64,000 nucleotides of DNA, from positions 291,317 to 355,316 of the forward strand of contig JAHDHL010000002.1 in NCBI GenBank assembly GCA_020631355.1. The letters are read 5' to 3'. Source of the stretch: Saprospiraceae bacterium. GTDB taxonomy: Bacteria > Bacteroidota > Bacteroidia > Chitinophagales > Saprospiraceae. Position 1 is the first letter of the stretch; every line of letters starts with the position of its first letter. Shown here in pieces: positions 1 through 64,000 of the stretch. The position numbers were made by a program, and so were the translations under genes. The notes beneath the pieces are model-generated. The model made no database searches, was not told the DNA's origin, and saw nothing but the letters and a program-made list of their open reading frames with translations.

Positions 1-1269
1 CAAAGGATAGCTCATACCTACCTTGGCCCAGATATTGGGTCTGATTCCAACTTTCTTACTCATTGTTTCCAATCCTATAAGCGAATTGGCCTCCTGATTC
101 AAGAATGTCTTTCCATTGGCGATATGGTACAGATTGATATCCAAGCCACCCTCGTATTCCATATTGAATCGCTTGAATGTTCGCTGGTATCCCACACCCA
201 ATGGTATATTCACAAATCTGTATTGGTTATAAATATTCACATTCTTCTTCCTAATCACAGTATAGGTAATCAATCCCATTTCCTCAGATATGGTTTGGCC
301 ACCTGCATCCAGAACCAGACTGGTCACTCCCCATTCGGTAATGGTCTCCTGAGTTTCCTCAAGGTATTGGAGTACATAATTGAATTGTTCATATTCCATC
401 CCGACAGATAGCATCCAACCTGTTTTCTGGTGGATATACCTGAATTCGAAGCCGGCACCGAATGTCTCCAATGCCTTATCTGTCTGCTTCCTTAATTCCA
501 CCAAAGGTTCCGAAGCCATATCGTTCGCGCCCAACATACTCCTTGAATACCCTACCGAAGCCTCCACTCCTGCATATCCTTTCCACTTCGACTTCTTCTT
601 CTTTTTTCCTTTCCTTTTTTTCTTCTTCTTAGCTTGCTTCTCTTTCTCTTTCTCCTTGACTTTCTTGGATGCAGAGGTATCCTTCTTGGGTGTCACATCA
701 AGAGGCTCGTCATCCTTTTCCACTTCCGTGATTTGTGCCTTGAATGGTGAATCATCAGTCTCGGGAGAATGGCCATAACTGATACTTTCTTTTGTATCTG
801 CCGCCCCATTCCCTAAATTGGATGGTACTTTCAAATCATAAAAATTCACATCATATTTTGAAATGGATGATGGTCTTCCTGAATTCAAAGATAATCCATT
901 GCCTTTGGAAACAGTACGATTGTCTTTCTTTGCTTCCGATGAGGCATCCGTTGATGATGTCTCATCCAATCCTATATTATCCTTAGTATTCGATACATCG
1001 GAATCATCCTGAATCCCATTGGAATCGGAGACAACGTCCTGCGGATTTTCCATTTGGTTGGAAGCCAATTGTGTGGAGTGTCCCATTAGGTAATACCCAC
1101 TCCATCCCAACAACCCTAATCCTAGGAAGAACCAAATAAATATGTATCGCCTCTTTTTCTTCTTCTTCAAACGAGGCTCAATATTTTCCCAAATCTCATT
1201 CGTGTCCAGGAATTCCTCTCCTTCGGATAGGATGTCTCGAAGATATTTTTCGTCATCTGAATGGTTCAT
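1..1269 (-). CDS. Membrane-anchored protein downstream of the ECF sigma factor, putative anti-sigma factor; 3' end lies beyond the window start
   Basis: Minus-strand frame is open from the ATG at 1269-1267 to position 1. The translation begins MNHSDDEKYLRDILSEGEEF, followed by a KKKKKRR stretch, one TM helix (YIFIWFFLGLGLLGWSGYY), a Lys-rich low-complexity linker, and a C-terminal beta-rich domain. The start ATG overlaps the sigma-factor stop as ATGA, suggesting translational coupling. The ORF track omitted it because it runs off the window edge. Confidence 0.5.
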   Translation of the reverse strand, partial: MNHSDDEKYLRDILSEGEEFLDTNEIWENIEPRLKKKKKRRYIFIWFFLGLGLLGWSGYYLMGHSTQLASNQMENPQDVVSDSNGIQDDSDVSNTKDNIGLDETSSTDASSEAKKDNRTVSKGNGLSLNSGRPSSISKYDVNFYDLKVPSNLGNGAADTKESISYGHSPETDDSPFKAQITEVEKDDEPLDVTPKKDTSASKKVKEKEKEKQAKKKKKRKGKKKKKSKWKGYAGVEASVGYSRSMLGANDMASEPLVELRKQTDKALETFGAGFEFRYIHQKTGWMLSVGMEYEQFNYVLQYLEETQETITEWGVTSLVLDAGGQTISEEMGLITYTVIRKKNVNIYNQYRFVNIPLGVGYQRTFKRFNMEYEGGLDINLYHIANGKTFLNQEANSLIGLETMSKKVGIRPNIWAKVGMSYPL

Positions 1270-1808
1270 CTTATCCTAATTTTATCTTGTTCAATAATCA
1301 ATAGTTGTAATTTTTTCCTTGCGCGGGTCAGCAAGGTTCTGGAAGTACTCTCCTTTACTTCCAAAATGCGGGCTATTTCTGCATGCTTGAATCCATCAAT
1401 GATACTCAGGTTGAATATCTGCCTCTGCAAACTCGGTAAATATTGAAGTAATGCAATGATATCTTTCATATTCAATTCCTGTAGAACTTGTGGTGCAATG
1501 GTCTTGTCGTGTATCAATTCTCCGGGATAGGATTCATTCTTATGGGATAACTTTCGTTTTTTTCCCAAAGCGGTATTGATACAAATTCTTTTCATCCAGG
1601 CTTTGAAATCGCTTTCCTTTCCTGAAAACTGATGGATATTATTAATAATCAGAACCAATGAATCCTGTAGGATATCCTTGGCCTGACTCGCATCATTAGC
1701 GTATCGCTTTGCTATGACGTACAAGTAGGGAGAATACTGGTCCACGATGCTTCTCTGAGCAGTCGGTTCCCTATCCCTAGCGGCTTTTATGAGATGGTTG
1801 AATTGCAA
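1266..1808 (-). CDS. RNA polymerase ECF-type sigma-70 factor
   Basis: 180 aa. Region-2 and region-4 like segments are readable (DILQDSLVLII, LPSLQRQIFNLSIIDGFKHAEIARILEVKESTSRTLLTRARKKL). Size is typical for an ECF sigma factor. Confidence 0.85.
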   Translation of the reverse strand: MQFNHLIKAARDREPTAQRSIVDQYSPYLYVIAKRYANDASQAKDILQDSLVLIINNIHQFSGKESDFKAWMKRICINTALGKKRKLSHKNESYPGELIHDKTIAPQVLQELNMKDIIALLQYLPSLQRQIFNLSIIDGFKHAEIARILEVKESTSRTLLTRARKKLQLLIIEQDKIRIR

Positions 1809-1827
1809 ATCGAGTTATTTTTGAGGT

Positions 1828-3570
1828 TTACAATTGAGGTCTTGAAACGAACGGGATACTGATATCCGAATTGGGTACATCATCCAACTTACCTGTGATA
1901 GTTGCCTCTATCCAACCATCAGAGGTAATATTCTGAACAGCTATTGTTGTAAGTTGCAACAACGAACCCTCCATGCCGGACAAGTCAGGAGCAATGCCTG
2001 CCATATCGGTGATGCTTCCCTCGCACGCATAATTACCCACTCCATTATAATTTACGATTATAATATCCAATATTCCTCCGGGTATTTCACATCGTACATT
2101 CAGATTATTAGGATTCGACCAAACGGTTTCATGGGATACGGGGAATAATTTCCTTGAATCACCATTCACTTCAATGGTAGCCGAACTGGATATCTCATTA
2201 CATGCAGCAATATTACCCAAAGCGAAATCCGAAAGTTGCTGATGTTCGAACAAGTCGGTTTTCTGTTCATTCAAATAATCATATCCGGCGATACTGACAT
2301 TTGGAAAATCAATGCAATTGAAGAATAAATCACCGGCCAACATTCCTGTGGCATCCACACTATAATTGCGCTCAAATCCCGGATATCTTACATTAATCCA
2401 TCCTTCCGAAATAGGATTATTGGTACAATCCTGAAGGGATGCTGATATTTGGATACTGAATTGTTCCACTGTTTCATCCAACTGTATTTCAGGGAGCATC
2501 GTATGTGTTTCGTACGGGCCTATATCCAAGTCCGTATATACGACATTATCACATAAATCCTCAATCTGCAAATCCAATGGAGTCGATTTGGGAACCAAAC
2601 CTCTGATGAATCCCTGTTCGTTGGTATATCCTCCGAATATGAAATAGGAATATTCATCATCCAATTCTACCTTGACAAACTGAGCCGGTGTAAGGTCATT
2701 ATTGTAGACATTCGCAGCAACCTGTATACCCTCCACGGGAATACAACAACACCAACTTCCCGTACCTCCGACCGTACATGAATAATTATTACCTGTGGAA
2801 GGATAACAATCCACATCTATGAGCCAGAATTCTTCTTCCAAATCATATCCCCAGGATGGTATCTCATCTTCCAAATCATCCAAAAGGTCTGTGGGGATGG
2901 GAAATTCCAATTCGACACCAACATTCCTATCTATGAATAATTCTTCCCCATTCTCTCCCTCCAATTCCAGATTCATCATTGCGAATGGACGAAGGGATAA
3001 GGGCTCACCAATTGCTGACCTTGCTTCCAATCCCATACCAATCCTTTCGGAAAATCCCTCTTGGGTAGGATCGATGTAATGGTTGAATACCCGTGCATTT
3101 CCTGCGTATGGCTGACCACTATTCGTAATAATACTTCCGGGTTTGAATTTGAATGACAGGCCATTCATATCCAAGTCAACATTGGTATTCGCTTGGATGA
3201 TTTCCGGTGTTCCCCGCTCGAAAAGGGTTACCTCTCCATAAGAAAGACCGTCAGGAGTGGATGCTACTTTCATTACCTGTTCGAAGTAACCATTTTTTCT
3301 GATTACAATTTGTGCCAAGTTTTCCTTGACTACTGCCTGCGCAATATTGAATTGCCCATCTTGATCCGTCATTGCAAATTCAGTACCTGCCATGACTTCA
3401 GCACCTACCACTGCATTGCCATCGGCATCCATGACCTTTCCATTGATACTCGTAATGACCCTAATGATGGGTTCATCCCCAATGATGGAGATATCCAATA
3501 CATTGACATCCTTTCTACAACTAGGCAGCAGCAATAGCAAGCTGAATCCTAGAAACGCTAATCTTTTCAT
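1828..3570 (-). CDS. Lipoprotein with an N-terminal carboxypeptidase-regulatory-like (CarbopepD_reg) domain; hypothetical
   Basis: 580 aa. Signal peptide plus lipobox (LLLLLPSC). The N-terminal region reads DADGNAVVGAEVMAGTEFAMTDQDGQFNI, typical of a CarbopepD_reg beta-sandwich. It sits 19 bp upstream of the sigma factor on the same strand. Confidence 0.55.
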   Translation of the reverse strand: MKRLAFLGFSLLLLLPSCRKDVNVLDISIIGDEPIIRVITSINGKVMDADGNAVVGAEVMAGTEFAMTDQDGQFNIAQAVVKENLAQIVIRKNGYFEQVMKVASTPDGLSYGEVTLFERGTPEIIQANTNVDLDMNGLSFKFKPGSIITNSGQPYAGNARVFNHYIDPTQEGFSERIGMGLEARSAIGEPLSLRPFAMMNLELEGENGEELFIDRNVGVELEFPIPTDLLDDLEDEIPSWGYDLEEEFWLIDVDCYPSTGNNYSCTVGGTGSWCCCIPVEGIQVAANVYNNDLTPAQFVKVELDDEYSYFIFGGYTNEQGFIRGLVPKSTPLDLQIEDLCDNVVYTDLDIGPYETHTMLPEIQLDETVEQFSIQISASLQDCTNNPISEGWINVRYPGFERNYSVDATGMLAGDLFFNCIDFPNVSIAGYDYLNEQKTDLFEHQQLSDFALGNIAACNEISSSATIEVNGDSRKLFPVSHETVWSNPNNLNVRCEIPGGILDIIIVNYNGVGNYACEGSITDMAGIAPDLSGMEGSLLQLTTIAVQNITSDGWIEATITGKLDDVPNSDISIPFVSRPQL

Positions 3571-3670
3571 CTGTATCGTTTTAAACCATTATCAAAATGG
3601 ATGATCACCCCTTACATCATATAGAATGCAGGTAGAATCAAAAACGCTACACTTTCATAAGAAAAATATC

Positions 3671-4372
3671 CTAGGCAGTCATTCCTTTCCAAACTTTCTT
3701 GGCTCCAATAGCCTGAATAGCAAGGGAAATGATGAGTAGATAAACAATGATTTTCTGACCGACTACCTGTATCATCAGGCCATCATCAGAGGTGTAAGGA
3801 TTGGGACCATAGAATAAAAGTCCAACGTAGCCTGCCAATATCAGATTGGTCAATAATAAAAGATGGCCATAAACCTTGGGGTATCCCGGTGTTCCATAAA
3901 TACAAATCATCAATAACAATAAGGATAGCAATAGGAAAACAAATGACCAGTACACAAAGAAAATATGGATATCATGAATCAAATCTGCGGGAGCACAGCC
4001 TATACCGACCAAACCGACTCCTGCAAATATACCCGTCATGGCCATGAGATAGGATAAGTATTTGGTCCAGGATTTTTTTCTGAAGATATACCTGAGTATG
4101 GTAAAGAATAAGATGGCTGAAGCTCCTACACAAAGAAGCACCCAGAAATAGATACCTGCACAAACGAGGTTGGATGTTCCATCAAAGGTATTGATGCGGC
4201 CTAGGTCCGAAAGGAAATTCTCAGTGAATACATATCCGACAGTATCCATGTTCCTGTGTGTACTCCCCGAGTAGAGGAACATTGCTATGATTGTGAGTAC
4301 CACATACTGAATACCCGAAAAAATAGTCATGTTATAAACGGCTTCCTCGGTCAGTAATCGCTTGCTTTGCAT
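3671..4372 (-). CDS. Polytopic integral membrane protein, hypothetical
   Basis: 233 aa with about 6 hydrophobic helices and no recognisable catalytic motif. Confidence 0.5.
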   Translation of the reverse strand: MQSKRLLTEEAVYNMTIFSGIQYVVLTIIAMFLYSGSTHRNMDTVGYVFTENFLSDLGRINTFDGTSNLVCAGIYFWVLLCVGASAILFFTILRYIFRKKSWTKYLSYLMAMTGIFAGVGLVGIGCAPADLIHDIHIFFVYWSFVFLLLSLLLLMICIYGTPGYPKVYGHLLLLTNLILAGYVGLLFYGPNPYTSDDGLMIQVVGQKIIVYLLIISLAIQAIGAKKVWKGMTA

Positions 4373-4434
4373 TAGAATATTTTTAAGCTAACATTGTACC
4401 GAACCACCTGATTGATGATTCGGTACAAATGTAT

Positions 4435-6531
4435 CTATCTGATGATGATTCTTTCTGTATAGACTACCTTATCTGTCTCCATTCTAAGGAAATATATACC
4501 CGATGGCAATTGAGAAACATCCAATCTTAGGTTTCTACCCTGCCACTGTTCGGATAACATCTCCTGTCCTGCAATGTTCAGCATGGAAACCTGCCATTGC
4601 TCAGTTTGGTCTTGTTCTAAATTAAGTACATCCGCTACAGGATTAGGAAATACTTCCAAGCCATATTCTAATTTGACTTCCTCATTCGAGGTTACGATAA
4701 AAAAGAATGTATACTCCTTTGAACATCCCAATGCATCCATAACTGTTACGGTATAATTACTCGTTTGTGTCAGGGTATGTGTAGGTCCTGAAAGGCCATT
4801 GTTCCAAGTATAGCTTAGGGGCGGAGTACCTCCTGCGACATTAATGGTTACCTCATCCCCATTCTGGCTCTCAGAAACTACCATTTCGGGGGAGAATGTC
4901 AGGTTGATACTCACTATGGAATCACATCCATTGGCCCCGGTTCCGATGATGGCCTGTCCTGTAGGGTTATTGATATTGTATTCTGTTCCGTTGTAGATGA
5001 AACTCTCATCCCAACAAAGCATCTGATTGATGGTCTGTGTACCTAATCCCGCAAAGGATAAATCAATTGCTATGACAGAATCACATCCATATTGGTTCAC
5101 CATTGTTTCTACTCCCAAAGGGTTGGATTCATCATAGGTCGTACCATTCACCATGATGCTGTAACCATCACCCGAACAACCTGAATAATCCACTTGGGCA
5201 GCATTGGCACCCGGATTGAAGGGCATATCCAAATCTCCTAAAAAGGCTCCGTTCTGACCACTGGCTGCATTGTTGCTCAAACCATTACAACCACTGATGG
5301 ATTCTGTCACCACTCCCGGCAAACCTCCTTGGACGTGTGGTGTCATCATAGCCAAATCGACATTGGAATAGATAGCGCCACCGCCGCCGCCACCGCCGGG
5401 GCCCATACAGCGGTCTATGTTCAAATTCCTCGTATCACTACCTTTTCCACCTTTGGCTTCCAAATCTAAATTGCCAATAATCATATTGGCCCTCACTATC
5501 ATACTTCCGGCTCCGCCGCCGCCGCCGCCACCATCCAAACCGACAGTGACTCCATTATCTTCTCCATTCGATCGGAAGAAAAATCCATTGGTGGTAATGG
5601 TATTAGCAGCACAATAGATGATTCCACCGCCCACTCCACCAAAGGTGGCTTGGCTATTATTCTCATGGCCGGCACCACCACCGCCGCCTAAGAATAGTCT
5701 GGTATCCGAATAGCTTATCGACTTACCTCCCACTCCCGGAAAATTACCTCTACAATTGAATAATCCAGGATCTTGATTCTCTCCACCCTGACCACCATTC
5801 TCGTATCCAGCACCACCGCCACCACCGGCATTGTGGTCATTACCACCGCCGCCGCCATTGGCCTGCGCTCCCCTACCATATTCCTTACCTTGGATATAAG
5901 CTGCAACACCTTCTCCCTTTCCCTCTGATTGCCATGCTCCTTGCGGATAATGAAAATCGGATATGAATGTAAATGCGGAACATTCACTGGTTGGATTACT
6001 GGTCGTACCTCCTCTAAAACCCGAAGTACTTGCATTGATATCTGCCTGAAGGGCCAATGAACCGGATACTTCCATAGCAATTACACCCCCCTTTTCCCCA
6101 TCCCAAGGAGCTGCGGTAATTTCGGAAGTGACCGTTACGTCCATATACTGGGGAATCGTTACCAATTGGACTTTGCCTGTAGTCTCGTAATCGTTCAATA
6201 ATCCTGATACGGTTGTAATGGTATTCCCGTTGATACTTGCAATCTCAATCTTTTCAAAGAGGCCTGCTCCATTCAGATTATTAACATCTCCGAATGTCTG
6301 TGAGTTGGATTCATCAATAACAGCACCCTGCATCTGTATTACCAAGGCATAGTCACCTACAGAAAATCCGGAGGCATCCACCAAAGTCAGTGTTGCCGAA
6401 CAATCAGTTCCATTATTGATATTGGAAATGGATGTATAGGTATTAATGATTCCACCAATGGGTGTTTGGGCTTGGATTGGGTTCATCCACAAGAGGGACA
6501 TCACCACAATCAGGAGGTGTAAAATTTTCAT
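4435..6531 (-). CDS. Glycine-rich secreted protein with an SprB-type repeat and a T9SS (Por) C-terminal sorting domain
   Basis: 698 aa. Signal peptide MKILHLLIVVMSLLWMNPIQAQ. Long Gly-rich tracts (GGGGGNDHNAGGGGGAGYENGGQGG; GGGGGGGAGS). SprB-like motif GGTPPLSYTWNNG. C-terminal about 80 aa reads VFPNPVADVLNLEQ...GIYFLRMET, typical of a T9SS type-A C-terminal domain. Confidence 0.65.
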   Translation of the reverse strand: MKILHLLIVVMSLLWMNPIQAQTPIGGIINTYTSISNINNGTDCSATLTLVDASGFSVGDYALVIQMQGAVIDESNSQTFGDVNNLNGAGLFEKIEIASINGNTITTVSGLLNDYETTGKVQLVTIPQYMDVTVTSEITAAPWDGEKGGVIAMEVSGSLALQADINASTSGFRGGTTSNPTSECSAFTFISDFHYPQGAWQSEGKGEGVAAYIQGKEYGRGAQANGGGGGNDHNAGGGGGAGYENGGQGGENQDPGLFNCRGNFPGVGGKSISYSDTRLFLGGGGGAGHENNSQATFGGVGGGIIYCAANTITTNGFFFRSNGEDNGVTVGLDGGGGGGGAGSMIVRANMIIGNLDLEAKGGKGSDTRNLNIDRCMGPGGGGGGGAIYSNVDLAMMTPHVQGGLPGVVTESISGCNGLSNNAASGQNGAFLGDLDMPFNPGANAAQVDYSGCSGDGYSIMVNGTTYDESNPLGVETMVNQYGCDSVIAIDLSFAGLGTQTINQMLCWDESFIYNGTEYNINNPTGQAIIGTGANGCDSIVSINLTFSPEMVVSESQNGDEVTINVAGGTPPLSYTWNNGLSGPTHTLTQTSNYTVTVMDALGCSKEYTFFFIVTSNEEVKLEYGLEVFPNPVADVLNLEQDQTEQWQVSMLNIAGQEMLSEQWQGRNLRLDVSQLPSGIYFLRMETDKVVYTERIIIR
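5377..5533. repeat. (GCC/GGC)n trinucleotide microsatellites inside the Gly-rich gene
   Basis: ccgccgccgccaccgcc at 5377-5398 and ccgccgccgccgccgccacc at 5513-5532. More tracts near 5690 and 5810-5860. All encode Gly runs on the minus strand. Confidence 0.6.
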
Positions 6532-7021
6532 AATGAGTTATTTATTCTAGTTTTAGTTGATGAGCTGGAAATCAATACAATACTTTCTACATACAAAAAT
6601 AGAACGATTCAACGAAAAGGTATGTATGTATGGTAGGCAAATAATAAGAGATGAATTGATATGTTTTTTGCCTAATCCTTGTCACAAAATCAGATGAACA
6701 ATGAAATTACATACTATTTATATAACTTTGCACTGACTAATAAACTACAAACACAACATTAAACATTAATCGTTTCAGACTAAAAAAATTACTACAACTT
6801 TTTCTTCTGAACGTTAACCTTACCTAATTCATGGAGCTAGTTTACCAAACCATTGGCTCCTTACTTTCCACGTGTTTGTGATATAGAAAACCACGTAGTC
6901 CCTAATTAGGGTACTACACCATTTCTTTTGGAGGGAGATTGATATTCCTTTGGAAAATATTCCAAGAGGAAACAGACTTGTATTGTACTTATATCACTCA
7001 AATATTTAATTAATCTTAACT

Positions 7022-7711
7022 ATGAATTACGCAAAAAGCTTATTACTAACTATTGCAGTTTTCTTTTTCATTTCCCAATCCTATGCCCAGAATGTAGGTA
7101 TCGGAGAATCTAATCCCCAACAAAAACTACACATTGATGGTGATGATGCAGGTATTCAAACCATCAGGGTGGAAGATATGGCTGTAACTGCTGCAGGAAC
7201 CAATGATGCTGAATTAGCCACAACCAATTCTACCGCAGGCAAGGCTGTTTATGCTGATGCCAATGGAGATTTGGCCGTTAGGTATGTATATGGGGATAAT
7301 GTACAGAGTACAGTGATGTCCGGAGCTTCACAGAACATTACCAGCGGAACACTTGTGGATATCAATGGTGCCAGTATCACATTCACTCCTAGGCATTCTG
7401 TTGTGTATCTCTCATTCTCTATCTCAGGTTACAATCCATTAACTGCTTCTGACAACAGTTCTTGGTTTGTAGTGGGTGTTGATAATGGCGGAAGTAATGT
7501 AGGTAACTTCCTCAGCCTTACAGCAGAGAACGATGATGTAACAGGTTCCTCAGGTGCGGCAACTATTACCGCTGCACATTTCCCATTGACAGTAACTCCA
7601 GGAGTTCCAGTAACCATCAAGTTGCAAGGAAGAAACGGAGGTGTGAGTTCAACAGAGGGATTCACCATCGACAAGGCAAACTACACCAGTTACATGACCA
7701 TATGGGATTAA
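7022..7711 (+). CDS. Secreted hypothetical protein
   Basis: 229 aa. Signal peptide MNYAKSLLLTIAVFFFISQSYAQ. Mature N-terminus NVGIGESNPQQKLHIDG. Ser/Thr/Gly-rich, probably beta-rich. Confidence 0.45.
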   Translation: MNYAKSLLLTIAVFFFISQSYAQNVGIGESNPQQKLHIDGDDAGIQTIRVEDMAVTAAGTNDAELATTNSTAGKAVYADANGDLAVRYVYGDNVQSTVMSGASQNITSGTLVDINGASITFTPRHSVVYLSFSISGYNPLTASDNSSWFVVGVDNGGSNVGNFLSLTAENDDVTGSSGAATITAAHFPLTVTPGVPVTIKLQGRNGGVSSTEGFTIDKANYTSYMTIWD

Positions 7712-7758
7712 TCCTATCTATCGTACATCCTATTATTTAATACTAAATACGAATAGAT

Positions 7759-9348
7759 ATGAACCAACATTCCTATATCATGATATTATTGGTTTGTTGT
7801 ATGGCGCTGGGGCTTTCAGCACAGCACAGCAACGAACTATACAACAAAGGAGCCGACATCACCGTAAAGGCAGGAGAAACCATCTATGTGATGGGCGATG
7901 TCCACCTGGACGGAGGTGACCTTGGCAACAGTGGTACCATAGAGGTACAAGGAGATTTTTATAATGACAATGCAACGAGTACTCAATCCGGAACAGGGGT
8001 CGTTATTTTCAAGAACGATGATGTCAACCTCGGACAGGTACAACAAATCAGGGGTTCGGCTGACCTTACAGGCAGTGCATCATTCTATGATGTGGATTTG
8101 GATAATCGGGCTGCTGCTCCAATGGTTGAACTCAATGGAGTCAATGCGGGTGTTTCCAATACATTGGAATTCGTATCCGCTAGCCACAGACTCAGAACTG
8201 CTGTATCAGATGGTGTAAATGGTGAATCCTATGCCAATTATATCCATATCGAGAATACGAGTAATGCGGCTATGGTTAATGTTTCCACTACTCCGGGTGC
8301 AGCCACCAACTTCATTGAGGGTAGACTGAGATGGGACTTGGCTGCGGCAACGGACTATACCCTACCTGTTGGATTTGCAGATGGTTTGGGTGGTAACGGA
8401 CGTGCGAACCAAGTAGCGACCATCAGTACCAATACAGGTTCTGGTACAATCGAGGCTTCATTCACCCAGGATGCAGGTGGAACCATTACTGCATTACAGG
8501 ATTGTGGAACGATTGATGTGGATTGTATCATCGACCATGGTTGGTGGAACATAGATGCCATTTCTGGTGCATTCACTGATTTTGACTTGAATCTTCAAGC
8601 AGCCAATTTCACGAATTGTGCAGCATCCGAGGATGTCACCATCGTAAAGAAAGCAGATGGAGCCGCTATCAGTGGATACGGTCTGGATGGTAGTGATCCA
8701 TGTAATAATGTAGTCAATACGCCGGGTAGTGTGGACCGTGAGGGTTTTACGGGTATGTCTGATTTTGCCATCGCTTCCACAAGTGTAATGGCACTTCCCG
8801 TTGATTTGATTGATTTCCAGGCAAAGCCTATTGACCAGCGTTTCATCCAGCTGACTTGGTTGACAGCCACTGAGGATAATTTCTCCCATTTTGAAATTGA
8901 AAGAAGTGTGGATGGATTCCGTTTCCTGACCATAACTGAGATTCAGGCTAAAGGTTCGGGAAGCGAATATCTATTGGATGATATCCAAGTGGAATCAGGA
9001 GTCCTTTACTATTACAGGCTTAGGATGGTGGATTATGATGACTCTTACGAATATTCCGAAATCAGGAAAGCCATGATTCATAATGGCCAGTTGAATGTAT
9101 TATCCGTCTATCCGAATCCGAATAAGGCCGGTCAATCTTTCAATGTGGAGATATTCAGCAAGCATACCTCCCAAATCCAATTGAATCTCTACAATGCATT
9201 GGGACAAATGGTTCAGCAAGAACAATTGGATATCCAACAAGGCAATCAGATTCTTGGTATTCCCACACATTCATTATCCAAGGGAAATTATATCCTACAG
9301 ATATCGAATGGACAGGATGTGATGATTGAAAAACTGAGCATTCAATAA
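7759..9348 (+). CDS. Secreted protein with a T9SS C-terminal sorting domain
   Basis: 529 aa. Signal peptide present. C-terminal about 85 aa (LSVYPNPNKAGQSFNVEIFS...GNYILQISNGQDVMIEKLSIQ) matches the T9SS C-terminal domain pattern. Confidence 0.6.
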   Translation: MNQHSYIMILLVCCMALGLSAQHSNELYNKGADITVKAGETIYVMGDVHLDGGDLGNSGTIEVQGDFYNDNATSTQSGTGVVIFKNDDVNLGQVQQIRGSADLTGSASFYDVDLDNRAAAPMVELNGVNAGVSNTLEFVSASHRLRTAVSDGVNGESYANYIHIENTSNAAMVNVSTTPGAATNFIEGRLRWDLAAATDYTLPVGFADGLGGNGRANQVATISTNTGSGTIEASFTQDAGGTITALQDCGTIDVDCIIDHGWWNIDAISGAFTDFDLNLQAANFTNCAASEDVTIVKKADGAAISGYGLDGSDPCNNVVNTPGSVDREGFTGMSDFAIASTSVMALPVDLIDFQAKPIDQRFIQLTWLTATEDNFSHFEIERSVDGFRFLTITEIQAKGSGSEYLLDDIQVESGVLYYYRLRMVDYDDSYEYSEIRKAMIHNGQLNVLSVYPNPNKAGQSFNVEIFSKHTSQIQLNLYNALGQMVQQEQLDIQQGNQILGIPTHSLSKGNYILQISNGQDVMIEKLSIQ

Positions 9349-9399
9349 TTATCCATCAGGATATATAGCGGACATTAAATCTTTAGTGTCCTGACGAAT

Positions 9400-9434
9400 C
9401 CCTATCCACGGCTCTTGTGGGTAGGGATTTTCTC
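9400..9434 (+). terminator. Rho-independent terminator after the T9SS gene
   Basis: 10-bp stem ccctatccac/gtgggtaggg with one G-U pair and a 7-nt loop, followed by attttctc. Confidence 0.45.
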
Positions 9435-9636
9435 ATTCATGGCATATTGCCCTATCCTTTCCCATTATTATATAATTAACCTTAGGCTACTGATATTTTA
9501 AAAAAATCTTAAACCTCATATTTAAGGGAAGAAAATGGGCTGTCAGATTTTCTAATCCTCATAATATTCATTCAAATCAGATATATGAAAAAAAACAGGA
9601 CACTTATTCATTCTATCACTGTTAACCATCTATATC

Positions 9637-10833
9637 ATGAAAATGACCATCATTCACGGAGTAAGTGCCCTATTATTACTGTCCCTATTCATCATCTCTT
9701 GTGCATCAGACGAGGATTTTACGGATAATGACACACCTAGCAATCCTACCACCCCAGGTGAGGGTGACGACATTATTGACAATGTTTTGGATTTACCCGA
9801 CACACCCTTTAACTATGTCAATATCAACCTCCCCAACCATTACAATGCTCCTCCAATCAACAATTCGGATAATACGCCCGGCAACAATCCCATAACTGAC
9901 TTAGGCGCAACACTGGGTAGGGTCCTTTTTTATGATGTGAATTTATCCGCTAACAATACCATCTCGTGCAGTTCCTGTCATGTACAGCAAGCCGGTTTTT
10001 CTGATCCCGACCGATTTAGTACAGGCTTTGAGGGAGGCCTGACCGGAAGGAATTCCATGGGACTGGCCAACGCCAAATACTACCAGAACGGAAGATTCTT
10101 CTGGGATGAGCGTTCGGCTACCCTTGAGGAGCAAGTATTGCAACCCATACAGGATCATATTGAAATGGGAATGGAACTGGATGATCTGGTCGCCAAGTTG
10201 CAGGTATTGGATTATTATCCCATACTCTTTGACAATGCTTTTGGAACACCGGATGTGACCTCGGATAGAATTTCGAGAGCCTTGGCCCAGTTCATCCGTT
10301 CAATGGTTTCATTTGACTCCAAATTTGATGCAGGTGTAGCGGCCGTTGGAGGTAATTTCAATGACAATACCCAATTCCCCAACTTCACAGCCGAAGAAAA
10401 CCAAGGATTCCAGATATACTTTACCAATCGGGGGAACTGCGATGCCTGCCACGGAACCGCTGCAACCATATCACCCGAAGCCAGAAACAATGGGCTTTTC
10501 CTCGATTATCCAGATAATGGCTTGGGTAATGTCACGGGAAACCCGAATGATAATGGAAAATTCAAATCCCCATCCCTGAGGAATATTGAACTGACCGCAC
10601 CCTATATGCATGATGGCAGTCTTGCAAGTCTGGAGGATGTAGTTGCACATTACAATAATGGGGTACAAAATCACCCCAATCTAGATAACAGGCTCAGGGG
10701 GAACGGGGGCCAACCAAGGAGGCTGAATTTATCCCAGCAGGAACAAGCCGCATTGGTGGCATTCCTCAGAACCCTTACGGATAACAGTTTCATTACGGAT
10801 GAAAAATTCTCTAATCCTTTCATTGGGGATTAG
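9637..10833 (+). CDS. Di-haem cytochrome c peroxidase (CCP/MauG family), lipoprotein
   Basis: 398 aa. Two CXXCH haem-binding motifs (CSSCH, CDACHG). Lipobox LSLFIISC. Confidence 0.8.
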   Translation: MKMTIIHGVSALLLLSLFIISCASDEDFTDNDTPSNPTTPGEGDDIIDNVLDLPDTPFNYVNINLPNHYNAPPINNSDNTPGNNPITDLGATLGRVLFYDVNLSANNTISCSSCHVQQAGFSDPDRFSTGFEGGLTGRNSMGLANAKYYQNGRFFWDERSATLEEQVLQPIQDHIEMGMELDDLVAKLQVLDYYPILFDNAFGTPDVTSDRISRALAQFIRSMVSFDSKFDAGVAAVGGNFNDNTQFPNFTAEENQGFQIYFTNRGNCDACHGTAATISPEARNNGLFLDYPDNGLGNVTGNPNDNGKFKSPSLRNIELTAPYMHDGSLASLEDVVAHYNNGVQNHPNLDNRLRGNGGQPRRLNLSQQEQAALVAFLRTLTDNSFITDEKFSNPFIGD

Positions 10834-10958
10834 GACTATCATATCGGGAGTAAGGAAATAGATTACTTTTCATCCATATTACAGGTTTTATGAGGCAACA
10901 TTCCGCAACGAATGTTGCCTTTCGTAATAGTATGATTAGCTTTCAATATATTTGTCAG

Positions 10959-11828
10959 ATGCTATCATTTCTCAATAAGCCGTATCCCTTGTATGAAATG
11001 GGTTGGAAACGAATCCTTGTTATTCTTTCCAGTGGTTTGTTCGTGAGTCTGTTTCTCATCATTTTCCAACCATTCGGTACGGATACATTCGATCATCCCT
11101 ATAAGAATGCGATACTGATGGGATACAGTTTGGCCATCATTTTTTCTTTCTTGGGTTTCGAATTCATTTCAAGAGCCATCTTTCCCTCATATTTCAAGGA
11201 TGAGGCATGGACCGTTGGTAAGCAAATCATGTATAGCATTCCTAATGTTGCGCTCAGTATTGCTGCATGCTATTTTTACAAACAATGGATATTTGGGTTA
11301 CATGTCAGTTGGCAAGGGCTGTTAGGATTCTATCAATTCGCATTACCGATTGCTTCTTTTGTGGTTGTGGGATGGATTATCCTGGATTACATCACGAAAC
11401 TGAAGAAGTACGAACAAAGTGCCAACGCAATACAAGTCCAGGATTGGCAGGAGGAGAAAACGATTCCTACTTCAGACAATACCACCCATACCGTTCTATT
11501 ACAATCACAAAATGGTAAGGAACAATTCGAAGTCCTAGCAAAAGAATTATTCTATATTCAATCCGCTGATAATTATTGTAGGATATTCTATTGGAAAGGG
11601 GAAAAATTGGAATCAAATCTGCTTCGGAATACACTGAACCAACTTTCCCAACAAATCGAGGATGAATGGATTCTTCGCTGTCATCGGTCCTATATCATCA
11701 ATCTGAAAAAAGTAAAGGACATTACGGGCAATGCACAAGGATATACCCTCCATTTAGATGGAATTGATGCTAAGATTCCCGTTGCACGAAGCAAGAGCAA
11801 AGCTGTCCTCAATCTATTGGAGGCTTGA
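10959..11828 (+). CDS. Membrane-associated LytTR-family DNA-binding regulator
   Basis: N-terminal hydrophobic helices, then a C-terminal LytTR-like region (ILRCHRSYIINLKKV...IPVARSKSKAVLNLLEA). Start is uncertain: the ORF is open from 10890, with ATG candidates at 10932, 10959 and 10998. Confidence 0.65.
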   Translation: MLSFLNKPYPLYEMGWKRILVILSSGLFVSLFLIIFQPFGTDTFDHPYKNAILMGYSLAIIFSFLGFEFISRAIFPSYFKDEAWTVGKQIMYSIPNVALSIAACYFYKQWIFGLHVSWQGLLGFYQFALPIASFVVVGWIILDYITKLKKYEQSANAIQVQDWQEEKTIPTSDNTTHTVLLQSQNGKEQFEVLAKELFYIQSADNYCRIFYWKGEKLESNLLRNTLNQLSQQIEDEWILRCHRSYIINLKKVKDITGNAQGYTLHLDGIDAKIPVARSKSKAVLNLLEA

Positions 11829-12012
11829 TATTCATCCCCTTGCTTTTCCATTCTTACCATTCATCCCATTCCCTTTGTCATTCACCCCTACACTTTGTCC
11901 CCCATCCCTAAATCCCGCTTAGGACAAGGGCTCAGCCTACATTTGTAATCGTCGATGAGACAGACATTCCCTTTTGAGGGTTTGAATTCCTATTCATCCT
12001 AAATATTTACAA

Positions 12013-12615
12013 ATGCGTATATCCATCCTATTCTTACTCTTGGCTCCCTTGTTCATACAGGCCCAGACACAGTCGTGGACAATTCATATGGGCTACGATG
12101 CCGAATTCATGACTCGCCCGGGTTTTCATTTGGGTGCGGACTACCCAATCCTCCAAAAAGAGAAAGTAAAACTCCAAACCCGTCATTATAAGCAATCCAA
12201 TCACCAATGGATTATCGGTAGTGGATTACAATGGTACCAACATCAAAAACACCACAGTGGATTATTCATCGGAGTACTCAGCGGGTATCGTTTCGAGCGA
12301 ATCCGACAAGAAGCCAAGGGGAGGAAACGTGTATTCAGGACCGATATCCAATTCGGATTGGGTGTCTACAGATACTTTCTGGACGGAACTACCTATTCGT
12401 TTAACAATGGAGACATATCCGGTCAATCCAATGGTGGGCGCATGGTAATGATGCCCATTACCTCATGGAAAATCGGAGCGCAATTCCCAAATAAGAAAAA
12501 TATTCCCATCCATTGGTATATCAGGAGTAGTCTTTTGCTCGAAACCCAACATAACCATCAGGTCTTGCCTAAGCCATTCTTAGGAATCGGGCTTTCATAT
12601 CGCCTTGGTCATTAA
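12013..12615 (+). CDS. Outer-membrane beta-barrel protein, hypothetical
   Basis: 200 aa. Signal peptide MRISILFLLLAPLFIQAQ. Alternating aromatic/polar pattern. C-terminal ...GIGLSYRLGH is typical of a beta-barrel terminal strand. Confidence 0.45.
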   Translation: MRISILFLLLAPLFIQAQTQSWTIHMGYDAEFMTRPGFHLGADYPILQKEKVKLQTRHYKQSNHQWIIGSGLQWYQHQKHHSGLFIGVLSGYRFERIRQEAKGRKRVFRTDIQFGLGVYRYFLDGTTYSFNNGDISGQSNGGRMVMMPITSWKIGAQFPNKKNIPIHWYIRSSLLLETQHNHQVLPKPFLGIGLSYRLGH

Positions 12616-12644
12616 TCATACATCCAATTCCAAAATCGTATATC

Positions 12645-13727
12645 ATGAACATCAAATTCCAATATCTCATATTAATTATAATCGCAACGCTGTCTTTGGG
12701 CTGTACGGAGTCAACACTATTTTCCAATCAAGCAGAGGATATCTTCTGGCTCAAGCACAAAGGAGCCGAAATGCCTATTTGGGTAGAAGGGAATACTGCC
12801 TCAAAACAATTCATCCTTGTTTTACATGGGGGTCCTGCAGGATCAGGGTCCTTGGGATACAACCTTAACCATGAGTTCTCTGTCCCTTTAGAGGAGAGAT
12901 ACGCTTTGGCTTATTGGGACCAAAGGGGTTCGGGAAATGCAAAGGGGAATCCATCCATTTCCACACTGACCCTTGACCAATTCGTTGAGGACCTAGACTT
13001 AGTAGTGGATGCCATGAAACATCGTTACGGAACAGACATAGACATTTTTCTGCTTGGCAATAGCTGGGGAGGCTTCTTAGGCAATGCTTTTCTCAGTCAT
13101 TACGAAAAGCAGGATAAGATTTGCGGTTGGATTGTGGTGGATGGCCAACATGATTTCCGACAGGGATTAGTCTATGCCCACCAACAAATGCTCGATATTG
13201 CGGAAGAACGAATATCAGCAGGAGTCAATCCACATTATTGGAATACAAAAAAGGAAAGTATCCTTTCAAGGCCTGTCGACTCACCCGTATCAGAAGATTA
13301 CGCTTTCTATAATCGAATTGCTTATCAAATTGAGTATCAATTGGAAAGAGAAGATGTACTCTCACAGGAGTTTTTTCTGGAGGATGGCCAAGGATTCGAT
13401 TACTATTTCCAATCTTCTTATAACCCGATTACATCCAATGCGAATGCAAACACGACCAATTCCATCCTTTGGAATGAAATCATCCAAACCAGCCTAAGTG
13501 ATGAGTTACACCAAATCACATTACCTACACTTATTCTTTGGGGGAAGTATGATACCGTAACCCCTACCTCATTGGCATATGACCTATTCGAATATATTTC
13601 TACAAAGGAAAATGAAAAAAAATTAGTCATACTCCAAAGCGCCGGCCACCAAGCCCTAAAACACGAACCCCGACGGGTCGTCGAAGAAGTCATCTCATTT
13701 ATTTCAGAACATGGCTGTAACATTTAG
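12645..13727 (+). CDS. Alpha/beta-hydrolase-fold lipoprotein (serine hydrolase / prolyl-aminopeptidase-like)
   Basis: 360 aa. Lipobox LSLGC. HGGP oxyanion-like motif. Nucleophile elbow GNSWGG. C-terminal His region. Confidence 0.7.
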   Translation: MNIKFQYLILIIIATLSLGCTESTLFSNQAEDIFWLKHKGAEMPIWVEGNTASKQFILVLHGGPAGSGSLGYNLNHEFSVPLEERYALAYWDQRGSGNAKGNPSISTLTLDQFVEDLDLVVDAMKHRYGTDIDIFLLGNSWGGFLGNAFLSHYEKQDKICGWIVVDGQHDFRQGLVYAHQQMLDIAEERISAGVNPHYWNTKKESILSRPVDSPVSEDYAFYNRIAYQIEYQLEREDVLSQEFFLEDGQGFDYYFQSSYNPITSNANANTTNSILWNEIIQTSLSDELHQITLPTLILWGKYDTVTPTSLAYDLFEYISTKENEKKLVILQSAGHQALKHEPRRVVEEVISFISEHGCNI

Positions 13728-13781
13728 CCCCTGACAACCGTCTTGCAACCGATTCAACAATCAATACCATAAATCTCAATC

Positions 13782-16151
13782 ATGAAAAACTTCATCCTAA
13801 CACTATTCGTTCTTTCTTCTTTTTGTCTTAATGCGGATGCCCAACATAAGGTCAGGGGAATGGCTAAGGACAGCGAACAAAAGGCATTGGAATTTGCCAA
13901 TATACTTCTTCTATCAGCTTCGGACTCCAGTTTGGTTCATATGGAAATGAGTGAAGCCGACGGTTCCTTTGTATTCAAGGGCGTCGAAGCAGCCGAATAT
14001 CTGCTACAAATATCATCCATGGGATATGAGGATTATACCTCGGATGCATTCGAAGTGAATGCTGACCTAGATTTGGGTATTGTGAATATATCTACCTCGG
14101 ATATACAATTGAATGAGGTTGTAGTACGGTACAGGAAACCCATTCTTGAGCAGCAAGGAGGTACCTTGGTCGTGAATGTGGCCAACAGCATCATTGCCAA
14201 TAGTGGCAGTGCCGAGAATGTACTCAAGAAAGTACCCGGCGTAATGATCATCAATGGCAATGTCAGTATGGCTGGCCGTTCGGGTGTTAACATCATGATT
14301 GATGGAAGACCTACCCAGTACATGGATCTAGAATCCTTATTGAAGGACCTTCCTAGTGATGCCATAGAAAAAATCGAAGTGATGCAGACCCCGGATGCTC
14401 GTTTTGATGCACAGGGTGATGCAGGAGTCATCAATATTGTGCTGAAGAAGAACATCAAACTGGGAATGAATGGAAGCACTTATGTAGGACTGGGTTATGG
14501 TGATGTATTCAGGGCCAGAACTGGTCTAAATCTGAATTACAGGAATGAAAAATTCAATTTTTCGAATACCCTATCATTCAATCGTAATTCCAGCATGGAT
14601 TATATGACCATCACTAGGAATGTGAATGATGATGTGTACACACAAAGTACCACTGACCCTTACAAGCCCCTTGGCGCCTACCTTAAATCAGGTGTGGATT
14701 ATTACCTTGATGACAGACAAACCATCGGTACTGCCCTAACCCTATTCGGAGGAATTAATGATAAGGTAGATAAGAATACCACAACGATAGATTACGGTGA
14801 TGGAAGCCCCTCTACCCTGATTCTAACGAATAATGCACTCTACCGAACGACCGGTTTTGTATCCACGGATTCGTATTACCAATTCGATATTGATACTTTC
14901 GGACAGAAATTCAGTGCGGACTTCGGGTATTTCAAGTTTGGCCGACAAGCTGATAATGATATCATAAGTACATCAGCAGAAGGATTTGAGGAAAGAAGGA
15001 AACAAGGCAAACCCAGTCAGACCGATATCTATGCGGCCAAAGTGGATTATGTCAAGCCTCTGATGGAGGGGATGAAATTGGAAACAGGAATCAAATATAG
15101 CCATGCCCGTATTGATAATGATTTGCAGGCATCCTATTTTGATAATGGGGAATTCGTGGATGATGTCGGGCTTTCCAATCATTTCATTTATAATGAGGAT
15201 TTGAGGGCTGCCTATCTGAAATGGTCCTACACGACCAAAAAAATGAGTTTTGAAGCAGGTGTAAGGTATGAGGATACCAAGGCTACCGGATATTCCATTA
15301 CCCTGGATTCCACAAATACGAATAATATCAAGAGATTCTTCCCAAGCGTGAGTGTATCCGGACCGTTAAAGGGAAAACTAGGTTGGGTAACATCCTATAG
15401 CCATAGAATTAATCGTCCGAATTTTGGCGAGTTGAATCCATTTGTATATTTCATTGACCCTTACACTTACGAAAAGGGAAATCCATTCCTAAGGCCAGAA
15501 TTGACACATTCCGTCAAACTTTCCATGACTTACGAAAAGCAACCTTTCTTCAATTTGGAATATCGCAAGACGACCAATGAGATACAACTACTAACAGAAC
15601 AGGATAGTGAGACCGGTATCGCATTTGGTTTTTCTGACAACCTCAACAACTTCGAACGTTATGGCGCATCCATGTTCTTCCCTCTCGATTTCGTAAAAGG
15701 ACTTTCAGGTTACGGAGGGGTCATGGTGAATTATGACCGTTATTCCACGGATGGAAGATTCGAAGAATTCAACCAGTCGGTTTGGAATGTAACTACATTC
15801 CTGAATGTCAATTATGAATTCACCAATAACTTTTCAGCCGAGTTGAATGGGTGGTATACCAGCAACGGGATTGAGGGTATCATGCTGTCCCAGCCCTTGT
15901 ACGGAATGGATGCCGGACTTCAATATAAGTTTCTGGACGGAAAAGCCAGAATTAACCTGAGTGTGGATAATTTCGTGTATAAGCCGTGGATTGCCGATAT
16001 TCAGTTTAACGGACTGGATGCATTGGTCAAATCAGATTGGGAAAGTCCTGTGGTCAATCTACGTTTTTCCTATAAGTTCGGTAACAAACACCTCAAGCAG
16101 AACAATCGTAGGAATGATAGTAATTCAGAGGAAAAGAACAGGAATAACTAG
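13782..16151 (+). CDS. TonB-dependent-receptor-like outer-membrane protein (CarbopepD_reg N-domain, plug, beta-barrel)
   Basis: 789 aa. Signal peptide. N-terminal DSEQKALEFANILLLSASDSSLVHMEMSEADGSFVFKG (CarbopepD_reg_2-like). Plug-like region (...VPGVMIINGNVSMAGRSG...IEVMQTPDARFDAQGDAGVINIVLKK). Long beta-rich C-terminus. Confidence 0.7.
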   Translation: MKNFILTLFVLSSFCLNADAQHKVRGMAKDSEQKALEFANILLLSASDSSLVHMEMSEADGSFVFKGVEAAEYLLQISSMGYEDYTSDAFEVNADLDLGIVNISTSDIQLNEVVVRYRKPILEQQGGTLVVNVANSIIANSGSAENVLKKVPGVMIINGNVSMAGRSGVNIMIDGRPTQYMDLESLLKDLPSDAIEKIEVMQTPDARFDAQGDAGVINIVLKKNIKLGMNGSTYVGLGYGDVFRARTGLNLNYRNEKFNFSNTLSFNRNSSMDYMTITRNVNDDVYTQSTTDPYKPLGAYLKSGVDYYLDDRQTIGTALTLFGGINDKVDKNTTTIDYGDGSPSTLILTNNALYRTTGFVSTDSYYQFDIDTFGQKFSADFGYFKFGRQADNDIISTSAEGFEERRKQGKPSQTDIYAAKVDYVKPLMEGMKLETGIKYSHARIDNDLQASYFDNGEFVDDVGLSNHFIYNEDLRAAYLKWSYTTKKMSFEAGVRYEDTKATGYSITLDSTNTNNIKRFFPSVSVSGPLKGKLGWVTSYSHRINRPNFGELNPFVYFIDPYTYEKGNPFLRPELTHSVKLSMTYEKQPFFNLEYRKTTNEIQLLTEQDSETGIAFGFSDNLNNFERYGASMFFPLDFVKGLSGYGGVMVNYDRYSTDGRFEEFNQSVWNVTTFLNVNYEFTNNFSAELNGWYTSNGIEGIMLSQPLYGMDAGLQYKFLDGKARINLSVDNFVYKPWIADIQFNGLDALVKSDWESPVVNLRFSYKFGNKHLKQNNRRNDSNSEEKNRNN

Positions 16152-16180
16152 GAAAAAAGCATAAAAGTTGCTGAAAAAAG

Positions 16181-16208
16181 AAAGGAGGCTGGGGATTACG
16201 CCTCCTTT
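16181..16208 (-). terminator. Hairpin with a downstream U-tract on the minus strand
   Basis: aaaggaggc / gcctccttt 9-bp stem with a 10-nt loop. An A-run upstream on plus gives the U-tract for a minus-strand transcript. It lies about 190 bp downstream of the 16402 gene end. Confidence 0.3.
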
Positions 16209-16401
16209 CTACACATTCATTTGGTATTCGAGGATTGTGGGAATAATCCTCCTGTAATAGAAGTTGCCTAAAAATAGAAATCAGACGATGAATTACAACC
16301 CCATATCATCCGAACTGTGACAAACATAGGCGGCAAATATTCACTATTCATCATTGAAAAACAGTGAATTACTTATAAAAACAGCATGTATTTGTGAGAT
16401 T

Positions 16402-17850
16402 TCAACCGTTCTGATTTAGTTGTTTTATCAACCATTTTACAGGCAAAACATCCTTAAATTTTGGATAACTCTGGTCCAATTCATCCATTTCTACCATCAA
16501 CTTATCTATTTCCACTTTTTTCTCGTCCTTGGGTAAATAGATGATTCTACTCATTTTCCTGAATACCTTGGATACATCCAACCATAGAATTTCTTCCGGT
16601 TTCTTATAATGGGCGGTTTGGTAGATATTGGTTACCTCCCTTTCGAATAGTTCTTCTGAACCTTCCTCATGGTAGATAATGGCCATGATGAAACGGGTAT
16701 AATAAAAGTCATTCTGAGGGCGGTTATTGATGTCCTTGGGTAAGAGTGGCCATGCTTCGGTGGCCCGTTTTTCAAAAATGAGGCAGAATGCGATAAGGTA
16801 TCCAAACCGGTATCGTACCCTTTCATTCCTATCAATCTGCTTTTTGTAGGTTTCGAAGATTAGAATGGGTTCGGAGAAGCGCTCCAATTTAGTCAGGATG
16901 CTGATATAATTAAATACGATTTCCAAGCGGAGCCATTTGGGTTGCTGGTTCATCAAAAACATACAACGTTCGAAGTATGTCGCGGATGTCTCGTAATCAT
17001 TCTTAAAATAATAGCAATGACCTAACCAATTATTATAATCCCTTTCATTAATAGCCAAGTCAGGTCGGATTTTGGAAACCGACTCATGGGATTCCAATAA
17101 TGCCTTAAAAATAGGGATTCTTTTTTCATGATTTTTTTCGTGGAATGATTGTGCCAATAATTGATGGTACTTAAAAAAAGAAGCATTATTTATTTCCTCT
17201 TGAATCGGAGCGTTATCCACATATTTTGGGGTCGTTGTATTTTTTTGCCCGGTAAACATGGTGGTATAATATAAAAAACCTTGTTGCTGTTCCAATCCAC
17301 GGAGTTCTTCTATATATAAACATTGTTGTAAGAAAATCCCTCTTTTCAATAAATTGTGAAGTGTATCATAATATTGTATTTTTTCTTCTTGGTGATGGGT
17401 AATATATTTAAAATACAAATCAATCAACTCCAATTCCAATCTAAAGAATTTCTTTTGTTCTGATTTTCTTTGATATTTATTCCACTCTTTTTCAAACAAG
17501 GAATATGATTGTCTCTCCAATAAAAAATCCAAGTAAATAATTGCGGGAGAAAAAGATTCTAAAAAATGATTTTTTATTTCGCTTTCTAAATATTGAAGTA
17601 TAATCTGCTGTTCAATTTCCTCATTTAGCACCCGCAAGTAATGACGGAGTTTAAAATCTAATTTAGCCGTATATTTTTCTTTTGAAACCAAGGAGAAAAG
17701 AACGGATTTTTCCATTTTTTTTCGACCATCATATTTTGATATATAATCCAATAAAGCAACTGTCTCCTTGGAAGCCTTGGATTTCAAGGCCAGACGAATA
17801 CTCTTTTTTTCTTCTTTCGTAAGACAGTCTATGAGTGCTTTTGATTTCAA
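16402..17850 (-). CDS. Hypothetical protein, low-GC, predicted helical
   Basis: 482 aa with no recognisable motif. Composition is markedly AT-rich, especially 17200-17800, relative to the flanking alaS and the TonB-dependent-receptor-like gene. Confidence 0.5.
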   Translation of the reverse strand: MKSKALIDCLTKEEKKSIRLALKSKASKETVALLDYISKYDGRKKMEKSVLFSLVSKEKYTAKLDFKLRHYLRVLNEEIEQQIILQYLESEIKNHFLESFSPAIIYLDFLLERQSYSLFEKEWNKYQRKSEQKKFFRLELELIDLYFKYITHHQEEKIQYYDTLHNLLKRGIFLQQCLYIEELRGLEQQQGFLYYTTMFTGQKNTTTPKYVDNAPIQEEINNASFFKYHQLLAQSFHEKNHEKRIPIFKALLESHESVSKIRPDLAINERDYNNWLGHCYYFKNDYETSATYFERCMFLMNQQPKWLRLEIVFNYISILTKLERFSEPILIFETYKKQIDRNERVRYRFGYLIAFCLIFEKRATEAWPLLPKDINNRPQNDFYYTRFIMAIIYHEEGSEELFEREVTNIYQTAHYKKPEEILWLDVSKVFRKMSRIIYLPKDEKKVEIDKLMVEMDELDQSYPKFKDVLPVKWLIKQLNQNG

Positions 17851-17892
17851 AGGAATCCTAACTTATTTTCAAGTGAATTTATAAAATAAAAC

Positions 17893-17920
17893 AGCCCTGA
17901 CTTACGATTAAGCCAGGGCT
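17893..17920 (-). terminator. Terminator downstream of alaS
   Basis: agccctg/cagggct stem with T-rich flanks on both strands. It lies 11 bp beyond the alaS stop. Confidence 0.4.
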
Positions 17921-17930
17921 ATATTTTTTA

Positions 17931-20555
17931 TCATGCAATTAATGAATGTACTTTGGACAGGGCTTTTTCCAGGCCACTCACATCCTTTCCTCCGGCAGTG
18001 GCAAAGAAAGGCTGTCCGCCTCCGCCACCTTTGATTTCCTTGGCTAATTCCCTAATCATATTACCTGCATGCAAATCCTTGGATGTCGTTAATTCTTTGG
18101 AAATGATAACCATGAGTTGGGGTTTCCCCTTTATTTCAGCACCAAAGACAATCAAGGAATCACCTACTTCTTTTTCCAATTCGTAACCCAGTGTTTTTAT
18201 CGCGTTCGAATCATTCAATGGCAAACGAGCCGTTAGGACATTGACACCATTAATATTTTCGAATTTCGATTTCAAATCACCTTTCAAGGCACCTGCTTGA
18301 GCAGCCAATAATTTTTCGATTTCTTTCTGCAGGGCCTTATTCTCATCCTGTAATTTATTGACTACCCCTACCAAGTCCTTAGGATTTTTGAATAATCCCC
18401 TTACTTCATTTAATGTCCCTAATTCCTTATTCAAATATTCCTCAGCCTTGTTGGCTGTAATAGCTTCTATCCTTCTGATACCCGAAGCGACAGAACCCTC
18501 GGACCTAATTTTAAAGTAACCGATTTTACCTGTAAAAGGAACATGGGTTCCTCCACACAATTCAATGGAATAATCAGAATTAAAAGTAATCATCCTTACA
18601 GTCTCCCCATATTTTTCACCAAAGAGCATCATTGCACCTGCTTCCTGTGCATCTGCAATGGCAATGCTCCTGCTTTCCTGTAATGGAATATTTTCACGAA
18701 TTCTTTCATTCACTATTTTTTCCACTTGCAATATTTCATCGGAACTCATTCCTGAATGGTGGGAAAAATCAAATCGTAAATATTGGTCATCCAAATACGA
18801 CCCCCTTTGTTGCACATGATTCCCTAATACCTGACGCAATGCTGCATGCAATAAGTGTGTAGCAGAATGATTATTTTCGGTAAGGCTCCTTCTTGTCTCA
18901 TTCACTTCCGCACGAATAAATGCCTTTTTATTCTCAGGCAATTTATTCACATAATGAATAATCAAATCATTCTCCTTTTGGGTATTAATGACTGCGATTT
19001 TTTCATCATCGAACCACAACAACCCCTTATCCCCTACTTGTCCACCACTTTCTGCATAGAATGGTGTCTTATCCAATACGATTTGGTATTGATTTTTCTT
19101 CTTCACCTCTACCGTACGATATTTCACCAAACGGGAATCATCCGAATACAAGGAATCATAACCAATGAACTCCACACCATCCGCTTCCATAAGACTATGC
19201 CAATCACCAAAGGATTTCTCTGCATCCTCCTGTGCAATTTTCCTTACTCTTTCCCTTTCCGCCTCGTATCCTGCCTCATCCACATTGTATCCCTTTTCAG
19301 AAGCAATCAGCCTTGTCAAATCAATCGGGAATCCGTAGGTATCAAAAAGAGTGAATGCATCCTTTCCACTGATGACTCCATCCTTGACTTCCAGCTTATC
19401 AAAACGCTTCAGTCCCTTGGATAAGGTTCTGAGGAATTGTTTTTCTTCCGCCAGTACGGTTTTCCTCACATGCTCCAATTGTTCTTTTACCTCTGGGAAC
19501 ACTTCCTGGAAAGCTTCTGCAAACAAAGGCAACATCTTATATATCATCGGCTCCTGTACATCCAAGAATGAATAATAATAGCGTACAGCTCGTCTTAGGA
19601 TTCTTCTGATGACATAGCCCGCACCATTATTACTAGGCAATAACCCGTCCGCAATGGCAAAGGAAACAGCCCTAAGATGATCCACTACCACACGCATAGC
19701 CATATCTGACTTGGCCTCCTTGTCGTAACTGAATGTATATTTGACTCCGGACTCTTTCTCCAAGAATTGGATGAATGGCGTGAATACATCCGTATCATAA
19801 TTGGAAGTAACACCTTGCATTGCCATACAGAGACGCTCAAAACCCATCCCGGTGTCTACGTGTTTCTCAGGTAAGCTCTCTAAGCTCTTATCCGCCTTAC
19901 GATTGAACTGGATGAATACCAGATTCCATATCTCAATCACTAGAGGATCATCCATATTCACCAAACTTGCTCCATCTACTTCTTTCCTCAACTCATCTGG
20001 ACGAATATCAATATGGATTTCGGAACAAGGACCACAAGGACCTGTATCTCCCATTTCCCAGAAGTTATCTTTCTTATCGAAATAGAGGATTCTATCCTGA
20101 GGAACATGATTCTTCCAATAGGAAACAGCTTCTTCATCTGGATTGAGCCCCTCTTTCTCATCACCCTCGAAAACAGATACATATAATCTATCCTTAGGTA
20201 ATTGGTAGACTTCCGTCAATAATTCCCAAGCCCAATCAATCGCTTCTTTCTTGAAATAATCGCCGAACGACCAGTTCCCCAACATCTCGAACATGGTATG
20301 GTGGTAACTATCCACACCTACATCCTCCAAATCATTATGTTTTCCGGAAGCCCTGAGACATTTTTGGGTATCAGCGGCTCTTCTGAACTCCGGCACCCTA
20401 TTACCCAAAAAGAAATCCTTGAACTGATTCATACCTGCATTGGTAAACATCAGTGTGGGATCATCCTTATTTACGATGGGAGAAGATGGGACAATCTTGT
20501 GTCCTTTCGACTCAAAAAAATCTAAAAATGCCTGTCTGATATCCTTTGACTTCAT
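17931..20555 (-). CDS. alaS: Alanine--tRNA ligase
   Basis: 874 aa. Begins MKSKDIRQAFLDFFESKGHKIVPSSPIV, the class-II AlaRS N-terminus. The HSATHLL editing-domain motif is present. C-terminal Gly-rich DHHA1-like tail (KGGGGGQPFFATAGG). Confidence 0.95.
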   Translation of the reverse strand: MKSKDIRQAFLDFFESKGHKIVPSSPIVNKDDPTLMFTNAGMNQFKDFFLGNRVPEFRRAADTQKCLRASGKHNDLEDVGVDSYHHTMFEMLGNWSFGDYFKKEAIDWAWELLTEVYQLPKDRLYVSVFEGDEKEGLNPDEEAVSYWKNHVPQDRILYFDKKDNFWEMGDTGPCGPCSEIHIDIRPDELRKEVDGASLVNMDDPLVIEIWNLVFIQFNRKADKSLESLPEKHVDTGMGFERLCMAMQGVTSNYDTDVFTPFIQFLEKESGVKYTFSYDKEAKSDMAMRVVVDHLRAVSFAIADGLLPSNNGAGYVIRRILRRAVRYYYSFLDVQEPMIYKMLPLFAEAFQEVFPEVKEQLEHVRKTVLAEEKQFLRTLSKGLKRFDKLEVKDGVISGKDAFTLFDTYGFPIDLTRLIASEKGYNVDEAGYEAERERVRKIAQEDAEKSFGDWHSLMEADGVEFIGYDSLYSDDSRLVKYRTVEVKKKNQYQIVLDKTPFYAESGGQVGDKGLLWFDDEKIAVINTQKENDLIIHYVNKLPENKKAFIRAEVNETRRSLTENNHSATHLLHAALRQVLGNHVQQRGSYLDDQYLRFDFSHHSGMSSDEILQVEKIVNERIRENIPLQESRSIAIADAQEAGAMMLFGEKYGETVRMITFNSDYSIELCGGTHVPFTGKIGYFKIRSEGSVASGIRRIEAITANKAEEYLNKELGTLNEVRGLFKNPKDLVGVVNKLQDENKALQKEIEKLLAAQAGALKGDLKSKFENINGVNVLTARLPLNDSNAIKTLGYELEKEVGDSLIVFGAEIKGKPQLMVIISKELTTSKDLHAGNMIRELAKEIKGGGGGQPFFATAGGKDVSGLEKALSKVHSLIA

Positions 20556-20844
20556 CTTTATTCGTTATTACATTGTTACTTTAATTGCCAAATGACTGCT
20601 TTTTGTCTCATTCCGGCACAAAAATGTACGGAGTTTGTAAGCAGATTGATGCTAAAACAGCCCTTAAGTCTAAAAAGTGCCCTTGTTTATCAAATTTCAG
20701 TGTGTTTTTTTGACAATTTCAAGGACTGATTTTAAATTTGACCCCCAAGGGAGGCAAATCGATAGAAACTAACTTTAGACTGAATAGTTGAAATCGGTGT
20801 TTTTGGTGCGCCAAAATTAGCCGATTCTGCCTAATATACCGAGA

Positions 20845-21828
20845 ATGCGAAAGGAAAAATTCGTCTACAATAAACAGACACTAAGATACGAGAAAGTTGT
20901 AGAACCACTCAAAATCAAGATCCTTCGTGGCTTTGCTTTCGTCTGTGCCGTATTGTTCTTCTCCGCAATTGTCATTGCCATCTATCTAGCGATTATGGAT
21001 TCGCCGGAAGAAAAGGCTCTGAAGCGTGAGTTGACACAGGCTAAGACACAAATGAAAGCAATTGATGCCCAGTTGGAAAACTACTCTAAGATTTTGGGTA
21101 ACATGAAAGATCGCCAAGAAGGTGCCTTTACGATGGCATTTGGCCTTTCTCCCATTGACGGAGACGTTTGGGAAGGAGGTGTTGGTGGTGCTAAGCGCTA
21201 CAATAATCTTGTCAAGTATGACAATACTGGGGAATTGATGTTAGACATCACATCCAAGGCTGATAAGCTAGGACGTCAGATGGCCATTCTTTCCCATTCC
21301 TTGGACACCATCATTGATGTGGCCAAGGATCGTGAGAAGCGTTTTGCTTCCATACCATCCATCAAACCTATCAGAGAGGACAGATTGAAGCGTAAGATTC
21401 AACTGTTATCCGGGTTCGGAAGACGTCTGCACCCCATTCATAAGGTCATGAAGATGCACAAGGGTATTGACTTTTCTGCCAATACCGGTACGGATATCTT
21501 TGCTACCGGTGATGGAAAGGTACTTCGTGTGGAGAATAAGAAAAGTGGATATGGTAAGAATGTCATCATTTCTCATGGATATGGATATAAGACTTTGTAT
21601 GCTCACATGAGTGTCATTGATGTCAAGGTAGGCCAGGAAGTGAAGAAAGGTGAAGTCATCGGACAGGTGGGTAACACAGGTACTTCCACTGCTCCACACT
21701 TACACTATGAGGTACATTACATGGGTAATGCCGTGAATCCGATTCACTTTGTTTTGGATGGCTTATCCACTGAGGAATATCAGAAAATGTTGGATTTGGC
21801 TTCCATTAATAGTCAATCATTCGATTAA
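20845..21828 (+). CDS. M23-family metallopeptidase (LytM-like) with N-terminal TM and coiled coil
   Basis: HKGIDF...D..ATGDGKV, GYGKNVIISHGYGYKTLYAHMS and GNTGTSTAPHLHYEV are canonical M23 motifs. Confidence 0.8.
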   Translation: MRKEKFVYNKQTLRYEKVVEPLKIKILRGFAFVCAVLFFSAIVIAIYLAIMDSPEEKALKRELTQAKTQMKAIDAQLENYSKILGNMKDRQEGAFTMAFGLSPIDGDVWEGGVGGAKRYNNLVKYDNTGELMLDITSKADKLGRQMAILSHSLDTIIDVAKDREKRFASIPSIKPIREDRLKRKIQLLSGFGRRLHPIHKVMKMHKGIDFSANTGTDIFATGDGKVLRVENKKSGYGKNVIISHGYGYKTLYAHMSVIDVKVGQEVKKGEVIGQVGNTGTSTAPHLHYEVHYMGNAVNPIHFVLDGLSTEEYQKMLDLASINSQSFD

Positions 21829-21893
21829 TATTAGATTTAATAGATATTTCCTAGGACTCAAATCCTTTGGAATATCCATTGCGACCAAGACAT

Positions 21894-23198
21894 ATGAAAA
21901 AAAATAATTTCTTTTCAGGCTTCCTTTACGGAAGCCTTTTTTTATTCGCTTTTTATAGCTGTAATAATGATACTACAAGTGACAATACCACCTCAGTCCC
22001 TGATGCGGTGGATTCCGTCAAGCAAACCGTGGACTCCTCAGTTGCTTCGATAGACACCCTAACCAAGGAAGTCAAGGAAGAAAAGCCTAAGGAGGAACCC
22101 AAGGAGGAAGTGGCCAAAGAAAAACCCAAGAAAGAAGCGGAACCCAAGGAAGCTCCCAAACCTAAAAAAACTCCGTATGTGGTACAGCTTCCAAGTACTC
22201 CTCCCCCTACTCCGGACCCCAGCGGTTTGATTTCAGTAATCGGTGTTGGCGATATGATGTTGGGAACCAATTATCCATCTGCTAATTATCTACCTGCCAA
22301 TGGCGGCAAGGATTTGCTCAAGGATGTACAGAATACACTTTGGAATGCGGATGTGACCTTTGGTAATCTCGAAGGCACCATATTGGATAGTGGAGGAAAG
22401 GTCAAGAGATGTTCCAATCCGGATTTGTGTTATGCATTCCGTTCACCGGAAAGTTATGTACAACATTTCGTGGATGCCGGGTTCGATGTATTGAGTATAG
22501 CCAATAATCATACAGGTGATTTCGGTGCAGAGGGCAGAAAGAAAACCAAGGAAGTACTTGATAATGCAGGTATCAAATATGCCGGTCTTGCAGGGTCGGA
22601 CGAATACTCCGTCTTTGAAAAGAATGGTATAAAGTATGGTTTTGCAGCCTTTGCCCCGAATTCAGGTACTTGTGATATCCGAAATATTTCCAAGGCCAAG
22701 CAGATTGTTTCCACACTTGAGGGGATGTGCGATATTGTCATTGTATCATTCCATGGAGGAGCAGAGGGTAAAAAACACCAACACACTCCTTGTACCACAG
22801 AAAAGTATGTGGGAGAAAACAGAGGGAATGTATGTAAGTTTGCTCATGGTGTGATTGATGCAGGTGCGGATATCGTATTCGGTCATGGCCCTCATGTCAC
22901 TAGGGCTATGGAATTGTATAATGATAGATTCATCATCTATTCCCTTGGGAATTTCTGTACCTATGGTCGTTTTAACCTAAGGGATGCCGCAGGTATTGCT
23001 CCTATCCTGAAGGTTTATGTGAATAGTGATGGTTCATTCTCACACGGTGAGATTACTCCCATCTATCAGGCCAAGACACATGGTCCGAAAATAGATTCCA
23101 GAAATCGGGCTATAAAGAAATTACAGGAACTTACCCGTTCTGATTTCCCTGAGTCGGGATTGGATATCTATGACGATGGGACAGTGATGAAAAGGTAG
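21894..23198 (+). CDS. CapA / PGA_cap-family metallophosphatase-like lipoprotein
   Basis: Lipobox FAFYSC. Pro/Glu/Lys-rich linker, then VIGVGDMMLGTNYP...NNHTGDFG...HGGAEG...HGPH motifs typical of the CapA family. Start taken at the MKKNNFF ATG (21894) rather than 21867. Confidence 0.7.
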   Translation: MKKNNFFSGFLYGSLFLFAFYSCNNDTTSDNTTSVPDAVDSVKQTVDSSVASIDTLTKEVKEEKPKEEPKEEVAKEKPKKEAEPKEAPKPKKTPYVVQLPSTPPPTPDPSGLISVIGVGDMMLGTNYPSANYLPANGGKDLLKDVQNTLWNADVTFGNLEGTILDSGGKVKRCSNPDLCYAFRSPESYVQHFVDAGFDVLSIANNHTGDFGAEGRKKTKEVLDNAGIKYAGLAGSDEYSVFEKNGIKYGFAAFAPNSGTCDIRNISKAKQIVSTLEGMCDIVIVSFHGGAEGKKHQHTPCTTEKYVGENRGNVCKFAHGVIDAGADIVFGHGPHVTRAMELYNDRFIIYSLGNFCTYGRFNLRDAAGIAPILKVYVNSDGSFSHGEITPIYQAKTHGPKIDSRNRAIKKLQELTRSDFPESGLDIYDDGTVMKR

Positions 23199-23291
23199 GT
23201 AAAATAATTAGCTATAATACTCACATTTTTCCTCTACTCACTCTATATAAATGTGGGGCTATTACACCGTGCAATAATTAAAAATTAAATT

Positions 23292-23909
23292 ATGAAAACA
23301 ACATTATTTTCAAGTTTGAGTATTCTCACTCTCCTATTCTTTTCCTTTTTACCAGTTGGACAGCAAAATCAATATCAGATTTTCCAGTCTCAGTCTGATA
23401 CAGCCATTATGAAAATAAATGAGCAAGGAAATGTAACCGAATACTTTGTTATTCAAAACTTAACATTTACTCCTAAAGAGGAACAAATTGAAAATGTAAT
23501 ATTCCAACGTAAAAAGAATACCATCCAAATTAGTCTTAAGAATGGGAAGAATATTGAACTAATTCTTGATACTGAAACAAACACACAAAAATCATTGAAT
23601 TCAAATCAATACTTAGTGGGTGGTTTTTCCTTTTTCCAAACTCAAAAAAGTGGAGGAATTCCTTACAAGGAAGCTATCCAATTTGTATCCAATCAATCTC
23701 CTAGTAAAGCTAGAGGATGTATGGGGGATTGTTTAGCAGGAGGATGTGGATCAACATCTTGTTCCAGAACAGTATGGGAGGCCTCCTGTGAAGTTAGCTG
23801 TGGCAAAGGATTCACAGCTTGCTGTGGAGACTTGATTTCAGCAGGTTGTAAATGCAAACCTACACCTCGTTGTTGCAATCCATCCGATACGGCTCCAATT
23901 AGTGATTAA
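23292..23909 (+). CDS. Secreted protein with a novel Cys-rich C-terminal domain (paralog of 57933-58586)
   Basis: 205 aa. Signal peptide. C-terminal 65 aa holds 14 Cys: GCMGDCLAGGCGSTSCSRTVWEASCEVSCGKGFTACCGDLISAGCKCKPTPRCC. It shares the C-x-VSCG-x-GF-x-x-CCG ... C-x-C-x-P pattern and N-domain similarity with the 57933 gene. Confidence 0.55.
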   Translation: MKTTLFSSLSILTLLFFSFLPVGQQNQYQIFQSQSDTAIMKINEQGNVTEYFVIQNLTFTPKEEQIENVIFQRKKNTIQISLKNGKNIELILDTETNTQKSLNSNQYLVGGFSFFQTQKSGGIPYKEAIQFVSNQSPSKARGCMGDCLAGGCGSTSCSRTVWEASCEVSCGKGFTACCGDLISAGCKCKPTPRCCNPSDTAPISD

Positions 23910-23958
23910 CATACCTAGTCTCTTAACGTATCTGTTTATATTCACTAATACGGCTTAT

Positions 23959-23996
23959 AAAAAATCCCTAAATCAAACTTGATTTAGGGATTTTCT
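23959..23996. terminator. Bidirectional terminator between convergent genes
   Basis: 16-bp perfect inverted repeat aaaatccctaaatcaa-ac-ttgatttagggatttt with A-run and T-run flanks. Confidence 0.55.
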
Positions 23997-24024
23997 ATTC
24001 CAACAGTGCCTCTCAATTACATTC

Positions 24025-24729
24025 TTACATATCCAATGTATAGTGTTGTGTCAAGTACCAAATGACCATTCCCACCCAAATCAGAATGTATAGCAATGCG
24101 AAAAATTGGTAGGGTTTACTCACTACGGACCGGGTCGTCCTTGCTGCCCGATGTACACGGGCCATCATTGTTTTCACACTACTGTTCGTAATTTCTTCAT
24201 ACGAGATCTCCTTTGCATTCTCCTTGGAAGCCTGATCGATGAACAAGCGTATCGTCTTGGATAATCTTTTCTTCATTGGGACAAAACGAAGAATGTCAGA
24301 AAGTCTTGGAAAAATTACTTCCTGCATGACTTTCCTTGCAAATTGAAAACGACCCAATTCCTTATTTCCCTCATCGTGATAGACTTCATACATATCATCA
24401 ATCGGGGCCAATACTCCTCCAATCAATTCTGCCACAGCATCAATCACAATGGAGGACAAGTACTTGACTGCGGCAAAAAAACCAAGGAACAAGAAAATAA
24501 AGCCTGATATCACCTGTATAACTAACATATACACCCATGGTAATCCTACGAGCCAACTGATGGTTATTGTGGTCCCGAGATACAACCAAGCTACTATCCC
24601 TGCCTTGATAAATTGTAAGGGCGCTGATTTGGCTATGGTCCAAAGGGCAAAGGCCGCCGATATGGGATTATTCCCATTGGCATCCTCATAACTTTCCACA
24701 AATGTTTTGATATCCTGTGCTTCGGGCAT
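24025..24729 (-). CDS. Integral membrane protein, family of unknown function (paralog A)
   Basis: 234 aa with 3-4 TM helices. About 40% identical over its full length to the 26948-27655 product (MPEAQDIKTFVESYEDANGNNPIS... versus MTTAQNIKNFIEYYQDNNGQNPIS...). Confidence 0.5.
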   Translation of the reverse strand: MPEAQDIKTFVESYEDANGNNPISAAFALWTIAKSAPLQFIKAGIVAWLYLGTTITISWLVGLPWVYMLVIQVISGFIFLFLGFFAAVKYLSSIVIDAVAELIGGVLAPIDDMYEVYHDEGNKELGRFQFARKVMQEVIFPRLSDILRFVPMKKRLSKTIRLFIDQASKENAKEISYEEITNSSVKTMMARVHRAARTTRSVVSKPYQFFALLYILIWVGMVIWYLTQHYTLDM

Positions 24730-24906
24730 ACGCTTGATTTAGTATTTAGATTTTGGTGAATGGCCAATCAAAGATATGTGCTATCATCCAAAGTCGGGTA
24801 CAGGCTTCAAACTATTTATATTCCAATCCGTTGATTATGAGAAATCATCTTCCATTATATTGGAAATAATTCATACAATGATTTCCTGATTCACCAAAGC
24901 AAGTTC

Positions 24907-25524
24907 ATGAAAAAAGTAACCCATACCTCAGAAGAAAAATCATTTTGGTCCCAACGATATGAGGAAGAAAGGACAGGTTGGGATATCGGATATCCATCTA
25001 CGCCTATCAAGACCTATATCGACCAAATCGAGCATAAGGATATCAAGATTCTCATCCCCGGAGCAGGTAATGCCTATGAGGCAGAATATCTTTTCAAGCA
25101 AGGGTTTACCAGTGTAAATGTACTTGATATTACTCCGCAACCGCTCCTGGCATTAAAAAAGAGAATACCCGACTTTCCCAATGACCAACTGATAGAGGGT
25201 AATTTCTTCCATCATGAGGGACAGTATGATTTGATATTCGAGCAGACCTTTTTCTGTTCATTCGTTCCCACTCTTGAAAATCGTCAACTCTATGCAAAGA
25301 AAATGGGCCAGTTACTTCGGACTAACGGGAAATTAGTGGGATTGTGGTTTGATATTCCCCTTACGGGGGATATGGTCAAAAGGCCATTCGGAGGAACAAG
25401 GGAAGAATATTTAGGGTATCTATCCCCATACTTTGAACCTCTTGTGTTTGAAAAATGCCACAACTCCATTCCCCCTAGAGCGGGAAATGAATTATTCGGT
25501 ATTTTTAAGAAAAAATCCGATTGA
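24907..25524 (+). CDS. Thiopurine-S-methyltransferase-like (TPMT family) SAM-dependent methyltransferase
   Basis: FWSQRYEEERTGWDIGYPSTPIKTYI...ILIPGAGNAYEAEYLFKQGFTSVNVLDITPQPL matches the TPMT-family N-terminal W..R...W motif and SAM-binding pocket. Confidence 0.65.
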   Translation: MKKVTHTSEEKSFWSQRYEEERTGWDIGYPSTPIKTYIDQIEHKDIKILIPGAGNAYEAEYLFKQGFTSVNVLDITPQPLLALKKRIPDFPNDQLIEGNFFHHEGQYDLIFEQTFFCSFVPTLENRQLYAKKMGQLLRTNGKLVGLWFDIPLTGDMVKRPFGGTREEYLGYLSPYFEPLVFEKCHNSIPPRAGNELFGIFKKKSD

Positions 25525-25649
25525 TAAAAATGAATTGCAAAAGAATCATCCAAAATAAAACACCTCTTTTGTTGCAGCGTTTGGGGCAATAAAAAGGTTT
25601 GACTCATAGGGAAATAATAATTATCTGAGCGTCGAAACATCACGGAACC

Positions 25650-26951
25650 ATGAACTATCCACAATGCAGTCCGAAATATTTCATTACCGGCCTGATTCTT
25701 TGTTTCATTGCCATTCCACTAACACATTGCCAACGTTTGGTCACCTTGACTGAAATTGTGAAAGTCAAGAACATTACCCATACGACCCAGGGGCAAGTCA
25801 GGGTCATGATACCAGAAACCATTCCTGGCAAACAGCAAGTACTCAATATTGAATACAATATCAAACCCAATACCGTACATAAGGTCAAGAGCTATACGAT
25901 GGCGAAATGGGATTTGAGCCGTTCCGAAATTACCCAGAATATCCGTATCACAACAACCCTACTCATCAGTCGTTTCGATTGGTTGGAAGCACAAACCAAT
26001 CCATTGCCCATCAATGGACTCCTATTGGAACCCTACCTAAGAGACGAACCCAATTTCAGGAAAAATAATAAGAACATCCAAAAGAAAGCCAGGGAACTCA
26101 AAGGACCGACGGATATGGAAACCCTTGAGAACATATTCCAATTCGTTGTTGACCATCTGGAATATCATGTATTCGACTGGCAGAACAGAGGCGCCAGCAA
26201 AGCACTGAGACAACAAAAAGGCGATTGTACCGAATACTCCGAGCTGATGATTTCATTGTGTAGGGCCAGTGGTATTCCTGCCCGTATCGTAACCGGAAAA
26301 ACCCTAAAACCATCTTTCAAAAGAAGAATCGGTGCCCATAATTGGGTAGAGGTATATATTCCTGCCTATGGTTGGGTGGCTTTTGATCCGACTCATGCTG
26401 ATGGCAGGACCAGTACGAGTTTTGAAAGAATGGAAAACAAGTATGTCTACTATTCGAATGAACGCCATGTGGAACTCTTTAGTCATGATGCCAAAAAAAA
26501 TCCAAGACTCAAGGTTACCTATCAACTTGATTGGGTGGATCATTCTGCTCCTGTGGAGCGGAACGCATACCTTTATTATTCCCAAGCAGAAAATCAAAGA
26601 GCGAAAGCATCCCTTGACACATTGATAGCCATCAGACCGATGGATTATGAATTAAGAATGATGCGGGGAATCGTCAAGGCAAGGGAACATGACTTCCAAT
26701 CGGCATTGATGGATTTGCAATTGGCAGTGCTTTATTCCAAGAATGAACAAGAAAAGAATCGGGTGCTTTATGCCTTTGTCAAGTACTTTGCCCTAAGGGA
26801 GGATAAAGAATTGGCACTGTCATTCCTAGACAGTGCCATTCAATTGGGGTTCGACAAATATGAGTTCATGTCCAAGGATACCGACTTACAATCACTTTGG
26901 GAAAATCCTGAATTCAAGAATCGGATAATCGGTATCCCAACCAAGGATTAG
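25650..26951 (+). CDS. Transglutaminase-like cysteine protease-fold protein with C-terminal TPR-like repeats, secreted
   Basis: Core GDCTEYSELMISLCRASGIPARIVTG, HNWVEVYIPAYGWVAFDPT (Cys-His-Asp). Signal peptide present. Confidence 0.7.
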   Translation: MNYPQCSPKYFITGLILCFIAIPLTHCQRLVTLTEIVKVKNITHTTQGQVRVMIPETIPGKQQVLNIEYNIKPNTVHKVKSYTMAKWDLSRSEITQNIRITTTLLISRFDWLEAQTNPLPINGLLLEPYLRDEPNFRKNNKNIQKKARELKGPTDMETLENIFQFVVDHLEYHVFDWQNRGASKALRQQKGDCTEYSELMISLCRASGIPARIVTGKTLKPSFKRRIGAHNWVEVYIPAYGWVAFDPTHADGRTSTSFERMENKYVYYSNERHVELFSHDAKKNPRLKVTYQLDWVDHSAPVERNAYLYYSQAENQRAKASLDTLIAIRPMDYELRMMRGIVKAREHDFQSALMDLQLAVLYSKNEQEKNRVLYAFVKYFALREDKELALSFLDSAIQLGFDKYEFMSKDTDLQSLWENPEFKNRIIGIPTKD

Positions 26952-27655
26952 CCCAACACTACTGCATAATGTTGGAAGAAGTACCAAGCACCCATTCCTA
27001 CCCACAATACGATGTAAGTCGTTACGAAGTATCCGAATGGCTTTCCGACCTGAATCTTGGTTTCTTCCGCAGCACGATGGACTCTTGCAGCCATGGTACC
27101 TACACTGCTACTTGAAATTTCATTCACAAGGATATCATCCTCATTTTCATTGCATGTATTATGGATAAAAAGGCTGATGGTCTTATTCAGGGAACGCTTC
27201 ATGGGTAAGAAATTCAATACACTGGGCAACTTGGGGAAAATAACGGAATGCAATGTTTCCATCAGGAATTCAAAACGTGTCATTCCTTCATTACCATTCC
27301 TAAGGTAAGCTTCGTACATACCGTCTACCTTAAATAAAAGATTGCCTAGGAAATCTGCAACTGCATCAATGACCACAGCTGATAAGAATTTAACTGCTCC
27401 GTAGAATGTCATACAGAAAAATAATATCACAGCAACTGATTCCACAGGGACAAAATAATCCAAAGGCATATCCATTATCGATCCCAAAAGGAATGTAATA
27501 CCTATAAAAATCCATGCTATTGCTGCTGACTTAAATAATTCGAGGTAAGCGGATTGAGTTATCTGACAGGTAGAAAAAGCGGAAGAAATCGGATTCTGTC
27601 CATTGTTGTCCTGATAATACTCGATGAAGTTCTTAATGTTTTGTGCCGTGGTCAT
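26948..27655 (-). CDS. Integral membrane protein, family of unknown function (paralog B)
   Basis: 235 aa, homologous to the 24025-24729 product. Overlaps the convergent transglutaminase-like gene by 4 bp. Confidence 0.5.
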   Translation of the reverse strand: MTTAQNIKNFIEYYQDNNGQNPISSAFSTCQITQSAYLELFKSAAIAWIFIGITFLLGSIMDMPLDYFVPVESVAVILFFCMTFYGAVKFLSAVVIDAVADFLGNLLFKVDGMYEAYLRNGNEGMTRFEFLMETLHSVIFPKLPSVLNFLPMKRSLNKTISLFIHNTCNENEDDILVNEISSSSVGTMAARVHRAAEETKIQVGKPFGYFVTTYIVLWVGMGAWYFFQHYAVVLG

Positions 27656-28530
27656 GATTCGTCAGATTTTAAGAAAAGTAGAATAAAAAAACTTGGGTTC
27701 CAGTATGAATACTCAGTATGTATTCTCCTGCGGGTAAACGAGAGATATCAATTCCATCCCTCAATAAATTTTGGCACTCACATTATAGTTTTGTTGGGTT
27801 TTTCCATCTTTTTGGAAAATGGCTAATTGTATTTCGCCGTCCAACTGTAATTGTAAATGTATACGCTCACTACCTGGATTGGGAAAGGTTTTGAAATGCG
27901 TTGTGACATTGAATTAAATTACATTCCAAATTCCAACAGCCTGCTCATCTGACATGGTGTTTCCCATCATAATGGATTCAACACCGATTGGAGCATTTAC
28001 ATAAATCCAACATTTTGGAACAGCACAGAATTCATCCTACTATGCCCACAGCCCTTTGCACCTCTCTTTCAGGTATGAATTATTGGTTCATACCATAGAA
28101 TCCACTTGTTCCTGTCCTTATGGAACATCATGGATTCCTATAACAAAACGCTCCTTTAGAGGAATAGCGATACCCTAACCCTACGGATATCCGGCAATGT
28201 TACCATCAGGTTTGCCCCATTCGTATAAAAGGAATTATTCGTCCTTTCCGAGCTATTACTGCCTCCCGAAAGCGGGGCCGTATCATCCAGCATCATGGAT
28301 TATCCTGTGACATCGTATTAGAGGCCAGTATGATGAACAATATCTTTCAATCCCGGAAAAACTACGATTTCATTCATATCAATTGTCTCTGCAAAATTCG
28401 TTTCGACCACAAACCACCTGTATTCGTCCTTATTATATTGTAATGTATACGGTTCGATTGCCACTACATGGTCGATACTTTCCAATCAACTTCTGTGTAA
28501 AAAATGTATGGCTTTTTCATTGATATTGAA

Positions 28531-29121
28531 TTATCTGGATGTTATCTTCTTTAGTAGTTCCACATCATGCGGAAGAATCGTTGTCTTATTGTATGTCCTA
28601 TCATATACCGATTGGATGGCCTTGTCTCTGGGAATCACCTCATCGTTTTTTAATACAAATACCTCAAATACTTTTTTCTTCTCGTAACGGGCATCCAAAA
28701 GAAAAACAAACTGGGCCTTGTAGATAAAATTATTATTACTATCCCTAGTGTAGTATATGCGTTCATAATAGTTGGTATCGCTCTGCCATTTCTTTAACGT
28801 TGAAGTAGGCATGGAACTATCATCCTCCCAAAAAGTCTGTAGGAATTCGGTATGAACCACAATGGAATCATAGTTTATCCCTGCATCATCCGTTATGAAT
28901 TCATACATCTGATTGGGTTCGCTACTCTCCAATGCCTCAATAAAACCAACAGCCTGTGCTATGTCCAAATAATCATCAGCAAATCCAAAATCTATCGAAC
29001 CATAGGATCGATAACCATCATCTTCCGTATATGACTCATCACTTTCTGAAGAACCATCCGTTCCGTTCATACAGGAAATAAGACTCAAAATGACGCATAC
29101 TACCCAAATACTATATTTCAT
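28531..29121 (-). CDS. Hypothetical lipoprotein
   Basis: 196 aa. Lipobox LSLISC. Acidic, Ser/Asp/Tyr-rich. Confidence 0.5.
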   Translation of the reverse strand: MKYSIWVVCVILSLISCMNGTDGSSESDESYTEDDGYRSYGSIDFGFADDYLDIAQAVGFIEALESSEPNQMYEFITDDAGINYDSIVVHTEFLQTFWEDDSSMPTSTLKKWQSDTNYYERIYYTRDSNNNFIYKAQFVFLLDARYEKKKVFEVFVLKNDEVIPRDKAIQSVYDRTYNKTTILPHDVELLKKITSR

Positions 29122-29229
29122 TATCTGATTTTTTCATTAGACCCTCCTCCACTTCCTTCTAAAAAGAATCTCAATATCGGATTACCTAATATAGTAAAAT
29201 ATCAAATAGTCCACCAATATAAAATAAAA

Positions 29230-29254
29230 GCGTCCTGTCACTAGGACAAGACGC
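29230..29254 (-). terminator. Terminator downstream of the 29287 gene
   Basis: gcgtcctgtc/gacaagacgc 10-bp stem with one mismatch and loop actag, flanked by A/T runs. Confidence 0.4.
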
Positions 29255-29286
29255 TTTATTCATCAATTAACTAACCTAAAATCTAA

Positions 29287-29781
29287 TTAGAACCTGTAAC
29301 AGACAGCTTTTCTTCCTCTTTTCCTTTTTCGCTTCTTATACTTCACTGTCCTTATTTTCCTTACTCGTTTTCTCTTATAAGTCTTTTTCCTCTTATTCGA
29401 GGTCACTTTCGAAACTGACTTTTGGGATGAGCTACTCTCATCAGAAACCGCAATGGCCGGCTCCATTACCGTTTCGGTCTGAACCAAAGGTTCTGCCACT
29501 GCCACCTCATCCGCTTTCACTTCAGTGATTTCCTTTTCCTGATTCAGTTTTTGCTCCTGCATCTGCTTCCACATTTCAGCAGTAATGTATACCTCCTCCC
29601 CTACAGCATAATCATCCAAATCCAACTGATTCAATATATCCTGGTCCGATTGCACCGAATCCCTGATAATAACAGTGGTTTGCGCATCCTCACGAACATC
29701 ATAGGTTTCCAAAACCTCCTGTCCATACATTGCGATAGAAACCATCGCAAACATCATCGTGAATAAAAAGGTCTTTTTCAT
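29287..29781 (-). CDS. Small secreted protein: shared N-module plus polybasic C-tail
   Basis: Signal peptide MKKTFLFTMMFAMVSIAMYGQ. N-module AQTTVIIRDSVQSDQDILNQLDLDDYAVGEEVYIT is homologous to the 49360 product. C-tail KRKKTYKRKRVRKIRTVKYKKRKRKRGRK. Confidence 0.5.
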   Translation of the reverse strand: MKKTFLFTMMFAMVSIAMYGQEVLETYDVREDAQTTVIIRDSVQSDQDILNQLDLDDYAVGEEVYITAEMWKQMQEQKLNQEKEITEVKADEVAVAEPLVQTETVMEPAIAVSDESSSSQKSVSKVTSNKRKKTYKRKRVRKIRTVKYKKRKRKRGRKAVCYRF

Positions 29782-30249
29782 AATCATATATTTTAAGAAT
29801 GATGAATAACTCATTCATTCCTTTAGACGTCCAATGTATACCCGCAATTCTTAATGAACTCCTAATAATCTGATAAGAATCGTTATTAAAGTCCATGAAA
29901 AAGGAAAAATCATGATTCCCATTTCATGAAGAATCCCCTTCTTATCCTATATTACATCCATCATATCTCCCAAAAGTGATATGCTAGAGAAATGTTAATT
30001 CCTTTTAGGTTTCCTTAACATTCCTCTCCTTGGATTCATCGAGTTTCTCCTTGGATTAGCCGATGAAAGTGGAATCATTCCTAAAAATCATGCTACTTAT
30101 GAATACAAAAAACAACAAGACCCAAAACCTAATACAACTGTGGATATAACCCCAACTACAACTCAACATCACGACGTAGAAAGCTCAAAATTTTCTATTT
30201 ATCAAGTCGGGAATTATTTCATTAGTGAACAGTTTAAAACCTGTGGCTT

Positions 30250-30915
30250 ATGTTAGAATTATGGAATGAATCAATCAGTTCTGCGAACATCATTTATACG
30301 ATGTTCCTTGGCGTAGCTATCATCTATGCCTTGTTTGTAGTCATTGGCTTCTTGGATATGGATGCCTTTGATGTGGATTTTGATATAGATGCTGACATAG
30401 ATGTGGATGTGGATGTTGACACGGATATCGATACTGATGTACAGTCAAGCGGAGGATTCATGATTCAGGTATTATCCTTTTTCAATTTGGGTAAGATTCC
30501 TTTCATGATTATCTATTCCTTTACCACTGTATTCATGTGGGCTATCGGTATGATTGTCAATCACCGTCTTGGCAATGGTGATATCACATTTACATTGGCG
30601 ACTTTCATCCCCGTGATGTTATTGAGTTTATTAATAACAAAATTCTTAACCAAGCCGTTGATTCCTGCATTCAAGAGTTTGCACGAATCCACAGAAGCTA
30701 CCGACTATATCGGTATGAAAGGTATCCTTTTGTTACCGATTCAGAAAGGTCAAAAGAGTCAGGTTGAAGTAAGAGTGAACGGTGATGTTCACAAGATATT
30801 GGTTAGTCTTAGAAAGGATGACACCAATCATATCCCCAAGGGTAAGGAAGTATTCATTACAGGTGTATCCGAGGACAAGTCTTTCTACTGGATAGAGAAA
30901 GATGACTTAATCTAA
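30250..30915 (+). CDS. NfeD-like membrane protein (OB-fold C-domain) with an acidic (D-I/V)n repeat
   Basis: 221 aa. TM helices plus a C-terminal region like NfeD short-form proteins. Immediately upstream of a flotillin gene. Contains DMDAFDVDFDIDADIDVDVDVDTDIDTD. Confidence 0.55.
   Translation: MLELWNESISSANIIYTMFLGVAIIYALFVVIGFLDMDAFDVDFDIDADIDVDVDVDTDIDTDVQSSGGFMIQVLSFFNLGKIPFMIIYSFTTVFMWAIGMIVNHRLGNGDITFTLATFIPVMLLSLLITKFLTKPLIPAFKSLHESTEATDYIGMKGILLLPIQKGQKSQVEVRVNGDVHKILVSLRKDDTNHIPKGKEVFITGVSEDKSFYWIEKDDLI
30355..30438 (+). repeat. In-frame (GAT-RTN)n tandem repeat encoding Asp-Ile/Val repeats
   Basis: gatatggatgcctttgatgtggattttgatatagatgctgacatagatgtggatgtggatgttgacacggatatcgatactgat. 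Confidence 0.6.
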
Positions 30916-30952
30916 CAACAAATTCTAATTCGAAAACCCTATAAATATTTTC

Positions 30953-33049
30953 ATGATGGATGTAACAATGATTGTAATTACAGTCGTAGGATTAATATTG
31001 TTCTTCGGCATATCATATGCCGTATTATGGGCATTATTCTACAAAAAGGTACCTCAGGGTATGGCTATGGTCCGTACAGGTAGAGGAGGAACAGCAGTTG
31101 AGTATGATAAGGGAATGCATGTCGTTCCGGTACTTCACATGATGGAAATGATGGACTTATCCGTAAAGACCATTGAGATTGCCAGAATGAAAGAGGACGG
31201 ATTGATCTGTATGGACAATATCAGGGCTGATATCAAGGTGGTCTTCTTCGTCAGGGTGAATAAGGATACCGAAGATATCAAGAATGTAGCCCAAACCATT
31301 GGCTGTAAGCGGGCTTCGGACCCCAGTACACTTAGGAACTTATTCGAGGCGAAGTTTTCCGAGGCATTGAAGACCGTCGGTAAGCAAATGCAATTCGAGC
31401 AGTTGTACGATTCTCGTGACGAGTTCAAGAAGAAAATTCTTGAGTCCATTGGAAAAGACTTGAACGGATATGCTTTGGATGACTGTGCCATTGATTACTT
31501 GGAGCAGACGCCCATCGAATTCTTAAAGGACAACAACATCCTTGATGCCGAGGGTATCAAGAAGATTACCGAGTTGACTGCCGCCCAAAGAGTAAAGGCC
31601 AACTTTATCCGTAGAGAGGAGGAGAAAACCTTGAAGGAGCAGGATGTGGAAGCTCGTGAGGCCATCCTTGAGTATGAGCGTCAATTGGCAGAAAAAGAGG
31701 AAAGACAGAAGCGGGAGATTGCCAATATCAAGGCTCGTGAGGAAGCCGAAATCAATAAGGTCAATGAGGAGGAAAGATTAAAGGCGGAATTGGTACGCAT
31801 CAAGACCCAGGAGGAATTGGATGTAGCCGAGGAGAATAAGTTGAGACAAGTGATTGTAGCATCCAAGAACAAGGAACGTACGGAGGCGATTGAGAATGAA
31901 AGAGTAGAAAAGGATCGCTTGTTGGAGCAGACTGAAAAGGAGAAGATTGTAACCTTGGCAGAAATCGAGAAGACCCGTGCAGTCGAGGAGGAGAAGAAAA
32001 ACATCCAGGATGTGATTCGTGATAGAGTGATGGTAGAGAAGAAAGTAGTCGAGGAGGAGGAGAAGATCAAGGATACCCGTGCTATTGCCGAGGCTGACCG
32101 AAAGAAAAGCGTTGCCATAATCAAGGCTGAGGAAGAAGGTGATTCCGCTAAGATTCATGCTGAGAAATTGGCGGAGGCTGAGCGATTGGCTGCCGAAATT
32201 AATGCTAAGAAAATCTTGATTGATGCCGAGGCGGCTATGAAAGCTGCTGAAAAGGATGCTGAATCCAGAAAAATTATCGCTGAGGCAAAGGCTGCGGAGG
32301 AAGCAACTATCGGATTATCCGAGGCGCAGGTCATCGAGGCTAAGGCCAAGGCCAAGGAATTGGAAGGATTGACAGAAGCTAAGGTAATGGAGCAAAAAGC
32401 CATTGCTGAAGCCAAGGGTATCGAGTATAAGTCCGTTGCGATTGAGAAGCAGGGATTGGCAGAAGCCAAGGTCATTGAGGAGCAAGGATTGGCAGAGGCG
32501 AAAGTCATGGAGCAGAAAGCTGTGGCAGATGCCAAGGGCGTAGAGGAGAAAGCATTGGCCATGAAGAAATTGGACGGAGTCGGCAAGGAGCACGAGGAGT
32601 TCAAGTTGAGATTGGCCAAGGAGCAGGCTGTGGAGTTGGCTCAGATTGATATCCAAAGAGCCATTGCGGAGGCTCAGGCATTGGCCTTGTCAGAGGCATT
32701 CAAGCAGGCAAATATTGATATCGTAGGAGGAGAGGAGACTTTCGTCAACAATATCATGAAAGCCATCAATAACGGTAAGACCGTTGATCGCTTGATTGAC
32801 AACAGCAAGACCTTGTCATCCGTCAAGACCAACTTATTGGGTGGTGGCAACTTGATTGACAAAATCAAGCAAATGACCCAAACAGCAGGTTTCGGTTCTG
32901 ATGATATCAAGAATTTGACCATGGCAGCCTTGATGTTGAAATTGAGGGACAATGCTTCGGATTCTGATAAAGGTATCATCTCCGATTTGATGGATATGGT
33001 AAGTACCACCGGAATCGGTGGGATCAAGGCCAGTAACTTGTTAAAGTAA
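30953..33049 (+). CDS. Flotillin-like SPFH/band-7 protein (YqiK-type)
   Basis: 698 aa. N-terminal TM, SPFH core, and a very long Glu/Lys/Ala-rich coiled coil with internal tandem repeats (AEAKVMEQKAIAEAKGIE... at about 32370-32560). Confidence 0.8.
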   Translation: MMDVTMIVITVVGLILFFGISYAVLWALFYKKVPQGMAMVRTGRGGTAVEYDKGMHVVPVLHMMEMMDLSVKTIEIARMKEDGLICMDNIRADIKVVFFVRVNKDTEDIKNVAQTIGCKRASDPSTLRNLFEAKFSEALKTVGKQMQFEQLYDSRDEFKKKILESIGKDLNGYALDDCAIDYLEQTPIEFLKDNNILDAEGIKKITELTAAQRVKANFIRREEEKTLKEQDVEAREAILEYERQLAEKEERQKREIANIKAREEAEINKVNEEERLKAELVRIKTQEELDVAEENKLRQVIVASKNKERTEAIENERVEKDRLLEQTEKEKIVTLAEIEKTRAVEEEKKNIQDVIRDRVMVEKKVVEEEEKIKDTRAIAEADRKKSVAIIKAEEEGDSAKIHAEKLAEAERLAAEINAKKILIDAEAAMKAAEKDAESRKIIAEAKAAEEATIGLSEAQVIEAKAKAKELEGLTEAKVMEQKAIAEAKGIEYKSVAIEKQGLAEAKVIEEQGLAEAKVMEQKAVADAKGVEEKALAMKKLDGVGKEHEEFKLRLAKEQAVELAQIDIQRAIAEAQALALSEAFKQANIDIVGGEETFVNNIMKAINNGKTVDRLIDNSKTLSSVKTNLLGGGNLIDKIKQMTQTAGFGSDDIKNLTMAALMLKLRDNASDSDKGIISDLMDMVSTTGIGGIKASNLLK

Positions 33050-33056
33050 ACCCTAT

Positions 33057-33085
33057 GCCCCGCCCTAGCGGCGGGGCTATTTTCC
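33057..33085 (+). terminator. Rho-independent terminator after the flotillin gene
   Basis: gccccgcc-ctagc-ggcggggc (8-bp GC stem) followed by tattttcc. Confidence 0.55.
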
Positions 33086-33111
33086 CCAATAACATCCATA
33101 GCAGTTATAAA

Positions 33112-34206
33112 ATGATAATCTCAACAACATATCTCAGGTTTCTTTTACCATGTTTATTCCTGATGGCCATACCCAAAATCATATGCGCACAGGAAATGGA
33201 GCCCTCTGAGGATTATGATAAGGAAGCATTCGTCAAGGAAGATTGGAGATGGAATTCTATGCTGGGTTATTTTCCGTTCACCCCAAATAGGGATCCTAAA
33301 ATCTTTAATTCAATGTATACGGCTCTAATGAGGCCAGAAGATGTGCAGATATTGAATATCAATGATTTGTCCTTGGACACATTGCCTGATGAATTCACCC
33401 AATTGATTCACCTTAGGGAATTAAGACTAAGAATGGATTTCGAAAAATTGGATGAAACTATTGCGATACTATCCCAATTGCCACAACTCAGGGTCCTGAC
33501 CCTAAGCGGAAAGTTAAACGAATTGCCCTCGAATATTGGAGCATTGAACCAATTACAGGCGCTGAACTTATCCAGATTACAACTCAAAACCCTACCAAAG
33601 GAAATAGGGCAAATGAAGCACCTAAGGTATATTCGTCTCTATAACAATAGAACTTTTCGTTCTTTTCCTTCGGAAATAGGAGGGTTGATTCATCTGGAAC
33701 ATTTGGATTTTGCAGGGACCAGGGTCAAGGAACTACCTGCCAGTATCGGTAAGTGCAAAAACATCAGAATCATTACGGCTAATGCCTGCGGATTGCAGAC
33801 CATTCCTGATGAATTCTGTAAACTAGAAAAACTGGAGAATATAAATTTCGGATACAATGACATTTCAAGACTACCCGATAATTTCGGTGATTTGACAGCT
33901 CTGGTTTCGGTAAGTCTTGGAGGTAATCGTCTGACCGAAATTCCTGAGAGTTTCAATCAGTTGGAAAATCTTTTCTATCTGGATATTGCAAGAAACAAAC
34001 TCAAGGAAGTTCCTAATTCTATCTTTAATTGTAATCGCATGACTCAATTATGGATACATAAAAATAATATCAAATCCCTGCCCAAAGAATTGGCTGAAAT
34101 GGATGCCCTTAATCGAATTCTTTTGGATGAGGAGAAAATCAACAAGGATGACATAGCATATCTCAAAGAGATAAAACCAGATATATTCATCATTGATGAA
34201 AATTAA
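33112..34206 (+). CDS. Secreted leucine-rich-repeat (LRR) protein
   Basis: Signal peptide MIISTTYLRFLLPCLFLMAIPKIICAQ. About 10 LRRs of the LxxLxxLxLxxNxLxxLP type (LNQLQALNLSRLQLKTLPKEIG...). The ORF-track start at 33055 overlaps the terminator, so I place the start at 33112. Confidence 0.7.
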   Translation: MIISTTYLRFLLPCLFLMAIPKIICAQEMEPSEDYDKEAFVKEDWRWNSMLGYFPFTPNRDPKIFNSMYTALMRPEDVQILNINDLSLDTLPDEFTQLIHLRELRLRMDFEKLDETIAILSQLPQLRVLTLSGKLNELPSNIGALNQLQALNLSRLQLKTLPKEIGQMKHLRYIRLYNNRTFRSFPSEIGGLIHLEHLDFAGTRVKELPASIGKCKNIRIITANACGLQTIPDEFCKLEKLENINFGYNDISRLPDNFGDLTALVSVSLGGNRLTEIPESFNQLENLFYLDIARNKLKEVPNSIFNCNRMTQLWIHKNNIKSLPKELAEMDALNRILLDEEKINKDDIAYLKEIKPDIFIIDEN

Positions 34207-34245
34207 TACGAACTAAATATTTCCTCAACCTAAAACAACAACATT

Positions 34246-34536
34246 ATGCTAGGAGGATCAGGAAGCGACATGCAAAAAAGGACTAAGGAAAACTTAGCCT
34301 TGAAGAAAAGAACTAGAGAAAGATATCTCCATAAATTAAAATCATTCCAAAATTCAAAAAGGATTGTTTCTGAAAAGAAGATACAAAAACTCAGCTTAGA
34401 AGAACAAAAAAGATTAAAGCAAAAATCTCAAACAGATATCCGAAACAATCAATTCAGAAGTTTCGGATTAAATATGATGGTACTAGGAATTATTTGCATG
34501 ATTTGTATTTATATACTAATTCAAATATCAACATAA
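34246..34536 (+). CDS. Small basic protein with a C-terminal TM anchor
   Basis: 96 aa. Lys/Arg-rich helical N-part, hydrophobic C-terminus MMVLGIICMICIYILIQI. 40 bp after the LRR gene and 14 bp before the next ORF. Confidence 0.4.
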   Translation: MLGGSGSDMQKRTKENLALKKRTRERYLHKLKSFQNSKRIVSEKKIQKLSLEEQKRLKQKSQTDIRNNQFRSFGLNMMVLGIICMICIYILIQIST

Positions 34537-34550
34537 AACAACAATAAAAA

Positions 34551-34796
34551 ATGGAAGAAGTACTCGGTATTATTCTTGGTATTTTCAAATTCATCTTTGA
34601 ATTACTGGCACGAATGATATTTGAAATATTTTTCCATCGTATCATAAGAGGCACAGGATTGAGGATTCAAAAATTATTTGGAATCTCAATCAACGTAAAG
34701 GATGAAATGGATGAAATAGGGGCAGGTTGCCTTACTTATACCCTAGGAATCTCATTTTATATTTTAGTGATTTATTTAATTATTTCGATTTTTTAA
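34551..34796 (+). CDS. Small two-helix membrane protein
   Basis: 81 aa with hydrophobic N- and C-terminal segments. Ends 19 bp before the start of the giant ORF. Confidence 0.4.
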   Translation: MEEVLGIILGIFKFIFELLARMIFEIFFHRIIRGTGLRIQKLFGISINVKDEMDEIGAGCLTYTLGISFYILVIYLIISIF

Positions 34797-34815
34797 ATTG
34801 ACTAATTTCCAACAG

Positions 34816-37800
34816 ATGGCGAACAACACATTAGAAACAGGGACATACGAAATCATCAGGAATCGCTTGAACAACCAAGCCAATGACCTGAATACACGCT
34901 TGGCTCAGTTGAATGAGGAACGCAAGAAAGTATTCGGTGCCGTTGAAACCCAACTGATTGCCAATGACCGTATTAATACGGATAATTACTGCATTGCCAG
35001 GGATATCCTTGCTATGGGCAATACCTGTCTGTTTGGTTATAATGTACATGTGGGTTTACGTTCGGGCATCAAGCTAGAAGATGTTTTCGCTGCTTATGAA
35101 TTCCAAGGTAATAGTTTCAAGCCCAGCTCCTTGGACTTGATTAAGAATGAGAAATTCACTAAGGATTTCAATAATTTATATCGTTATTACAAGAATGCTT
35201 TCTTTTCCAAATTCATCCGATTGGGAGCCTATTTATATATGGTTTTCCAAGTATCGGACAACGAAAAGGACATCAAGACATTCAAGTGGTTGGTCAAGGG
35301 CAACCAGATGGTCTACGTGGATAATCGAAGCGAGCACGAAGTCCGTTATCCCGAGCAGTATGAATTCCAGTGGCAAAGAGCTACAAGGGATTACCAAAGA
35401 CATGGAAAGCATCCCCACGTATCTATTTTGGATCGGGTTTTTGTAGAAACCGTAGGTGGTGATTTGACCATTAAAATCGAGGATAATACCGAAGACGGCT
35501 TGGGTATTTACAGAGAAGACGTAGAATATCCCGACCAGACATTGGATGATGCCGAATTCTTATTCGCTGATCTAGGAAATTTAATTGCATTAAAAATAAA
35601 GCCTTATCAGCAGGAATTCAGATACTTCGTATTCAATGAGAAATTAAAGGAAGTCCAAAGGGTGAATGCCTTGGAGGATTCAGGTGTTTTATTACCTGAT
35701 AATCACGGATTGATTTTTTCCAATGGATATTATTTACAAACCGGGGAATTTAAAATCTTTGACAATAAAATTTCTGATAAGGTTTTTGAAAGACGCATTA
35801 TTTCTCCCAATGGCGAGGATTTTATTTATGTCTTTTATAATCAGAAAGTAGGTAGCTACGTCTTATTGCCATACAATATTATTCAGCAAGCAGTGGCTAC
35901 GCCCATTGTTTGTCATGGATATACTATTTTTCCTAATGGTGAATTATGCTACTTCAAGGCAGAGGACGACCCAACACAACATCATGTGATTCAGATTTGG
36001 CAAACACCATTTACTGAGGGCGAAAAAGTACAATCCGAATATACCGATAACTATTTATATAAGGTCGGCAATAAGGACATCGTAAAGGCGATGGCATCCG
36101 CTAGGGAAATCATTATTCTTTCCCAAAAGGAGGACACCTATTCCCAGTTATATAATGACTTGGTCAAAAAATGTACGGATGTCATTGATGCTTATTATTG
36201 GATCAATCAGGAAGCTGCCTTCCAATTGGACGACCCTATCCGTCAGATTCGCCAGACGGCCAATTCTGCGATAGATGAGTTCGAGAAAAAAATCCGTATC
36301 CAAAAAAACACCCAAGAAGAAATTTCTAGAGTGCATTTGGCTTCCAAGGAAATTTTCAAGAAAGTCGACCGAAGTACCTTTGATAATATCAATGATTTCG
36401 TTTCCATCCTTTCAGAATTGAGAACCTTGAGAGGAGAAATCATTTCCTTACGGGAATTGAGATATACCAATTTGGAATTGGTAGAGGAATTGGAGCAGGA
36501 AGCAGCAGACAGTTATGAGACATTGTCCCAGAATTGTGTGGAATTCCTATTACAGGAAGAAGCCCTTGTTCCTTACCAGCAGCGTATTACCGAAAAGGAA
36601 AAGGCCATAGAAGCCGTACAAACCAACAAGGAGGGAGAGGATTTGGAGCAGGAAGTCAACCAGATTGGGGACGATTTGGAAATGTTGATTGAAATTGTCA
36701 GCAATCTAAAGATTGATGATGCCACACAAACGACCCGTATCATAGATAATATCTCTGATATGTATGGCGGCCTGAATCAGACCAAGGCAGCCGTCAAGCG
36801 CAGACGCAAGGAATTGATGGGAACAGAGGCCGTTGCCGAATTCAATGCCCAATTGAAACTATTGGATCAGGGCATCATCAATTATATGGATGTTTCGGAT
36901 ACACCTCAGAAGTGTGATGAATACCTGACCAAACTAATGGTCCAGTTGGAGGAATTGGAGGGCAAGTTCGTGGAGTTTGACGAGTTCATTGAGCAAATCG
37001 GTGAGAAGCGGGAGGAAATCTACAATGCTTTCGAGGCCAAGAAGAAGTCCTTGACAGAAGCTAGGAATAACCGCACCTCCTCCCTGGAAAGGGCGGCAGG
37101 CAGAATCTTGGATGGCATCCAGAATCGGGTGAAGCAGTTCAAGGAAGTGAATGAAATCAACGGTTTCTTCGCTTCTGACCTGATGATTGATAAGGTAAGG
37201 GACATCATCAATCAATTGATTGAATTGGAGGATTCCAACAAGGCGGATGCTGTCCGTACTCGTTTGAAGACCTTGAAAGAGGAAACCATTCGCCAACTGA
37301 GGGACAAGAAGGACTTGTTTGTGGATGGTGCCAATGTCATTCGTTTCGGAAAGCATGCCTTCAGTGTGAATGTACAGCCGATGGAACTGACCACCGTGCT
37401 TCAGGAAGGGAAGATGTTTTTCCATTTGACGGGAACTGATTTTTATGAGGAAATCAAGGATGAGTCTTTCTTGGCGACCCAGCAGGTTTGGGAGCAAGCA
37501 CTTGTTTCAGAAGACAAGCGGACATATCGTGCAGAGTACTTGGCCTATCGGATATTCAATGAGTCCAACAAGGAAGAATTGATTGATAAGCCCAACCTGT
37601 TGCAATTCGTGAGTCAGATTGCGCAGGAAAGATATACGGAAGGATATGTAAAGGGAATCCACAATGAGGATGCCACACAAATCCTGAAGCAGTTGTTGTT
37701 CTTGTATGAGCGAATCGGATTATTGAGGTTTTCCCCAAAGACTCGTACTGCTGCCAGAATCATTTGGTCTGAGGTATTGGACGAAAAGGTGAGGGATTCG

Positions 37801-39672
37801 TTTTCATCCCAGTTCAAGGCTGCGGAAACCATCATCAAGGTATTTCCCGAAACAAGGGAATTCGATGGAATGGTACAAGAATTGGCATTCAGTATCAACG
37901 AGCGAATGGAAACCCATGAAAAATTCATTTTCGAGGATTTGAAGTGGAATGAAATGCTACAAATTGCAGAATACCTATTCTTGGAATTCACAAGCAGTCA
38001 GGCCTTTACCATTTCCAAGGAAGCAGAGGAATTATTCACTGAGTTCAACCAATATATCAAGAAGAAAAAATCCGTTACGATTTTTGAGCAATCCATCCGT
38101 GAATTGCAGGGTTCCGCCATGGAGCGCTTCCATGTGATTAAAAGATGGATACAAGCTTTCATTGACACATTGAGAATAGATCATTATCAGGATTTTGCCA
38201 ATGAGGCTACTGCTCTTATTCTTTTGGATGATTTCAATAAGAAATCTGTTATTGATACCAAGACATCAGTGGATATCACAGGCATGCACGGAGAGCACCA
38301 AGTCATTCAGGATGGGAATTACCATTTGGATTACAATGCTTTTATGGAGAAGATGGCAACTTACACTTCTGATGTGGTTCCTATGTTCGAACAATTCCAG
38401 GATATCAAAAAAGCAACCACTTCCAACTACAAAGAAGATTTGAGATTGGAAGAATTCAAGCCTCGTGTCTTGAGTTCCTTTGTCAGGAATCGTTTGATTG
38501 ACAAGGTTTACCTACCCATTTTCGGGGATAATCTAGCCAAGCAAATCGGTACCGCAGGGGATAATACCCGAACGGACAGAATGGGAATGCTATTGTTAAT
38601 TTCTCCTCCGGGTTATGGTAAGACGACCTTGATGGAGTACATCGCCAATAGATTGGGATTGATTTTCATGAAGATCAATGGTCCCGCCATCGGACACCAG
38701 GTGACTTCGTTGGATCCCGATGATGCTCCGAATATGGCAGCCAAGCAAGAGTTGAGGAAATTGAACCTGGCATTGGAAATGGGTGATAATGTGATGTTGT
38801 ACTTGGATGATATCCAACACTGCCATCCTGAGTTTCTTCAGAAATTCATCAGTTTGTGTGATGCCCAGAGGAAAATCGAGGGTGTTTACAAGGGCCGTTC
38901 CAAGACCTATGATTTGAGGGGAAAGAAAGTTTGTGTGGTCATGGCGGGGAATCCGTACACGGAAAGTGGGGACAAATTCCAGATTCCGGACATGTTGGCT
39001 AACCGGGCTGACATCTACAACTTGGGTGATATCATCGGTGATACGGCTGATGTGTTCAGCTTGAGTTATATCGAGAATGCCTTGACTTCGAATCCTGTGG
39101 TACAGCGATTGGCGAACAAGAGTATGAAGGATGTGCATACGGTCATCCAATTGGCACAGACGGGTACTAAGGAGGGATTGGATTTTGAGGCGAATCATTC
39201 TCCGGAGGAGTTGAATGAGTATGTATCTGTCATCGAAAAGATGTTGAGGATAAGGGATGTAATCCTGAAAGTGAATATGGAGTATATCCGTTCGGCAGCC
39301 ATGGCGGATGATTATAGGACTGAGCCATCTTTTAAGTTGCAGGGTTCCTACAGGAATATGAATAAGCTGACGGAAAAGATTGCTCCTGTGATGAATGACG
39401 AGGAATTGGAAACCTTGATTTTGTCCCACTACGAGGGAGAGAGCCAGACCTTGACGACTGGTGCCGAAGCCAATTTTCTTAAGTTGAAGGAATTAATGGA
39501 AGTGATGAGTGATGAGGACCAAAAAAGGTGGGACGACATCAAGCAGACTTTCAATAAGAATAAGGTTTTCAATAATTTGGATGAGCAGAATCCCATGTCT
39601 CAGGTCATTGCACAATTATCCCAGTTCGTGGATGGTTTGCAAGGTATAAAGGATGCACTGGAGAAGAAGTAA
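34816..39672 (+). CDS. Giant (1619 aa) protein with a C-terminal AAA+ ATPase domain (MoxR/AAA_5-like); N-terminal about 1200 aa of unknown function
   Basis: Walker A LLLISPPGYGKTTLMEYIANRLG. Walker B VMLYLDDIQH. Sensor-1-like CVVMAGNP. Arg-containing PDMLANRADIY. The rest is helical/coiled-coil-rich with no recognisable catalytic motif. ATG at 34816; the ORF track extended it to a TTG at 34798. Confidence 0.7.
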   Translation: MANNTLETGTYEIIRNRLNNQANDLNTRLAQLNEERKKVFGAVETQLIANDRINTDNYCIARDILAMGNTCLFGYNVHVGLRSGIKLEDVFAAYEFQGNSFKPSSLDLIKNEKFTKDFNNLYRYYKNAFFSKFIRLGAYLYMVFQVSDNEKDIKTFKWLVKGNQMVYVDNRSEHEVRYPEQYEFQWQRATRDYQRHGKHPHVSILDRVFVETVGGDLTIKIEDNTEDGLGIYREDVEYPDQTLDDAEFLFADLGNLIALKIKPYQQEFRYFVFNEKLKEVQRVNALEDSGVLLPDNHGLIFSNGYYLQTGEFKIFDNKISDKVFERRIISPNGEDFIYVFYNQKVGSYVLLPYNIIQQAVATPIVCHGYTIFPNGELCYFKAEDDPTQHHVIQIWQTPFTEGEKVQSEYTDNYLYKVGNKDIVKAMASAREIIILSQKEDTYSQLYNDLVKKCTDVIDAYYWINQEAAFQLDDPIRQIRQTANSAIDEFEKKIRIQKNTQEEISRVHLASKEIFKKVDRSTFDNINDFVSILSELRTLRGEIISLRELRYTNLELVEELEQEAADSYETLSQNCVEFLLQEEALVPYQQRITEKEKAIEAVQTNKEGEDLEQEVNQIGDDLEMLIEIVSNLKIDDATQTTRIIDNISDMYGGLNQTKAAVKRRRKELMGTEAVAEFNAQLKLLDQGIINYMDVSDTPQKCDEYLTKLMVQLEELEGKFVEFDEFIEQIGEKREEIYNAFEAKKKSLTEARNNRTSSLERAAGRILDGIQNRVKQFKEVNEINGFFASDLMIDKVRDIINQLIELEDSNKADAVRTRLKTLKEETIRQLRDKKDLFVDGANVIRFGKHAFSVNVQPMELTTVLQEGKMFFHLTGTDFYEEIKDESFLATQQVWEQALVSEDKRTYRAEYLAYRIFNESNKEELIDKPNLLQFVSQIAQERYTEGYVKGIHNEDATQILKQLLFLYERIGLLRFSPKTRTAARIIWSEVLDEKVRDSFSSQFKAAETIIKVFPETREFDGMVQELAFSINERMETHEKFIFEDLKWNEMLQIAEYLFLEFTSSQAFTISKEAEELFTEFNQYIKKKKSVTIFEQSIRELQGSAMERFHVIKRWIQAFIDTLRIDHYQDFANEATALILLDDFNKKSVIDTKTSVDITGMHGEHQVIQDGNYHLDYNAFMEKMATYTSDVVPMFEQFQDIKKATTSNYKEDLRLEEFKPRVLSSFVRNRLIDKVYLPIFGDNLAKQIGTAGDNTRTDRMGMLLLISPPGYGKTTLMEYIANRLGLIFMKINGPAIGHQVTSLDPDDAPNMAAKQELRKLNLALEMGDNVMLYLDDIQHCHPEFLQKFISLCDAQRKIEGVYKGRSKTYDLRGKKVCVVMAGNPYTESGDKFQIPDMLANRADIYNLGDIIGDTADVFSLSYIENALTSNPVVQRLANKSMKDVHTVIQLAQTGTKEGLDFEANHSPEELNEYVSVIEKMLRIRDVILKVNMEYIRSAAMADDYRTEPSFKLQGSYRNMNKLTEKIAPVMNDEELETLILSHYEGESQTLTTGAEANFLKLKELMEVMSDEDQKRWDDIKQTFNKNKVFNNLDEQNPMSQVIAQLSQFVDGLQGIKDALEKK

Positions 39673-40042
39673 ATAATTGGAACAACAAAGCGATTCGAAA
39701 ATGATGGGTTATCTACTTTTATGATTGGAAGTGGGGAATCGGGGATTTTGGGATGGCTTTGGTGTTGGTTTGCAACATTGGATGATAATCGTGTTGACTA
39801 TTTATTTAAATCCACATGAAAGAAAGTAACGCAGATACCATTTATTCCATAATACTCATCTCATCCGTTTTTATTTATTCGGAATAATCATTTACCTCAA
39901 ATTATGATGTATATGATAAAATCAAAAAAGGGGATTCATTGTACAAACAAGAACACGCCAAAAGGCTATTTAATTCAAGATACTGACACCATTGAAATCA
40001 TTTATAATTGGTTTCAATCAGCTGGTCGTTAAATACTCCTGA

Positions 40043-40813
40043 ATGAAAGATAAAAATAGGATAACAAAAACTGAACAACCTTTCAATTCATTACAAGGTG
40101 TTATTGAGAAGTTATGCTCTGGGTATTCAAATCAATCCAAAATAGTAAATACTTTTTGGAGCTTACTAGTAGTTACGTCTGCTATAATAATTCTTAGCAC
40201 TTATGAGAAAGATAACTTGATAAAAATTCCAATATTATTAATCTCATTGGAAACTACTTATTACTATTCCATATCAATAATAATTATCACGATTTTCACC
40301 ATTGGATTTTCATCAGCTATGACCCAATCAATTCGAATAAGAAAGCTGATCGATAAAACAGTTTCGTCTTCAAATAAAAAAATTGCAGGAAATATTGATA
40401 TCAGAGACTTAGTAGACAGCATCTTGAATCCAACATATAATAAAGTAGCTCCTATAGGTCAACTCATGATAGGTGAAAATCAATTTTTCAATGATGGCCC
40501 TCAGGTCCAATCCAATCGAAATTTAGGAATCGTTACATACTTAGTACTCAAGATTAATATCATTTTATTTCTCTATGGACTCCCTATCTTAGCATTCATT
40601 AAGAGTTGGGCATATCTAATAGAAGTTTATGACTATAAAGCAGACACCTATCTATTCTATTGCATCTTGCTCTATCCAACATTACTTTCAGTGATCTTAA
40701 TATCATTTATGTTCATATATGAATTCAAATACACTATCAAAGTCATCAAACATTTACGTAAAGAAAAACATGTAGATGCAGAGTTATCAAAAAATAAACA
40801 GGAAGAAGAATAA
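40043..40813 (+). CDS. Low-GC polytopic membrane protein, hypothetical
   Basis: 256 aa with 5-6 TM helices. Strongly AT-rich gene and flanks (39673-40920) directly downstream of the giant ATPase gene. Confidence 0.45.
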   Translation: MKDKNRITKTEQPFNSLQGVIEKLCSGYSNQSKIVNTFWSLLVVTSAIIILSTYEKDNLIKIPILLISLETTYYYSISIIIITIFTIGFSSAMTQSIRIRKLIDKTVSSSNKKIAGNIDIRDLVDSILNPTYNKVAPIGQLMIGENQFFNDGPQVQSNRNLGIVTYLVLKINIILFLYGLPILAFIKSWAYLIEVYDYKADTYLFYCILLYPTLLSVILISFMFIYEFKYTIKVIKHLRKEKHVDAELSKNKQEEE

Positions 40814-40920
40814 AATTCGGGTAGCTGATACATAAAGAATTATCAGAACTACTCCACAAATATGATATAATATAAAAATGTCAAACAACCATAACCCCAC
40901 CCCCACTTTAATGGCTCAAC

Positions 40921-42060
40921 CTAATCCATTTTCATCATTTTATGTACCCCTAATATTCCTCCTGATTTTTCCTTGAGAACAATAAAATACAGACCATTCT
41001 CGAAAGAGGATACATCAAGATATTCATTTGCACTTATTTCTGTTTCATGCATCATTTCTCCTACCCCTGAATAAAAAATAACGGATACCGACGAGATACT
41101 TTCGTGGAGGTTTATACGAACATTTTCCCGAACAGGATTAGGAGAAATGGATGATAATTCTTGGGCTTCGTTATTGGGATTGTTCACGTTGACACTGAAA
41201 CAACCCAATTCCGTAATCTCAAAAGCACTGCTACACAGTGAGGGATTTCCCGAAATGGTAATACTACCTCCTATTGCACCCTCCGTACCCAAGAGGTCTT
41301 GGATGGCACAGCAATCATACAATAAATGGTTATCAATGATACCGAATGATTCCGCTACATGACTTAAGTTATATAAGGCATCTAAATTTGATAATTGCCC
41401 ATTATTATTCAACAACAGTCTTTCCCCAATATATTCAAGATGGTCCAAACCTTCCAAAGTAACCAGACTGTCATTCCCCGCTATCCATAATTCCTCCACT
41501 GATGAAATTCCCAAAAGGCCTGATATGCTTGTCAATGATGGATTCAAACGAATTAATATATCCCCATCCATACCCTCCACGTTTGATAATCCGTCCATAT
41601 TTATCAAACTATTATTCTGCATCACCCAAAGATGACCATCAATCCAGCTGACACTTGATAATGCATCTATATTCACCAAGTTATCATTATCCTTTATAAT
41701 CAACCCCCACCCAATTGAGTCCAGATGATCAAGCCCATCCAAGTTCACCAGGCTACTATTATTCGAAAACTCTAAGGCAACACCGATTTTTTCCAAGCTT
41801 GAAAGGCCATTCAAACTTGACAAGGTACTATTACCCAAAAAAACCAATGAGCCTTCAATCCTAGTCAGATTTGACAAATTCGTCAAATCGGTAACAGGAT
41901 CAGGATTATTAAAATCCCCAATGGATAGGCTACCATTGATTTCTGTGGTATTGATATCGAAAGCATCCATCTCGGCTTGGCTTGTTATCATTACATCCTG
42001 ACCGTAGGTCGGATTTAGAAACATGAGTATCATCAATATCAAGGAGGGAATCTTTGTCAT
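40921..42060 (-). CDS. Secreted LRR-like / receptor-L-domain-like repeat protein with a T9SS C-terminal domain
   Basis: Signal peptide MTKIPSLILMILMFLNPTYGQ. Repeats NxSLxxLxGLxxLxxIGG. C-terminal about 80 aa SISPNPVRENVRINL...GLYFIVLKEKSGG matches the T9SS C-terminal domain. Confidence 0.6.
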   Translation of the reverse strand: MTKIPSLILMILMFLNPTYGQDVMITSQAEMDAFDINTTEINGSLSIGDFNNPDPVTDLTNLSNLTRIEGSLVFLGNSTLSSLNGLSSLEKIGVALEFSNNSSLVNLDGLDHLDSIGWGLIIKDNDNLVNIDALSSVSWIDGHLWVMQNNSLINMDGLSNVEGMDGDILIRLNPSLTSISGLLGISSVEELWIAGNDSLVTLEGLDHLEYIGERLLLNNNGQLSNLDALYNLSHVAESFGIIDNHLLYDCCAIQDLLGTEGAIGGSITISGNPSLCSSAFEITELGCFSVNVNNPNNEAQELSSISPNPVRENVRINLHESISSVSVIFYSGVGEMMHETEISANEYLDVSSFENGLYFIVLKEKSGGILGVHKMMKMD

Positions 42061-42169
42061 TATGGGATATTTGGTGTAGTTGTAATCGTCTAAAATAATA
42101 AAAAATATAATGGCTGGCAATATACCTTTGGGATGTACAGTTCATACAAGAACAGATGCCATATGAAAA

Positions 42170-42592
42170 ATGTCCGTCCCTAATAACATCGATATACTAG
42201 ACCAACCCTTGGAAGAACCCACAACTGCTCCTCCTTTTCCGGGTAAGCGCGTCATATGGGTTGGTTTTGTTGTGAATGTCCTATTCATACTTTCCAAGTT
42301 CGTTTCCATTCTCCTGACGGTTCGTAAATACTGGAAGCTGAATGATGAACAGATAGAGATATACGAAGTGACCATCGCAACCCGTCAGTTCGGCACCATG
42401 GATAGGATAGGTCTCATCATGGCCCTGATAGGTATTATTTATTCACTGGTCATATATGATAAGCACAGGCCCAAACTCGGGTGGAATCAGAATACGTTCC
42501 GGTGGGCCAGCCCCTTGCTGTTTTTCAGCCTATTGATTTTCCTTTGTGCCCAACACCATTGGGTGGTATTCAGAATCCTATCGTTTCTTTAG
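42170..42592 (+). CDS. Small membrane protein, hypothetical
   Basis: 140 aa with 3 TM helices. 3' end overlaps the convergent tcdA by 4 bp. Confidence 0.4.
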   Translation: MSVPNNIDILDQPLEEPTTAPPFPGKRVIWVGFVVNVLFILSKFVSILLTVRKYWKLNDEQIEIYEVTIATRQFGTMDRIGLIMALIGIIYSLVIYDKHRPKLGWNQNTFRWASPLLFFSLLIFLCAQHHWVVFRILSFL

Positions 42593-43311
42593 TCCCTGTC
42601 CATGATATATCGGATAACATACTCGGACATATGCAATCCGAATAGGGCCGGCATATAGGAAATCGTACCGTAGAATGATTTCTTGTATTTTCCCTCTACT
42701 AATTTCAACGAACCCGGAGGTGGTGCTTCAGGAGAGAATACGACAGGGAATTTCCGTTTGATATTATCCCGCTTCAAACGTTTCTTTACTTTTTGTGCCA
42801 ATGGACAACCCGTAGTCTTCCATATGCTTCCTACCCTGACCAAGGAAGCATCCACTTTTCCACCTGCTCCCATCGAGCTGATGAATTTCTGCTTATTGAT
42901 CTTACAGGATTTGATGAAGTGCATCTTGGGTTTGAAACTATCAATACAATCACAGGCAAAATCGAACCCTCTTGCGGTTAGGTCCCACATAAAATCGGGT
43001 TCCTGGAATTCATCTATGATGGTCAGGTCGATATCCGGATTGATATCCCTCATTCTAGCCGCCATGGTCTGGGCCTTGGATTTCCCTACTGTGGAATCCA
43101 GGGCATGCAGTTGCCTATTCTTATTCGTAGGATCAAAAACATCACCATCAACAATGGTCATCTTCCCTACTCCGGCCCTACATAAGAAATCAGCGGCATA
43201 ACTCCCTACTCCACCCAAACCTACAACGAGTACATTCGCATTCCTCAATCGGTCCACGGCTTCCTTTCCAACCAGCAATTCGGTTCTTTCCAACCAATTC
43301 ACATCAGACAT
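42589..43311 (-). CDS. tcdA: tRNA threonylcarbamoyladenosine dehydratase (ThiF/MoeB-fold, CsdL/TcdA)
   Basis: 240 aa. LVVGLGGVGSYAADFLCRAGVGKMTIVDGDVFDPTNKNRQ Rossmann/E1-like motif and size typical of TcdA. Confidence 0.75.
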   Translation of the reverse strand: MSDVNWLERTELLVGKEAVDRLRNANVLVVGLGGVGSYAADFLCRAGVGKMTIVDGDVFDPTNKNRQLHALDSTVGKSKAQTMAARMRDINPDIDLTIIDEFQEPDFMWDLTARGFDFACDCIDSFKPKMHFIKSCKINKQKFISSMGAGGKVDASLVRVGSIWKTTGCPLAQKVKKRLKRDNIKRKFPVVFSPEAPPPGSLKLVEGKYKKSFYGTISYMPALFGLHMSEYVIRYIMDRD

Positions 43312-43620
43312 ATTCCTTTGTATTATTTCGATTTTCCTAAAATGATGGCTAAAATATTAAGCCATTCCACAAATTCATAATGGACGATGATTTTCAATGG
43401 GATTTTTCTTCACCAAGGGATTCATTCCTTTTGGGTTTCATCTCCTCATGATTACCCAATCTAGATTATTCGCATTCAGATTATCCATAATCTGATGAAT
43501 ATGAAGCGCTTCAATATATAATTATACAAATAATTTGCGTTAACATTAAAACTTGAATAGCTTCACGACTGTAAATAGAAGTAAAACCCTTAACTTTGTT
43601 AGTAAAGTAAATGACATAAT

Positions 43621-44292
43621 ATGGATCGTTTATTATCAACTGTAAAAATACAAGTCAACCCAAACACCTATCTCAAGGACCCTGATTCCAGTGAATTGGG
43701 TAGAAAAATCATTTCTGGCTCCATTGAACTACTTCACGAAATAGGATTCGAGCATTTCACATTCAAGAAGCTGGCCAAGGCCATTTCCTCAACAGAGGCT
43801 TCCATATACCGGTATTTTGAGAATAAATACAAGATCCTTTTGTTCCTTAATAGTTGGTATTGGGGATGGATGGAATATCGTCTCGTCTTCGGAACAGCTA
43901 ATATAGCAGACCCTTTGGAGCGTTATATGAAAGCGGTCAAAATCCTAACGGAAGGAGTGAACCACACTTCATCGAGTCATATCAATGAGGAAAAGTTATA
44001 TGATGTCATCATCTCAGAAGCTTCAAAGGCTTACCTGACGAGGGAAGTTGATACAGAAAATAGCAAGGGGGTTTTCTTGAAGTACAAACGAGTAGTGGAA
44101 AGGGTAAGCGAAATGATTCTCGTCGTGAATCCGAAATTCAAGTATTCGCATATGCTTGTCTCCACCATCATAGAGGGAGCATATAACCAACGATACTTCA
44201 GTCTGCATCTACCCCGTCTGACCGATGTGGTCGAAGGTGAGGATTCCATTGTGGAATTCTTCCAACAAATGGCTGTAAAGGCCATTAAGTAA
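43621..44292 (+). CDS. TetR/AcrR-family transcriptional regulator
   Basis: N-terminal HTH FTFKKLAKAISSTEASIYRYFENKYKIL. 223 aa. Confidence 0.7.
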   Translation: MDRLLSTVKIQVNPNTYLKDPDSSELGRKIISGSIELLHEIGFEHFTFKKLAKAISSTEASIYRYFENKYKILLFLNSWYWGWMEYRLVFGTANIADPLERYMKAVKILTEGVNHTSSSHINEEKLYDVIISEASKAYLTREVDTENSKGVFLKYKRVVERVSEMILVVNPKFKYSHMLVSTIIEGAYNQRYFSLHLPRLTDVVEGEDSIVEFFQQMAVKAIK

Positions 44293-44330
44293 AAAAATAG
44301 GCCATCCGATTTAAATCGAATGGCCTATTG
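44291..44330. terminator. Long hairpin terminator between convergent genes
   Basis: ataggccatccgattt / aaatcgaatggcctat (16-bp stem, one mismatch) with an A7 run upstream. This gives a U7 tract after the hairpin for the minus-strand TPR gene. Confidence 0.5.
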
Positions 44331-44348
44331 TCCTGAGCAATCGTACAA

Positions 44349-45593
44349 TTAGTCTATACAAAAATACTGCATGTAGTCATTGGCTTTCAGATACCCCAAA
44401 TGCTCGCTCTTTCTCAAATCCTCACATGCCGCAGTACTATCCAATAAAATGATTCTGACCAATGCCCGGTTGAAGTAAGCTTCGGCAAAATCCTCCTTGA
44501 TTTCGATGGCTTTCGAATAATCCTGCAATGCTTCCCAATGCATACCAAATACCACATAGAGATTGGCCCTGTTCTTATAGACATAAGGGTTGTCCGGGTC
44601 CTGCTCAATGGCCATTTCCAAATCATTCAGGGCTCCTGTAAAATCACCTAAAGTTTTCTTTGCGAGCCCTCTATTCATATAGGCTTCGCTCCATTTATCC
44701 TCATCATTGTTATTGATAATGGTATCATAGTCAGAAATGGCCTTTCTGACCTCTCCTAAGGATTTGTGCAGCATCGCTCTGTCAAAGTATGCCTTGGTCA
44801 ATCCTTGCTCTAGTTCAATGGCATGGTCATAATACTTCTTGGCCTTATCCTTATTGTTCCTGCGCTGCTCCAATCGTCCCAGATTATACCATGCTATGGA
44901 GAAGTTGGGGTTCAGATTCACTGCCTTATTCAGATAAGAAAAAGCAAGCTCGTATTCTCCCTGCTCCAATTGTATCACACCCAATAGGTCATTGACAATA
45001 AAAGAAGATGGATGCGCCACTAACACACTATCCAATAATTCTTCTGCTACGGTCCATTCCTCATTCTCCATCAATACCGTAGCCTCCAGAATACGCTCAT
45101 AATCCAATGCATCCAAGGTTGATGCAGTATCCATTCCCATTAGTTCATCCATATAGAATGCCATCCTTTCATCCACTCCGGGATACTCCATGTAGGCCTG
45201 CGGATTGATATCGAATTCTTTCATCAATCCATTCTGACCATTGTATCCATATATATTGGCTGCATATGGATTCAACCTGGATGCAATCATCATATCATTA
45301 CGAGCATCCGACAGCATACCTAAACGTTGCTTGAGGTTCGCCCTTAATACGTATGCCTCAGCAGAACCAGGATGTTCCGCTATCGCATTATCCAAATGCA
45401 GGAGGGCCCTTTCGAAGTCTAACATCTGTATGTTAACCCTTGCTTGTTGTAGTGACTGATAGTTATCCCCTAGGTTTTCTGTGGTATATACTCTACCTAT
45501 GGAAGCATTCCTAAGCCATCTTCCACCCTGTGCATACATATCTATAGATAAGCATGCCAACAGTATCATTATCATCCAAAATTTACTTTTCAT
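44349..45593 (-). CDS. Secreted tetratricopeptide-repeat (TPR) protein
   Basis: Signal peptide MKSKFWMIMILLACLSIDMYAQ. Multiple TPR motifs (W..LG.....A...Y..A). Confidence 0.65.
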   Translation of the reverse strand: MKSKFWMIMILLACLSIDMYAQGGRWLRNASIGRVYTTENLGDNYQSLQQARVNIQMLDFERALLHLDNAIAEHPGSAEAYVLRANLKQRLGMLSDARNDMMIASRLNPYAANIYGYNGQNGLMKEFDINPQAYMEYPGVDERMAFYMDELMGMDTASTLDALDYERILEATVLMENEEWTVAEELLDSVLVAHPSSFIVNDLLGVIQLEQGEYELAFSYLNKAVNLNPNFSIAWYNLGRLEQRRNNKDKAKKYYDHAIELEQGLTKAYFDRAMLHKSLGEVRKAISDYDTIINNNDEDKWSEAYMNRGLAKKTLGDFTGALNDLEMAIEQDPDNPYVYKNRANLYVVFGMHWEALQDYSKAIEIKEDFAEAYFNRALVRIILLDSTAACEDLRKSEHLGYLKANDYMQYFCID

Positions 45594-45739
45594 AGTCCTG
45601 TATATTTTCGAGTTGAAAAAATTATTCACATCTATTGAACAATTACTTTTAGATAATGTTCTAAATACAAACAACATTAATAGTATAACTATCAATAAAC
45701 AATTTAACAACTATTATTTCTTTTAAAACCTGTAACACT

Positions 45740-46576
45740 ATGAAAAAGATATCAAAGTTATTAGCCCTCTTAGTAGCGGTCATGTTTATCAGTAGCTGTA
45801 CCGTAGTTAGACAAGGAGAGGTTGGCGTAAAGAGAAAGTGGGGTAAGTATTCAGACACCCCGTATACCCAAGGTCTGAAGATGTTCAATCCGTTTACGGC
45901 TAAGATCGTAAAGGTTCCTGTCCAGACGGAAAATCTGGAAGTAGCCCTAATGCTTCCTTCCAAGGAGGGATTGAATATCGGAGCGGAGATTTCCATCCTT
46001 TATAATGTAATCCCAGAAAGAGCCCCTGACCTACTAAGAAATGTAGGATTGAACTACGAAAGGAATGTCATTCTTCCTGTATTCAGATCGGCGATTGCTG
46101 ATGTCTCATCCAAATTCTTTGCTAAGGACATGCATACTGGACAAAGGAGTGAGATTGAGGTAGAAATCAGGGACCATATGGATAATATCCTAGTAGAAAA
46201 GGGACTCAAGGTAGAAGCCGTACTCTTTAAGAGTATCAAATTACCTCCCAACCTAGCCAGAGCCATTGAGGAAAAACTAGAAGCGGAGCAACAAGCTCTT
46301 AGGATGGAATTCGTATTGCAGGAAGCACAACGTGAGGCTGAGCGCAAGAGAATCGAGGCCGAGGGTGTCAGGGATGCACAGAAAATCATCGCCGAGGGAT
46401 TGAGTGCCGAAATACTACAGTTCAAGTCGATTGAGGCATTCATGAATCTTGCGAATTCGCCCAATACCAAAGTCATCATATCGGATGGGGATATGCCGAT
46501 GCTCATGGATTCAGAACCTGCGCAGAAAGTATCACAGCCACAAAAAATCAACAACGAAAGAGTTTTCATGGACTAG
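45740..46576 (+). CDS. SPFH/band-7 (prohibitin/HflC-like) lipoprotein
   Basis: Lipobox VMFISSC. SPFH core followed by a charged coiled coil EAEQQALRMEFVLQEAQREAERKRIEAEG. Confidence 0.75.
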   Translation: MKKISKLLALLVAVMFISSCTVVRQGEVGVKRKWGKYSDTPYTQGLKMFNPFTAKIVKVPVQTENLEVALMLPSKEGLNIGAEISILYNVIPERAPDLLRNVGLNYERNVILPVFRSAIADVSSKFFAKDMHTGQRSEIEVEIRDHMDNILVEKGLKVEAVLFKSIKLPPNLARAIEEKLEAEQQALRMEFVLQEAQREAERKRIEAEGVRDAQKIIAEGLSAEILQFKSIEAFMNLANSPNTKVIISDGDMPMLMDSEPAQKVSQPQKINNERVFMD

Positions 46577-46670
46577 GTGAATGGTCACCTGAAAGTAGAT
46601 TTGTGTCATACCGTTGCAGGGGAGTCGCTAGCTCCCCTGCCATTATCAAACATTCAGAAAAGCACTAAAA

Positions 46671-47198
46671 ATGGACAGAAGCTGCATTAATCATAGAATC
46701 GCCCAATTACAACACCCTCTACTACAACTCGCTCAAAAATTGACCAAGGACCCCGTTGATGCCATGGATCTTTTCCAAGAAACGGCATTGAGGGCCGTAA
46801 GAAAATCACATCTATACAAGGATGTCGAAGGTTCGAATCTCAAGGCATGGCTCAAGACCATCATGAGGAATATCTTCATCAACAACTACAGACAAAAACG
46901 TAAGAAAAATACATTTTACGATATCACTGAAAACACACATATCATCAATAGCCTAAACCCATCCGCCAACAGGGGTGAGAACCACTTACTAATGGAAGAA
47001 TTGAAAGCCATTCTGAATAAGTTGGACGATGATAAGAAGACTCCTTTCATCATGCATTACAAAGGATATAGCTACAATGAGATAGCAGAAAAACTCGATC
47101 TTCCGTTAGGAACCATCAAAAGCAAGATATTCTACGCAAGAAAAGAAATGAAAAGAGATATCCAACACAAGTATGGCGAGCGTCCCGTACTGTGTTAA
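46671..47198 (+). CDS. RNA polymerase ECF-type sigma-70 factor
   Basis: Region-2-like DLFQETALRAVRK...AWLKTIMRNIFIN. Region-4 HTH YKGYSYNEIAEKLDLPLGTIKSKIFYARKEMK. Confidence 0.8.
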   Translation: MDRSCINHRIAQLQHPLLQLAQKLTKDPVDAMDLFQETALRAVRKSHLYKDVEGSNLKAWLKTIMRNIFINNYRQKRKKNTFYDITENTHIINSLNPSANRGENHLLMEELKAILNKLDDDKKTPFIMHYKGYSYNEIAEKLDLPLGTIKSKIFYARKEMKRDIQHKYGERPVLC

Positions 47199-47254
47199 TC
47201 ACTCGACACATCATGTAAAAGCACTATAATTTCGTATTCTGTTCTTTATTTCCA

Positions 47255-47287
47255 GCCAAGGTTGAAAGGTCAACCTTGGCTTTTTTT
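47255..47287 (+). terminator. Rho-independent terminator after the ECF sigma gene
   Basis: Perfect 10-11-bp stem gccaaggttg(a)/(t)caaccttggc followed by TTTTTTT. The hairpin includes the last codons and stop of the convergent TatD gene. Confidence 0.6.
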
Positions 47288-47971
47288 AATAACCGATACC
47301 GTCGGAATCCCAATACCAGAAGCGTATTTGTTGATTCTCTCTATCAATCCGTTGATGGGAGTGTCCAAAATTCGGGAAGCACATTGGTATATTTCCCCAA
47401 TATGAATATCCGTATCATCCGTTTCCAGAAAGAAAGGCCCTTGGATATATTGTTGTAATATACGGTATGCGGATGAGGTATCGGAAAGAATATGATGACC
47501 GAATGAGAACAGGAGCCCCTCATCCGCCAACATCCTATAGATGGATGCCCTTTTATTGAAACCATGCACAATGAGTGGCACTTTGGGATTGACCCTACGG
47601 ATACTGGCAATGAGTTCGGAATAGGCACGGACACAATGAATCGTAACGGGTTTGTTATATTGGGCAGCCATATCCAATTGTTGTTCGAATACGGTTTGCT
47701 GGACTCTCATATCGGGCCCTTGTAAGGCATCCAGTCCACACTCACCTATGGTACATACCCTATCCTTTCCCAATTGGCTTCCCATCCACTCCAAATCAGA
47801 ACCCATTCTCTCCTCATTGATGTACCAAGGATGAATCCCAACCGAATAATACTCGGATTTTTCCACAGCTTCCTTTTCCTGGGTGTGGATACTCCTAATA
47901 CTTAGTATGCCTTTTTCTATGTGATTCTTATGTGTATGGAAGTCCAACATCATGTCCCAAACATAGGTCAT
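47270..47971 (-). CDS. TatD-family metal-dependent hydrolase (DNase)
   Basis: DFHTH, GECGLD and IHCVRA motifs. 233 aa. Confidence 0.75.
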   Translation of the reverse strand: MTYVWDMMLDFHTHKNHIEKGILSIRSIHTQEKEAVEKSEYYSVGIHPWYINEERMGSDLEWMGSQLGKDRVCTIGECGLDALQGPDMRVQQTVFEQQLDMAAQYNKPVTIHCVRAYSELIASIRRVNPKVPLIVHGFNKRASIYRMLADEGLLFSFGHHILSDTSSAYRILQQYIQGPFFLETDDTDIHIGEIYQCASRILDTPINGLIERINKYASGIGIPTVSVIKKSQG

Positions 47972-47977
47972 AAATCA

Positions 47978-48008
47978 AAAAAAGGCAACTGTACCTTTGT
48001 ACAGCTGC
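47978..48008 (-). terminator. Terminator downstream of the 48033 gene
   Basis: gcaactgtac/gtacagctgc stem with an A7 run on plus, which gives a U7 tract on the minus transcript. Confidence 0.4.
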
Positions 48009-48032
48009 CCCCAAATAAATATTTTGATCGAA

Positions 48033-48437
48033 TTAAGCCATAATTAGTTTCCCTTTCGCTCTGAGCTTTTCCAACTTCTTCTTGTACTTCTCAGTCTCAA
48101 GTAGACGACGGTACTTCTCTGGCTGGGGATTCTTGCGAATAAAATAAGCTTCTCCCGTAACAGGATCAGTCATTTTAATCTTACTCTCGTCAGTATCCAA
48201 TGACGGAACCTCCAAGTGGGATGTGGGGGTGATAACACCTCCGTTAATAATGTTCAATTCTCCGGGGTCAGGAGCATTCTCCTCCAATTCTTCAGGGATT
48301 TCCTCAGTATGTACATCCCCGATAATAGATGAAACTGGCTGAGCTGCACGTTTTTGTATTTTTTGTGTCGAACTTTGTCCAAGTGCCATTGTAGCACTGA
48401 ATGTAAGGGCCAGCATCAGTAAAGTTAACTGTTTCAT
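48033..48437 (-). CDS. Small secreted protein carrying the shared C-module
   Basis: Signal peptide MKQLTLLMLALTFSATMALGQ. C-module GVITPTSHLEVPS...FIRKNPQPEKYRRLLETEKYKKKLEKLRAKGKLIMA is homologous to the C-terminus of the 49360 product. Confidence 0.5.
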   Translation of the reverse strand: MKQLTLLMLALTFSATMALGQSSTQKIQKRAAQPVSSIIGDVHTEEIPEELEENAPDPGELNIINGGVITPTSHLEVPSLDTDESKIKMTDPVTGEAYFIRKNPQPEKYRRLLETEKYKKKLEKLRAKGKLIMA

Positions 48438-49066
48438 AATTCGAATGTTTGTTCTCAATAGGATGTAAGTCAATAGATTACATTTTCTCATGTTTGTTCA
48501 TCAATCTATTCAAAATACTACATCACAATGTTTTAAATATTATATTTTTCATAATATCAACATCCGTGCCATTTTACACAACAAAACAATTACAAATTGT
48601 TAAATTCATTGCCATGGAAACTATTTAACATTTTATTTAATATTTAAAAATGTTGTCATTAATTGGGCGAATGACCCATTTGAGAAAAGAAAATTAGAAC
48701 CAGACAGCTATAACCACAGAATATTTGATTCAATACAGGTACTTCCAAATAAAAGAACAAGGCCAAAAATGACAATTCCTGACACTTTAGCCGTCGTTTC
48801 CGTAATCACGCGCATGCATCATTTCCTTTAGCTATAAATACAATTGATTAATTTGTGAGCAATAATGGGATGTATACACATGTTGAAAAGAACTCTGCTC
48901 TCCTACCCTAGCAAAATTAAGCTAGGAAAAATATCTCATTTATTGCGGGAGTAGACATTGTACTGTATCTTGGGAGAATCAGCACCTAATGGCGGGCTAC
49001 TGCGTCTACCCAAAACAATCAGACAAATCACGGCCCCACACATTTCGAAACATCAATTTCCAGCAT

Positions 49067-49285
49067 ATGCAACCCTACGAATATAAGGTCGTCAAATTCA
49101 ACCCCATCAAACGGTTGATTCCTTTCAAAATCATCAAGGAAGATGAGATAGAGGATATCATCAATCAATTGGGGAAATTGGGATGGTCCTTGGTCTCGAC
49201 TTCAAACATCCTACAAGGAGGTTCTACCAAGGAAACCATACTTTACTTCAGTAGACCGGCCAAGCGACTGGAAGAAATGGTATAA
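49067..49285 (+). CDS. Small DUF4177-like cytoplasmic protein
   Basis: MQPYEYKVVKF...LGKLGWSLVS...ILYFSRP pattern. Start uncertain: the ORF is open from 48989. Confidence 0.4.
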   Translation: MQPYEYKVVKFNPIKRLIPFKIIKEDEIEDIINQLGKLGWSLVSTSNILQGGSTKETILYFSRPAKRLEEMV

Positions 49286-49326
49286 AAAAAGCGGCCTTGC
49301 CCAAAGGCAAGACCGCTTGATTTATG
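49284..49326. terminator. Bidirectional terminator
   Basis: aaaaaaa-gcggccttgcc-caaa-ggcaagaccgc-ttgatttat, an 11-bp stem with one mismatch between convergent genes. Confidence 0.55.
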
Positions 49327-49359
49327 AAAAAACGTAAGTATTCCATGCTGTCCCAAGGC

Positions 49360-49884
49360 CTATGCGAAAATCAATTCTCCCTTGGCCTTGAGTTCTTCCA
49401 ATTTTTTCTTGTATTCTTCTGACTCAATTAATTCCAGAAACTTAGCAGGAGCAGGATTTTTCCTCTTGAATATTTCCTCGCCTCCCTTTTCCGAACCTAT
49501 TGGAATCATTTCCTCATTCTCATCGGATGAAACCTCCAGATGGCTCGTAGGCGTAATCACTCCTACCTCCAATACTTCTACTTCGGAATCTTCCGTTTCT
49601 TTTTCTGACGCTGCTTGCGGATCATATCCAAGGGCTTTCATACGCTCCCTCCGATTCAATTCCGCAATCATATCCTCGGTAATCCGGACTTCCTGTCCTA
49701 CGGTATACTGATCTAGATCCAGTTGGTTCAGTACATCCTGATCCGTTGATGTCGAATCCTTGATGATGACGGTTGTCTGGCCATTCATCCTATCCTGGTA
49801 GGTATCCTTGATGACCTCGTCCTGCGCCAATAGCGCTGTTCCCAAGAAAAGCAGAAGAATACTATAGATGATTGATATTCTCAT
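49360..49884 (-). CDS. Small secreted protein with shared N-module plus shared C-module
   Basis: Signal peptide. N-module GQTTVIIKDSTSTDQDVLNQLDLDQYTVGQEVRIT, as in the 29287 product. C-module GVITPTSHLEV...FKRKNPAPAKFLELIESEEYKKKLEELKAKGELIFA, as in the 48033 product. 13 bp downstream of the OmpA-family gene. Confidence 0.5.
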   Translation of the reverse strand: MRISIIYSILLLFLGTALLAQDEVIKDTYQDRMNGQTTVIIKDSTSTDQDVLNQLDLDQYTVGQEVRITEDMIAELNRRERMKALGYDPQAASEKETEDSEVEVLEVGVITPTSHLEVSSDENEEMIPIGSEKGGEEIFKRKNPAPAKFLELIESEEYKKKLEELKAKGELIFA

Positions 49885-49897
49885 AAACTAAGTGTTT

Positions 49898-51049
49898 TTA
49901 TTCATTGATGGAATCCCCATAAAAAGGAGTATTCGACCTTGAGCCTTCTCCCTCAAGGATTTGTTTCAGGGATTTCTTATCCAATGGATCATTATCAGAA
50001 ATCCCTACAATCTTCAGTTCAGTCCTGCGGTTTTGTTCGTGCCTTGTGTCGGCACACTTGATACCATTACCACATTCATTCACTAACTGGGATTCACCGT
50101 ATCCTTTCCACGTCAGATTTTTCGGAAGAATTCCTCTACTCACCAAATAATCAACAGCGGATTTTGCTCTCCTATCGGATAGGTTCATGTTATAGGCATC
50201 ACTACCCCTAGCATCCGTATGGGAACCCATTTCGAGTTGGATGGCCGGATTGTCCTTGAGTACGGTCAGTACATTATCCAATACCAAAGCTGCATCTGGT
50301 CGGATATTGGCCTTATCATAATCATAGTATAGATTCTCGATCTTGAACGTCTTGTTCAATTCAACGGGTTCCAGTTCCATATTTCCCAAGAACGATCCCA
50401 TCTGATTATCATTAACCATGACATCCACTACATTCGGCCTGACCATGCCCATTCCATCAAAGCAAAGGATACAACCCTTTACATTGATATAGGCCTCTAT
50501 GCGCTTGGTGAGATAACCTTTCTTACGAACCATGATGGTATAGTGATTTCCCTCCTCAAAGTTGAATTTGAAACTTGAGATAGGATGATCCTTCAGGGAT
50601 AATTCCTGTTTACGGGTTGTGTTATTGTATACCTCAATCCTAGCCCCAATGATATTCTCTACCCTTGCCTTTCCATTGATAGGATGCGCACTGGTGAGAC
50701 TTACGTCGAATGTATACCCCGGTTTACGTTCCATGATGATGTTCACGGGTTGAACATCGTCCTTGGCGGTTATTTCCGTTTCACGGAAGAAGAACGATTT
50801 CTTCTCTGCGACTAATCTATACTTAGCATTGACTGGTACATTCAGACTGAATTCACCATCATTATTAGACAAGGCATTGGCTATGACTTCATTTGTCACC
50901 AAATCATAAGCCGTAACATTGACATTCTTGATTTTTCCTAGGTTATTCTTCTCGGCAGTAGTACCCGTTACGGTAGCTATCTGTCCCTGAAGATTGGTAC
51001 TCCCCAATAATAGCAGGGAAGAAAGGGTGAAGATGAATAAGTGTTTCAT
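49898..51049 (-). CDS. OmpA-family protein with an N-terminal CarbopepD_reg-like domain
   Basis: C-terminal OmpA-like motif FDYDKANIRPDAALVLDNVLTVLKDNP...LEMGSHTDARGSDAYNMNLSDRRAKSAVDYLVSRGI. Signal peptide present. Confidence 0.75.
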   Translation of the reverse strand: MKHLFIFTLSSLLLLGSTNLQGQIATVTGTTAEKNNLGKIKNVNVTAYDLVTNEVIANALSNNDGEFSLNVPVNAKYRLVAEKKSFFFRETEITAKDDVQPVNIIMERKPGYTFDVSLTSAHPINGKARVENIIGARIEVYNNTTRKQELSLKDHPISSFKFNFEEGNHYTIMVRKKGYLTKRIEAYINVKGCILCFDGMGMVRPNVVDVMVNDNQMGSFLGNMELEPVELNKTFKIENLYYDYDKANIRPDAALVLDNVLTVLKDNPAIQLEMGSHTDARGSDAYNMNLSDRRAKSAVDYLVSRGILPKNLTWKGYGESQLVNECGNGIKCADTRHEQNRRTELKIVGISDNDPLDKKSLKQILEGEGSRSNTPFYGDSINE

Positions 51050-51510
51050 AATTCTTTAAGTTAAGGGTGTGGCACAGCATTACAGGGCTGTCAAGGACAG
51101 CATGCTTGCATTCAATTTTACTCATTATTGTATCGGAAATGCCTGAGGGATTCAGGTTCGTCTAAGGATGTCCCATATACAGTGAGACATTATTGGAAAG
51201 GACTTGGTTAGGGTCTTATTCCAATGGGACCGGATGCTATGGTTCAATCATATTAAAAAGGTTTATAGTTCAAAAATGACTTCCTCATTTTCAGTTTTCA
51301 CCTCATCGTTGTTCAAGAGTTCTAACGGGCACGTTGATTTAAAAGTTACTTAAAATTTCTTAAAAAAGCAAAAAAATATATGTAAAACTATCCTAATCAG
51401 ACATTTAGGTATTTACAAGACTCTTATGAATTCTATTTAAATAGTACTTCATTAAATCATTTTATCATATAATCACTTACATTTACCCTGAATTCTAAAA
51501 CGAATATAGT

Positions 51511-52074
51511 ATGTCAGCAGACAAGCCACTCATTGTATCCCGATTACCATTGAAGACCGTTGCCGTATATCTCATCCTTGGGGTTTTGGGCTGTGGAACA
51601 GTGAGTGCCCTACATATCATTAACATCAATTGGGAGCAATTTGGTTCCGTACATACAATACTAGATCTCCTTACCGGCATCTTATTCTTCGGTCTGGCCA
51701 TTTCATTCCTGATTCGGTCCACCAGGCGATTGGACTTATTCAATGACCGAATCATTAGGCGATCCATTACGGGGAAAAAAGAACAATTCTTCAAGGATTT
51801 TGGTGGTCATCATGTTGATGATTCCGATAATATGACCCTAGCATATGCCAGGGGCTATTTCAGAGGAATCATCGTGAAACAAAAAAACGGTAAACACTTT
51901 TCCCTCAACCGTGCAGAGCTTTCACAATTCGATTCCGTGAAGAAACACTTCAAGACGCGTTGTAAGCATTTCAATAACCAATCCATCAAGAAACTCGTAC
52001 AACGCGAGGATAGGAAGCTATCCCTTTACCTGATTGTAGCCATCAGCCTCATCATTGCTAGTATGTTACATTAG
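51511..52074 (+). CDS. Membrane protein, hypothetical
   Basis: 187 aa with three hydrophobic helices. Confidence 0.4.
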   Translation: MSADKPLIVSRLPLKTVAVYLILGVLGCGTVSALHIININWEQFGSVHTILDLLTGILFFGLAISFLIRSTRRLDLFNDRIIRRSITGKKEQFFKDFGGHHVDDSDNMTLAYARGYFRGIIVKQKNGKHFSLNRAELSQFDSVKKHFKTRCKHFNNQSIKKLVQREDRKLSLYLIVAISLIIASMLH

Positions 52075-52101
52075 GATTCTGATAAGCATGAATAACCAAC
52101 C

Positions 52102-52608
52102 ATGAATAGATACTTGGCCATACTCCTTCTTCTCATTTTATCAACCTCGGGCTGCGCAGAGTTGAAGCAGATAAAAAATAATGATACAGTAATTGAAAAC
52201 GAAACGAATATGAAGCAACAAATCGCGACTTTTCTGACATTCCAAGATAACAATGCTGAAAATGCCATGAATTTTTATGTGGGATTATTCGATAATTCTA
52301 AAATCATCAAGATTGATAGATGGGGAGAAAATAGTCCCGGCAAAGAGGGACAAATCATGCACGCGACATTCGAATTGAATGGAAAGTTATTCATGTGTAG
52401 TGATAGCCCTCCGATTCACGATTGGGATTTCACACCTGCAATTTCCAACTTTGTAGAATGTGGGAATGATGCAGAAATTGAGCGACTATTCTCCGAATTA
52501 TCTGAAGGTGGCACCGTAACCATGCCATTGAACAACTATGGATTCAGTCAAAAATTCGGTTGGGTGATTGACCCATTCGGTATTTCGTGGCAATTGAATC
52601 TGAAATAA
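52102..52608 (+). CDS. VOC/glyoxalase-fold protein (PhnB-like) lipoprotein
   Basis: FLTFQDNNAENAMNFYVGLF...IMHATFELNGKLFMCSD...FGWVIDPFGISWQLN pattern, typical of the PhnB/3-demethylubiquinone-methyltransferase-like VOC family. Confidence 0.6.
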   Translation: MNRYLAILLLLILSTSGCAELKQIKNNDTVIENETNMKQQIATFLTFQDNNAENAMNFYVGLFDNSKIIKIDRWGENSPGKEGQIMHATFELNGKLFMCSDSPPIHDWDFTPAISNFVECGNDAEIERLFSELSEGGTVTMPLNNYGFSQKFGWVIDPFGISWQLNLK

Positions 52609-52674
52609 AATAACACACAAGTAAGCCATGTCATTTACTTGATACCAATCGGGCAACATCTCAATATCCTTGTT

Positions 52675-53145
52675 ATGAAGAATCAATTCATCATCATTCT
52701 TTTTACCCTGTTCCTATACTCCTGTCATACCTCTCCCACAGAAATCCCGACTGTTGAGGAGGGGATGGAAGAAGTGGTTGATATCCGTACGGAACCTGAT
52801 TATGCGGATTGGGAAACATTCTGGACCACATTCCAAAAAGCAGCTGCGGATGATGACAAAGCAACCATTGCCGGAATGACACTATTCGGGAATCATATAC
52901 AGGAAGAATTCTTCAATGATAATTATACGGTATTCTTCGGTCAGGAAATGAAAGAAATCATTGCCAAGACCCAAGCTTCAGATGTGGAAAAGGTACATGA
53001 TATGGAATTCCCCGACGGGCGTTCTATCACCTATGAGGAATTTGACATTGATGAGGATGGGAATGAAGTGGGTTCTGCACTGATGATTTATTTTGGGAAA
53101 CAGGATGGTATTTTTAAGATTATGATGTTTTTTGCGGCTGGGTGA
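52675..53145 (+). CDS. Hypothetical lipoprotein
   Basis: Lipobox LFLYSC. Acidic. Start taken at MKNQFIII. Confidence 0.4.
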   Translation: MKNQFIIILFTLFLYSCHTSPTEIPTVEEGMEEVVDIRTEPDYADWETFWTTFQKAAADDDKATIAGMTLFGNHIQEEFFNDNYTVFFGQEMKEIIAKTQASDVEKVHDMEFPDGRSITYEEFDIDEDGNEVGSALMIYFGKQDGIFKIMMFFAAG

Positions 53146-53160
53146 TTTGGAGAAAAGAAA

Positions 53161-55233
53161 TCACACCTTCGCCTTATCATTCACTTTTTTAATTATTTGT
53201 AACAATTTCATTCTCAATTTATCTTCTCTAATCGTAACCAAATCTAAGGGTTTTCTAGTAAAAATTCGATCTTCCTCATTCATTTTGTATTCATAAGACA
53301 AGTGATTTAATTCCTGTTCATAGTCGCCTAAAACCTTTAGAATTTCTATCGCTTTTAATGGATGGTTTATTGAAACCTGATACTCAGCATTCTGCAAAGT
53401 ATAATCTATAGTATCAGCAGCATCTCTATCTAATTCATTAAAACCCATCATACCCAAATCAATTCCTGATAATTGATAAATTCCTACAAGAAACATTCTA
53501 ACAATATTGGTTAATCCTCCGTACCATTCCACACCATTAATCAAACCTGACATATTTTTAAATTTCAACGAATTATAATTAGTTGATAATAAATTAAACC
53601 AGTCGAATTTATTGAAGTATTCTGTTTGAATAGAAAGAAATACTTCGCCATTCATAATGGGGTACTCACATTTTTCTAAATCCTTAAACTCAGAGTCAAT
53701 CAAAACACTAAAATGATTCCCATAAGTATAACTTTTCTCTAATCTTCCTATAAGATATTTCAAGGCATTATATATCTTATTCTTCTCTATTTCTGCGTCT
53801 TCTATTTCTTCAATGCCTAAATAGGACTTGTATTCATTGCTTCTTTCTCTATCCGCCAACATTTGGAGAAAATACCACTCATCACCATCTACGGAATGGG
53901 TTACTAAATAATAGTCTATTAAAGAAATAGCGTGTGGAATTGCTTTAGCATTCACAAATTCAAGAGCTAAATCTAAATAATCAACCCTATTGACATTCTT
54001 ATTATTAAGGATTTGCAAAATACATATCAAAGCATTTATTATTTTACAATACTCCTTATAAAAATAAACAAAGGTAACCAACATCGTATCATAGGCTAGT
54101 TCCAAAAGCTTAGCCCTAAATGAAAACAAGGTCAGTTCAATCCTGACAAGAGGTACATCCTTGTACTTCTCCCTTAATTGCTTAACAGCATCAACAATAG
54201 AGTTCTTCGAAATTAATTCAAGGACATGAACAAAATCATTATCGTCCTGAGGGGAATAATTTTGGATATCCTTTACTACATCATTTAAATGAAAATTCAC
54301 ATCAGCGACTCCCTCTTTAATTCTCACCCCCCATTCTTCCTCTATTTTATCACATAGTATCATCTTATTTTTCAAGCCACACAGTAAAAACTCATATCCC
54401 TTTGGTAGCTTCTCATATGCTAAACAATACTTCTGCAAATCTTCAGATGCAGCATCAAAATAGCCTTTCTTCGCTAATGATAATACATTCTTAAATGGGT
54501 CTACTTTTGGATACAACACAAATCTTCCCAATTCGTCTCCTCTTACATCCAATGGTCTGAATATAGGATTTTGACGCTCTTTCGTTTCTAATCGAACTGC
54601 ATCAGATACACTATTTGCTAGCTTACTAACAGACAATGGACCATTATTCTTTTCTAATTCTGCTAATAGATTCTTAGCAAATGGACTATTTTCTTCCTCA
54701 TTTCCATCTAATGCATACTCCCTACTATGGCAAGATGAAAACCCATTACGTGATGGCCTTTTCTCATCTTTTCGATTGGATATTGAACTCTTAGTTTTCA
54801 AGAAAATACTTCCAGAAAAACAAGCATCCACTACTAGTAACATATGATGACAACCTACTGATTTTAACCTATCAGTTAAGTCACTAGAAGATACGAAACC
54901 AGAATCAACACCTTTCTTTGCTCCGAAAGGAAGCCAATAACCTATGTCATCTATGTTTTCGCCGTGACCAGAGAAATAAATAATTAGATTATCATCCTTT
55001 GTAACTTGACCTCTCAAACTCCTTATCGCAGAAAGTATGTTATCCCTAGTAGCATTCTCGTTAAATAATGGAGAACCACCAATTAGTTCAAATTGATATT
55101 TATTTACTAGTATCGATGAAATTTTCTTGGCATCGTATACACAATTATCTAGTTCCGTAAGGCCATTTTTGTATTTATCTATCGCAATGAACAAGCAATA
55201 ATTCTTTCCTTTCAAAATTTCATTACTTGGCAT
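53161..55233 (-). CDS. Caspase-like (peptidase C14) protein with a 450-aa C-terminal domain of unknown function
   Basis: YCLFIAIDKY...DNLIIYFSGHG (catalytic His) ...HMLLVVDACFSG (catalytic Cys) give the canonical caspase His-Cys dyad. The remainder is helical with no known motif. AT-rich gene. Confidence 0.7.
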   Translation of the reverse strand: MPSNEILKGKNYCLFIAIDKYKNGLTELDNCVYDAKKISSILVNKYQFELIGGSPLFNENATRDNILSAIRSLRGQVTKDDNLIIYFSGHGENIDDIGYWLPFGAKKGVDSGFVSSSDLTDRLKSVGCHHMLLVVDACFSGSIFLKTKSSISNRKDEKRPSRNGFSSCHSREYALDGNEEENSPFAKNLLAELEKNNGPLSVSKLANSVSDAVRLETKERQNPIFRPLDVRGDELGRFVLYPKVDPFKNVLSLAKKGYFDAASEDLQKYCLAYEKLPKGYEFLLCGLKNKMILCDKIEEEWGVRIKEGVADVNFHLNDVVKDIQNYSPQDDNDFVHVLELISKNSIVDAVKQLREKYKDVPLVRIELTLFSFRAKLLELAYDTMLVTFVYFYKEYCKIINALICILQILNNKNVNRVDYLDLALEFVNAKAIPHAISLIDYYLVTHSVDGDEWYFLQMLADRERSNEYKSYLGIEEIEDAEIEKNKIYNALKYLIGRLEKSYTYGNHFSVLIDSEFKDLEKCEYPIMNGEVFLSIQTEYFNKFDWFNLLSTNYNSLKFKNMSGLINGVEWYGGLTNIVRMFLVGIYQLSGIDLGMMGFNELDRDAADTIDYTLQNAEYQVSINHPLKAIEILKVLGDYEQELNHLSYEYKMNEEDRIFTRKPLDLVTIREDKLRMKLLQIIKKVNDKAKV

Positions 55234-55765
55234 TCTGTTTTTTTCTTTTCTTATCCATTTCGTACATCAATTCCCAAAAGTCGTTCAGATATAATGTATC
55301 TGTATAAACTTTCGAAGAATCGACACTCAATACTGACTGACGAACGATGAAATGCTCTTTATTCGCAGGCTCTTTGGGAACTGGTTGATTTATTTCTTCT
55401 TTTTTATTCAAGGACTGATATCCAAAAATAGCCGTAAATATTAACGCAAGAATGAACAGTCCAAATTGGCACGAATAATAAAGTCTAACACTACCTCCAT
55501 TAATAGAATATTCGCCACTTTGCCCATCATCCTTAATTGGCTGTAGAGTTCCTGTCAGTGACATTAGGGTAAATATCCCAAACAATATGGAAAAAATGAA
55601 CGCACCCCATGCTAATCCTAATAACCAGATACTATCCTCGTTACCTCCCCCTACGATATTCTTAGAAAAAGCAATGGTAACTGTAATAATAGCCGACGAA
55701 ATCGATATAAGTTGCTTGGCAGTATCAGCAGCAAAATCAAATGCTTTTTTTTCATTTTCTTTCAT
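55223..55765 (-). CDS. Small multi-TM membrane protein co-transcribed with the caspase-like gene
   Basis: 180 aa with 3 TM helices and a cytoplasmic tail. The last 11 bp overlap the caspase-like gene start. Confidence 0.5.
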   Translation of the reverse strand: MKENEKKAFDFAADTAKQLISISSAIITVTIAFSKNIVGGGNEDSIWLLGLAWGAFIFSILFGIFTLMSLTGTLQPIKDDGQSGEYSINGGSVRLYYSCQFGLFILALIFTAIFGYQSLNKKEEINQPVPKEPANKEHFIVRQSVLSVDSSKVYTDTLYLNDFWELMYEMDKKRKKQNAK

Positions 55766-55768
55766 AAT

Positions 55769-56074
55769 CTAACATATTGGCCATAGTGGGCAGAAGAATT
55801 GCTTCACCTTAGCCAAGGCGTCAGCCTCTACCACTCCATCCCCGCTTCTGTAAGTAGTAGTATGGTTTTCTAGTTCCCTAATTATTTTGATGAAATTCTG
55901 TTTCGCAGCATCAATTGAAGATGGAGAAACCCTATCTTCCATCACCATACGGTCAGCTGACCGCTCTACTAACTTTCTGAATACAGGATAAAATTCATCT
56001 GAAATTTCTGCATTCAATTTATTTAATGCAATTAAAGATGCTTCCATAAGCTGATCAACAATTTCTTCTTTCAT
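55769..56074 (-). CDS. Small (101 aa) soluble helical protein, first gene of the operon
   Basis: Ends 3 bp before the membrane-protein start. No known motif. Confidence 0.4.
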   Translation of the reverse strand: MKEEIVDQLMEASLIALNKLNAEISDEFYPVFRKLVERSADRMVMEDRVSPSSIDAAKQNFIKIIRELENHTTTYRSGDGVVEADALAKVKQFFCPLWPIC

Positions 56075-56248
56075 ATTTTTATTTATTTAGAATCTGTTCC
56101 TGAAATTAAGTATTACAATAATCAATTCATAATTCAATTATCATTTTCCACAACCCCTATGTCATTCCTCTCCCCTCCCCTCTGGAACTTATTCTCCATT
56201 TTATTGCTTTATTGTAGCGAATTGATAATAAAAAATCGCTAACCATTC

Positions 56249-56280
56249 CGGACCAAAGTTGCTTACAACTTTGGTCCGGA
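56249..56280. promoter_or_regulatory. Perfect 14-bp inverted repeat (candidate operator) in a divergent promoter region
   Basis: ccggaccaaagttg-ctta-caactttggtccgg, 15 bp upstream of the nucleoside-hydrolase-like start and about 175 bp upstream of the caspase operon start. No U-tract on either side. Confidence 0.35.
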
Positions 56281-56295
56281 AACATAATACCCAAA

Positions 56296-57171
56296 ATGAA
56301 ACCGATTGATATTATACTAGACATGGAAACGGCTGACCCAGATGATGTGATGACACTCTGTCTCGCCATCCATCACCCTATGGTTCGACTCAGGGCTGTT
56401 ACCGTCACTCCGGGTACAGACGAACAAGTAGGGCTTGTCAGACATATCCTAAAACAATCCGAACTTGATATCCCTGTGGGAAGTTACCGGATAGGTTATG
56501 ATAAGAATTGTGTATCCGGTTTCCATTACAAATGGATAGGTAAGATTCAGGAAGCATCGCCTGATGATGAGGGCTATAAGATTATCGAGCATACCATCAA
56601 GCAATTCCCACATCTTACACTCCTTACCGGTGCCCCTTTGAAGAACATGTCGAAATTCAGTGAGGACATACAGCTGGAAAGATGGGTAGCCCAAGGTGGT
56701 TTTGCCGGGGATAATGTTGTTCCTGAATCTTATCGTCTGGATAAGTTCAAAGGAATGCTCACATGCCCTACATTCAACTTCAATGGCGACCCGAGCACTG
56801 CGGAACGTTTGCTAAAAGCGGATAATGTCCTAAAGAAATACATGGTATCCAAGAATGTATGTCATGGTGTGGTTTATGACGCTGAAATGCACGAACAATT
56901 CGAACCTTTCAGGCATGATTCATATGCCATGAACCTTGCATTCAAAGGGATGGATATTTATTTGAAAAGGAAACCCAGGGGTAAGAAATTCCATGACCCG
57001 CTAGCCTTGGCTGCTGCCATAGAATTATCCGTTTGTGAATTCAAGGAAGTGGAGATGTATCGTAAAAGAGGCGGATGGGGTGCCGAACTCAAGACGGGGT
57101 CGAATACCTTTATCTCCATCAAGGCCGATACGAGTAAGATGATTCGGATACTTACAGGACAAGAGGGGTGA
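56296..57171 (+). CDS. Inosine-uridine-preferring nucleoside hydrolase (IUNH)-like protein
   Basis: N-terminal Asp cluster IILDMETADPDDVMTL resembles the nucleoside-hydrolase DxDxxxDD motif. 291 aa. Confidence 0.5.
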   Translation: MKPIDIILDMETADPDDVMTLCLAIHHPMVRLRAVTVTPGTDEQVGLVRHILKQSELDIPVGSYRIGYDKNCVSGFHYKWIGKIQEASPDDEGYKIIEHTIKQFPHLTLLTGAPLKNMSKFSEDIQLERWVAQGGFAGDNVVPESYRLDKFKGMLTCPTFNFNGDPSTAERLLKADNVLKKYMVSKNVCHGVVYDAEMHEQFEPFRHDSYAMNLAFKGMDIYLKRKPRGKKFHDPLALAAAIELSVCEFKEVEMYRKRGGWGAELKTGSNTFISIKADTSKMIRILTGQEG

Positions 57172-57222
57172 GTATTGAGAAAAACCAGTTTTAAATATTC
57201 CTGAAAAAGGAATCAACTAAAT

Positions 57223-57837
57223 TCAGGATTTCCTTACAGGTATCTGTCGAATCAGCTCATCATATTTATTCAAGACATTGAGATAATCCAAATGTATATC
57301 AGTCATTTTATTATCCGCATCCAATCTGGTGGATTCACCATTCACAACCTTAATCATTTTGGATAAATCATTCTGACCATTGCGTATTCTCTCTTTTGTC
57401 AGAATGACTTGTTGGTTGATTGTATTTTCCATGATTTCTTTCAACCAATCATCCACAATACCCGTAATCTTAAATTGACCGAAATATGTTGCGATAATGA
57501 TTTGGGGCAAAATGGATAGGAAATATTTATATTCTTCTTCAATACGAAATATTTCTTCTACTTCGGTTATTTTTAATTTAGGGATAATGACATGAGTCTC
57601 CCATTCCCACCTTTTGAGAAAACGGTCTAGGAAATCAAGCAGGAATAACTTTTCTCCTTTTTTCTTATAATATTCTTCCAGTTGGTCTAAGACATCCCAA
57701 CCCTCATCATTCCCGAATGGTGCGAATTCTTCCAGTATACTGATAAAAAAGTCATCAGGTAATAATTGATTGAAATGTGGATGACAATACTCCCTTTCCA
57801 AATCAAAATCATCGTTGCAAAAGTATAGTTTCGACAT
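57223..57837 (-). CDS. Hypothetical cytoplasmic protein (downstream partner of the Cys-rich secreted protein)
   Basis: 204 aa, acidic, no signal peptide. 95 bp downstream of the 57933 gene on the same strand. Confidence 0.45.
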   Translation of the reverse strand: MSKLYFCNDDFDLEREYCHPHFNQLLPDDFFISILEEFAPFGNDEGWDVLDQLEEYYKKKGEKLFLLDFLDRFLKRWEWETHVIIPKLKITEVEEIFRIEEEYKYFLSILPQIIIATYFGQFKITGIVDDWLKEIMENTINQQVILTKERIRNGQNDLSKMIKVVNGESTRLDADNKMTDIHLDYLNVLNKYDELIRQIPVRKS

Positions 57838-57932
57838 ATTGACATGTAGAAATTTATGTTATTCCTAAACATACTCGATGAATAATGATACATAAAGTCG
57901 TTCAAGAAATCATGATATATTGATTCTTATCG

Positions 57933-58586
57933 CTATTCAGGAATACATTCACAAATCTTTGCATTAGGCTTTCCCGTTGTAGGATTATAACTACCACAAC
58001 ATGAATAGAAACCCTCCCCACAGCTGACAGAACACTTAACTGATATACTCGCTGATGCGACTCCTACACCACCATCAATACTACAACCCTTGGAACCCTC
58101 TCCTCCTGCAAAACAGATAAGTGTTTCGGTGGTATCATTTCCTCTTGTTTCATCATTATCAAATCCATCAAAAGGTAAACCAGTAGTTTTCGATAAGGCT
58201 TCATAAACACTACCTGTTGACTGTATTTCTAACTTGAACTTATCAGTGGAAACCCTTTCCTCTAGGGATATCTTAGCAAGGCCATAACCTGAATACTTCA
58301 CCTGTTCTTTTGCAACACCTGTTACACCAAAGGTTACGTTCTTTTCTCCATTCGATATGGAAAGAAAATCTTCAGTATAATGTACCTTATAATCAGGATA
58401 ACTATCATCCAATCGGCTAGAATTACCTTGCAGTACAAAGAATTCATTTGTCATTCCATCCTCATTTAATAGGATAGCCAATTCATCATTTTGGGATGAT
58501 AATACTTCGATTGTATTTTTAGTGGATGTTGTTGCTTTAGAATTGGTTTGGGAACAATTCAGAGAAACCAGAATCACACTAGACAC
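57933..58586 (-). CDS. Secreted protein with the novel Cys-rich C-terminal domain (paralog of 23292-23909); start codon uncertain
   Basis: C-terminus CSIDGGVGVASASISVKCSVSCGEGFYSCCGSYNPTTGKPNAKICECIPE. N-domain similarity AILLNEDGMTNEFFVLQGN versus IMKINEQGNVTEYFVIQN. The frame is open upstream (KFNIIKFISILFIVSSVILVSLNC, a signal or lipoprotein peptide) but has no in-frame ATG; a GTG or a rarer codon serves as start. Confidence 0.5.
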   Translation of the reverse strand: MSSVILVSLNCSQTNSKATTSTKNTIEVLSSQNDELAILLNEDGMTNEFFVLQGNSSRLDDSYPDYKVHYTEDFLSISNGEKNVTFGVTGVAKEQVKYSGYGLAKISLEERVSTDKFKLEIQSTGSVYEALSKTTGLPFDGFDNDETRGNDTTETLICFAGGEGSKGCSIDGGVGVASASISVKCSVSCGEGFYSCCGSYNPTTGKPNAKICECIPE

Positions 58587-58729
58587 GATAAATAAGATGC
58601 TAATGAATTTGATAATGTTGAATTTTTGATGCTCCTTTTATTTCAGGAACTGGTTATAAATGATTTTCAAACGCTATCTTAAAAGAGTCCACCTTAAAAA
58701 AATGTGACTCCTCTTTGTGAGATTTATAA

Positions 58730-59845
58730 CTACAATGCTTTTTCAAATATCCCATAAGTCTTATATACCTCGCCAAAGAAGTTTTGCATGGCTCTATTCA
58801 TCATTACATTGTCTTCCAAAATCCAGGAACCCTCGGCATATTTTATCCCTCTTTCCTTGGCATGTTTCAATGCTTCGTAACACAACAAACCATCAAGTCC
58901 CTTATTCCTATACTCGGGTAATGTTCCCAATAGAATCACCCGACTCCATGTATGGGATTTTTTCTGGGTCAATAACTTAAGGAAATTAAATGGGAATAAT
59001 CGGCCATTCATGGATTTCAACACCTCATACCAGTCGGGCATAGCTACGATGATAGCTACGGGCTCATTATTGATGTATGCGAATTGAATGAGGTTCGGAT
59101 CTGCCAGTGGCTTGAATGCCTTGGCCAATTCCTTGAACTCACTGTCCGTCATCGGTACATCCCCCCAATTCTTCTCCCATGCCCGTGTATAGATATGCTG
59201 GATGATTTTCACATCCTCAGCCAATTTCTTCAGATTCAAGGGTCTTAGGCTTACGTTATAACGCTTCCTGACCAATTCATTGATTCTGGATAACTTGGGA
59301 TGGTTGATGGCCTTGTCCACATCTAAACGATAGGCAAATAGATTCTTGAGTTTCCGGAATCCGTAACCATTCACCAAGTCCACATAATATTTGGGATTAT
59401 AGGTCATCATGATACGGGGTGCATCATCAAAACCATCTATCAGTAACCCATAGTCATAACTGATACTTGGATTAGCAGTACCATAAACACGTTTGTACTT
59501 CCCTTTTTTCCTCAGATGGTCAAAAGCCGCATCAAATAATGCATTGGCCACATCCTGATCATTGATACATTCAAAGAAACCGACAAAAGCAGTATCCTTT
59601 TCCTGATGTTCCTCATGCAGGCCATTGGTAATCGCAGTAATTCGGCCTACGACCTCACCCTTTCGCCTTGCAAGGAAATGTTGCATGGTTCCGTATTCGT
59701 AAAAAGGGTGCTTAGGAGAGAATATCGTCTTGAAATCCATAATCAGAGGAGCTACCCAATGTTTGTCTCCCTCGTAGATTTTCCAAGGGAACATCGTGAA
59801 TGCTTTCTGATCTTTTTTCCCATTGACCGGTTGGACCTGAATCAT
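58730..59845 (-). CDS. Large GNAT-like (FemAB/BioF2-like fold) acyltransferase, putative N-acyltransferase in the lipid cluster
   Basis: About 370 aa with no signal peptide. The assignment rests on the architecture typical of tandem-GNAT N-acyltransferases and on adjacency to the Spt-like gene. The motif match itself is weak. Confidence 0.4.
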   Translation of the reverse strand: MIQVQPVNGKKDQKAFTMFPWKIYEGDKHWVAPLIMDFKTIFSPKHPFYEYGTMQHFLARRKGEVVGRITAITNGLHEEHQEKDTAFVGFFECINDQDVANALFDAAFDHLRKKGKYKRVYGTANPSISYDYGLLIDGFDDAPRIMMTYNPKYYVDLVNGYGFRKLKNLFAYRLDVDKAINHPKLSRINELVRKRYNVSLRPLNLKKLAEDVKIIQHIYTRAWEKNWGDVPMTDSEFKELAKAFKPLADPNLIQFAYINNEPVAIIVAMPDWYEVLKSMNGRLFPFNFLKLLTQKKSHTWSRVILLGTLPEYRNKGLDGLLCYEALKHAKERGIKYAEGSWILEDNVMMNRAMQNFFGEVYKTYGIFEKAL

Positions 59846-60120
59846 GTTGCAATAGTTTATTTTCAACGCATGGTTTCCAAAGTGTTGCAATATAGTGAAG
59901 TTATAATGATATACCTACCCAAGCCCGACTTGTAGCCAATCTGCGACTTCCTATTCCAATGCCAACTACCAAAAGGACCATTAATAAATCTTATCAGACC
60001 ATTGATGAAATTCTTGTATTAACAATGTGAGAATGTATGAGAATCCAAAAAGTCCATTAATCTCTAATCAAAAACCCCTGAATCCTGTTTCAATTGCAAA
60101 TCATTGAAAATTAGTATCAG

Positions 60121-60912
60121 ATGAAACCATTGGAGAGAATTGAACAAGAGATACAACACCTGAGAGATGCCCTTAGAACGCACCCTATGTACAGCTTACT
60201 ATCGGATATTGACGATGTAAGGATTTTCATGGAAAAACATGTTTATGCCGTATGGGATTTCATGTCCTTACTCAAGTCATTACAGCTTCATTTTACCTGT
60301 ACTTCTCTGCCCTGGATGCCCAAACCCAATGCTAAACTGGCCAGATTCATCAATGAGATTGTGCATGGTGAGGAAAGTGATATCAATGAACTGGGAATAC
60401 CCAAAAGTCATTTTGAAATGTATCTCGATGCGATGGAAGAAGTCAATGCGGATACCTCCATTATATTGAACTTCATCAGTGAAATCAAGGACTTATCCAT
60501 TATACATACCATCCTGAAGCATTCGGACTTGGGAGAGGCAGAGAAAAGGTTCCTTAGTTATACATTCAATATCATCAAAACCGAGCAGCCACATAAGATT
60601 GCAGCAGCTTTTACCTTTGGTCGGGAAGACCTCATTCCTGATATGTTCATCGCGATTATCGAACAATCCAATTCAGAGCATAAGAATTTGTTTCCCAAAC
60701 TGACTTACTATCTTGAAAGACATATAGAAGTTGATGGCGACGAACATGGGCCATTGGCATTGGAAATGATACAGGAATTATGTGGGGATGACCAAAGGAA
60801 ATGGGATGAGGTACTCATAGTAGCCAAGGAATCCCTGAGACAAAGAATACTCCTTTGGGATGCCATAGCTAAGGATATCAAAGAGAAAAAAATGGAAACA
60901 GTCCTATCCTAG
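60121..60912 (+). CDS. DUF3050-family protein
   Basis: MKPLERIEQEIQHLRDALRTHPMYSLLSDIDDVRIFMEKHVYAVWDFMSLLKSLQ matches my recollection of the conserved DUF3050 N-terminus. 263 aa. Confidence 0.5.
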   Translation: MKPLERIEQEIQHLRDALRTHPMYSLLSDIDDVRIFMEKHVYAVWDFMSLLKSLQLHFTCTSLPWMPKPNAKLARFINEIVHGEESDINELGIPKSHFEMYLDAMEEVNADTSIILNFISEIKDLSIIHTILKHSDLGEAEKRFLSYTFNIIKTEQPHKIAAAFTFGREDLIPDMFIAIIEQSNSEHKNLFPKLTYYLERHIEVDGDEHGPLALEMIQELCGDDQRKWDEVLIVAKESLRQRILLWDAIAKDIKEKKMETVLS

Positions 60913-60930
60913 AGTTAGAGGATTCAATCC

Positions 60931-60977
60931 ATAATAATAAGTCCATCGTGATTTGATCACGATGGACTTATTTGATT
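60931..60977. terminator. Bidirectional terminator between DUF3050 and the Spt-like gene
   Basis: aagtccatcgtgat-ttg-atcacgatggactt 14-bp perfect stem with A/T-rich flanks. Confidence 0.55.
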
Positions 60978-60995
60978 ACCCTAAGGAACAAATAT

Positions 60996-62207
60996 CTATA
61001 TCACTCCCAACTTACGACCTACTTTCCCATATACATCCAGAATCTTATCGAGATGTTCATCATTGTGGGTTGCCATGAAGCTATTCCTAAGCATAGCTTT
61101 ACCCGGAGGGGTCGCAGGAGAGATGAATACATTCACAAAAATATTATGCTCAAAGAGTTCTGTCCAGAATTTGAATGCAATTTCATCATCACCGATGATT
61201 ACCGGAACGATGGCCGTTTGTCCATCCAATACCCTGAAACCAAGGGATTGTAATCCTCTGCGTATTTTCATTGCATTGTAAGCTAGCTTATTCACTCTTT
61301 CGGGTTCTGACTTCAGGATTTGTAAAGCCGCATAAGCCGCAGCCACTGATGGTGGAGTCGGGGACGCACTAAAGATGAATGCAGATGAATGGTGCTTCAG
61401 GTAATTGATGACCCTTTCCTCTCCTGCAACGAATCCACCCAAGGAAGCAAAGGTCTTACTGAAGGTACACAGTACCAAATCTATCTCCTGATCAAGGTTG
61501 AAGTGACTGGCTGTACCTCGACCACCCTCTCCTATAACACCTATAGCATGGGCATCATCCACCAGAACCTGTGCATTGTACTGATAAGCCAATTGGTAAA
61601 GGTCATCCAAGGGAGAAATATCTCCAAACGTACTGAAAACCCCATCCGTAACGATGAGTTTCCCTGATTCGTAAGGAATCCGCTTCAGACGACGTTCCAA
61701 ATCGTTCATGTCATTGTGCTTGAACCGCACGACATTCGCACCTTTTCCCCTTGACATGAAATTACCGGCTACGATACTTGCATGATTATCCTTATCGGAA
61801 ATGATATAATCTCCTCTGGAAATCAATGGCTCGATTACGCCCTGTCCGGTCTGGTATCCCGTACTCATAATCAAAGCCGCTTCCTTACCCATGTATGCAG
61901 CCAGTTCCCTTTCAAGGGTTTCGTGCATATCAATGGTTCCTGTTAGGTACCTGGAGCCCGAACAGCTCGTTCCGTACTTTTTCAGGGCATCAATCGCTGC
62001 TTCCTTTACTTTCGGATGGGCAGCCAATCCAAGGTAATTATTCGAACCTGCCATAATGACCCTACGGCCTCCCATTCGGACCACAGGCCCCTCACTTTCC
62101 TCAATCGCCCTGAAGTAAGGATAAATCCCACGGGCTTTCACCTCGTCAGCTCTTGTGTAATTGTAGCATTTGTTAAACAGGGTCTTTTGTTGTACCATAT
62201 TACCCAT
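60996..62207 (-). CDS. PLP-dependent alpha-oxoamine synthase (serine palmitoyltransferase / 8-amino-7-oxononanoate synthase family)
   Basis: 403 aa. NNYLGL, GSRYLTGT, the DDAH Schiff-base region and the FSKTFASLGG Lys motif are typical of the Spt/BioF/Kbl family. Confidence 0.85.
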   Translation of the reverse strand: MGNMVQQKTLFNKCYNYTRADEVKARGIYPYFRAIEESEGPVVRMGGRRVIMAGSNNYLGLAAHPKVKEAAIDALKKYGTSCSGSRYLTGTIDMHETLERELAAYMGKEAALIMSTGYQTGQGVIEPLISRGDYIISDKDNHASIVAGNFMSRGKGANVVRFKHNDMNDLERRLKRIPYESGKLIVTDGVFSTFGDISPLDDLYQLAYQYNAQVLVDDAHAIGVIGEGGRGTASHFNLDQEIDLVLCTFSKTFASLGGFVAGEERVINYLKHHSSAFIFSASPTPPSVAAAYAALQILKSEPERVNKLAYNAMKIRRGLQSLGFRVLDGQTAIVPVIIGDDEIAFKFWTELFEHNIFVNVFISPATPPGKAMLRNSFMATHNDEHLDKILDVYGKVGRKLGVI

Positions 62208-62514
62208 AAATCAATCTTTTAGTTGAATTAAGATAGGTGATGAAACAAACCACACATTTTCCGTCACCTACCCATTAAAAGCGTAGTAATTAAACATTGA
62301 CAATCCAAATCAGCCTATCCCCTATCCTTTTCTGAAAAAAATATTTTTTCTTTCACCCTACCGCTCTTTCAGGAAATAAATCACTAAGCATAAACGGGCC
62401 GTTTCGCATTACCAACCAACAATCTTTGATTTCCTTTTGTTCTCAGAGGGTGCAATGTTTGGAATTCTCACCATATTTGCCACTTATCAAACATCATTCA
62501 TAAATTCGGAAAAG

Positions 62515-63501
62515 ATGTCCCAACCGCTTTCAGTCGTCACAGGAGCCAATGGATTCATCGGTAGTCATTTGGTGGAACACCTTGTCGGAAAGGGGCACAG
62601 GGTTCGTTGTATCGTCAGGGCCAGTAGTAATCTGAAATGGATTGACCATCTGGATATTGAATTCGTCAAATGTGGATTGAATGAGGTCGATGATTTGGCT
62701 GAAGCATTCAAGGGGGCCGACTTTATCTTCCATCTGGCGGGTTCGACCAAGGCCAAACACATGAATGATTATATCTACGGTAATGTAACCCTTACCCAAA
62801 ACGTATTGGATGCTGCCAGAAAAACGGGAAATATCCAAAGGATTGTCATTACCAGTAGCCTTGCAGCCTCAGCACCCTCCGTCATTGACCGACCTGCCAC
62901 CGAGCAAACCCCATCGGCCCCTGTTTCATTGTATGGCAAGAGTAAGGTCATGATGGAAAGGATGGTCAAGGAATCATATGCCGATTTGCCATGTGTCATC
63001 GTCCGGCCTCCGGTTGTATATGGGCCTAGGGATACGGAAGTGCTTCTATTCTTCAAGATGGTCCATACAGGATTGGTTTCTGTGATTGGTTTTGGGAAGA
63101 AACAAGTGAGTCTTGTCTATATTGACGATTTGGTAAATGGTCTATTCTTATCCGCAACCCAACCCCAAGCTACCGGAGAAACATTCTTTTTTGTTTCTGA
63201 TACCCTATTGGAATGGAAATCATTGGGAGATACCGCAGCGCGTTATCTGAATAAGAAAACCATCACACTCAAATTGCCGCACTTCGTGGTTTTCATTGCT
63301 GCAGGGTTGGCTGAAATCATTAATCTATTCCAATCCAAGGCTCCGACACTCAATTGGGAAAAAGCCAAGGAAATCACCAAGGAAGCGTGGACCTGTTCGG
63401 CTGAAAAGGCAGAAAAGACCATTGGATTCAAGGCCCGCACCTCATACAAGGAGGGATTCAAAATCACATTGGATTGGTATAAAAAAGAGAAATGGTTATG
63501 A
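62515..63501 (+). CDS. NAD(P)-dependent epimerase/dehydratase-family (extended SDR) reductase
   Basis: VVTGANGFIGSHLVEHL Rossmann motif. YGKSK catalytic Tyr-x3-Lys. Start placed at MSQPL (62515). Confidence 0.75.
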   Translation: MSQPLSVVTGANGFIGSHLVEHLVGKGHRVRCIVRASSNLKWIDHLDIEFVKCGLNEVDDLAEAFKGADFIFHLAGSTKAKHMNDYIYGNVTLTQNVLDAARKTGNIQRIVITSSLAASAPSVIDRPATEQTPSAPVSLYGKSKVMMERMVKESYADLPCVIVRPPVVYGPRDTEVLLFFKMVHTGLVSVIGFGKKQVSLVYIDDLVNGLFLSATQPQATGETFFFVSDTLLEWKSLGDTAARYLNKKTITLKLPHFVVFIAAGLAEIINLFQSKAPTLNWEKAKEITKEAWTCSAEKAEKTIGFKARTSYKEGFKITLDWYKKEKWL

Positions 63502-64000
63502 TGGGGAATTGTGTTTCTTGATAACTTCCTCGAATACCTCGATGTATTCCTTTACCATCTTATCCCAACTGAATGTATCCAAGGTAAATTGGCGGAATTG
63601 ATTCCCCAACACATTCAATTGTTGTTGCTTCGAAAGCAGTGTCCGAATCTTATCCACCCAGACATCCGGTTGTTCAGGTGCCAGTAGATACCCATTTCCT
63701 TGGTCTTTAATCGCTTCTGTTATGCCCTCCATTTTACTAGCAAGAACAGGCGTCCCCCTGAGGGAGGCTTCCAATGCAACGAGTCCGAAGCCCTCGGCAT
63801 CACCATTCACCTTAACATTCGGCATCACAAAGAGGTCTGCCATTCCTAACAGGCCCATAACCTCCTTAAAAGGAACCGCACCGGTCTGAACGACCTTATG
63901 TTTGATATTGGGCTGTTCCACCAATTCCATGATGCGTTCCTCATCACTAATGGCGCCGAGGAATAAATTGATTTGGTAAATCCACTTCTCCGGCAACACC
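63496..64000 (-). CDS. Glycosyltransferase family 1 (GT4-like), C-terminal part; N-terminus lies beyond the window end
   Basis: PNVKVNGDAEGFGLVALEASLRGTPVLASKMEGITE is the GT1 C-terminal E-x7-E-like region. The frame stays open to position 64000. Confidence 0.65.
   Translation of the reverse strand, partial: VLPEKWIYQINLFLGAISDEERIMELVEQPNIKHKVVQTGAVPFKEVMGLLGMADLFVMPNVKVNGDAEGFGLVALEASLRGTPVLASKMEGITEAIKDQGNGYLLAPEQPDVWVDKIRTLLSKQQQLNVLGNQFRQFTLDTFSWDKMVKEYIEVFEEVIKKHNSPS

Follow-up and report, generated by a model that had tools for sequence, protein, structure and literature searches.

Genes A and B and their immediate surroundings

Within the window, by which is meant the whole 64,000-nucleotide stretch of Saprospiraceae DNA analysed, two genes, designated A and B, were each found to code for a protein in which a beta-rich N-terminal domain (N-domain) precedes a C-terminal cysteine-rich module. 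The relevant features are as follows.

23292..23909, + strand: gene A (ORF list), an exported protein of 205 aa in which a signal peptide is followed by two domains, the beta-rich N-domain and the 12-Cys module
23292..23360, + strand: putative signal peptide of A, residues 1-23 MKTTLFSSLSILTLLFFSFLPVG (inspection and AF2 helix)
23364..23696, + strand: N-domain of A, approximately residues 25-135, with eight beta strands and one helix
23715..23879, + strand: 12-Cys module of A, spanning residues 142-196 and containing five short strands (domain HMM and AF2)
23961..23994, no strand assigned: terminator hairpin separating A from the convergent ORF at 24025-24729 (RNA fold)
57933..58616, - strand: gene B, 227 aa from ATT 58616 or 217 aa from GTG 58586, with an 8-Cys module (ORF list, HMM and the homolog P0003)
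57936..58121, - strand: 8-Cys module of B, covering the final 62 residues (domain HMM)
58122..58553, - strand: N-domain of B, from after the lipobox Cys, which is residue 21 when counted from ATT 58616 (N-domain HMM)

The coordinates given for gene A in the initial annotation agreed with the ORF listing of the window, and its product corresponds exactly to a 205-aa entry in an NCBI-sourced protein collection. Because a lipobox Cys is absent, the signal of A was assigned by inspection to type I, and a helix spans residues 4-17 in the AF2 model. That model, built on the family alignment, is a confident one (pLDDT 88, pTM 0.81), with pLDDT values of 80-94 in the Cys module. The N-domain is common to other long-form family members (vide infra), and the 12 Cys residues all lie between residues 143 and 195 in the pattern C-x3-C-x2-GG-C-G-x3-C ... 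C-E-V-S-C-x2-G-F-T-A-C-C ... C-K-C ... C-C, the 12-Cys arrangement being present in each of the 11 relatives of the A subtype that were aligned (11/11). Immediately downstream A adjoins the convergent ORF, which codes for a membrane protein of 234 aa, and the intervening terminator, whose stem spans 15 bp between an A-run and a U-run, folds at -20.8 kcal/mol (z = -8.4; 0/200 shuffles as good). PGA_cap and M23 peptidase genes lie upstream on the same strand, and further downstream are genes for a TPMT-like methyltransferase and a transglutaminase-like protein (Pfam).

Gene B was initially annotated as an ORF at 57933-58586, and such an ORF, starting from GTG, is indeed present. However, counting from GTG 58586 leaves the product with a hydrophobic segment shorter than a signal peptide requires. 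Read in frame, the stretch ahead of that codon is IIKFISILFIVSSVILVSLNC, from which ATG, GTG and TTG are all absent, and the whole frame back to the stop at 58640, KEHQKFNIIKFISILFIVSSVILVSLNC, is equally devoid of all three. The closest homolog of B, P0003, begins MIKYTIVSILTLTLGLC, its MIKY aligning with the IIKF of B, while the family HMM alignment to B also extends upstream of GTG, and the start region is identical in three independent assemblies. Taken together, these data point to ATT 58616 as the likely start, in which case B would probably be a lipoprotein-like precursor of 227 aa. The copy of B in a public protein collection has only 173 aa, a length that fits an internal Met start. 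The signal peptide initially claimed for both proteins was consequently found as such in A and, in B, only with a start upstream of GTG 58586; that both proteins are secreted was nonetheless borne out, in so far as both look exported.

The product of B contains 8 Cys within its last 60 residues, in the pattern C-F-A-GG-E-G-x3-C-S ... C-S-V-S-C-G-E-G-F-Y-S-C-C ... C-E-C-I-P, plus one Cys in the lipobox-like SLNC, so that the 10-14 Cys initially attributed to the ends of both proteins apply to A (12) but not to B (8). When the domain was modelled by itself with AF2, confidence was no more than moderate (pLDDT 66). Downstream of B lie a 204-aa ORF (57223-57837), encoded on B's own strand, and a nucleoside hydrolase gene, and upstream is a gene for a GNAT protein. 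The different neighbours initially described for the two genes, a convergent membrane ORF for A and a same-strand 204-aa ORF for B, were found as described. The latter ORF (- strand) codes for an acidic, cytoplasmic protein and begins 95 nt 3' of B, no terminator being obvious in the gap; the protein is a singleton with sub-threshold family matches only, and does not occur beside other family members among the matches listed.

Homology, family membership and architecture

The initial proposal that A and B are similar was confirmed by BLASTP (E 2e-8; 23% identity over 184 aa, both domains being covered), and the core motif quoted as shared was found in each of them (CEVSCGKGFTACCG in A and CSVSCGEGFYSCCG in B, with CKCKP in A corresponding to CECIP in B). 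Test HMMs built from other family members (approximately 196 for the module HMM), with A and B excluded, independently recovered both domains: the module HMM matched A at E 2.3e-10 and B at E 9.5e-13, and the N-domain HMM matched A at E 6.3e-11 and B at E 8.9e-17. None of the other stop-to-stop ORFs in the window gave anything better than E 0.04 with these HMMs, and searches of all six frames by tblastn and HMM detected no third copy in the window. Both A and B carry the pattern captured by the module HMM (C-x2-GG-x-G-x3-C ... C-x-V-x-C-x2-G-[YF]-[YF]-[AS]-C-C ... C-x-C), and both have the homologous beta-rich N-domain behind an export signal that characterises the long forms of the family.

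By BLASTP, the best relatives of A are P0005, P0116 and P0004 (32-36% identity, E 1e-27 to 1e-30), and that of B is P0003 (E 7e-29, full length). The subtype to which A belongs has 12 Cys in the arrangement C-x3-C-x2-GG-C-G ... C-x-C-x3-5-C-C, and that of B has 8 Cys with a long insert ahead of C-x-C. As each is far nearer to proteins of other organisms than to its counterpart in the window, A and B are old paralogs of different subfamilies, and their initial description as diversifying paralogs was not upheld. A recent duplication was also considered as the origin of the pair and rejected on the same figures, the A-B match (E 2e-8) comparing with values of <=1e-27 for matches to other organisms' proteins.

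When 1.84 billion cluster representatives were scanned in full by HMMER, the A+B profile recovered 111 of them at E<=1e-3. Word-indexed protein searches conducted with A and with B returned only A and B themselves, and a 110-sequence alignment returned 10 matches. When a degenerate DNA pattern for C-x-V-x-C-x2-G-[YF]-[YF]-[AS]-C-C was searched in species-representative genomes, at least 120 genome loci were found to carry the motif. Among the matches listed, approximately 90 were from Bacteroidota, 17 from Acidobacteriota, and a few from Gemmatimonadota, Planctomycetota and Myxococcota, the listed Bacteroidota loci being drawn from Bacteroidales, Flavobacteriales, Chitinophagales and Saprospiraceae, Cytophagales and Balneolales. 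Cultured carriers include Flavobacterium cerinum, F. rivuli, Cyclobacterium xiamenense, Aquimarina, Marinoscillum furvescens, Psychroflexus halocasei, Bacteroides hominis and Corallococcus carmarthensis. Judged by these sequence matches, A and B are no isolated pair but members of a large multi-phylum family found mainly in Bacteroidota.

Further matches in Aliivibrio, Woesearchaeota and one cyanobacterium were set aside, as the remainder of the module was missing from them and they look like chance occurrences. Searches of plasmids yielded no family member, and the viral collection IMG/VR only two matches. One of these two is a contig of C. carmarthensis that is listed as viral in IMG/VR (L126, also L074) and bears a myxobacterial long-form lipoprotein at 2178-2978.

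The consensus of the module across the family is C-x-[SN]-G-G-x-G-[SA]-x2-C-S-x(4-33)-C-S-V-[ST]-C-x2-G-[YF]-[YF]-[AS]-C-C-x(2-12)-C-x-C, with Cys, GG-x-G and G-Y-Y-A-C-C as the conserved scaffold and a variable loop of 4-33 residues separating the second Cys from the third. Long forms (190-290 aa) are built like A and B, the Cys module being preceded by an export signal and an N-domain, and short forms (80-115 aa) consist of a hydrophobic N-terminus, often with an NVEALA-like motif, followed by the Cys module. A hydrophobic N-terminus was recorded in 114 of the 122 long forms, 61 of these 114 having a lipobox-like Cys, and within the long forms the C-terminal module is conserved and the N-domain more divergent. 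Six members are circular permutants in which HMM positions 21-51 precede positions 2-17 (L031, L086, L087, L047, L123 and L127), the first three of which carry double-glycine-type (GG) leaders. The C-x-C pair is shifted to the N-terminal side in a further 23 domains, 20 of which have no tail Cys. In three proteins (P0040, P0096 and L085) the module is located upstream of a T9SS CTD; the corresponding Por_Secre_tail sorting domain was absent from A and B in the Pfam scan.

Catalogued domains, related systems and probable cysteine pairing

The reference sets deployed were a copy of Pfam with models up to 2025, NCBIfam as of 2026 and the PDB as of 2026. Neither A nor B matched any entry in Pfam at E<=1 or in NCBIfam, the A+B profile had no match among PDB sequences, and A, B and their neighbours gave no match in PADLOC and PHROGs. 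Fold searches of the PDB returned generic beta-meander matches only, chiefly OspA, with non-significant matches to EGF and TNFR. When 110 members were compared with Pfam and NCBIfam, no model covered the Cys module; the Pfam matches were 13 to PF14055 (NVEALA, N-terminal part only), 2 to Por_Secre_tail and 1 to CBM_14, and in NCBIfam there was one weak match to the Cys-rich CGP-CTERM family. Searches of the literature on NVEALA, DUF5128, PF17170 and the sequence motifs of the module found nothing relevant. These comparisons support a module that is unnamed in Pfam and NCBIfam and unmatched in the PDB. The initial statement that the domain is not a recognisable one accordingly stands, these searches having linked it to neither EGF, granulin nor any established bacteriocin family.

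In general character the module is akin to EGF-like domains, TNFR cysteine-rich domains, knottins and granulin, all being of approximately 50 aa with short beta hairpins, which in the module too would be pinned by 3-6 disulfides, and Gly and aromatic residues likewise take the place of a hydrophobic core. Identity with EGF, granulin or knottin was rejected, a significant sequence or fold match being absent, and so was membership of an inhibitor family, the module having no similarity to any in Pfam or the PDB.

The nearest catalogued relatives are the NVEALA proteins. The 13 of 110 family representatives that match PF14055 N-terminally carry the same Cys module C-terminally, so that for some PF14055 proteins at least the module represents the payload at the C-terminus. 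By way of contrast, A and B gave no PF14055 match at E<=1, the motif was present in 0/122 long forms, and A and B carry a beta-rich N-domain of 110-130 aa where NVEALA proteins have the NVEALA region. A and B are thus best described as a carrier-fused variant in a large, exported and probably disulfide-rich family that overlaps the catalogued NVEALA proteins.

A further point of comparison is offered by the bacteroidetocins (class IIf), whose mature peptides of 42 aa contain 4 Cys, follow a GG leader of 15 aa and are coded for at a locus that comprises a 5-TM protein, the peptide, a thiol oxidoreductase and an ABC transporter with a C39 peptidase; the locus-encoded thiol oxidoreductase has been proposed to form the disulfides of the peptide, and the peptides kill Bacteroidales through BamA (PMC6671954). 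Like the module, these are exported, Cys-containing peptides of Bacteroidota. Compared by described features, however, they have 4 Cys as against 8-12 in the module, and a different motif. At 205 and 217-227 aa, and with Sec-type N-termini, A and B are also unlike them in size and leader, and the four-gene locus is absent, there being no exporter, oxidoreductase or 5-TM gene near A or B and the Pfam assignments of their neighbours bearing no relation to it. The loci of the GG-leader permutants L031, L086 and L087, on the other hand, follow the same locus logic as the bacteroidetocins (PMC6671954). A weak similarity was also recorded between the leader of L031 and TIGR04149, the GG-leader peptides of Bacteroidota (E 0.009; 15.9 bits as against a cutoff of 25), but no radical SAM gene lies beside the GG-leader members, and A and B have no GG leader.

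Analysis of the Cys residues in 201 distinct domains indicated an even number in 181 (90%), with 8 in 131 domains, 10 in 27, 12 in 17 and 6 in 6. Losses and gains were coordinated: in five of six cases loss of the third Cys was matched by loss of one tail Cys, the extra Cys of GG-C-G accompanies one additional tail Cys, and the combination of C-x3-C with GG-C occurred with four tail Cys in 11/11 domains. No conserved His or Asp ligands were apparent in alignments of the module. The even counts and the paired gains and losses, considered together with the export signals and the adjacent oxidoreductases, point to a module that would be cross-linked by 3-6 disulfides across the family.

Gene neighbourhoods and candidate functions

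Among the matches listed, none of the neighbours of A or B recurred beside other family members in approximately 120 loci, with the exception of two isolated housekeeping-type matches; the neighbourhood of the A subtype was based on four loci. Long forms had no conserved neighbour save for tandem paralogs, which were present at 10/75 of the matches listed. Given these two results, an immunity-gene reading of the surroundings of A and B is unsupported, and the consistent linkage to a candidate immunity gene envisaged initially did not materialise among the matches listed. The 234-aa membrane ORF and the 204-aa ORF were considered individually as immunity genes and rejected, neither being located beside any relative among the matches listed. 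A tblastn search of the 64-kb window for homologs of the propeller, CxxC, thioredoxin-like, RND, C39 ABC and HlyD partners seen elsewhere detected none.

The short forms presented a recurrent pattern. Among the matches listed, 20 of 32 lay no more than 1.5 kb from the gene of a 6-bladed beta-propeller lipoprotein, the latter belonging to PF17170 (DUF5128) or PF15869 (TolB_like) and usually located directly downstream, with ends overlapping or nearly so. Small CxxC proteins, thioredoxin-like by eye and with no Pfam match, often flank the short forms. In the tight operons (L033 4585-6468, L014 2899-4881, L109 4092-6070 and L006 4803-6519), the usual order is CxxC protein, Cys peptide and DUF5128/TolB-like propeller, a second CxxC protein following the propeller elsewhere. 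To our knowledge, this recurrent set of CxxC protein, Cys peptide and propeller in Bacteroidales is undescribed. TlpA-like thioredoxin proteins are also among the neighbours of the family. Of the permutants with a GG leader, L031 (220-6515) has its peptide gene adjoining those for a C39-like, VKOR and thioredoxin fusion, a C39 ABC exporter and an HlyD-like protein, and in L086 and L087 the peptide adjoins a DUF4369+thioredoxin protein and a DUF6625 protein. The initial suggestion of a bacteriocin-like family consequently finds some echo in relatives with a GG leader, located beside a C39 ABC exporter, an HlyD-like protein and a VKOR-thioredoxin protein, but not at A or B, where no such genes occur.

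An hhalign comparison of the long-form N-domain with residues 64-106 of the propeller protein L007_1949_3130 gave a probability of 68% (P 4.7e-5) over 43 columns, which is below the usual threshold, and a relationship may thus exist between the carrier N-domain of the long forms and the N-terminal region of these lipoproteins.

The explanation that we regard as, on balance, probable is that A and B are anciently diverged members of an exported and unnamed family, in which a carrier N-domain would be combined with a disulfide-bonded, portable mini-domain. Each protein would comprise an export signal (type I in A, lipoprotein-type in B), a beta-rich carrier N-domain of approximately 110-130 aa, and a C-terminal mini-domain of approximately 50 aa held by disulfides, four in B (8 Cys) and six in A (12 Cys). 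The mini-domain would act as an autonomous and portable payload. In other genomes it follows a Sec or NVEALA-type N-terminus as a stand-alone exported unit, passes in circularly permuted form through a C39 ABC exporter behind a double-glycine leader, or precedes a T9SS sorting domain, and genes for dedicated thiol oxidoreductases are often its neighbours. The routes used for its export there are Sec, lipoprotein, GG-leader/ABC and T9SS.

As to what such a payload might do, our tentative guess is that the module is a bacteriocin-like or other intercellular binding ligand, of which the loop would determine the specificity and the N-domain the carriage or targeting. A bacteriocin-like or signalling ligand fits the loci that combine a GG leader, an ABC exporter and an oxidoreductase, the hypervariable loop, the tandem paralogs and the patchy distribution over phyla. 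The most ambitious version, whereby the module would constitute a new and widespread class of disulfide-knotted intercellular effectors (bacteriocins or signals) in Bacteroidota, gut Bacteroidales among them, and in adjacent phyla, with four export routes, the DUF5128 propellers acting as immunity, receptor or maturation partners and A and B being carrier-fused representatives, is rather unlikely, and antibacterial activity of the module can be offered as a plausible guess only. Against a ligand or toxin in the present instance, the tblastn search of the window associated A and B with no propeller, CxxC, C39 ABC exporter or HlyD partner. Against a toxin, the long forms combine a conserved C-terminal module with a divergent N-domain, the reverse of the conservation pattern of typical polymorphic toxins.

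A non-toxic binding or structural role fits about equally well, since the module is more conserved than the N-domain, lipoprotein anchoring is frequent, immunity genes are absent and the short forms are coupled to propellers. Formulated specifically, the module would be a non-toxic binding or structural unit of the envelope, a surface or periplasmic ligand that docks on a partner protein, the partner being the 6-bladed propeller lipoprotein in short-form operons and the fused N-domain taking that role in A and B; we advance this with at least as much reserve as the intercellular ligand. The propeller lipoprotein gene within 1.5 kb of 20/32 short forms among the matches listed speaks in its favour, as do the long forms being mostly lipoproteins without export, toxin or immunity partners, and the conserved state of the module, which suits a common docking function. 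The hhalign similarity of the N-domain and propeller is consistent with the same arrangement, although it is short and below the usual confidence threshold, and the GG-leader versions with a C39 ABC exporter leave the cell and are better accommodated by a diffusible peptide. It is improbable that the module instead inhibits an extracytoplasmic enzyme, such as a protease or a lysozyme-like hydrolase, with the variable loop as the reactive element. Many small disulfide-rich domains are enzyme inhibitors, and the module, which is extracytoplasmic, would have a small, rigid scaffold of disulfides in which a single loop is hypervariable (4-33 residues); A is moreover located directly downstream of the same-strand M23 peptidase and PGA_cap genes. 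However, the module resembles no inhibitor family in Pfam or the PDB, and the M23/PGA_cap neighbourhood is not kept at the other loci listed.

Two further readings concern the Cys residues and the terminal position of the module. Coordination of a metal (Zn, Cu or an Fe-S cluster) in a metal-binding or redox domain was prompted by the CxC, CC and CxxxC spacings, which are known also from metallothioneins and zinc ribbons, and by the single weak NCBIfam match to the CGP-CTERM family, but is highly improbable: every context is an exported one, the Cys number is even in 90% of domains and changes in pairs, the neighbours are thiol-disulfide oxidoreductases and VKOR, and His and Asp ligands are not conserved. 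The least probable reading, and one that we would scarcely entertain, is a C-terminal sorting or anchoring tag comparable to the T9SS CTD or a CTERM signal, as opposed to a payload. The module does form the very end of A, of B and of the majority of long forms, but in P0040, P0096 and L085 a true T9SS CTD lies downstream of it, and elsewhere it occurs alone as a mature peptide of approximately 50 aa, and in permuted order; these upstream positions and free-peptide occurrences led to rejection of the tag, and the N-domains are moreover homologous as opposed to the diverse cargo of a sorting signal.

With the carrier-plus-payload arrangement as the preferred reading, the family comprises a compact and apparently autonomous fold that lacks a match in Pfam, NCBIfam or the PDB and yet is present in more than 100 species of several phyla, the carriers including Bacteroidales of the human gut and of animal guts. 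The C-terminal part of some NVEALA proteins thereby gains a structural identity, and NVEALA proteins become linked genetically to the large paralogous families of DUF5128/TolB-like propeller lipoproteins and to dedicated disulfide-forming enzymes. If the module were an antagonistic or signalling peptide, Bacteroidota would gain a new bacteriocin-like class, and with it a naturally occurring scaffold that is rich in disulfides and has a single hypervariable loop; the circular permutants found in nature would provide a neat model for mini-protein folding. If it were a structural module of the envelope only, the outcome would be an ordinary but useful domain definition.

Two further sets of observations relate to the window itself. 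Nine of the ten window proteins looked up were singletons at 90% identity, the tenth having one further member; window proteins occur in three runs (SRR14415273-5), and the genome, with a G+C content of 40%, represents a poorly sampled lineage. At 53161-55233 (- strand) lies a gene for a 690-aa protein that begins with a caspase-like Peptidase_C14 domain (Pfam 2.9e-24; PADLOC 'caspase' 4e-12), preceded at 55223-55765 (- strand) by a 180-aa ORF with no family match, the end of which overlaps the start of the 690-aa protein gene; this could be a defence or cell-death module.

What the first reader, a model, noticed from the sequence alone, without database searches (positions are those of the whole stretch)
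53161..56280. Low-GC three-gene operon: small protein, multi-TM protein and caspase-like protein, with a perfect operator-like palindrome
The operon lies on the minus strand. The 101-aa protein ends 3 bp before the next start. The 180-aa protein has three TM helices, and its last 11 bp overlap the start of a 690-aa protein whose N-terminal 230 aa form a canonical caspase/peptidase C14 domain (His in YFSGHG, Cys in VVDACFSG). About 450 aa of unknown helical domain follow. The whole block is visibly more AT-rich than its neighbours, suggesting horizontal acquisition. Caspase-like proteases paired with membrane-active partners recall bacterial gasdermin and other abortive-infection modules, but the 180-aa partner is a true TM protein, not gasdermin-like. 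A perfect 14-bp inverted repeat with a 4-nt spacer (56249-56280) sits in the divergent promoter region shared with a nucleoside-hydrolase-like gene, which suggests dedicated repressor control.
Basis: partly seen in the sequence, partly recalled or inferred. Interest (0 to 1): 0.75.

Follow-up and report, generated by a model that had tools for sequence, protein, structure and literature searches.

The report
Caspase gene joined to membrane cassette
The three genes are real, but they are two separate modules joined only in this genome: a widespread, unnamed small-protein plus membrane-protein pair, and a rare caspase-like protease with adaptor-type helical repeats, so this is a one-off combination, probably defence-related, rather than a conserved three-gene system.

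Summary
All sequence features exist. The three minus-strand ORFs are present, with a 3-nt gap and an 11-nt overlap. The caspase His/Cys dyad is intact and the membrane protein has three TM helices. The block has the lowest GC in the window. The palindrome has 16-nt arms, not 14.

The trio is not a conserved system. The conserved unit is the pair: a ~100-aa helical protein ending in C-P-x-[WFY]-P-x-C-stop, followed directly by the 3-TM protein. This pair was found in 92 of 102 testable loci across several phyla. It has no third conserved gene and no match in Pfam, NCBIfam, PADLOC, PHROGs or PDB. It often sits beside defence genes.

The 690-aa protein belongs to a tiny family (22 representatives among 1.84 billion proteins). 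Its ~460-aa tail is built of EAD11-like adaptor units. Relatives stand alone or next to EAD11/CHAT/caspase genes, and once next to a YLATT 3-TM gene. None has this pair.

My best reading is a composite, horizontally acquired conflict locus. Coupling between protease and pair is plausible, from the overlap and from caspases near 4 of 87 other pairs, but unproven.

The palindrome abuts the nucleoside-hydrolase start codon and is not a feature of the pair elsewhere.

The parts
53161..55233 (-). 690-aa caspase-like protease with a C-terminal helical region of EAD11-like units
   Evidence: ORF. Pfam Peptidase_C14. Only about four full-length homologues among 5.8 billion sequences. The C-terminal domain family has 22 representatives among 1.84 billion.
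54559..55203 (-). Caspase (Peptidase C14) domain, residues 11-225. The catalytic His90 codon is 54964-54966 and the Cys138 codon is 54820-54822.
   Evidence: H90 and C138 invariant. (fold matches MALT1 and metacaspases, Foldseek E about 1e-7).
53998..54234 (-). EAD11-like helical unit, residues ~334-412
   Evidence: hhalign of the family C-terminal profile against the EAD11 repeats of P0186: 71% probability, full-length match. Pfam EAD11 passes its cut-off at the equivalent position in relatives P0172 and P0180.
53734..53976 (-). EAD11-like helical unit, residues ~420-500 (weaker support)
   Evidence: hhalign 44% probability, full-length match. Pfam EAD11 E=0.094 on the window protein at residues 463-500.
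53173..53394 (-). C-terminal EAD11-like unit, residues ~614-687, with the invariant EED...K...R motif
   Evidence: hhalign 77% probability. Pfam EAD11 at 33.1 bits (cut-off 26) at the same position in relative P0175. E653, E654, D655, K661 and R669 are invariant.
55223..55765 (-). 180-aa three-helix membrane protein, the conserved partner of the small protein
   Evidence: 52 homologues without any Pfam family. AF2 gives three long helices with pLDDT up to 95. Invariant N-terminal segment K7, F9, A12, K17, Q18, L19, I20.
55223..55233 (-). 11-nt overlap between the TM stop and the caspase ATG, created by a window-specific ~20-aa C-terminal extension of the TM protein
   Evidence: Sequence. The alignment shows homologues ending shortly after the DTLYL motif. 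The extra helix is 161-179.
55769..56074 (-). 101-aa soluble helical protein, the first gene of the conserved pair
   Evidence: The family was recovered by an iterated HMM in the upstream ORF of 29 of 30 genome loci and in 92 of 102 loci overall. No Pfam family and no PDB relative.
55772..55792 (-). C-terminal motif C95-P-L-W-P-I-C101 followed directly by the stop codon
   Evidence: C95, P99 and C101 are invariant and P96 is at least 90% conserved in 60 sequences. 85 of 94 distinct family members end exactly on the second Cys, and 73 fit CPx[WFY]PxC.
56075..56295 (.). 221-nt divergent intergenic region between the 101-aa gene and the IU_nuc_hydro gene
   Evidence: One sigma-70-like match at 56165-56137(-) is no better than the number expected from shuffles.
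56246..56281 (.). Perfect inverted repeat with 16-nt arms and a 4-nt loop, 14 nt upstream of the hydrolase ATG
   Evidence: No Rfam match. No T-run directly after it on either strand.

Best explanation
The locus is a composite of two independently distributed modules inside a low-GC, probably horizontally acquired block.

Module A (shown). This is an autonomous two-gene cassette found across Bacteroidota, Acidobacteriota, Pseudomonadota and other phyla. It consists of a ~100-aa cytoplasmic helical protein that ends in an invariant Cys-Pro-x-aromatic-Pro-x-Cys clasp, tightly linked (typical gap 3-12 nt) to a 3-TM protein with an invariant N-terminal juxtamembrane segment.

Module B (shown). This is a rare caspase-like protease with an intact His/Cys dyad. 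Its ~460-aa tail is a tandem array of EAD11-like helical adaptor units. Elsewhere, relatives are encoded alone or next to other EAD11, CHAT or caspase genes.

The join (shown). Only here are the two modules fused into one operon. The TM gene has been extended by ~20 codons so that its stop overlaps the caspase start.

Inferred mechanism. Module A works like a membrane-acting toxin/effector held in check by its small partner. The Cys clasp and the conserved TM N-terminus are the likely contact. The caspase-EAD11 protein oligomerises or is recruited through its EAD11 units when a threat is sensed. In this genome it supplies a proteolytic trigger or amplifier for the membrane effector, ending in membrane damage of the abortive-infection type.

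The palindrome is most likely a cis element of the neighbouring nucleoside-hydrolase gene, or the edge of the inserted block, and not a dedicated operator of the operon.
For: Pair as the conserved unit:
- tblastn finds the small gene directly upstream of the TM gene in genome loci and never the caspase.
- The HMM recovers the small protein in 92 of 102 loci with room upstream, with a modal gap of 3 nt.
- Clustering of 1245 neighbouring ORFs finds no conserved third gene.
- The C-terminal motif is invariant.

Defence-type surroundings of the pair. Neighbours include SoFic x2, Shedu SduA, AbiH, a CBASS cyclase with S_4TM, RM methylases and a ThsB-TIR+caspase pair.

Caspase family:
- The dyad is invariant and the fold matches.
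- The C-terminal domain is almost always joined to this caspase.
- EAD11 passes Pfam's cut-off in P0175, P0172 and P0180, and P0186 is LRR + 5xEAD11.
- Profile-profile comparison gives three full-length EAD11 matches plus two weak in-register ones.
- Relatives sit next to a 163-aa EAD11 protein (L129) and an EAD11+CHAT protein (L131). This fits the EAD homotypic-coupling principle of Kaur et al. 2020 (PMC7159879 section 30).

Coupling in this genome:
- The 11-nt overlap and the unique TM tail extension.
- Caspase-domain genes lie within 2.4 kb downstream of 4 of 87 dereplicated other pairs. Poisson p is 0.0003-0.04 for assumed background rates of 0.05-0.2% of genes.
- In L078 the caspase is in a tight same-strand cluster with the pair.
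- The family member P0036 directly follows a different 3-TM protein, YLATT.

Acquisition: lowest GC and GC3 in the window.
Against: - No experiment or co-fold supports any contact between the three proteins.
- More than 95% of pairs have no caspase, so the pair must work without one.
- The caspases near other pairs belong to other subfamilies and lack the EAD11-like tail. One of them is clearly part of a separate TIR+caspase system, so the enrichment may only reflect shared defence islands.
- The background rate used for the enrichment is assumed, not measured.
- The window protein itself does not reach Pfam's EAD11 cut-off (13.1 against 26 bits). The assignment rests on relatives and on hhalign probabilities of 44-77%.
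- No other EAD11 protein is encoded in the 64-kb window.
- The pair matches no defence model convincingly. Only 3 of 27 TM members hit PycTM, at E of 2e-4 or weaker.
- About half of the pair's neighbours are ordinary metabolic genes.
- No homologue of the TM protein was found in 50,697 phage records, and only one on a plasmid record, a 1.8-Mb replicon.
Confidence: 0.45

Rival explanations
1. Two unrelated modules lie side by side by island accretion. The pair and the caspase-EAD11 gene each work on their own, and the overlap and co-transcription are accidents of insertion. The caspase answers to an EAD11-bearing sensor encoded elsewhere in the genome.
For: The pair occurs without a caspase in more than 95% of loci. 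Caspase family members occur without the pair in all eight distinct loci examined. EAD-bearing effectors are often encoded away from their core system (PMC7159879 section 30). In L042 the neighbouring caspase belongs to a separate TIR+caspase system. The TM tail extension looks like a junction scar.
Against: Independent systems rarely share overlapping stop and start codons. Caspase genes are more frequent downstream of the pair than the assumed background, including a tight same-strand cluster in L078. No EAD11 partner is visible in the 64-kb window, but the rest of the genome was not available.
Confidence: 0.3
2. One reading: a dedicated three-gene abortive-infection system. The caspase cleaves the membrane protein in a gasdermin-like way, and a repressor bound at the palindrome controls the operon.
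For: The operon is tight and the dyad is intact. There is a general precedent for protease-activated membrane effectors, and a predicted EACC1-caspase membrane system (PMC7159879 section 33).
Against: The trio is not syntenic anywhere else. The TM protein is a constitutive 3-TM bundle with no soluble pro-form. The palindrome sits 14 nt from the hydrolase ATG and 172 nt from the operon's first ATG. It has no counterpart upstream of 92 other pairs. No regulator gene is present in the block.
Confidence: 0.08
3. The pair is not a defence element. It is an accessory membrane module, for example a redox- or metal-sensing membrane stress regulator that uses the two C-terminal cysteines. The caspase carries out ordinary regulated proteolysis.
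For: Two invariant cysteines flanking prolines and aromatics could bind a metal or heme, or form a redox switch. Many neighbours of the pair are metabolic or two-component genes: histidine kinases occur in 7 loci, with transporters and dehydrogenases as well. There are no phage or PADLOC family matches.
Against: The distribution is patchy across phyla, the surroundings are variable and no conserved regulon partner exists. Classical defence genes are repeatedly adjacent. The TM protein has no conserved Cys or His to complete a metal site.
Confidence: 0.15

Closest known systems
EACC1-caspase two-gene membrane-associated conflict system (Kaur, Burroughs, Iyer, Aravind 2020, eLife; PMC7159879 section 33; a computational prediction)
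   Same: A small membrane-protein gene lies directly 5' of a gene for an N-terminal caspase with a variable C-terminal region. The proposed logic is a membrane component that talks to a caspase. The best NCBIfam hit of the window caspase is 'caspase, EACC1-associated type'.
   Different: EACC1 is a single-TM domain with a glycine patch. Here the partner has three TM helices, no Pfam match, and comes with an extra small soluble protein. The NCBIfam score is 53.5 against a cut-off of 140. The pairing here is unique to this genome, whereas the EACC1-caspase pair is constant. The taxon also differs: Bacteroidota-like here against mainly Actinobacteria.
EAD (effector-associated domain) coupled effectors, specifically EAD11 (Pfam PF19964)
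   Same: The tail of the family carries EAD11 units. Relatives are adjacent to other EAD11 proteins, including EAD11+CHAT, as the homotypic-adaptor model predicts (PMC7159879 section 30).
   Different: EADs are usually single N- or C-terminal copies. Here there are three to five tandem, highly divergent units. No EAD11-bearing core NTPase or sensor is visible in the window. The window protein alone is below Pfam's cut-off.
YLATT (YEATS-like-associating three-TM, PF20303) protein followed by a caspase, as in locus L003
   Same: A ~200-aa 3-TM protein gene lies immediately upstream of a full-length member of the same caspase-EAD11 family (P0036), inside a defence island with BREX.
   Different: The window's TM protein shows no detectable similarity to YLATT: BLASTP E=1.9, hhalign probability 0.4%. 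L003 has no small Cys-clasp protein.
Bacterial gasdermin-protease operons and type IV Thoeris (TIR + caspase-like protease; bioRxiv 10.1101/2024.10.24.620036)
   Same: A caspase-family protease is used in bacterial immunity or cell death. In L042 a ThsB-TIR+caspase pair sits next to the small+3TM pair.
   Different: The window block has no gasdermin and no TIR gene. The membrane partner is an integral 3-TM protein, not a soluble pore-former released by cleavage.
Short multi-TM effectors of Pycsar/CBASS (PycTM, 2TM, S_4TM) and SLATT-type effectors
   Same: A small helical membrane protein is the likely terminal effector. Weak PADLOC hits of 3 of 27 family members to PycTM and one to a CBASS 2TM effector.
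   Different: The hits are at E of 2e-4 or weaker and may be compositional. There is no nucleotide-sensing domain and no cyclase partner. The constant partner is the Cys-clasp protein.

Membership tests
Peptidase C14 (caspase / metacaspase / paracaspase superfamily) | Sequence match to the family model above the curated cut-off | tested here: met
   PF00656: 86.5 bits against a cut-off of 21.4, residues 11-225.
Peptidase C14 (caspase / metacaspase / paracaspase superfamily) | Catalytic His-Cys dyad in the SGHG and D-x-C-x-SG motifs | tested here: met
   H90 (FSGHG) and C138 (DACFSG) are invariant in five full-length relatives.
Peptidase C14 (caspase / metacaspase / paracaspase superfamily) | Caspase-hemoglobinase fold | tested here: met
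   The AF2 domain has pLDDT about 80. Foldseek top hits are MALT1 and metacaspases, E 2e-7 to 1e-5.
EACC1-caspase two-gene system | 5' gene encoding the single-TM EACC1 domain | tested here: not met
   The upstream protein has three TM helices. It has no Pfam or NCBIfam match even at E up to 10.
EACC1-caspase two-gene system | Caspase of the EACC1-associated subfamily (NCBIfam NF047832, cut-off 140 bits) | tested here: not met
   53.5 bits.
EACC1-caspase two-gene system | Constant pairing of the membrane gene with the caspase gene across genomes | tested here: not met
   No caspase of this family in the 117 TM-family loci fetched (L004-L120; 113 carry a TM ORF by HMM), and no pair in eight distinct caspase-family loci.
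EAD11 (PF19964) adaptor-domain proteins | Match to the EAD11 model above cut-off (26 bits) | tested here: inconclusive
   The window protein scores 13.1 bits, E=0.094. Full-length relatives P0175 (33.1), P0172 (29.9) and P0180 (28.5) pass. hhalign of the family profile against P0186 repeats gives 77%, 71% and 44% for three full-length units.
EAD11 (PF19964) adaptor-domain proteins | A second protein with the same EAD encoded nearby or in the genome (homotypic coupling) | tested here: inconclusive
   Met for relatives: L129 has a 163-aa EAD11 protein and L131 has EAD11+CHAT. Not met within the 64-kb window. The rest of the genome was not available.
YLATT three-TM effectors (PF20303) | Sequence or profile similarity to YLATT | tested here: not met
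   No Pfam hit at E up to 10. BLASTP E=1.9. hhalign probability 0.4%.
Bacterial gasdermin-protease system | A gasdermin homologue adjacent to the protease | tested here: not met
   Neither partner has a gasdermin match in Pfam or PADLOC. The partner is an all-helical integral membrane protein.
Type IV Thoeris (TIR + caspase-like protease) | A TIR-domain gene in the operon | tested here: not met
   No TIR domain among the ORFs from 51.5 to 58.6 kb. A ThsB-TIR+caspase pair is present only in locus L042.
RiPP-type precursor with maturation enzymes | A conserved modifying enzyme or transporter gene next to the Cys-containing precursor | tested here: not met
   No conserved third gene among 1245 neighbouring ORFs. 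Radical SAM genes occur in only 2 of 148 neighbours.
Toxin-antitoxin-like membrane toxin with a protein inhibitor | Toxicity of the TM protein relieved by the small protein | not testable with these tools
   Only indirect support: strict two-gene synteny, tight gene spacing, patchy distribution and variable surroundings.

The most novel reading that the evidence does not exclude
The small protein plus 3-TM pair is a new class of self-contained membrane-acting cell-suicide or exclusion module. In this reading, the terminal Cys-Pro-x-aromatic-Pro-x-Cys clasp of the small protein plugs or latches the three-helix membrane protein. Basic-residue-specific proteolysis fires the system, at the conserved Arg/Lys 4 residues before the first Cys (11 from the C-terminus; 56 of 76 sequences). 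In this genome the captured caspase-EAD11 protease, whose S-G-H and D-x-C pocket motifs resemble Arg/Lys-specific metacaspases, would do the cutting. It would release either the active pore or a short disulfide-cyclised C-terminal peptide.
Probability: 0.1. Interest if true: 0.8.

Novelty: new variant of a known kind. Interest (0 to 1): 0.55.

Why it matters
Three points would interest people who work on bacterial immunity and cell death.

1. The study defines a widespread two-gene cassette that no database names: a small protein with an invariant C-terminal Cys clasp plus a 3-TM protein. It repeatedly sits among defence genes, which makes it a concrete candidate for a new membrane-acting defence or toxin-antitoxin system that can be tested with two small genes.

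2. It assigns the 'unknown' tail of a rare caspase family to tandem EAD11-like adaptor units. It also shows relatives next to other EAD11 and CHAT proteins, which is independent support for the predicted Death-domain-like coupling logic in bacteria.

3. This genome offers a natural fusion of the two modules. It could show how protease triggers are plugged into pre-existing membrane effectors.

If the modules turn out to be independent, the locus is simply a small defence-island fragment.

Tried and rejected
- **YLATT identity of the 180-aa protein:** rejected.
- **EAD11-like fold of the 101-aa protein,** which would have linked it to the caspase tail: rejected. hhalign probability is 0.2% against EAD11 and 0.06% against the tail profile.
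- **Shared C-terminal domain between the window caspase and the caspases near other pairs:** none found.
- **Conserved third gene next to the pair:** none found.
- **Pfam, NCBIfam, PADLOC and PHROGs matches for the pair:** none convincing.
- **PDB sequence search** with the small-protein profile and with the caspase-tail profile: only noise, such as designed helical repeats and IpaD.
- **Homologue search with the single 101-aa sequence:** returned only itself, because the word index is too insensitive. This wasted one capped search.
- **afdb50 fold library:** unavailable.
- **Phage and plasmid searches with the TM protein:** no phage hit. One unannotated hit on a 1.8-Mb Halomonas replicon.
- **Palindrome:** no Rfam family, no copy in viral contigs, no second copy in the window, no canonical terminator T-run. 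The sigma-70 scan is no better than shuffles, and it does not cover Bacteroidota-type promoters.
- **Look-up of the window caspase by exact sequence:** not on record. Three short contigs of the same strain add no context beyond the window.


Full report
**1. Observation**

The three minus-strand ORFs are as described:
- a 101-aa protein at 55769-56074;
- a 180-aa protein at 55223-55765;
- a 690-aa protein at 53161-55233.

The first two genes are separated by 3 nt. The TM stop and the caspase start overlap by 11 nt (ATGCCAAGTAA). No alternative start is available for the caspase, and homologues align from residue ~8 onward.

The block has GC 0.337 against a window mean of 0.403. It is the lowest 2.9-kb stretch in the window. 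Its GC3 is 0.28-0.34 against 0.46-0.49 in neighbouring genes.

The palindrome is real and longer than reported. It has perfect 16-nt arms at 56246-56261 and 56266-56281 with a 4-nt loop. It is unique in the window and very stable as a hairpin (-27.2 kcal/mol, z=-6.7).

**2. The caspase protein**

- Pfam Peptidase_C14 covers residues 11-225 (E=2.9e-24).
- H90 and C138 are invariant in the five full-length relatives.
- The AF2 model has a well-predicted caspase domain. Its best structural matches are MALT1 paracaspase and metacaspases.
- From my own recollection of metacaspase structures, not tested here, the S-G-H and D-x-C motifs are those of Arg/Lys-specific family members.

A search of 5.8 billion proteins found many proteins with a similar caspase domain fused to other C-terminal domains (FGE-sulfatase, WD40, TPR, FISUMP). 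Only four align over the full length (P0002-P0004 at 35-36% identity, P0036 at 25%).

An exhaustive profile search with the C-terminal 460 residues found only 22 representatives among 1.84 billion. Nearly all full-length ones have the same caspase at the N-terminus.

The tail is not anonymous:
- Pfam EAD11 (effector-associated domain 11) passes its cut-off in relatives P0175, P0172 and P0180.
- The most distant hit, P0186, is an LRR protein with five EAD11 repeats.
- A profile-profile comparison of the family tail with those repeats gives three full-length matches. They correspond to window residues ~334-412, ~420-500 and ~614-687, at 71%, 44% and 77% probability. Two weak in-register matches suggest an array of up to five units.
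- The window protein alone stays below Pfam's cut-off, so this assignment is family-level.

**3. Context of the caspase family**

- L001 and L002 (the closest relatives), L128 and L130 have solitary genes among housekeeping genes. In L001 an IS element splits the gene.
- In L129 the gene follows a 942-aa caspase and a CHAT protein, and it precedes a 163-aa EAD11 protein.
- In L131 it lies next to an EAD11+CHAT protein.
- In L003 it follows two further caspase genes and a YLATT three-TM protein, 3 kb from BREX genes.

This is the pattern that Kaur et al. predicted for EADs: adaptor domains that couple effectors and signalling proteases through homotypic contacts, by analogy with Death/CARD domains (PMC7159879 section 30). 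None of these loci contains the small protein or the window's TM family.

**4. The small protein and the TM protein**

The TM protein has 52 homologues, none with a Pfam domain. Scans of one genome per species and of metagenomes returned 117 loci, of which 113 carry a TM ORF by HMM.

- tblastn and an iterated HMM show a ~100-aa ORF of one family directly upstream on the same strand in 92 of 102 loci that have room for it. The modal gap is 3 nt.
- The small proteins are only 10-35% identical to the window's. C95, P99 and C101 are nevertheless invariant, and P96 is nearly so.
- Of 94 distinct sequences, 85 end exactly on the second cysteine and 73 fit CPx[WFY]PxC. Arg/Lys stands 4 residues before the first cysteine in 56 of 76.
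- The family has no Pfam, NCBIfam, PADLOC, PHROG or PDB relative.

The taxa include Bacteroidota, Acidobacteriota, Alpha- and Gammaproteobacteria, Polyangia, Tissierellales and others. I found no homologue of the TM protein in phage records and only one on a plasmid record, a 1.8-Mb replicon.

**5. What lies next to the pair**

There is no conserved third gene. The neighbours are a mixture:
- defence genes: SoFic twice, Shedu SduA, AbiH, a CBASS cyclase with an S_4TM effector, several RM methylases and a ThsB-TIR+caspase pair;
- ordinary genes: histidine kinases, dehydrogenases and transporters.

Caspase-domain genes lie within 2.4 kb downstream of the pair in 4 of 87 dereplicated loci. This is more than expected if 0.05-0.2% of genes are caspases (Poisson p 0.0003-0.04), but that background rate is my assumption.

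These caspases belong to other subfamilies and lack the EAD11-like tail:
- The one in L042 belongs to a type IV Thoeris-like TIR+caspase pair on the other strand (bioRxiv 10.1101/2024.10.24.620036).
- The one in L078 is in a tight same-strand cluster: small, TM, an unknown 470-aa gene, then the caspase.

**6. Interpretation**

The conserved, selectable unit is the two-gene pair. The caspase-EAD11 gene is a separate, rare module. They are joined only here.

The window's TM protein carries a unique ~20-residue C-terminal extension that runs into the caspase start. This looks like a junction formed when the two modules were brought together.

Strict synteny, tight gene spacing, patchy phyletic spread and variable, often defence-rich surroundings point one way. 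The pair most likely acts as an autonomous membrane-acting module with a built-in regulator, in the manner of a toxin-antitoxin or abortive-infection system. That mechanism is inferred, not shown.

I consider the caspase a locally recruited trigger or amplifier, with about even odds against simple adjacency. The overlap and the recurrent caspase neighbours favour coupling. The independence of both modules elsewhere favours adjacency.

**7. The palindrome**

It lies 14 nt from the start codon of the divergent nucleoside-hydrolase-like gene (Pfam IU_nuc_hydro). It is 172 nt from the first start codon of the operon, at the point where GC rises from 0.33 to 0.45.

- It has no Rfam match.
- It has no terminator-type T-run.
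- It has no copy in viral contigs.
- No comparable repeat exists upstream of the pair in 92 other loci.

It is a genuine non-random element, but nothing links it to the operon. A leader hairpin or operator of the hydrolase gene, or the border of the inserted block, are the simpler readings.

**8. Comparison with known systems and verdict**

The closest described system is the predicted EACC1-caspase membrane-associated pair (PMC7159879 section 33). The locus works like it on paper, but it fails each membership test:
- three TM helices instead of one;
- no EACC1 match;
- a caspase subfamily score of 53.5 against a cut-off of 140;
- no constant pairing.

It is not a gasdermin, Thoeris or YLATT system. 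I classify it as a new variant of the known theme 'caspase-family protease plus membrane partner in a conflict locus'. It is built from one unnamed widespread cassette and one rare EAD11-type caspase. The three-gene-system interpretation and the operator interpretation are not.

Noticed in passing
window 57223-57837(-) and 57933-58586(-): A second low-GC patch (GC 0.34 and 0.38; GC3 0.36 and 0.26) lies on the other side of the normal-GC hydrolase gene. It holds a 204-aa ORF and a 217-aa ORF with a Cys-rich C-terminus. Neither matches Pfam, NCBIfam, PADLOC or PHROGs. The hydrolase gene is therefore flanked by two AT-rich blocks of unknown genes.
   Followed up: partly
L001:4853-8034: The caspase-EAD11 homologue P0004 is split near its N-terminus by a DDE_Tnp_4 insertion sequence. 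A 57-aa ORF upstream of the IS carries the missing caspase start.
   Followed up: partly
L003:1-14256: The locus holds an array of three caspase-domain genes (1307+, 670 and 751 aa) with a YLATT three-TM gene before the last one. The BREX genes brxA, brxB and brxC follow about 3 kb downstream.
   Followed up: partly
L042:1624-3028 (also L043): In a human-gut contig the small+3TM pair is followed on the opposite strand by a 126-aa ThsB-like TIR gene and a 337-aa caspase gene. This is the architecture of type IV Thoeris.
   Followed up: partly
L078:1823-5577: A same-strand cluster runs small protein, 3-TM protein, a 470-aa protein with no Pfam match, then a 470-aa caspase. The gaps are 12, 39 and 23 nt. 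It is the only other locus where a caspase looks operonic with the pair.
   Followed up: partly
L129:94-6833 and L131:5001-8270: Relatives of the window caspase sit next to a 163-aa EAD11 protein, a CHAT protein and an EAD11+CHAT protein. This suggests multi-protease assemblies coupled through EAD11.
   Followed up: partly
L036:4873-5994: In a Sphingomonadaceae genome the small-protein domain, with its CPIFPFC end, is the C-terminus of a 373-aa protein. The domain can therefore be fused to a larger N-terminal region of unknown function.
   Followed up: no
L124 (NZ_CP040452.1 20425-20676): A TM-family match lies on a 1.8-Mb Halomonas replicon with no annotated feature under it in the PLSDB gene table, which lists one feature for the whole record.
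   Followed up: no
window 52102-52608(+) and 52639-53145(+): Downstream of the caspase, on the other strand, lie a 3-dmu-9_3-mt/glyoxalase-family protein and a 168-aa protein with no family match. The latter's stop is only 15 nt from the caspase stop, and no terminator is detectable between the convergent genes.
   Followed up: no
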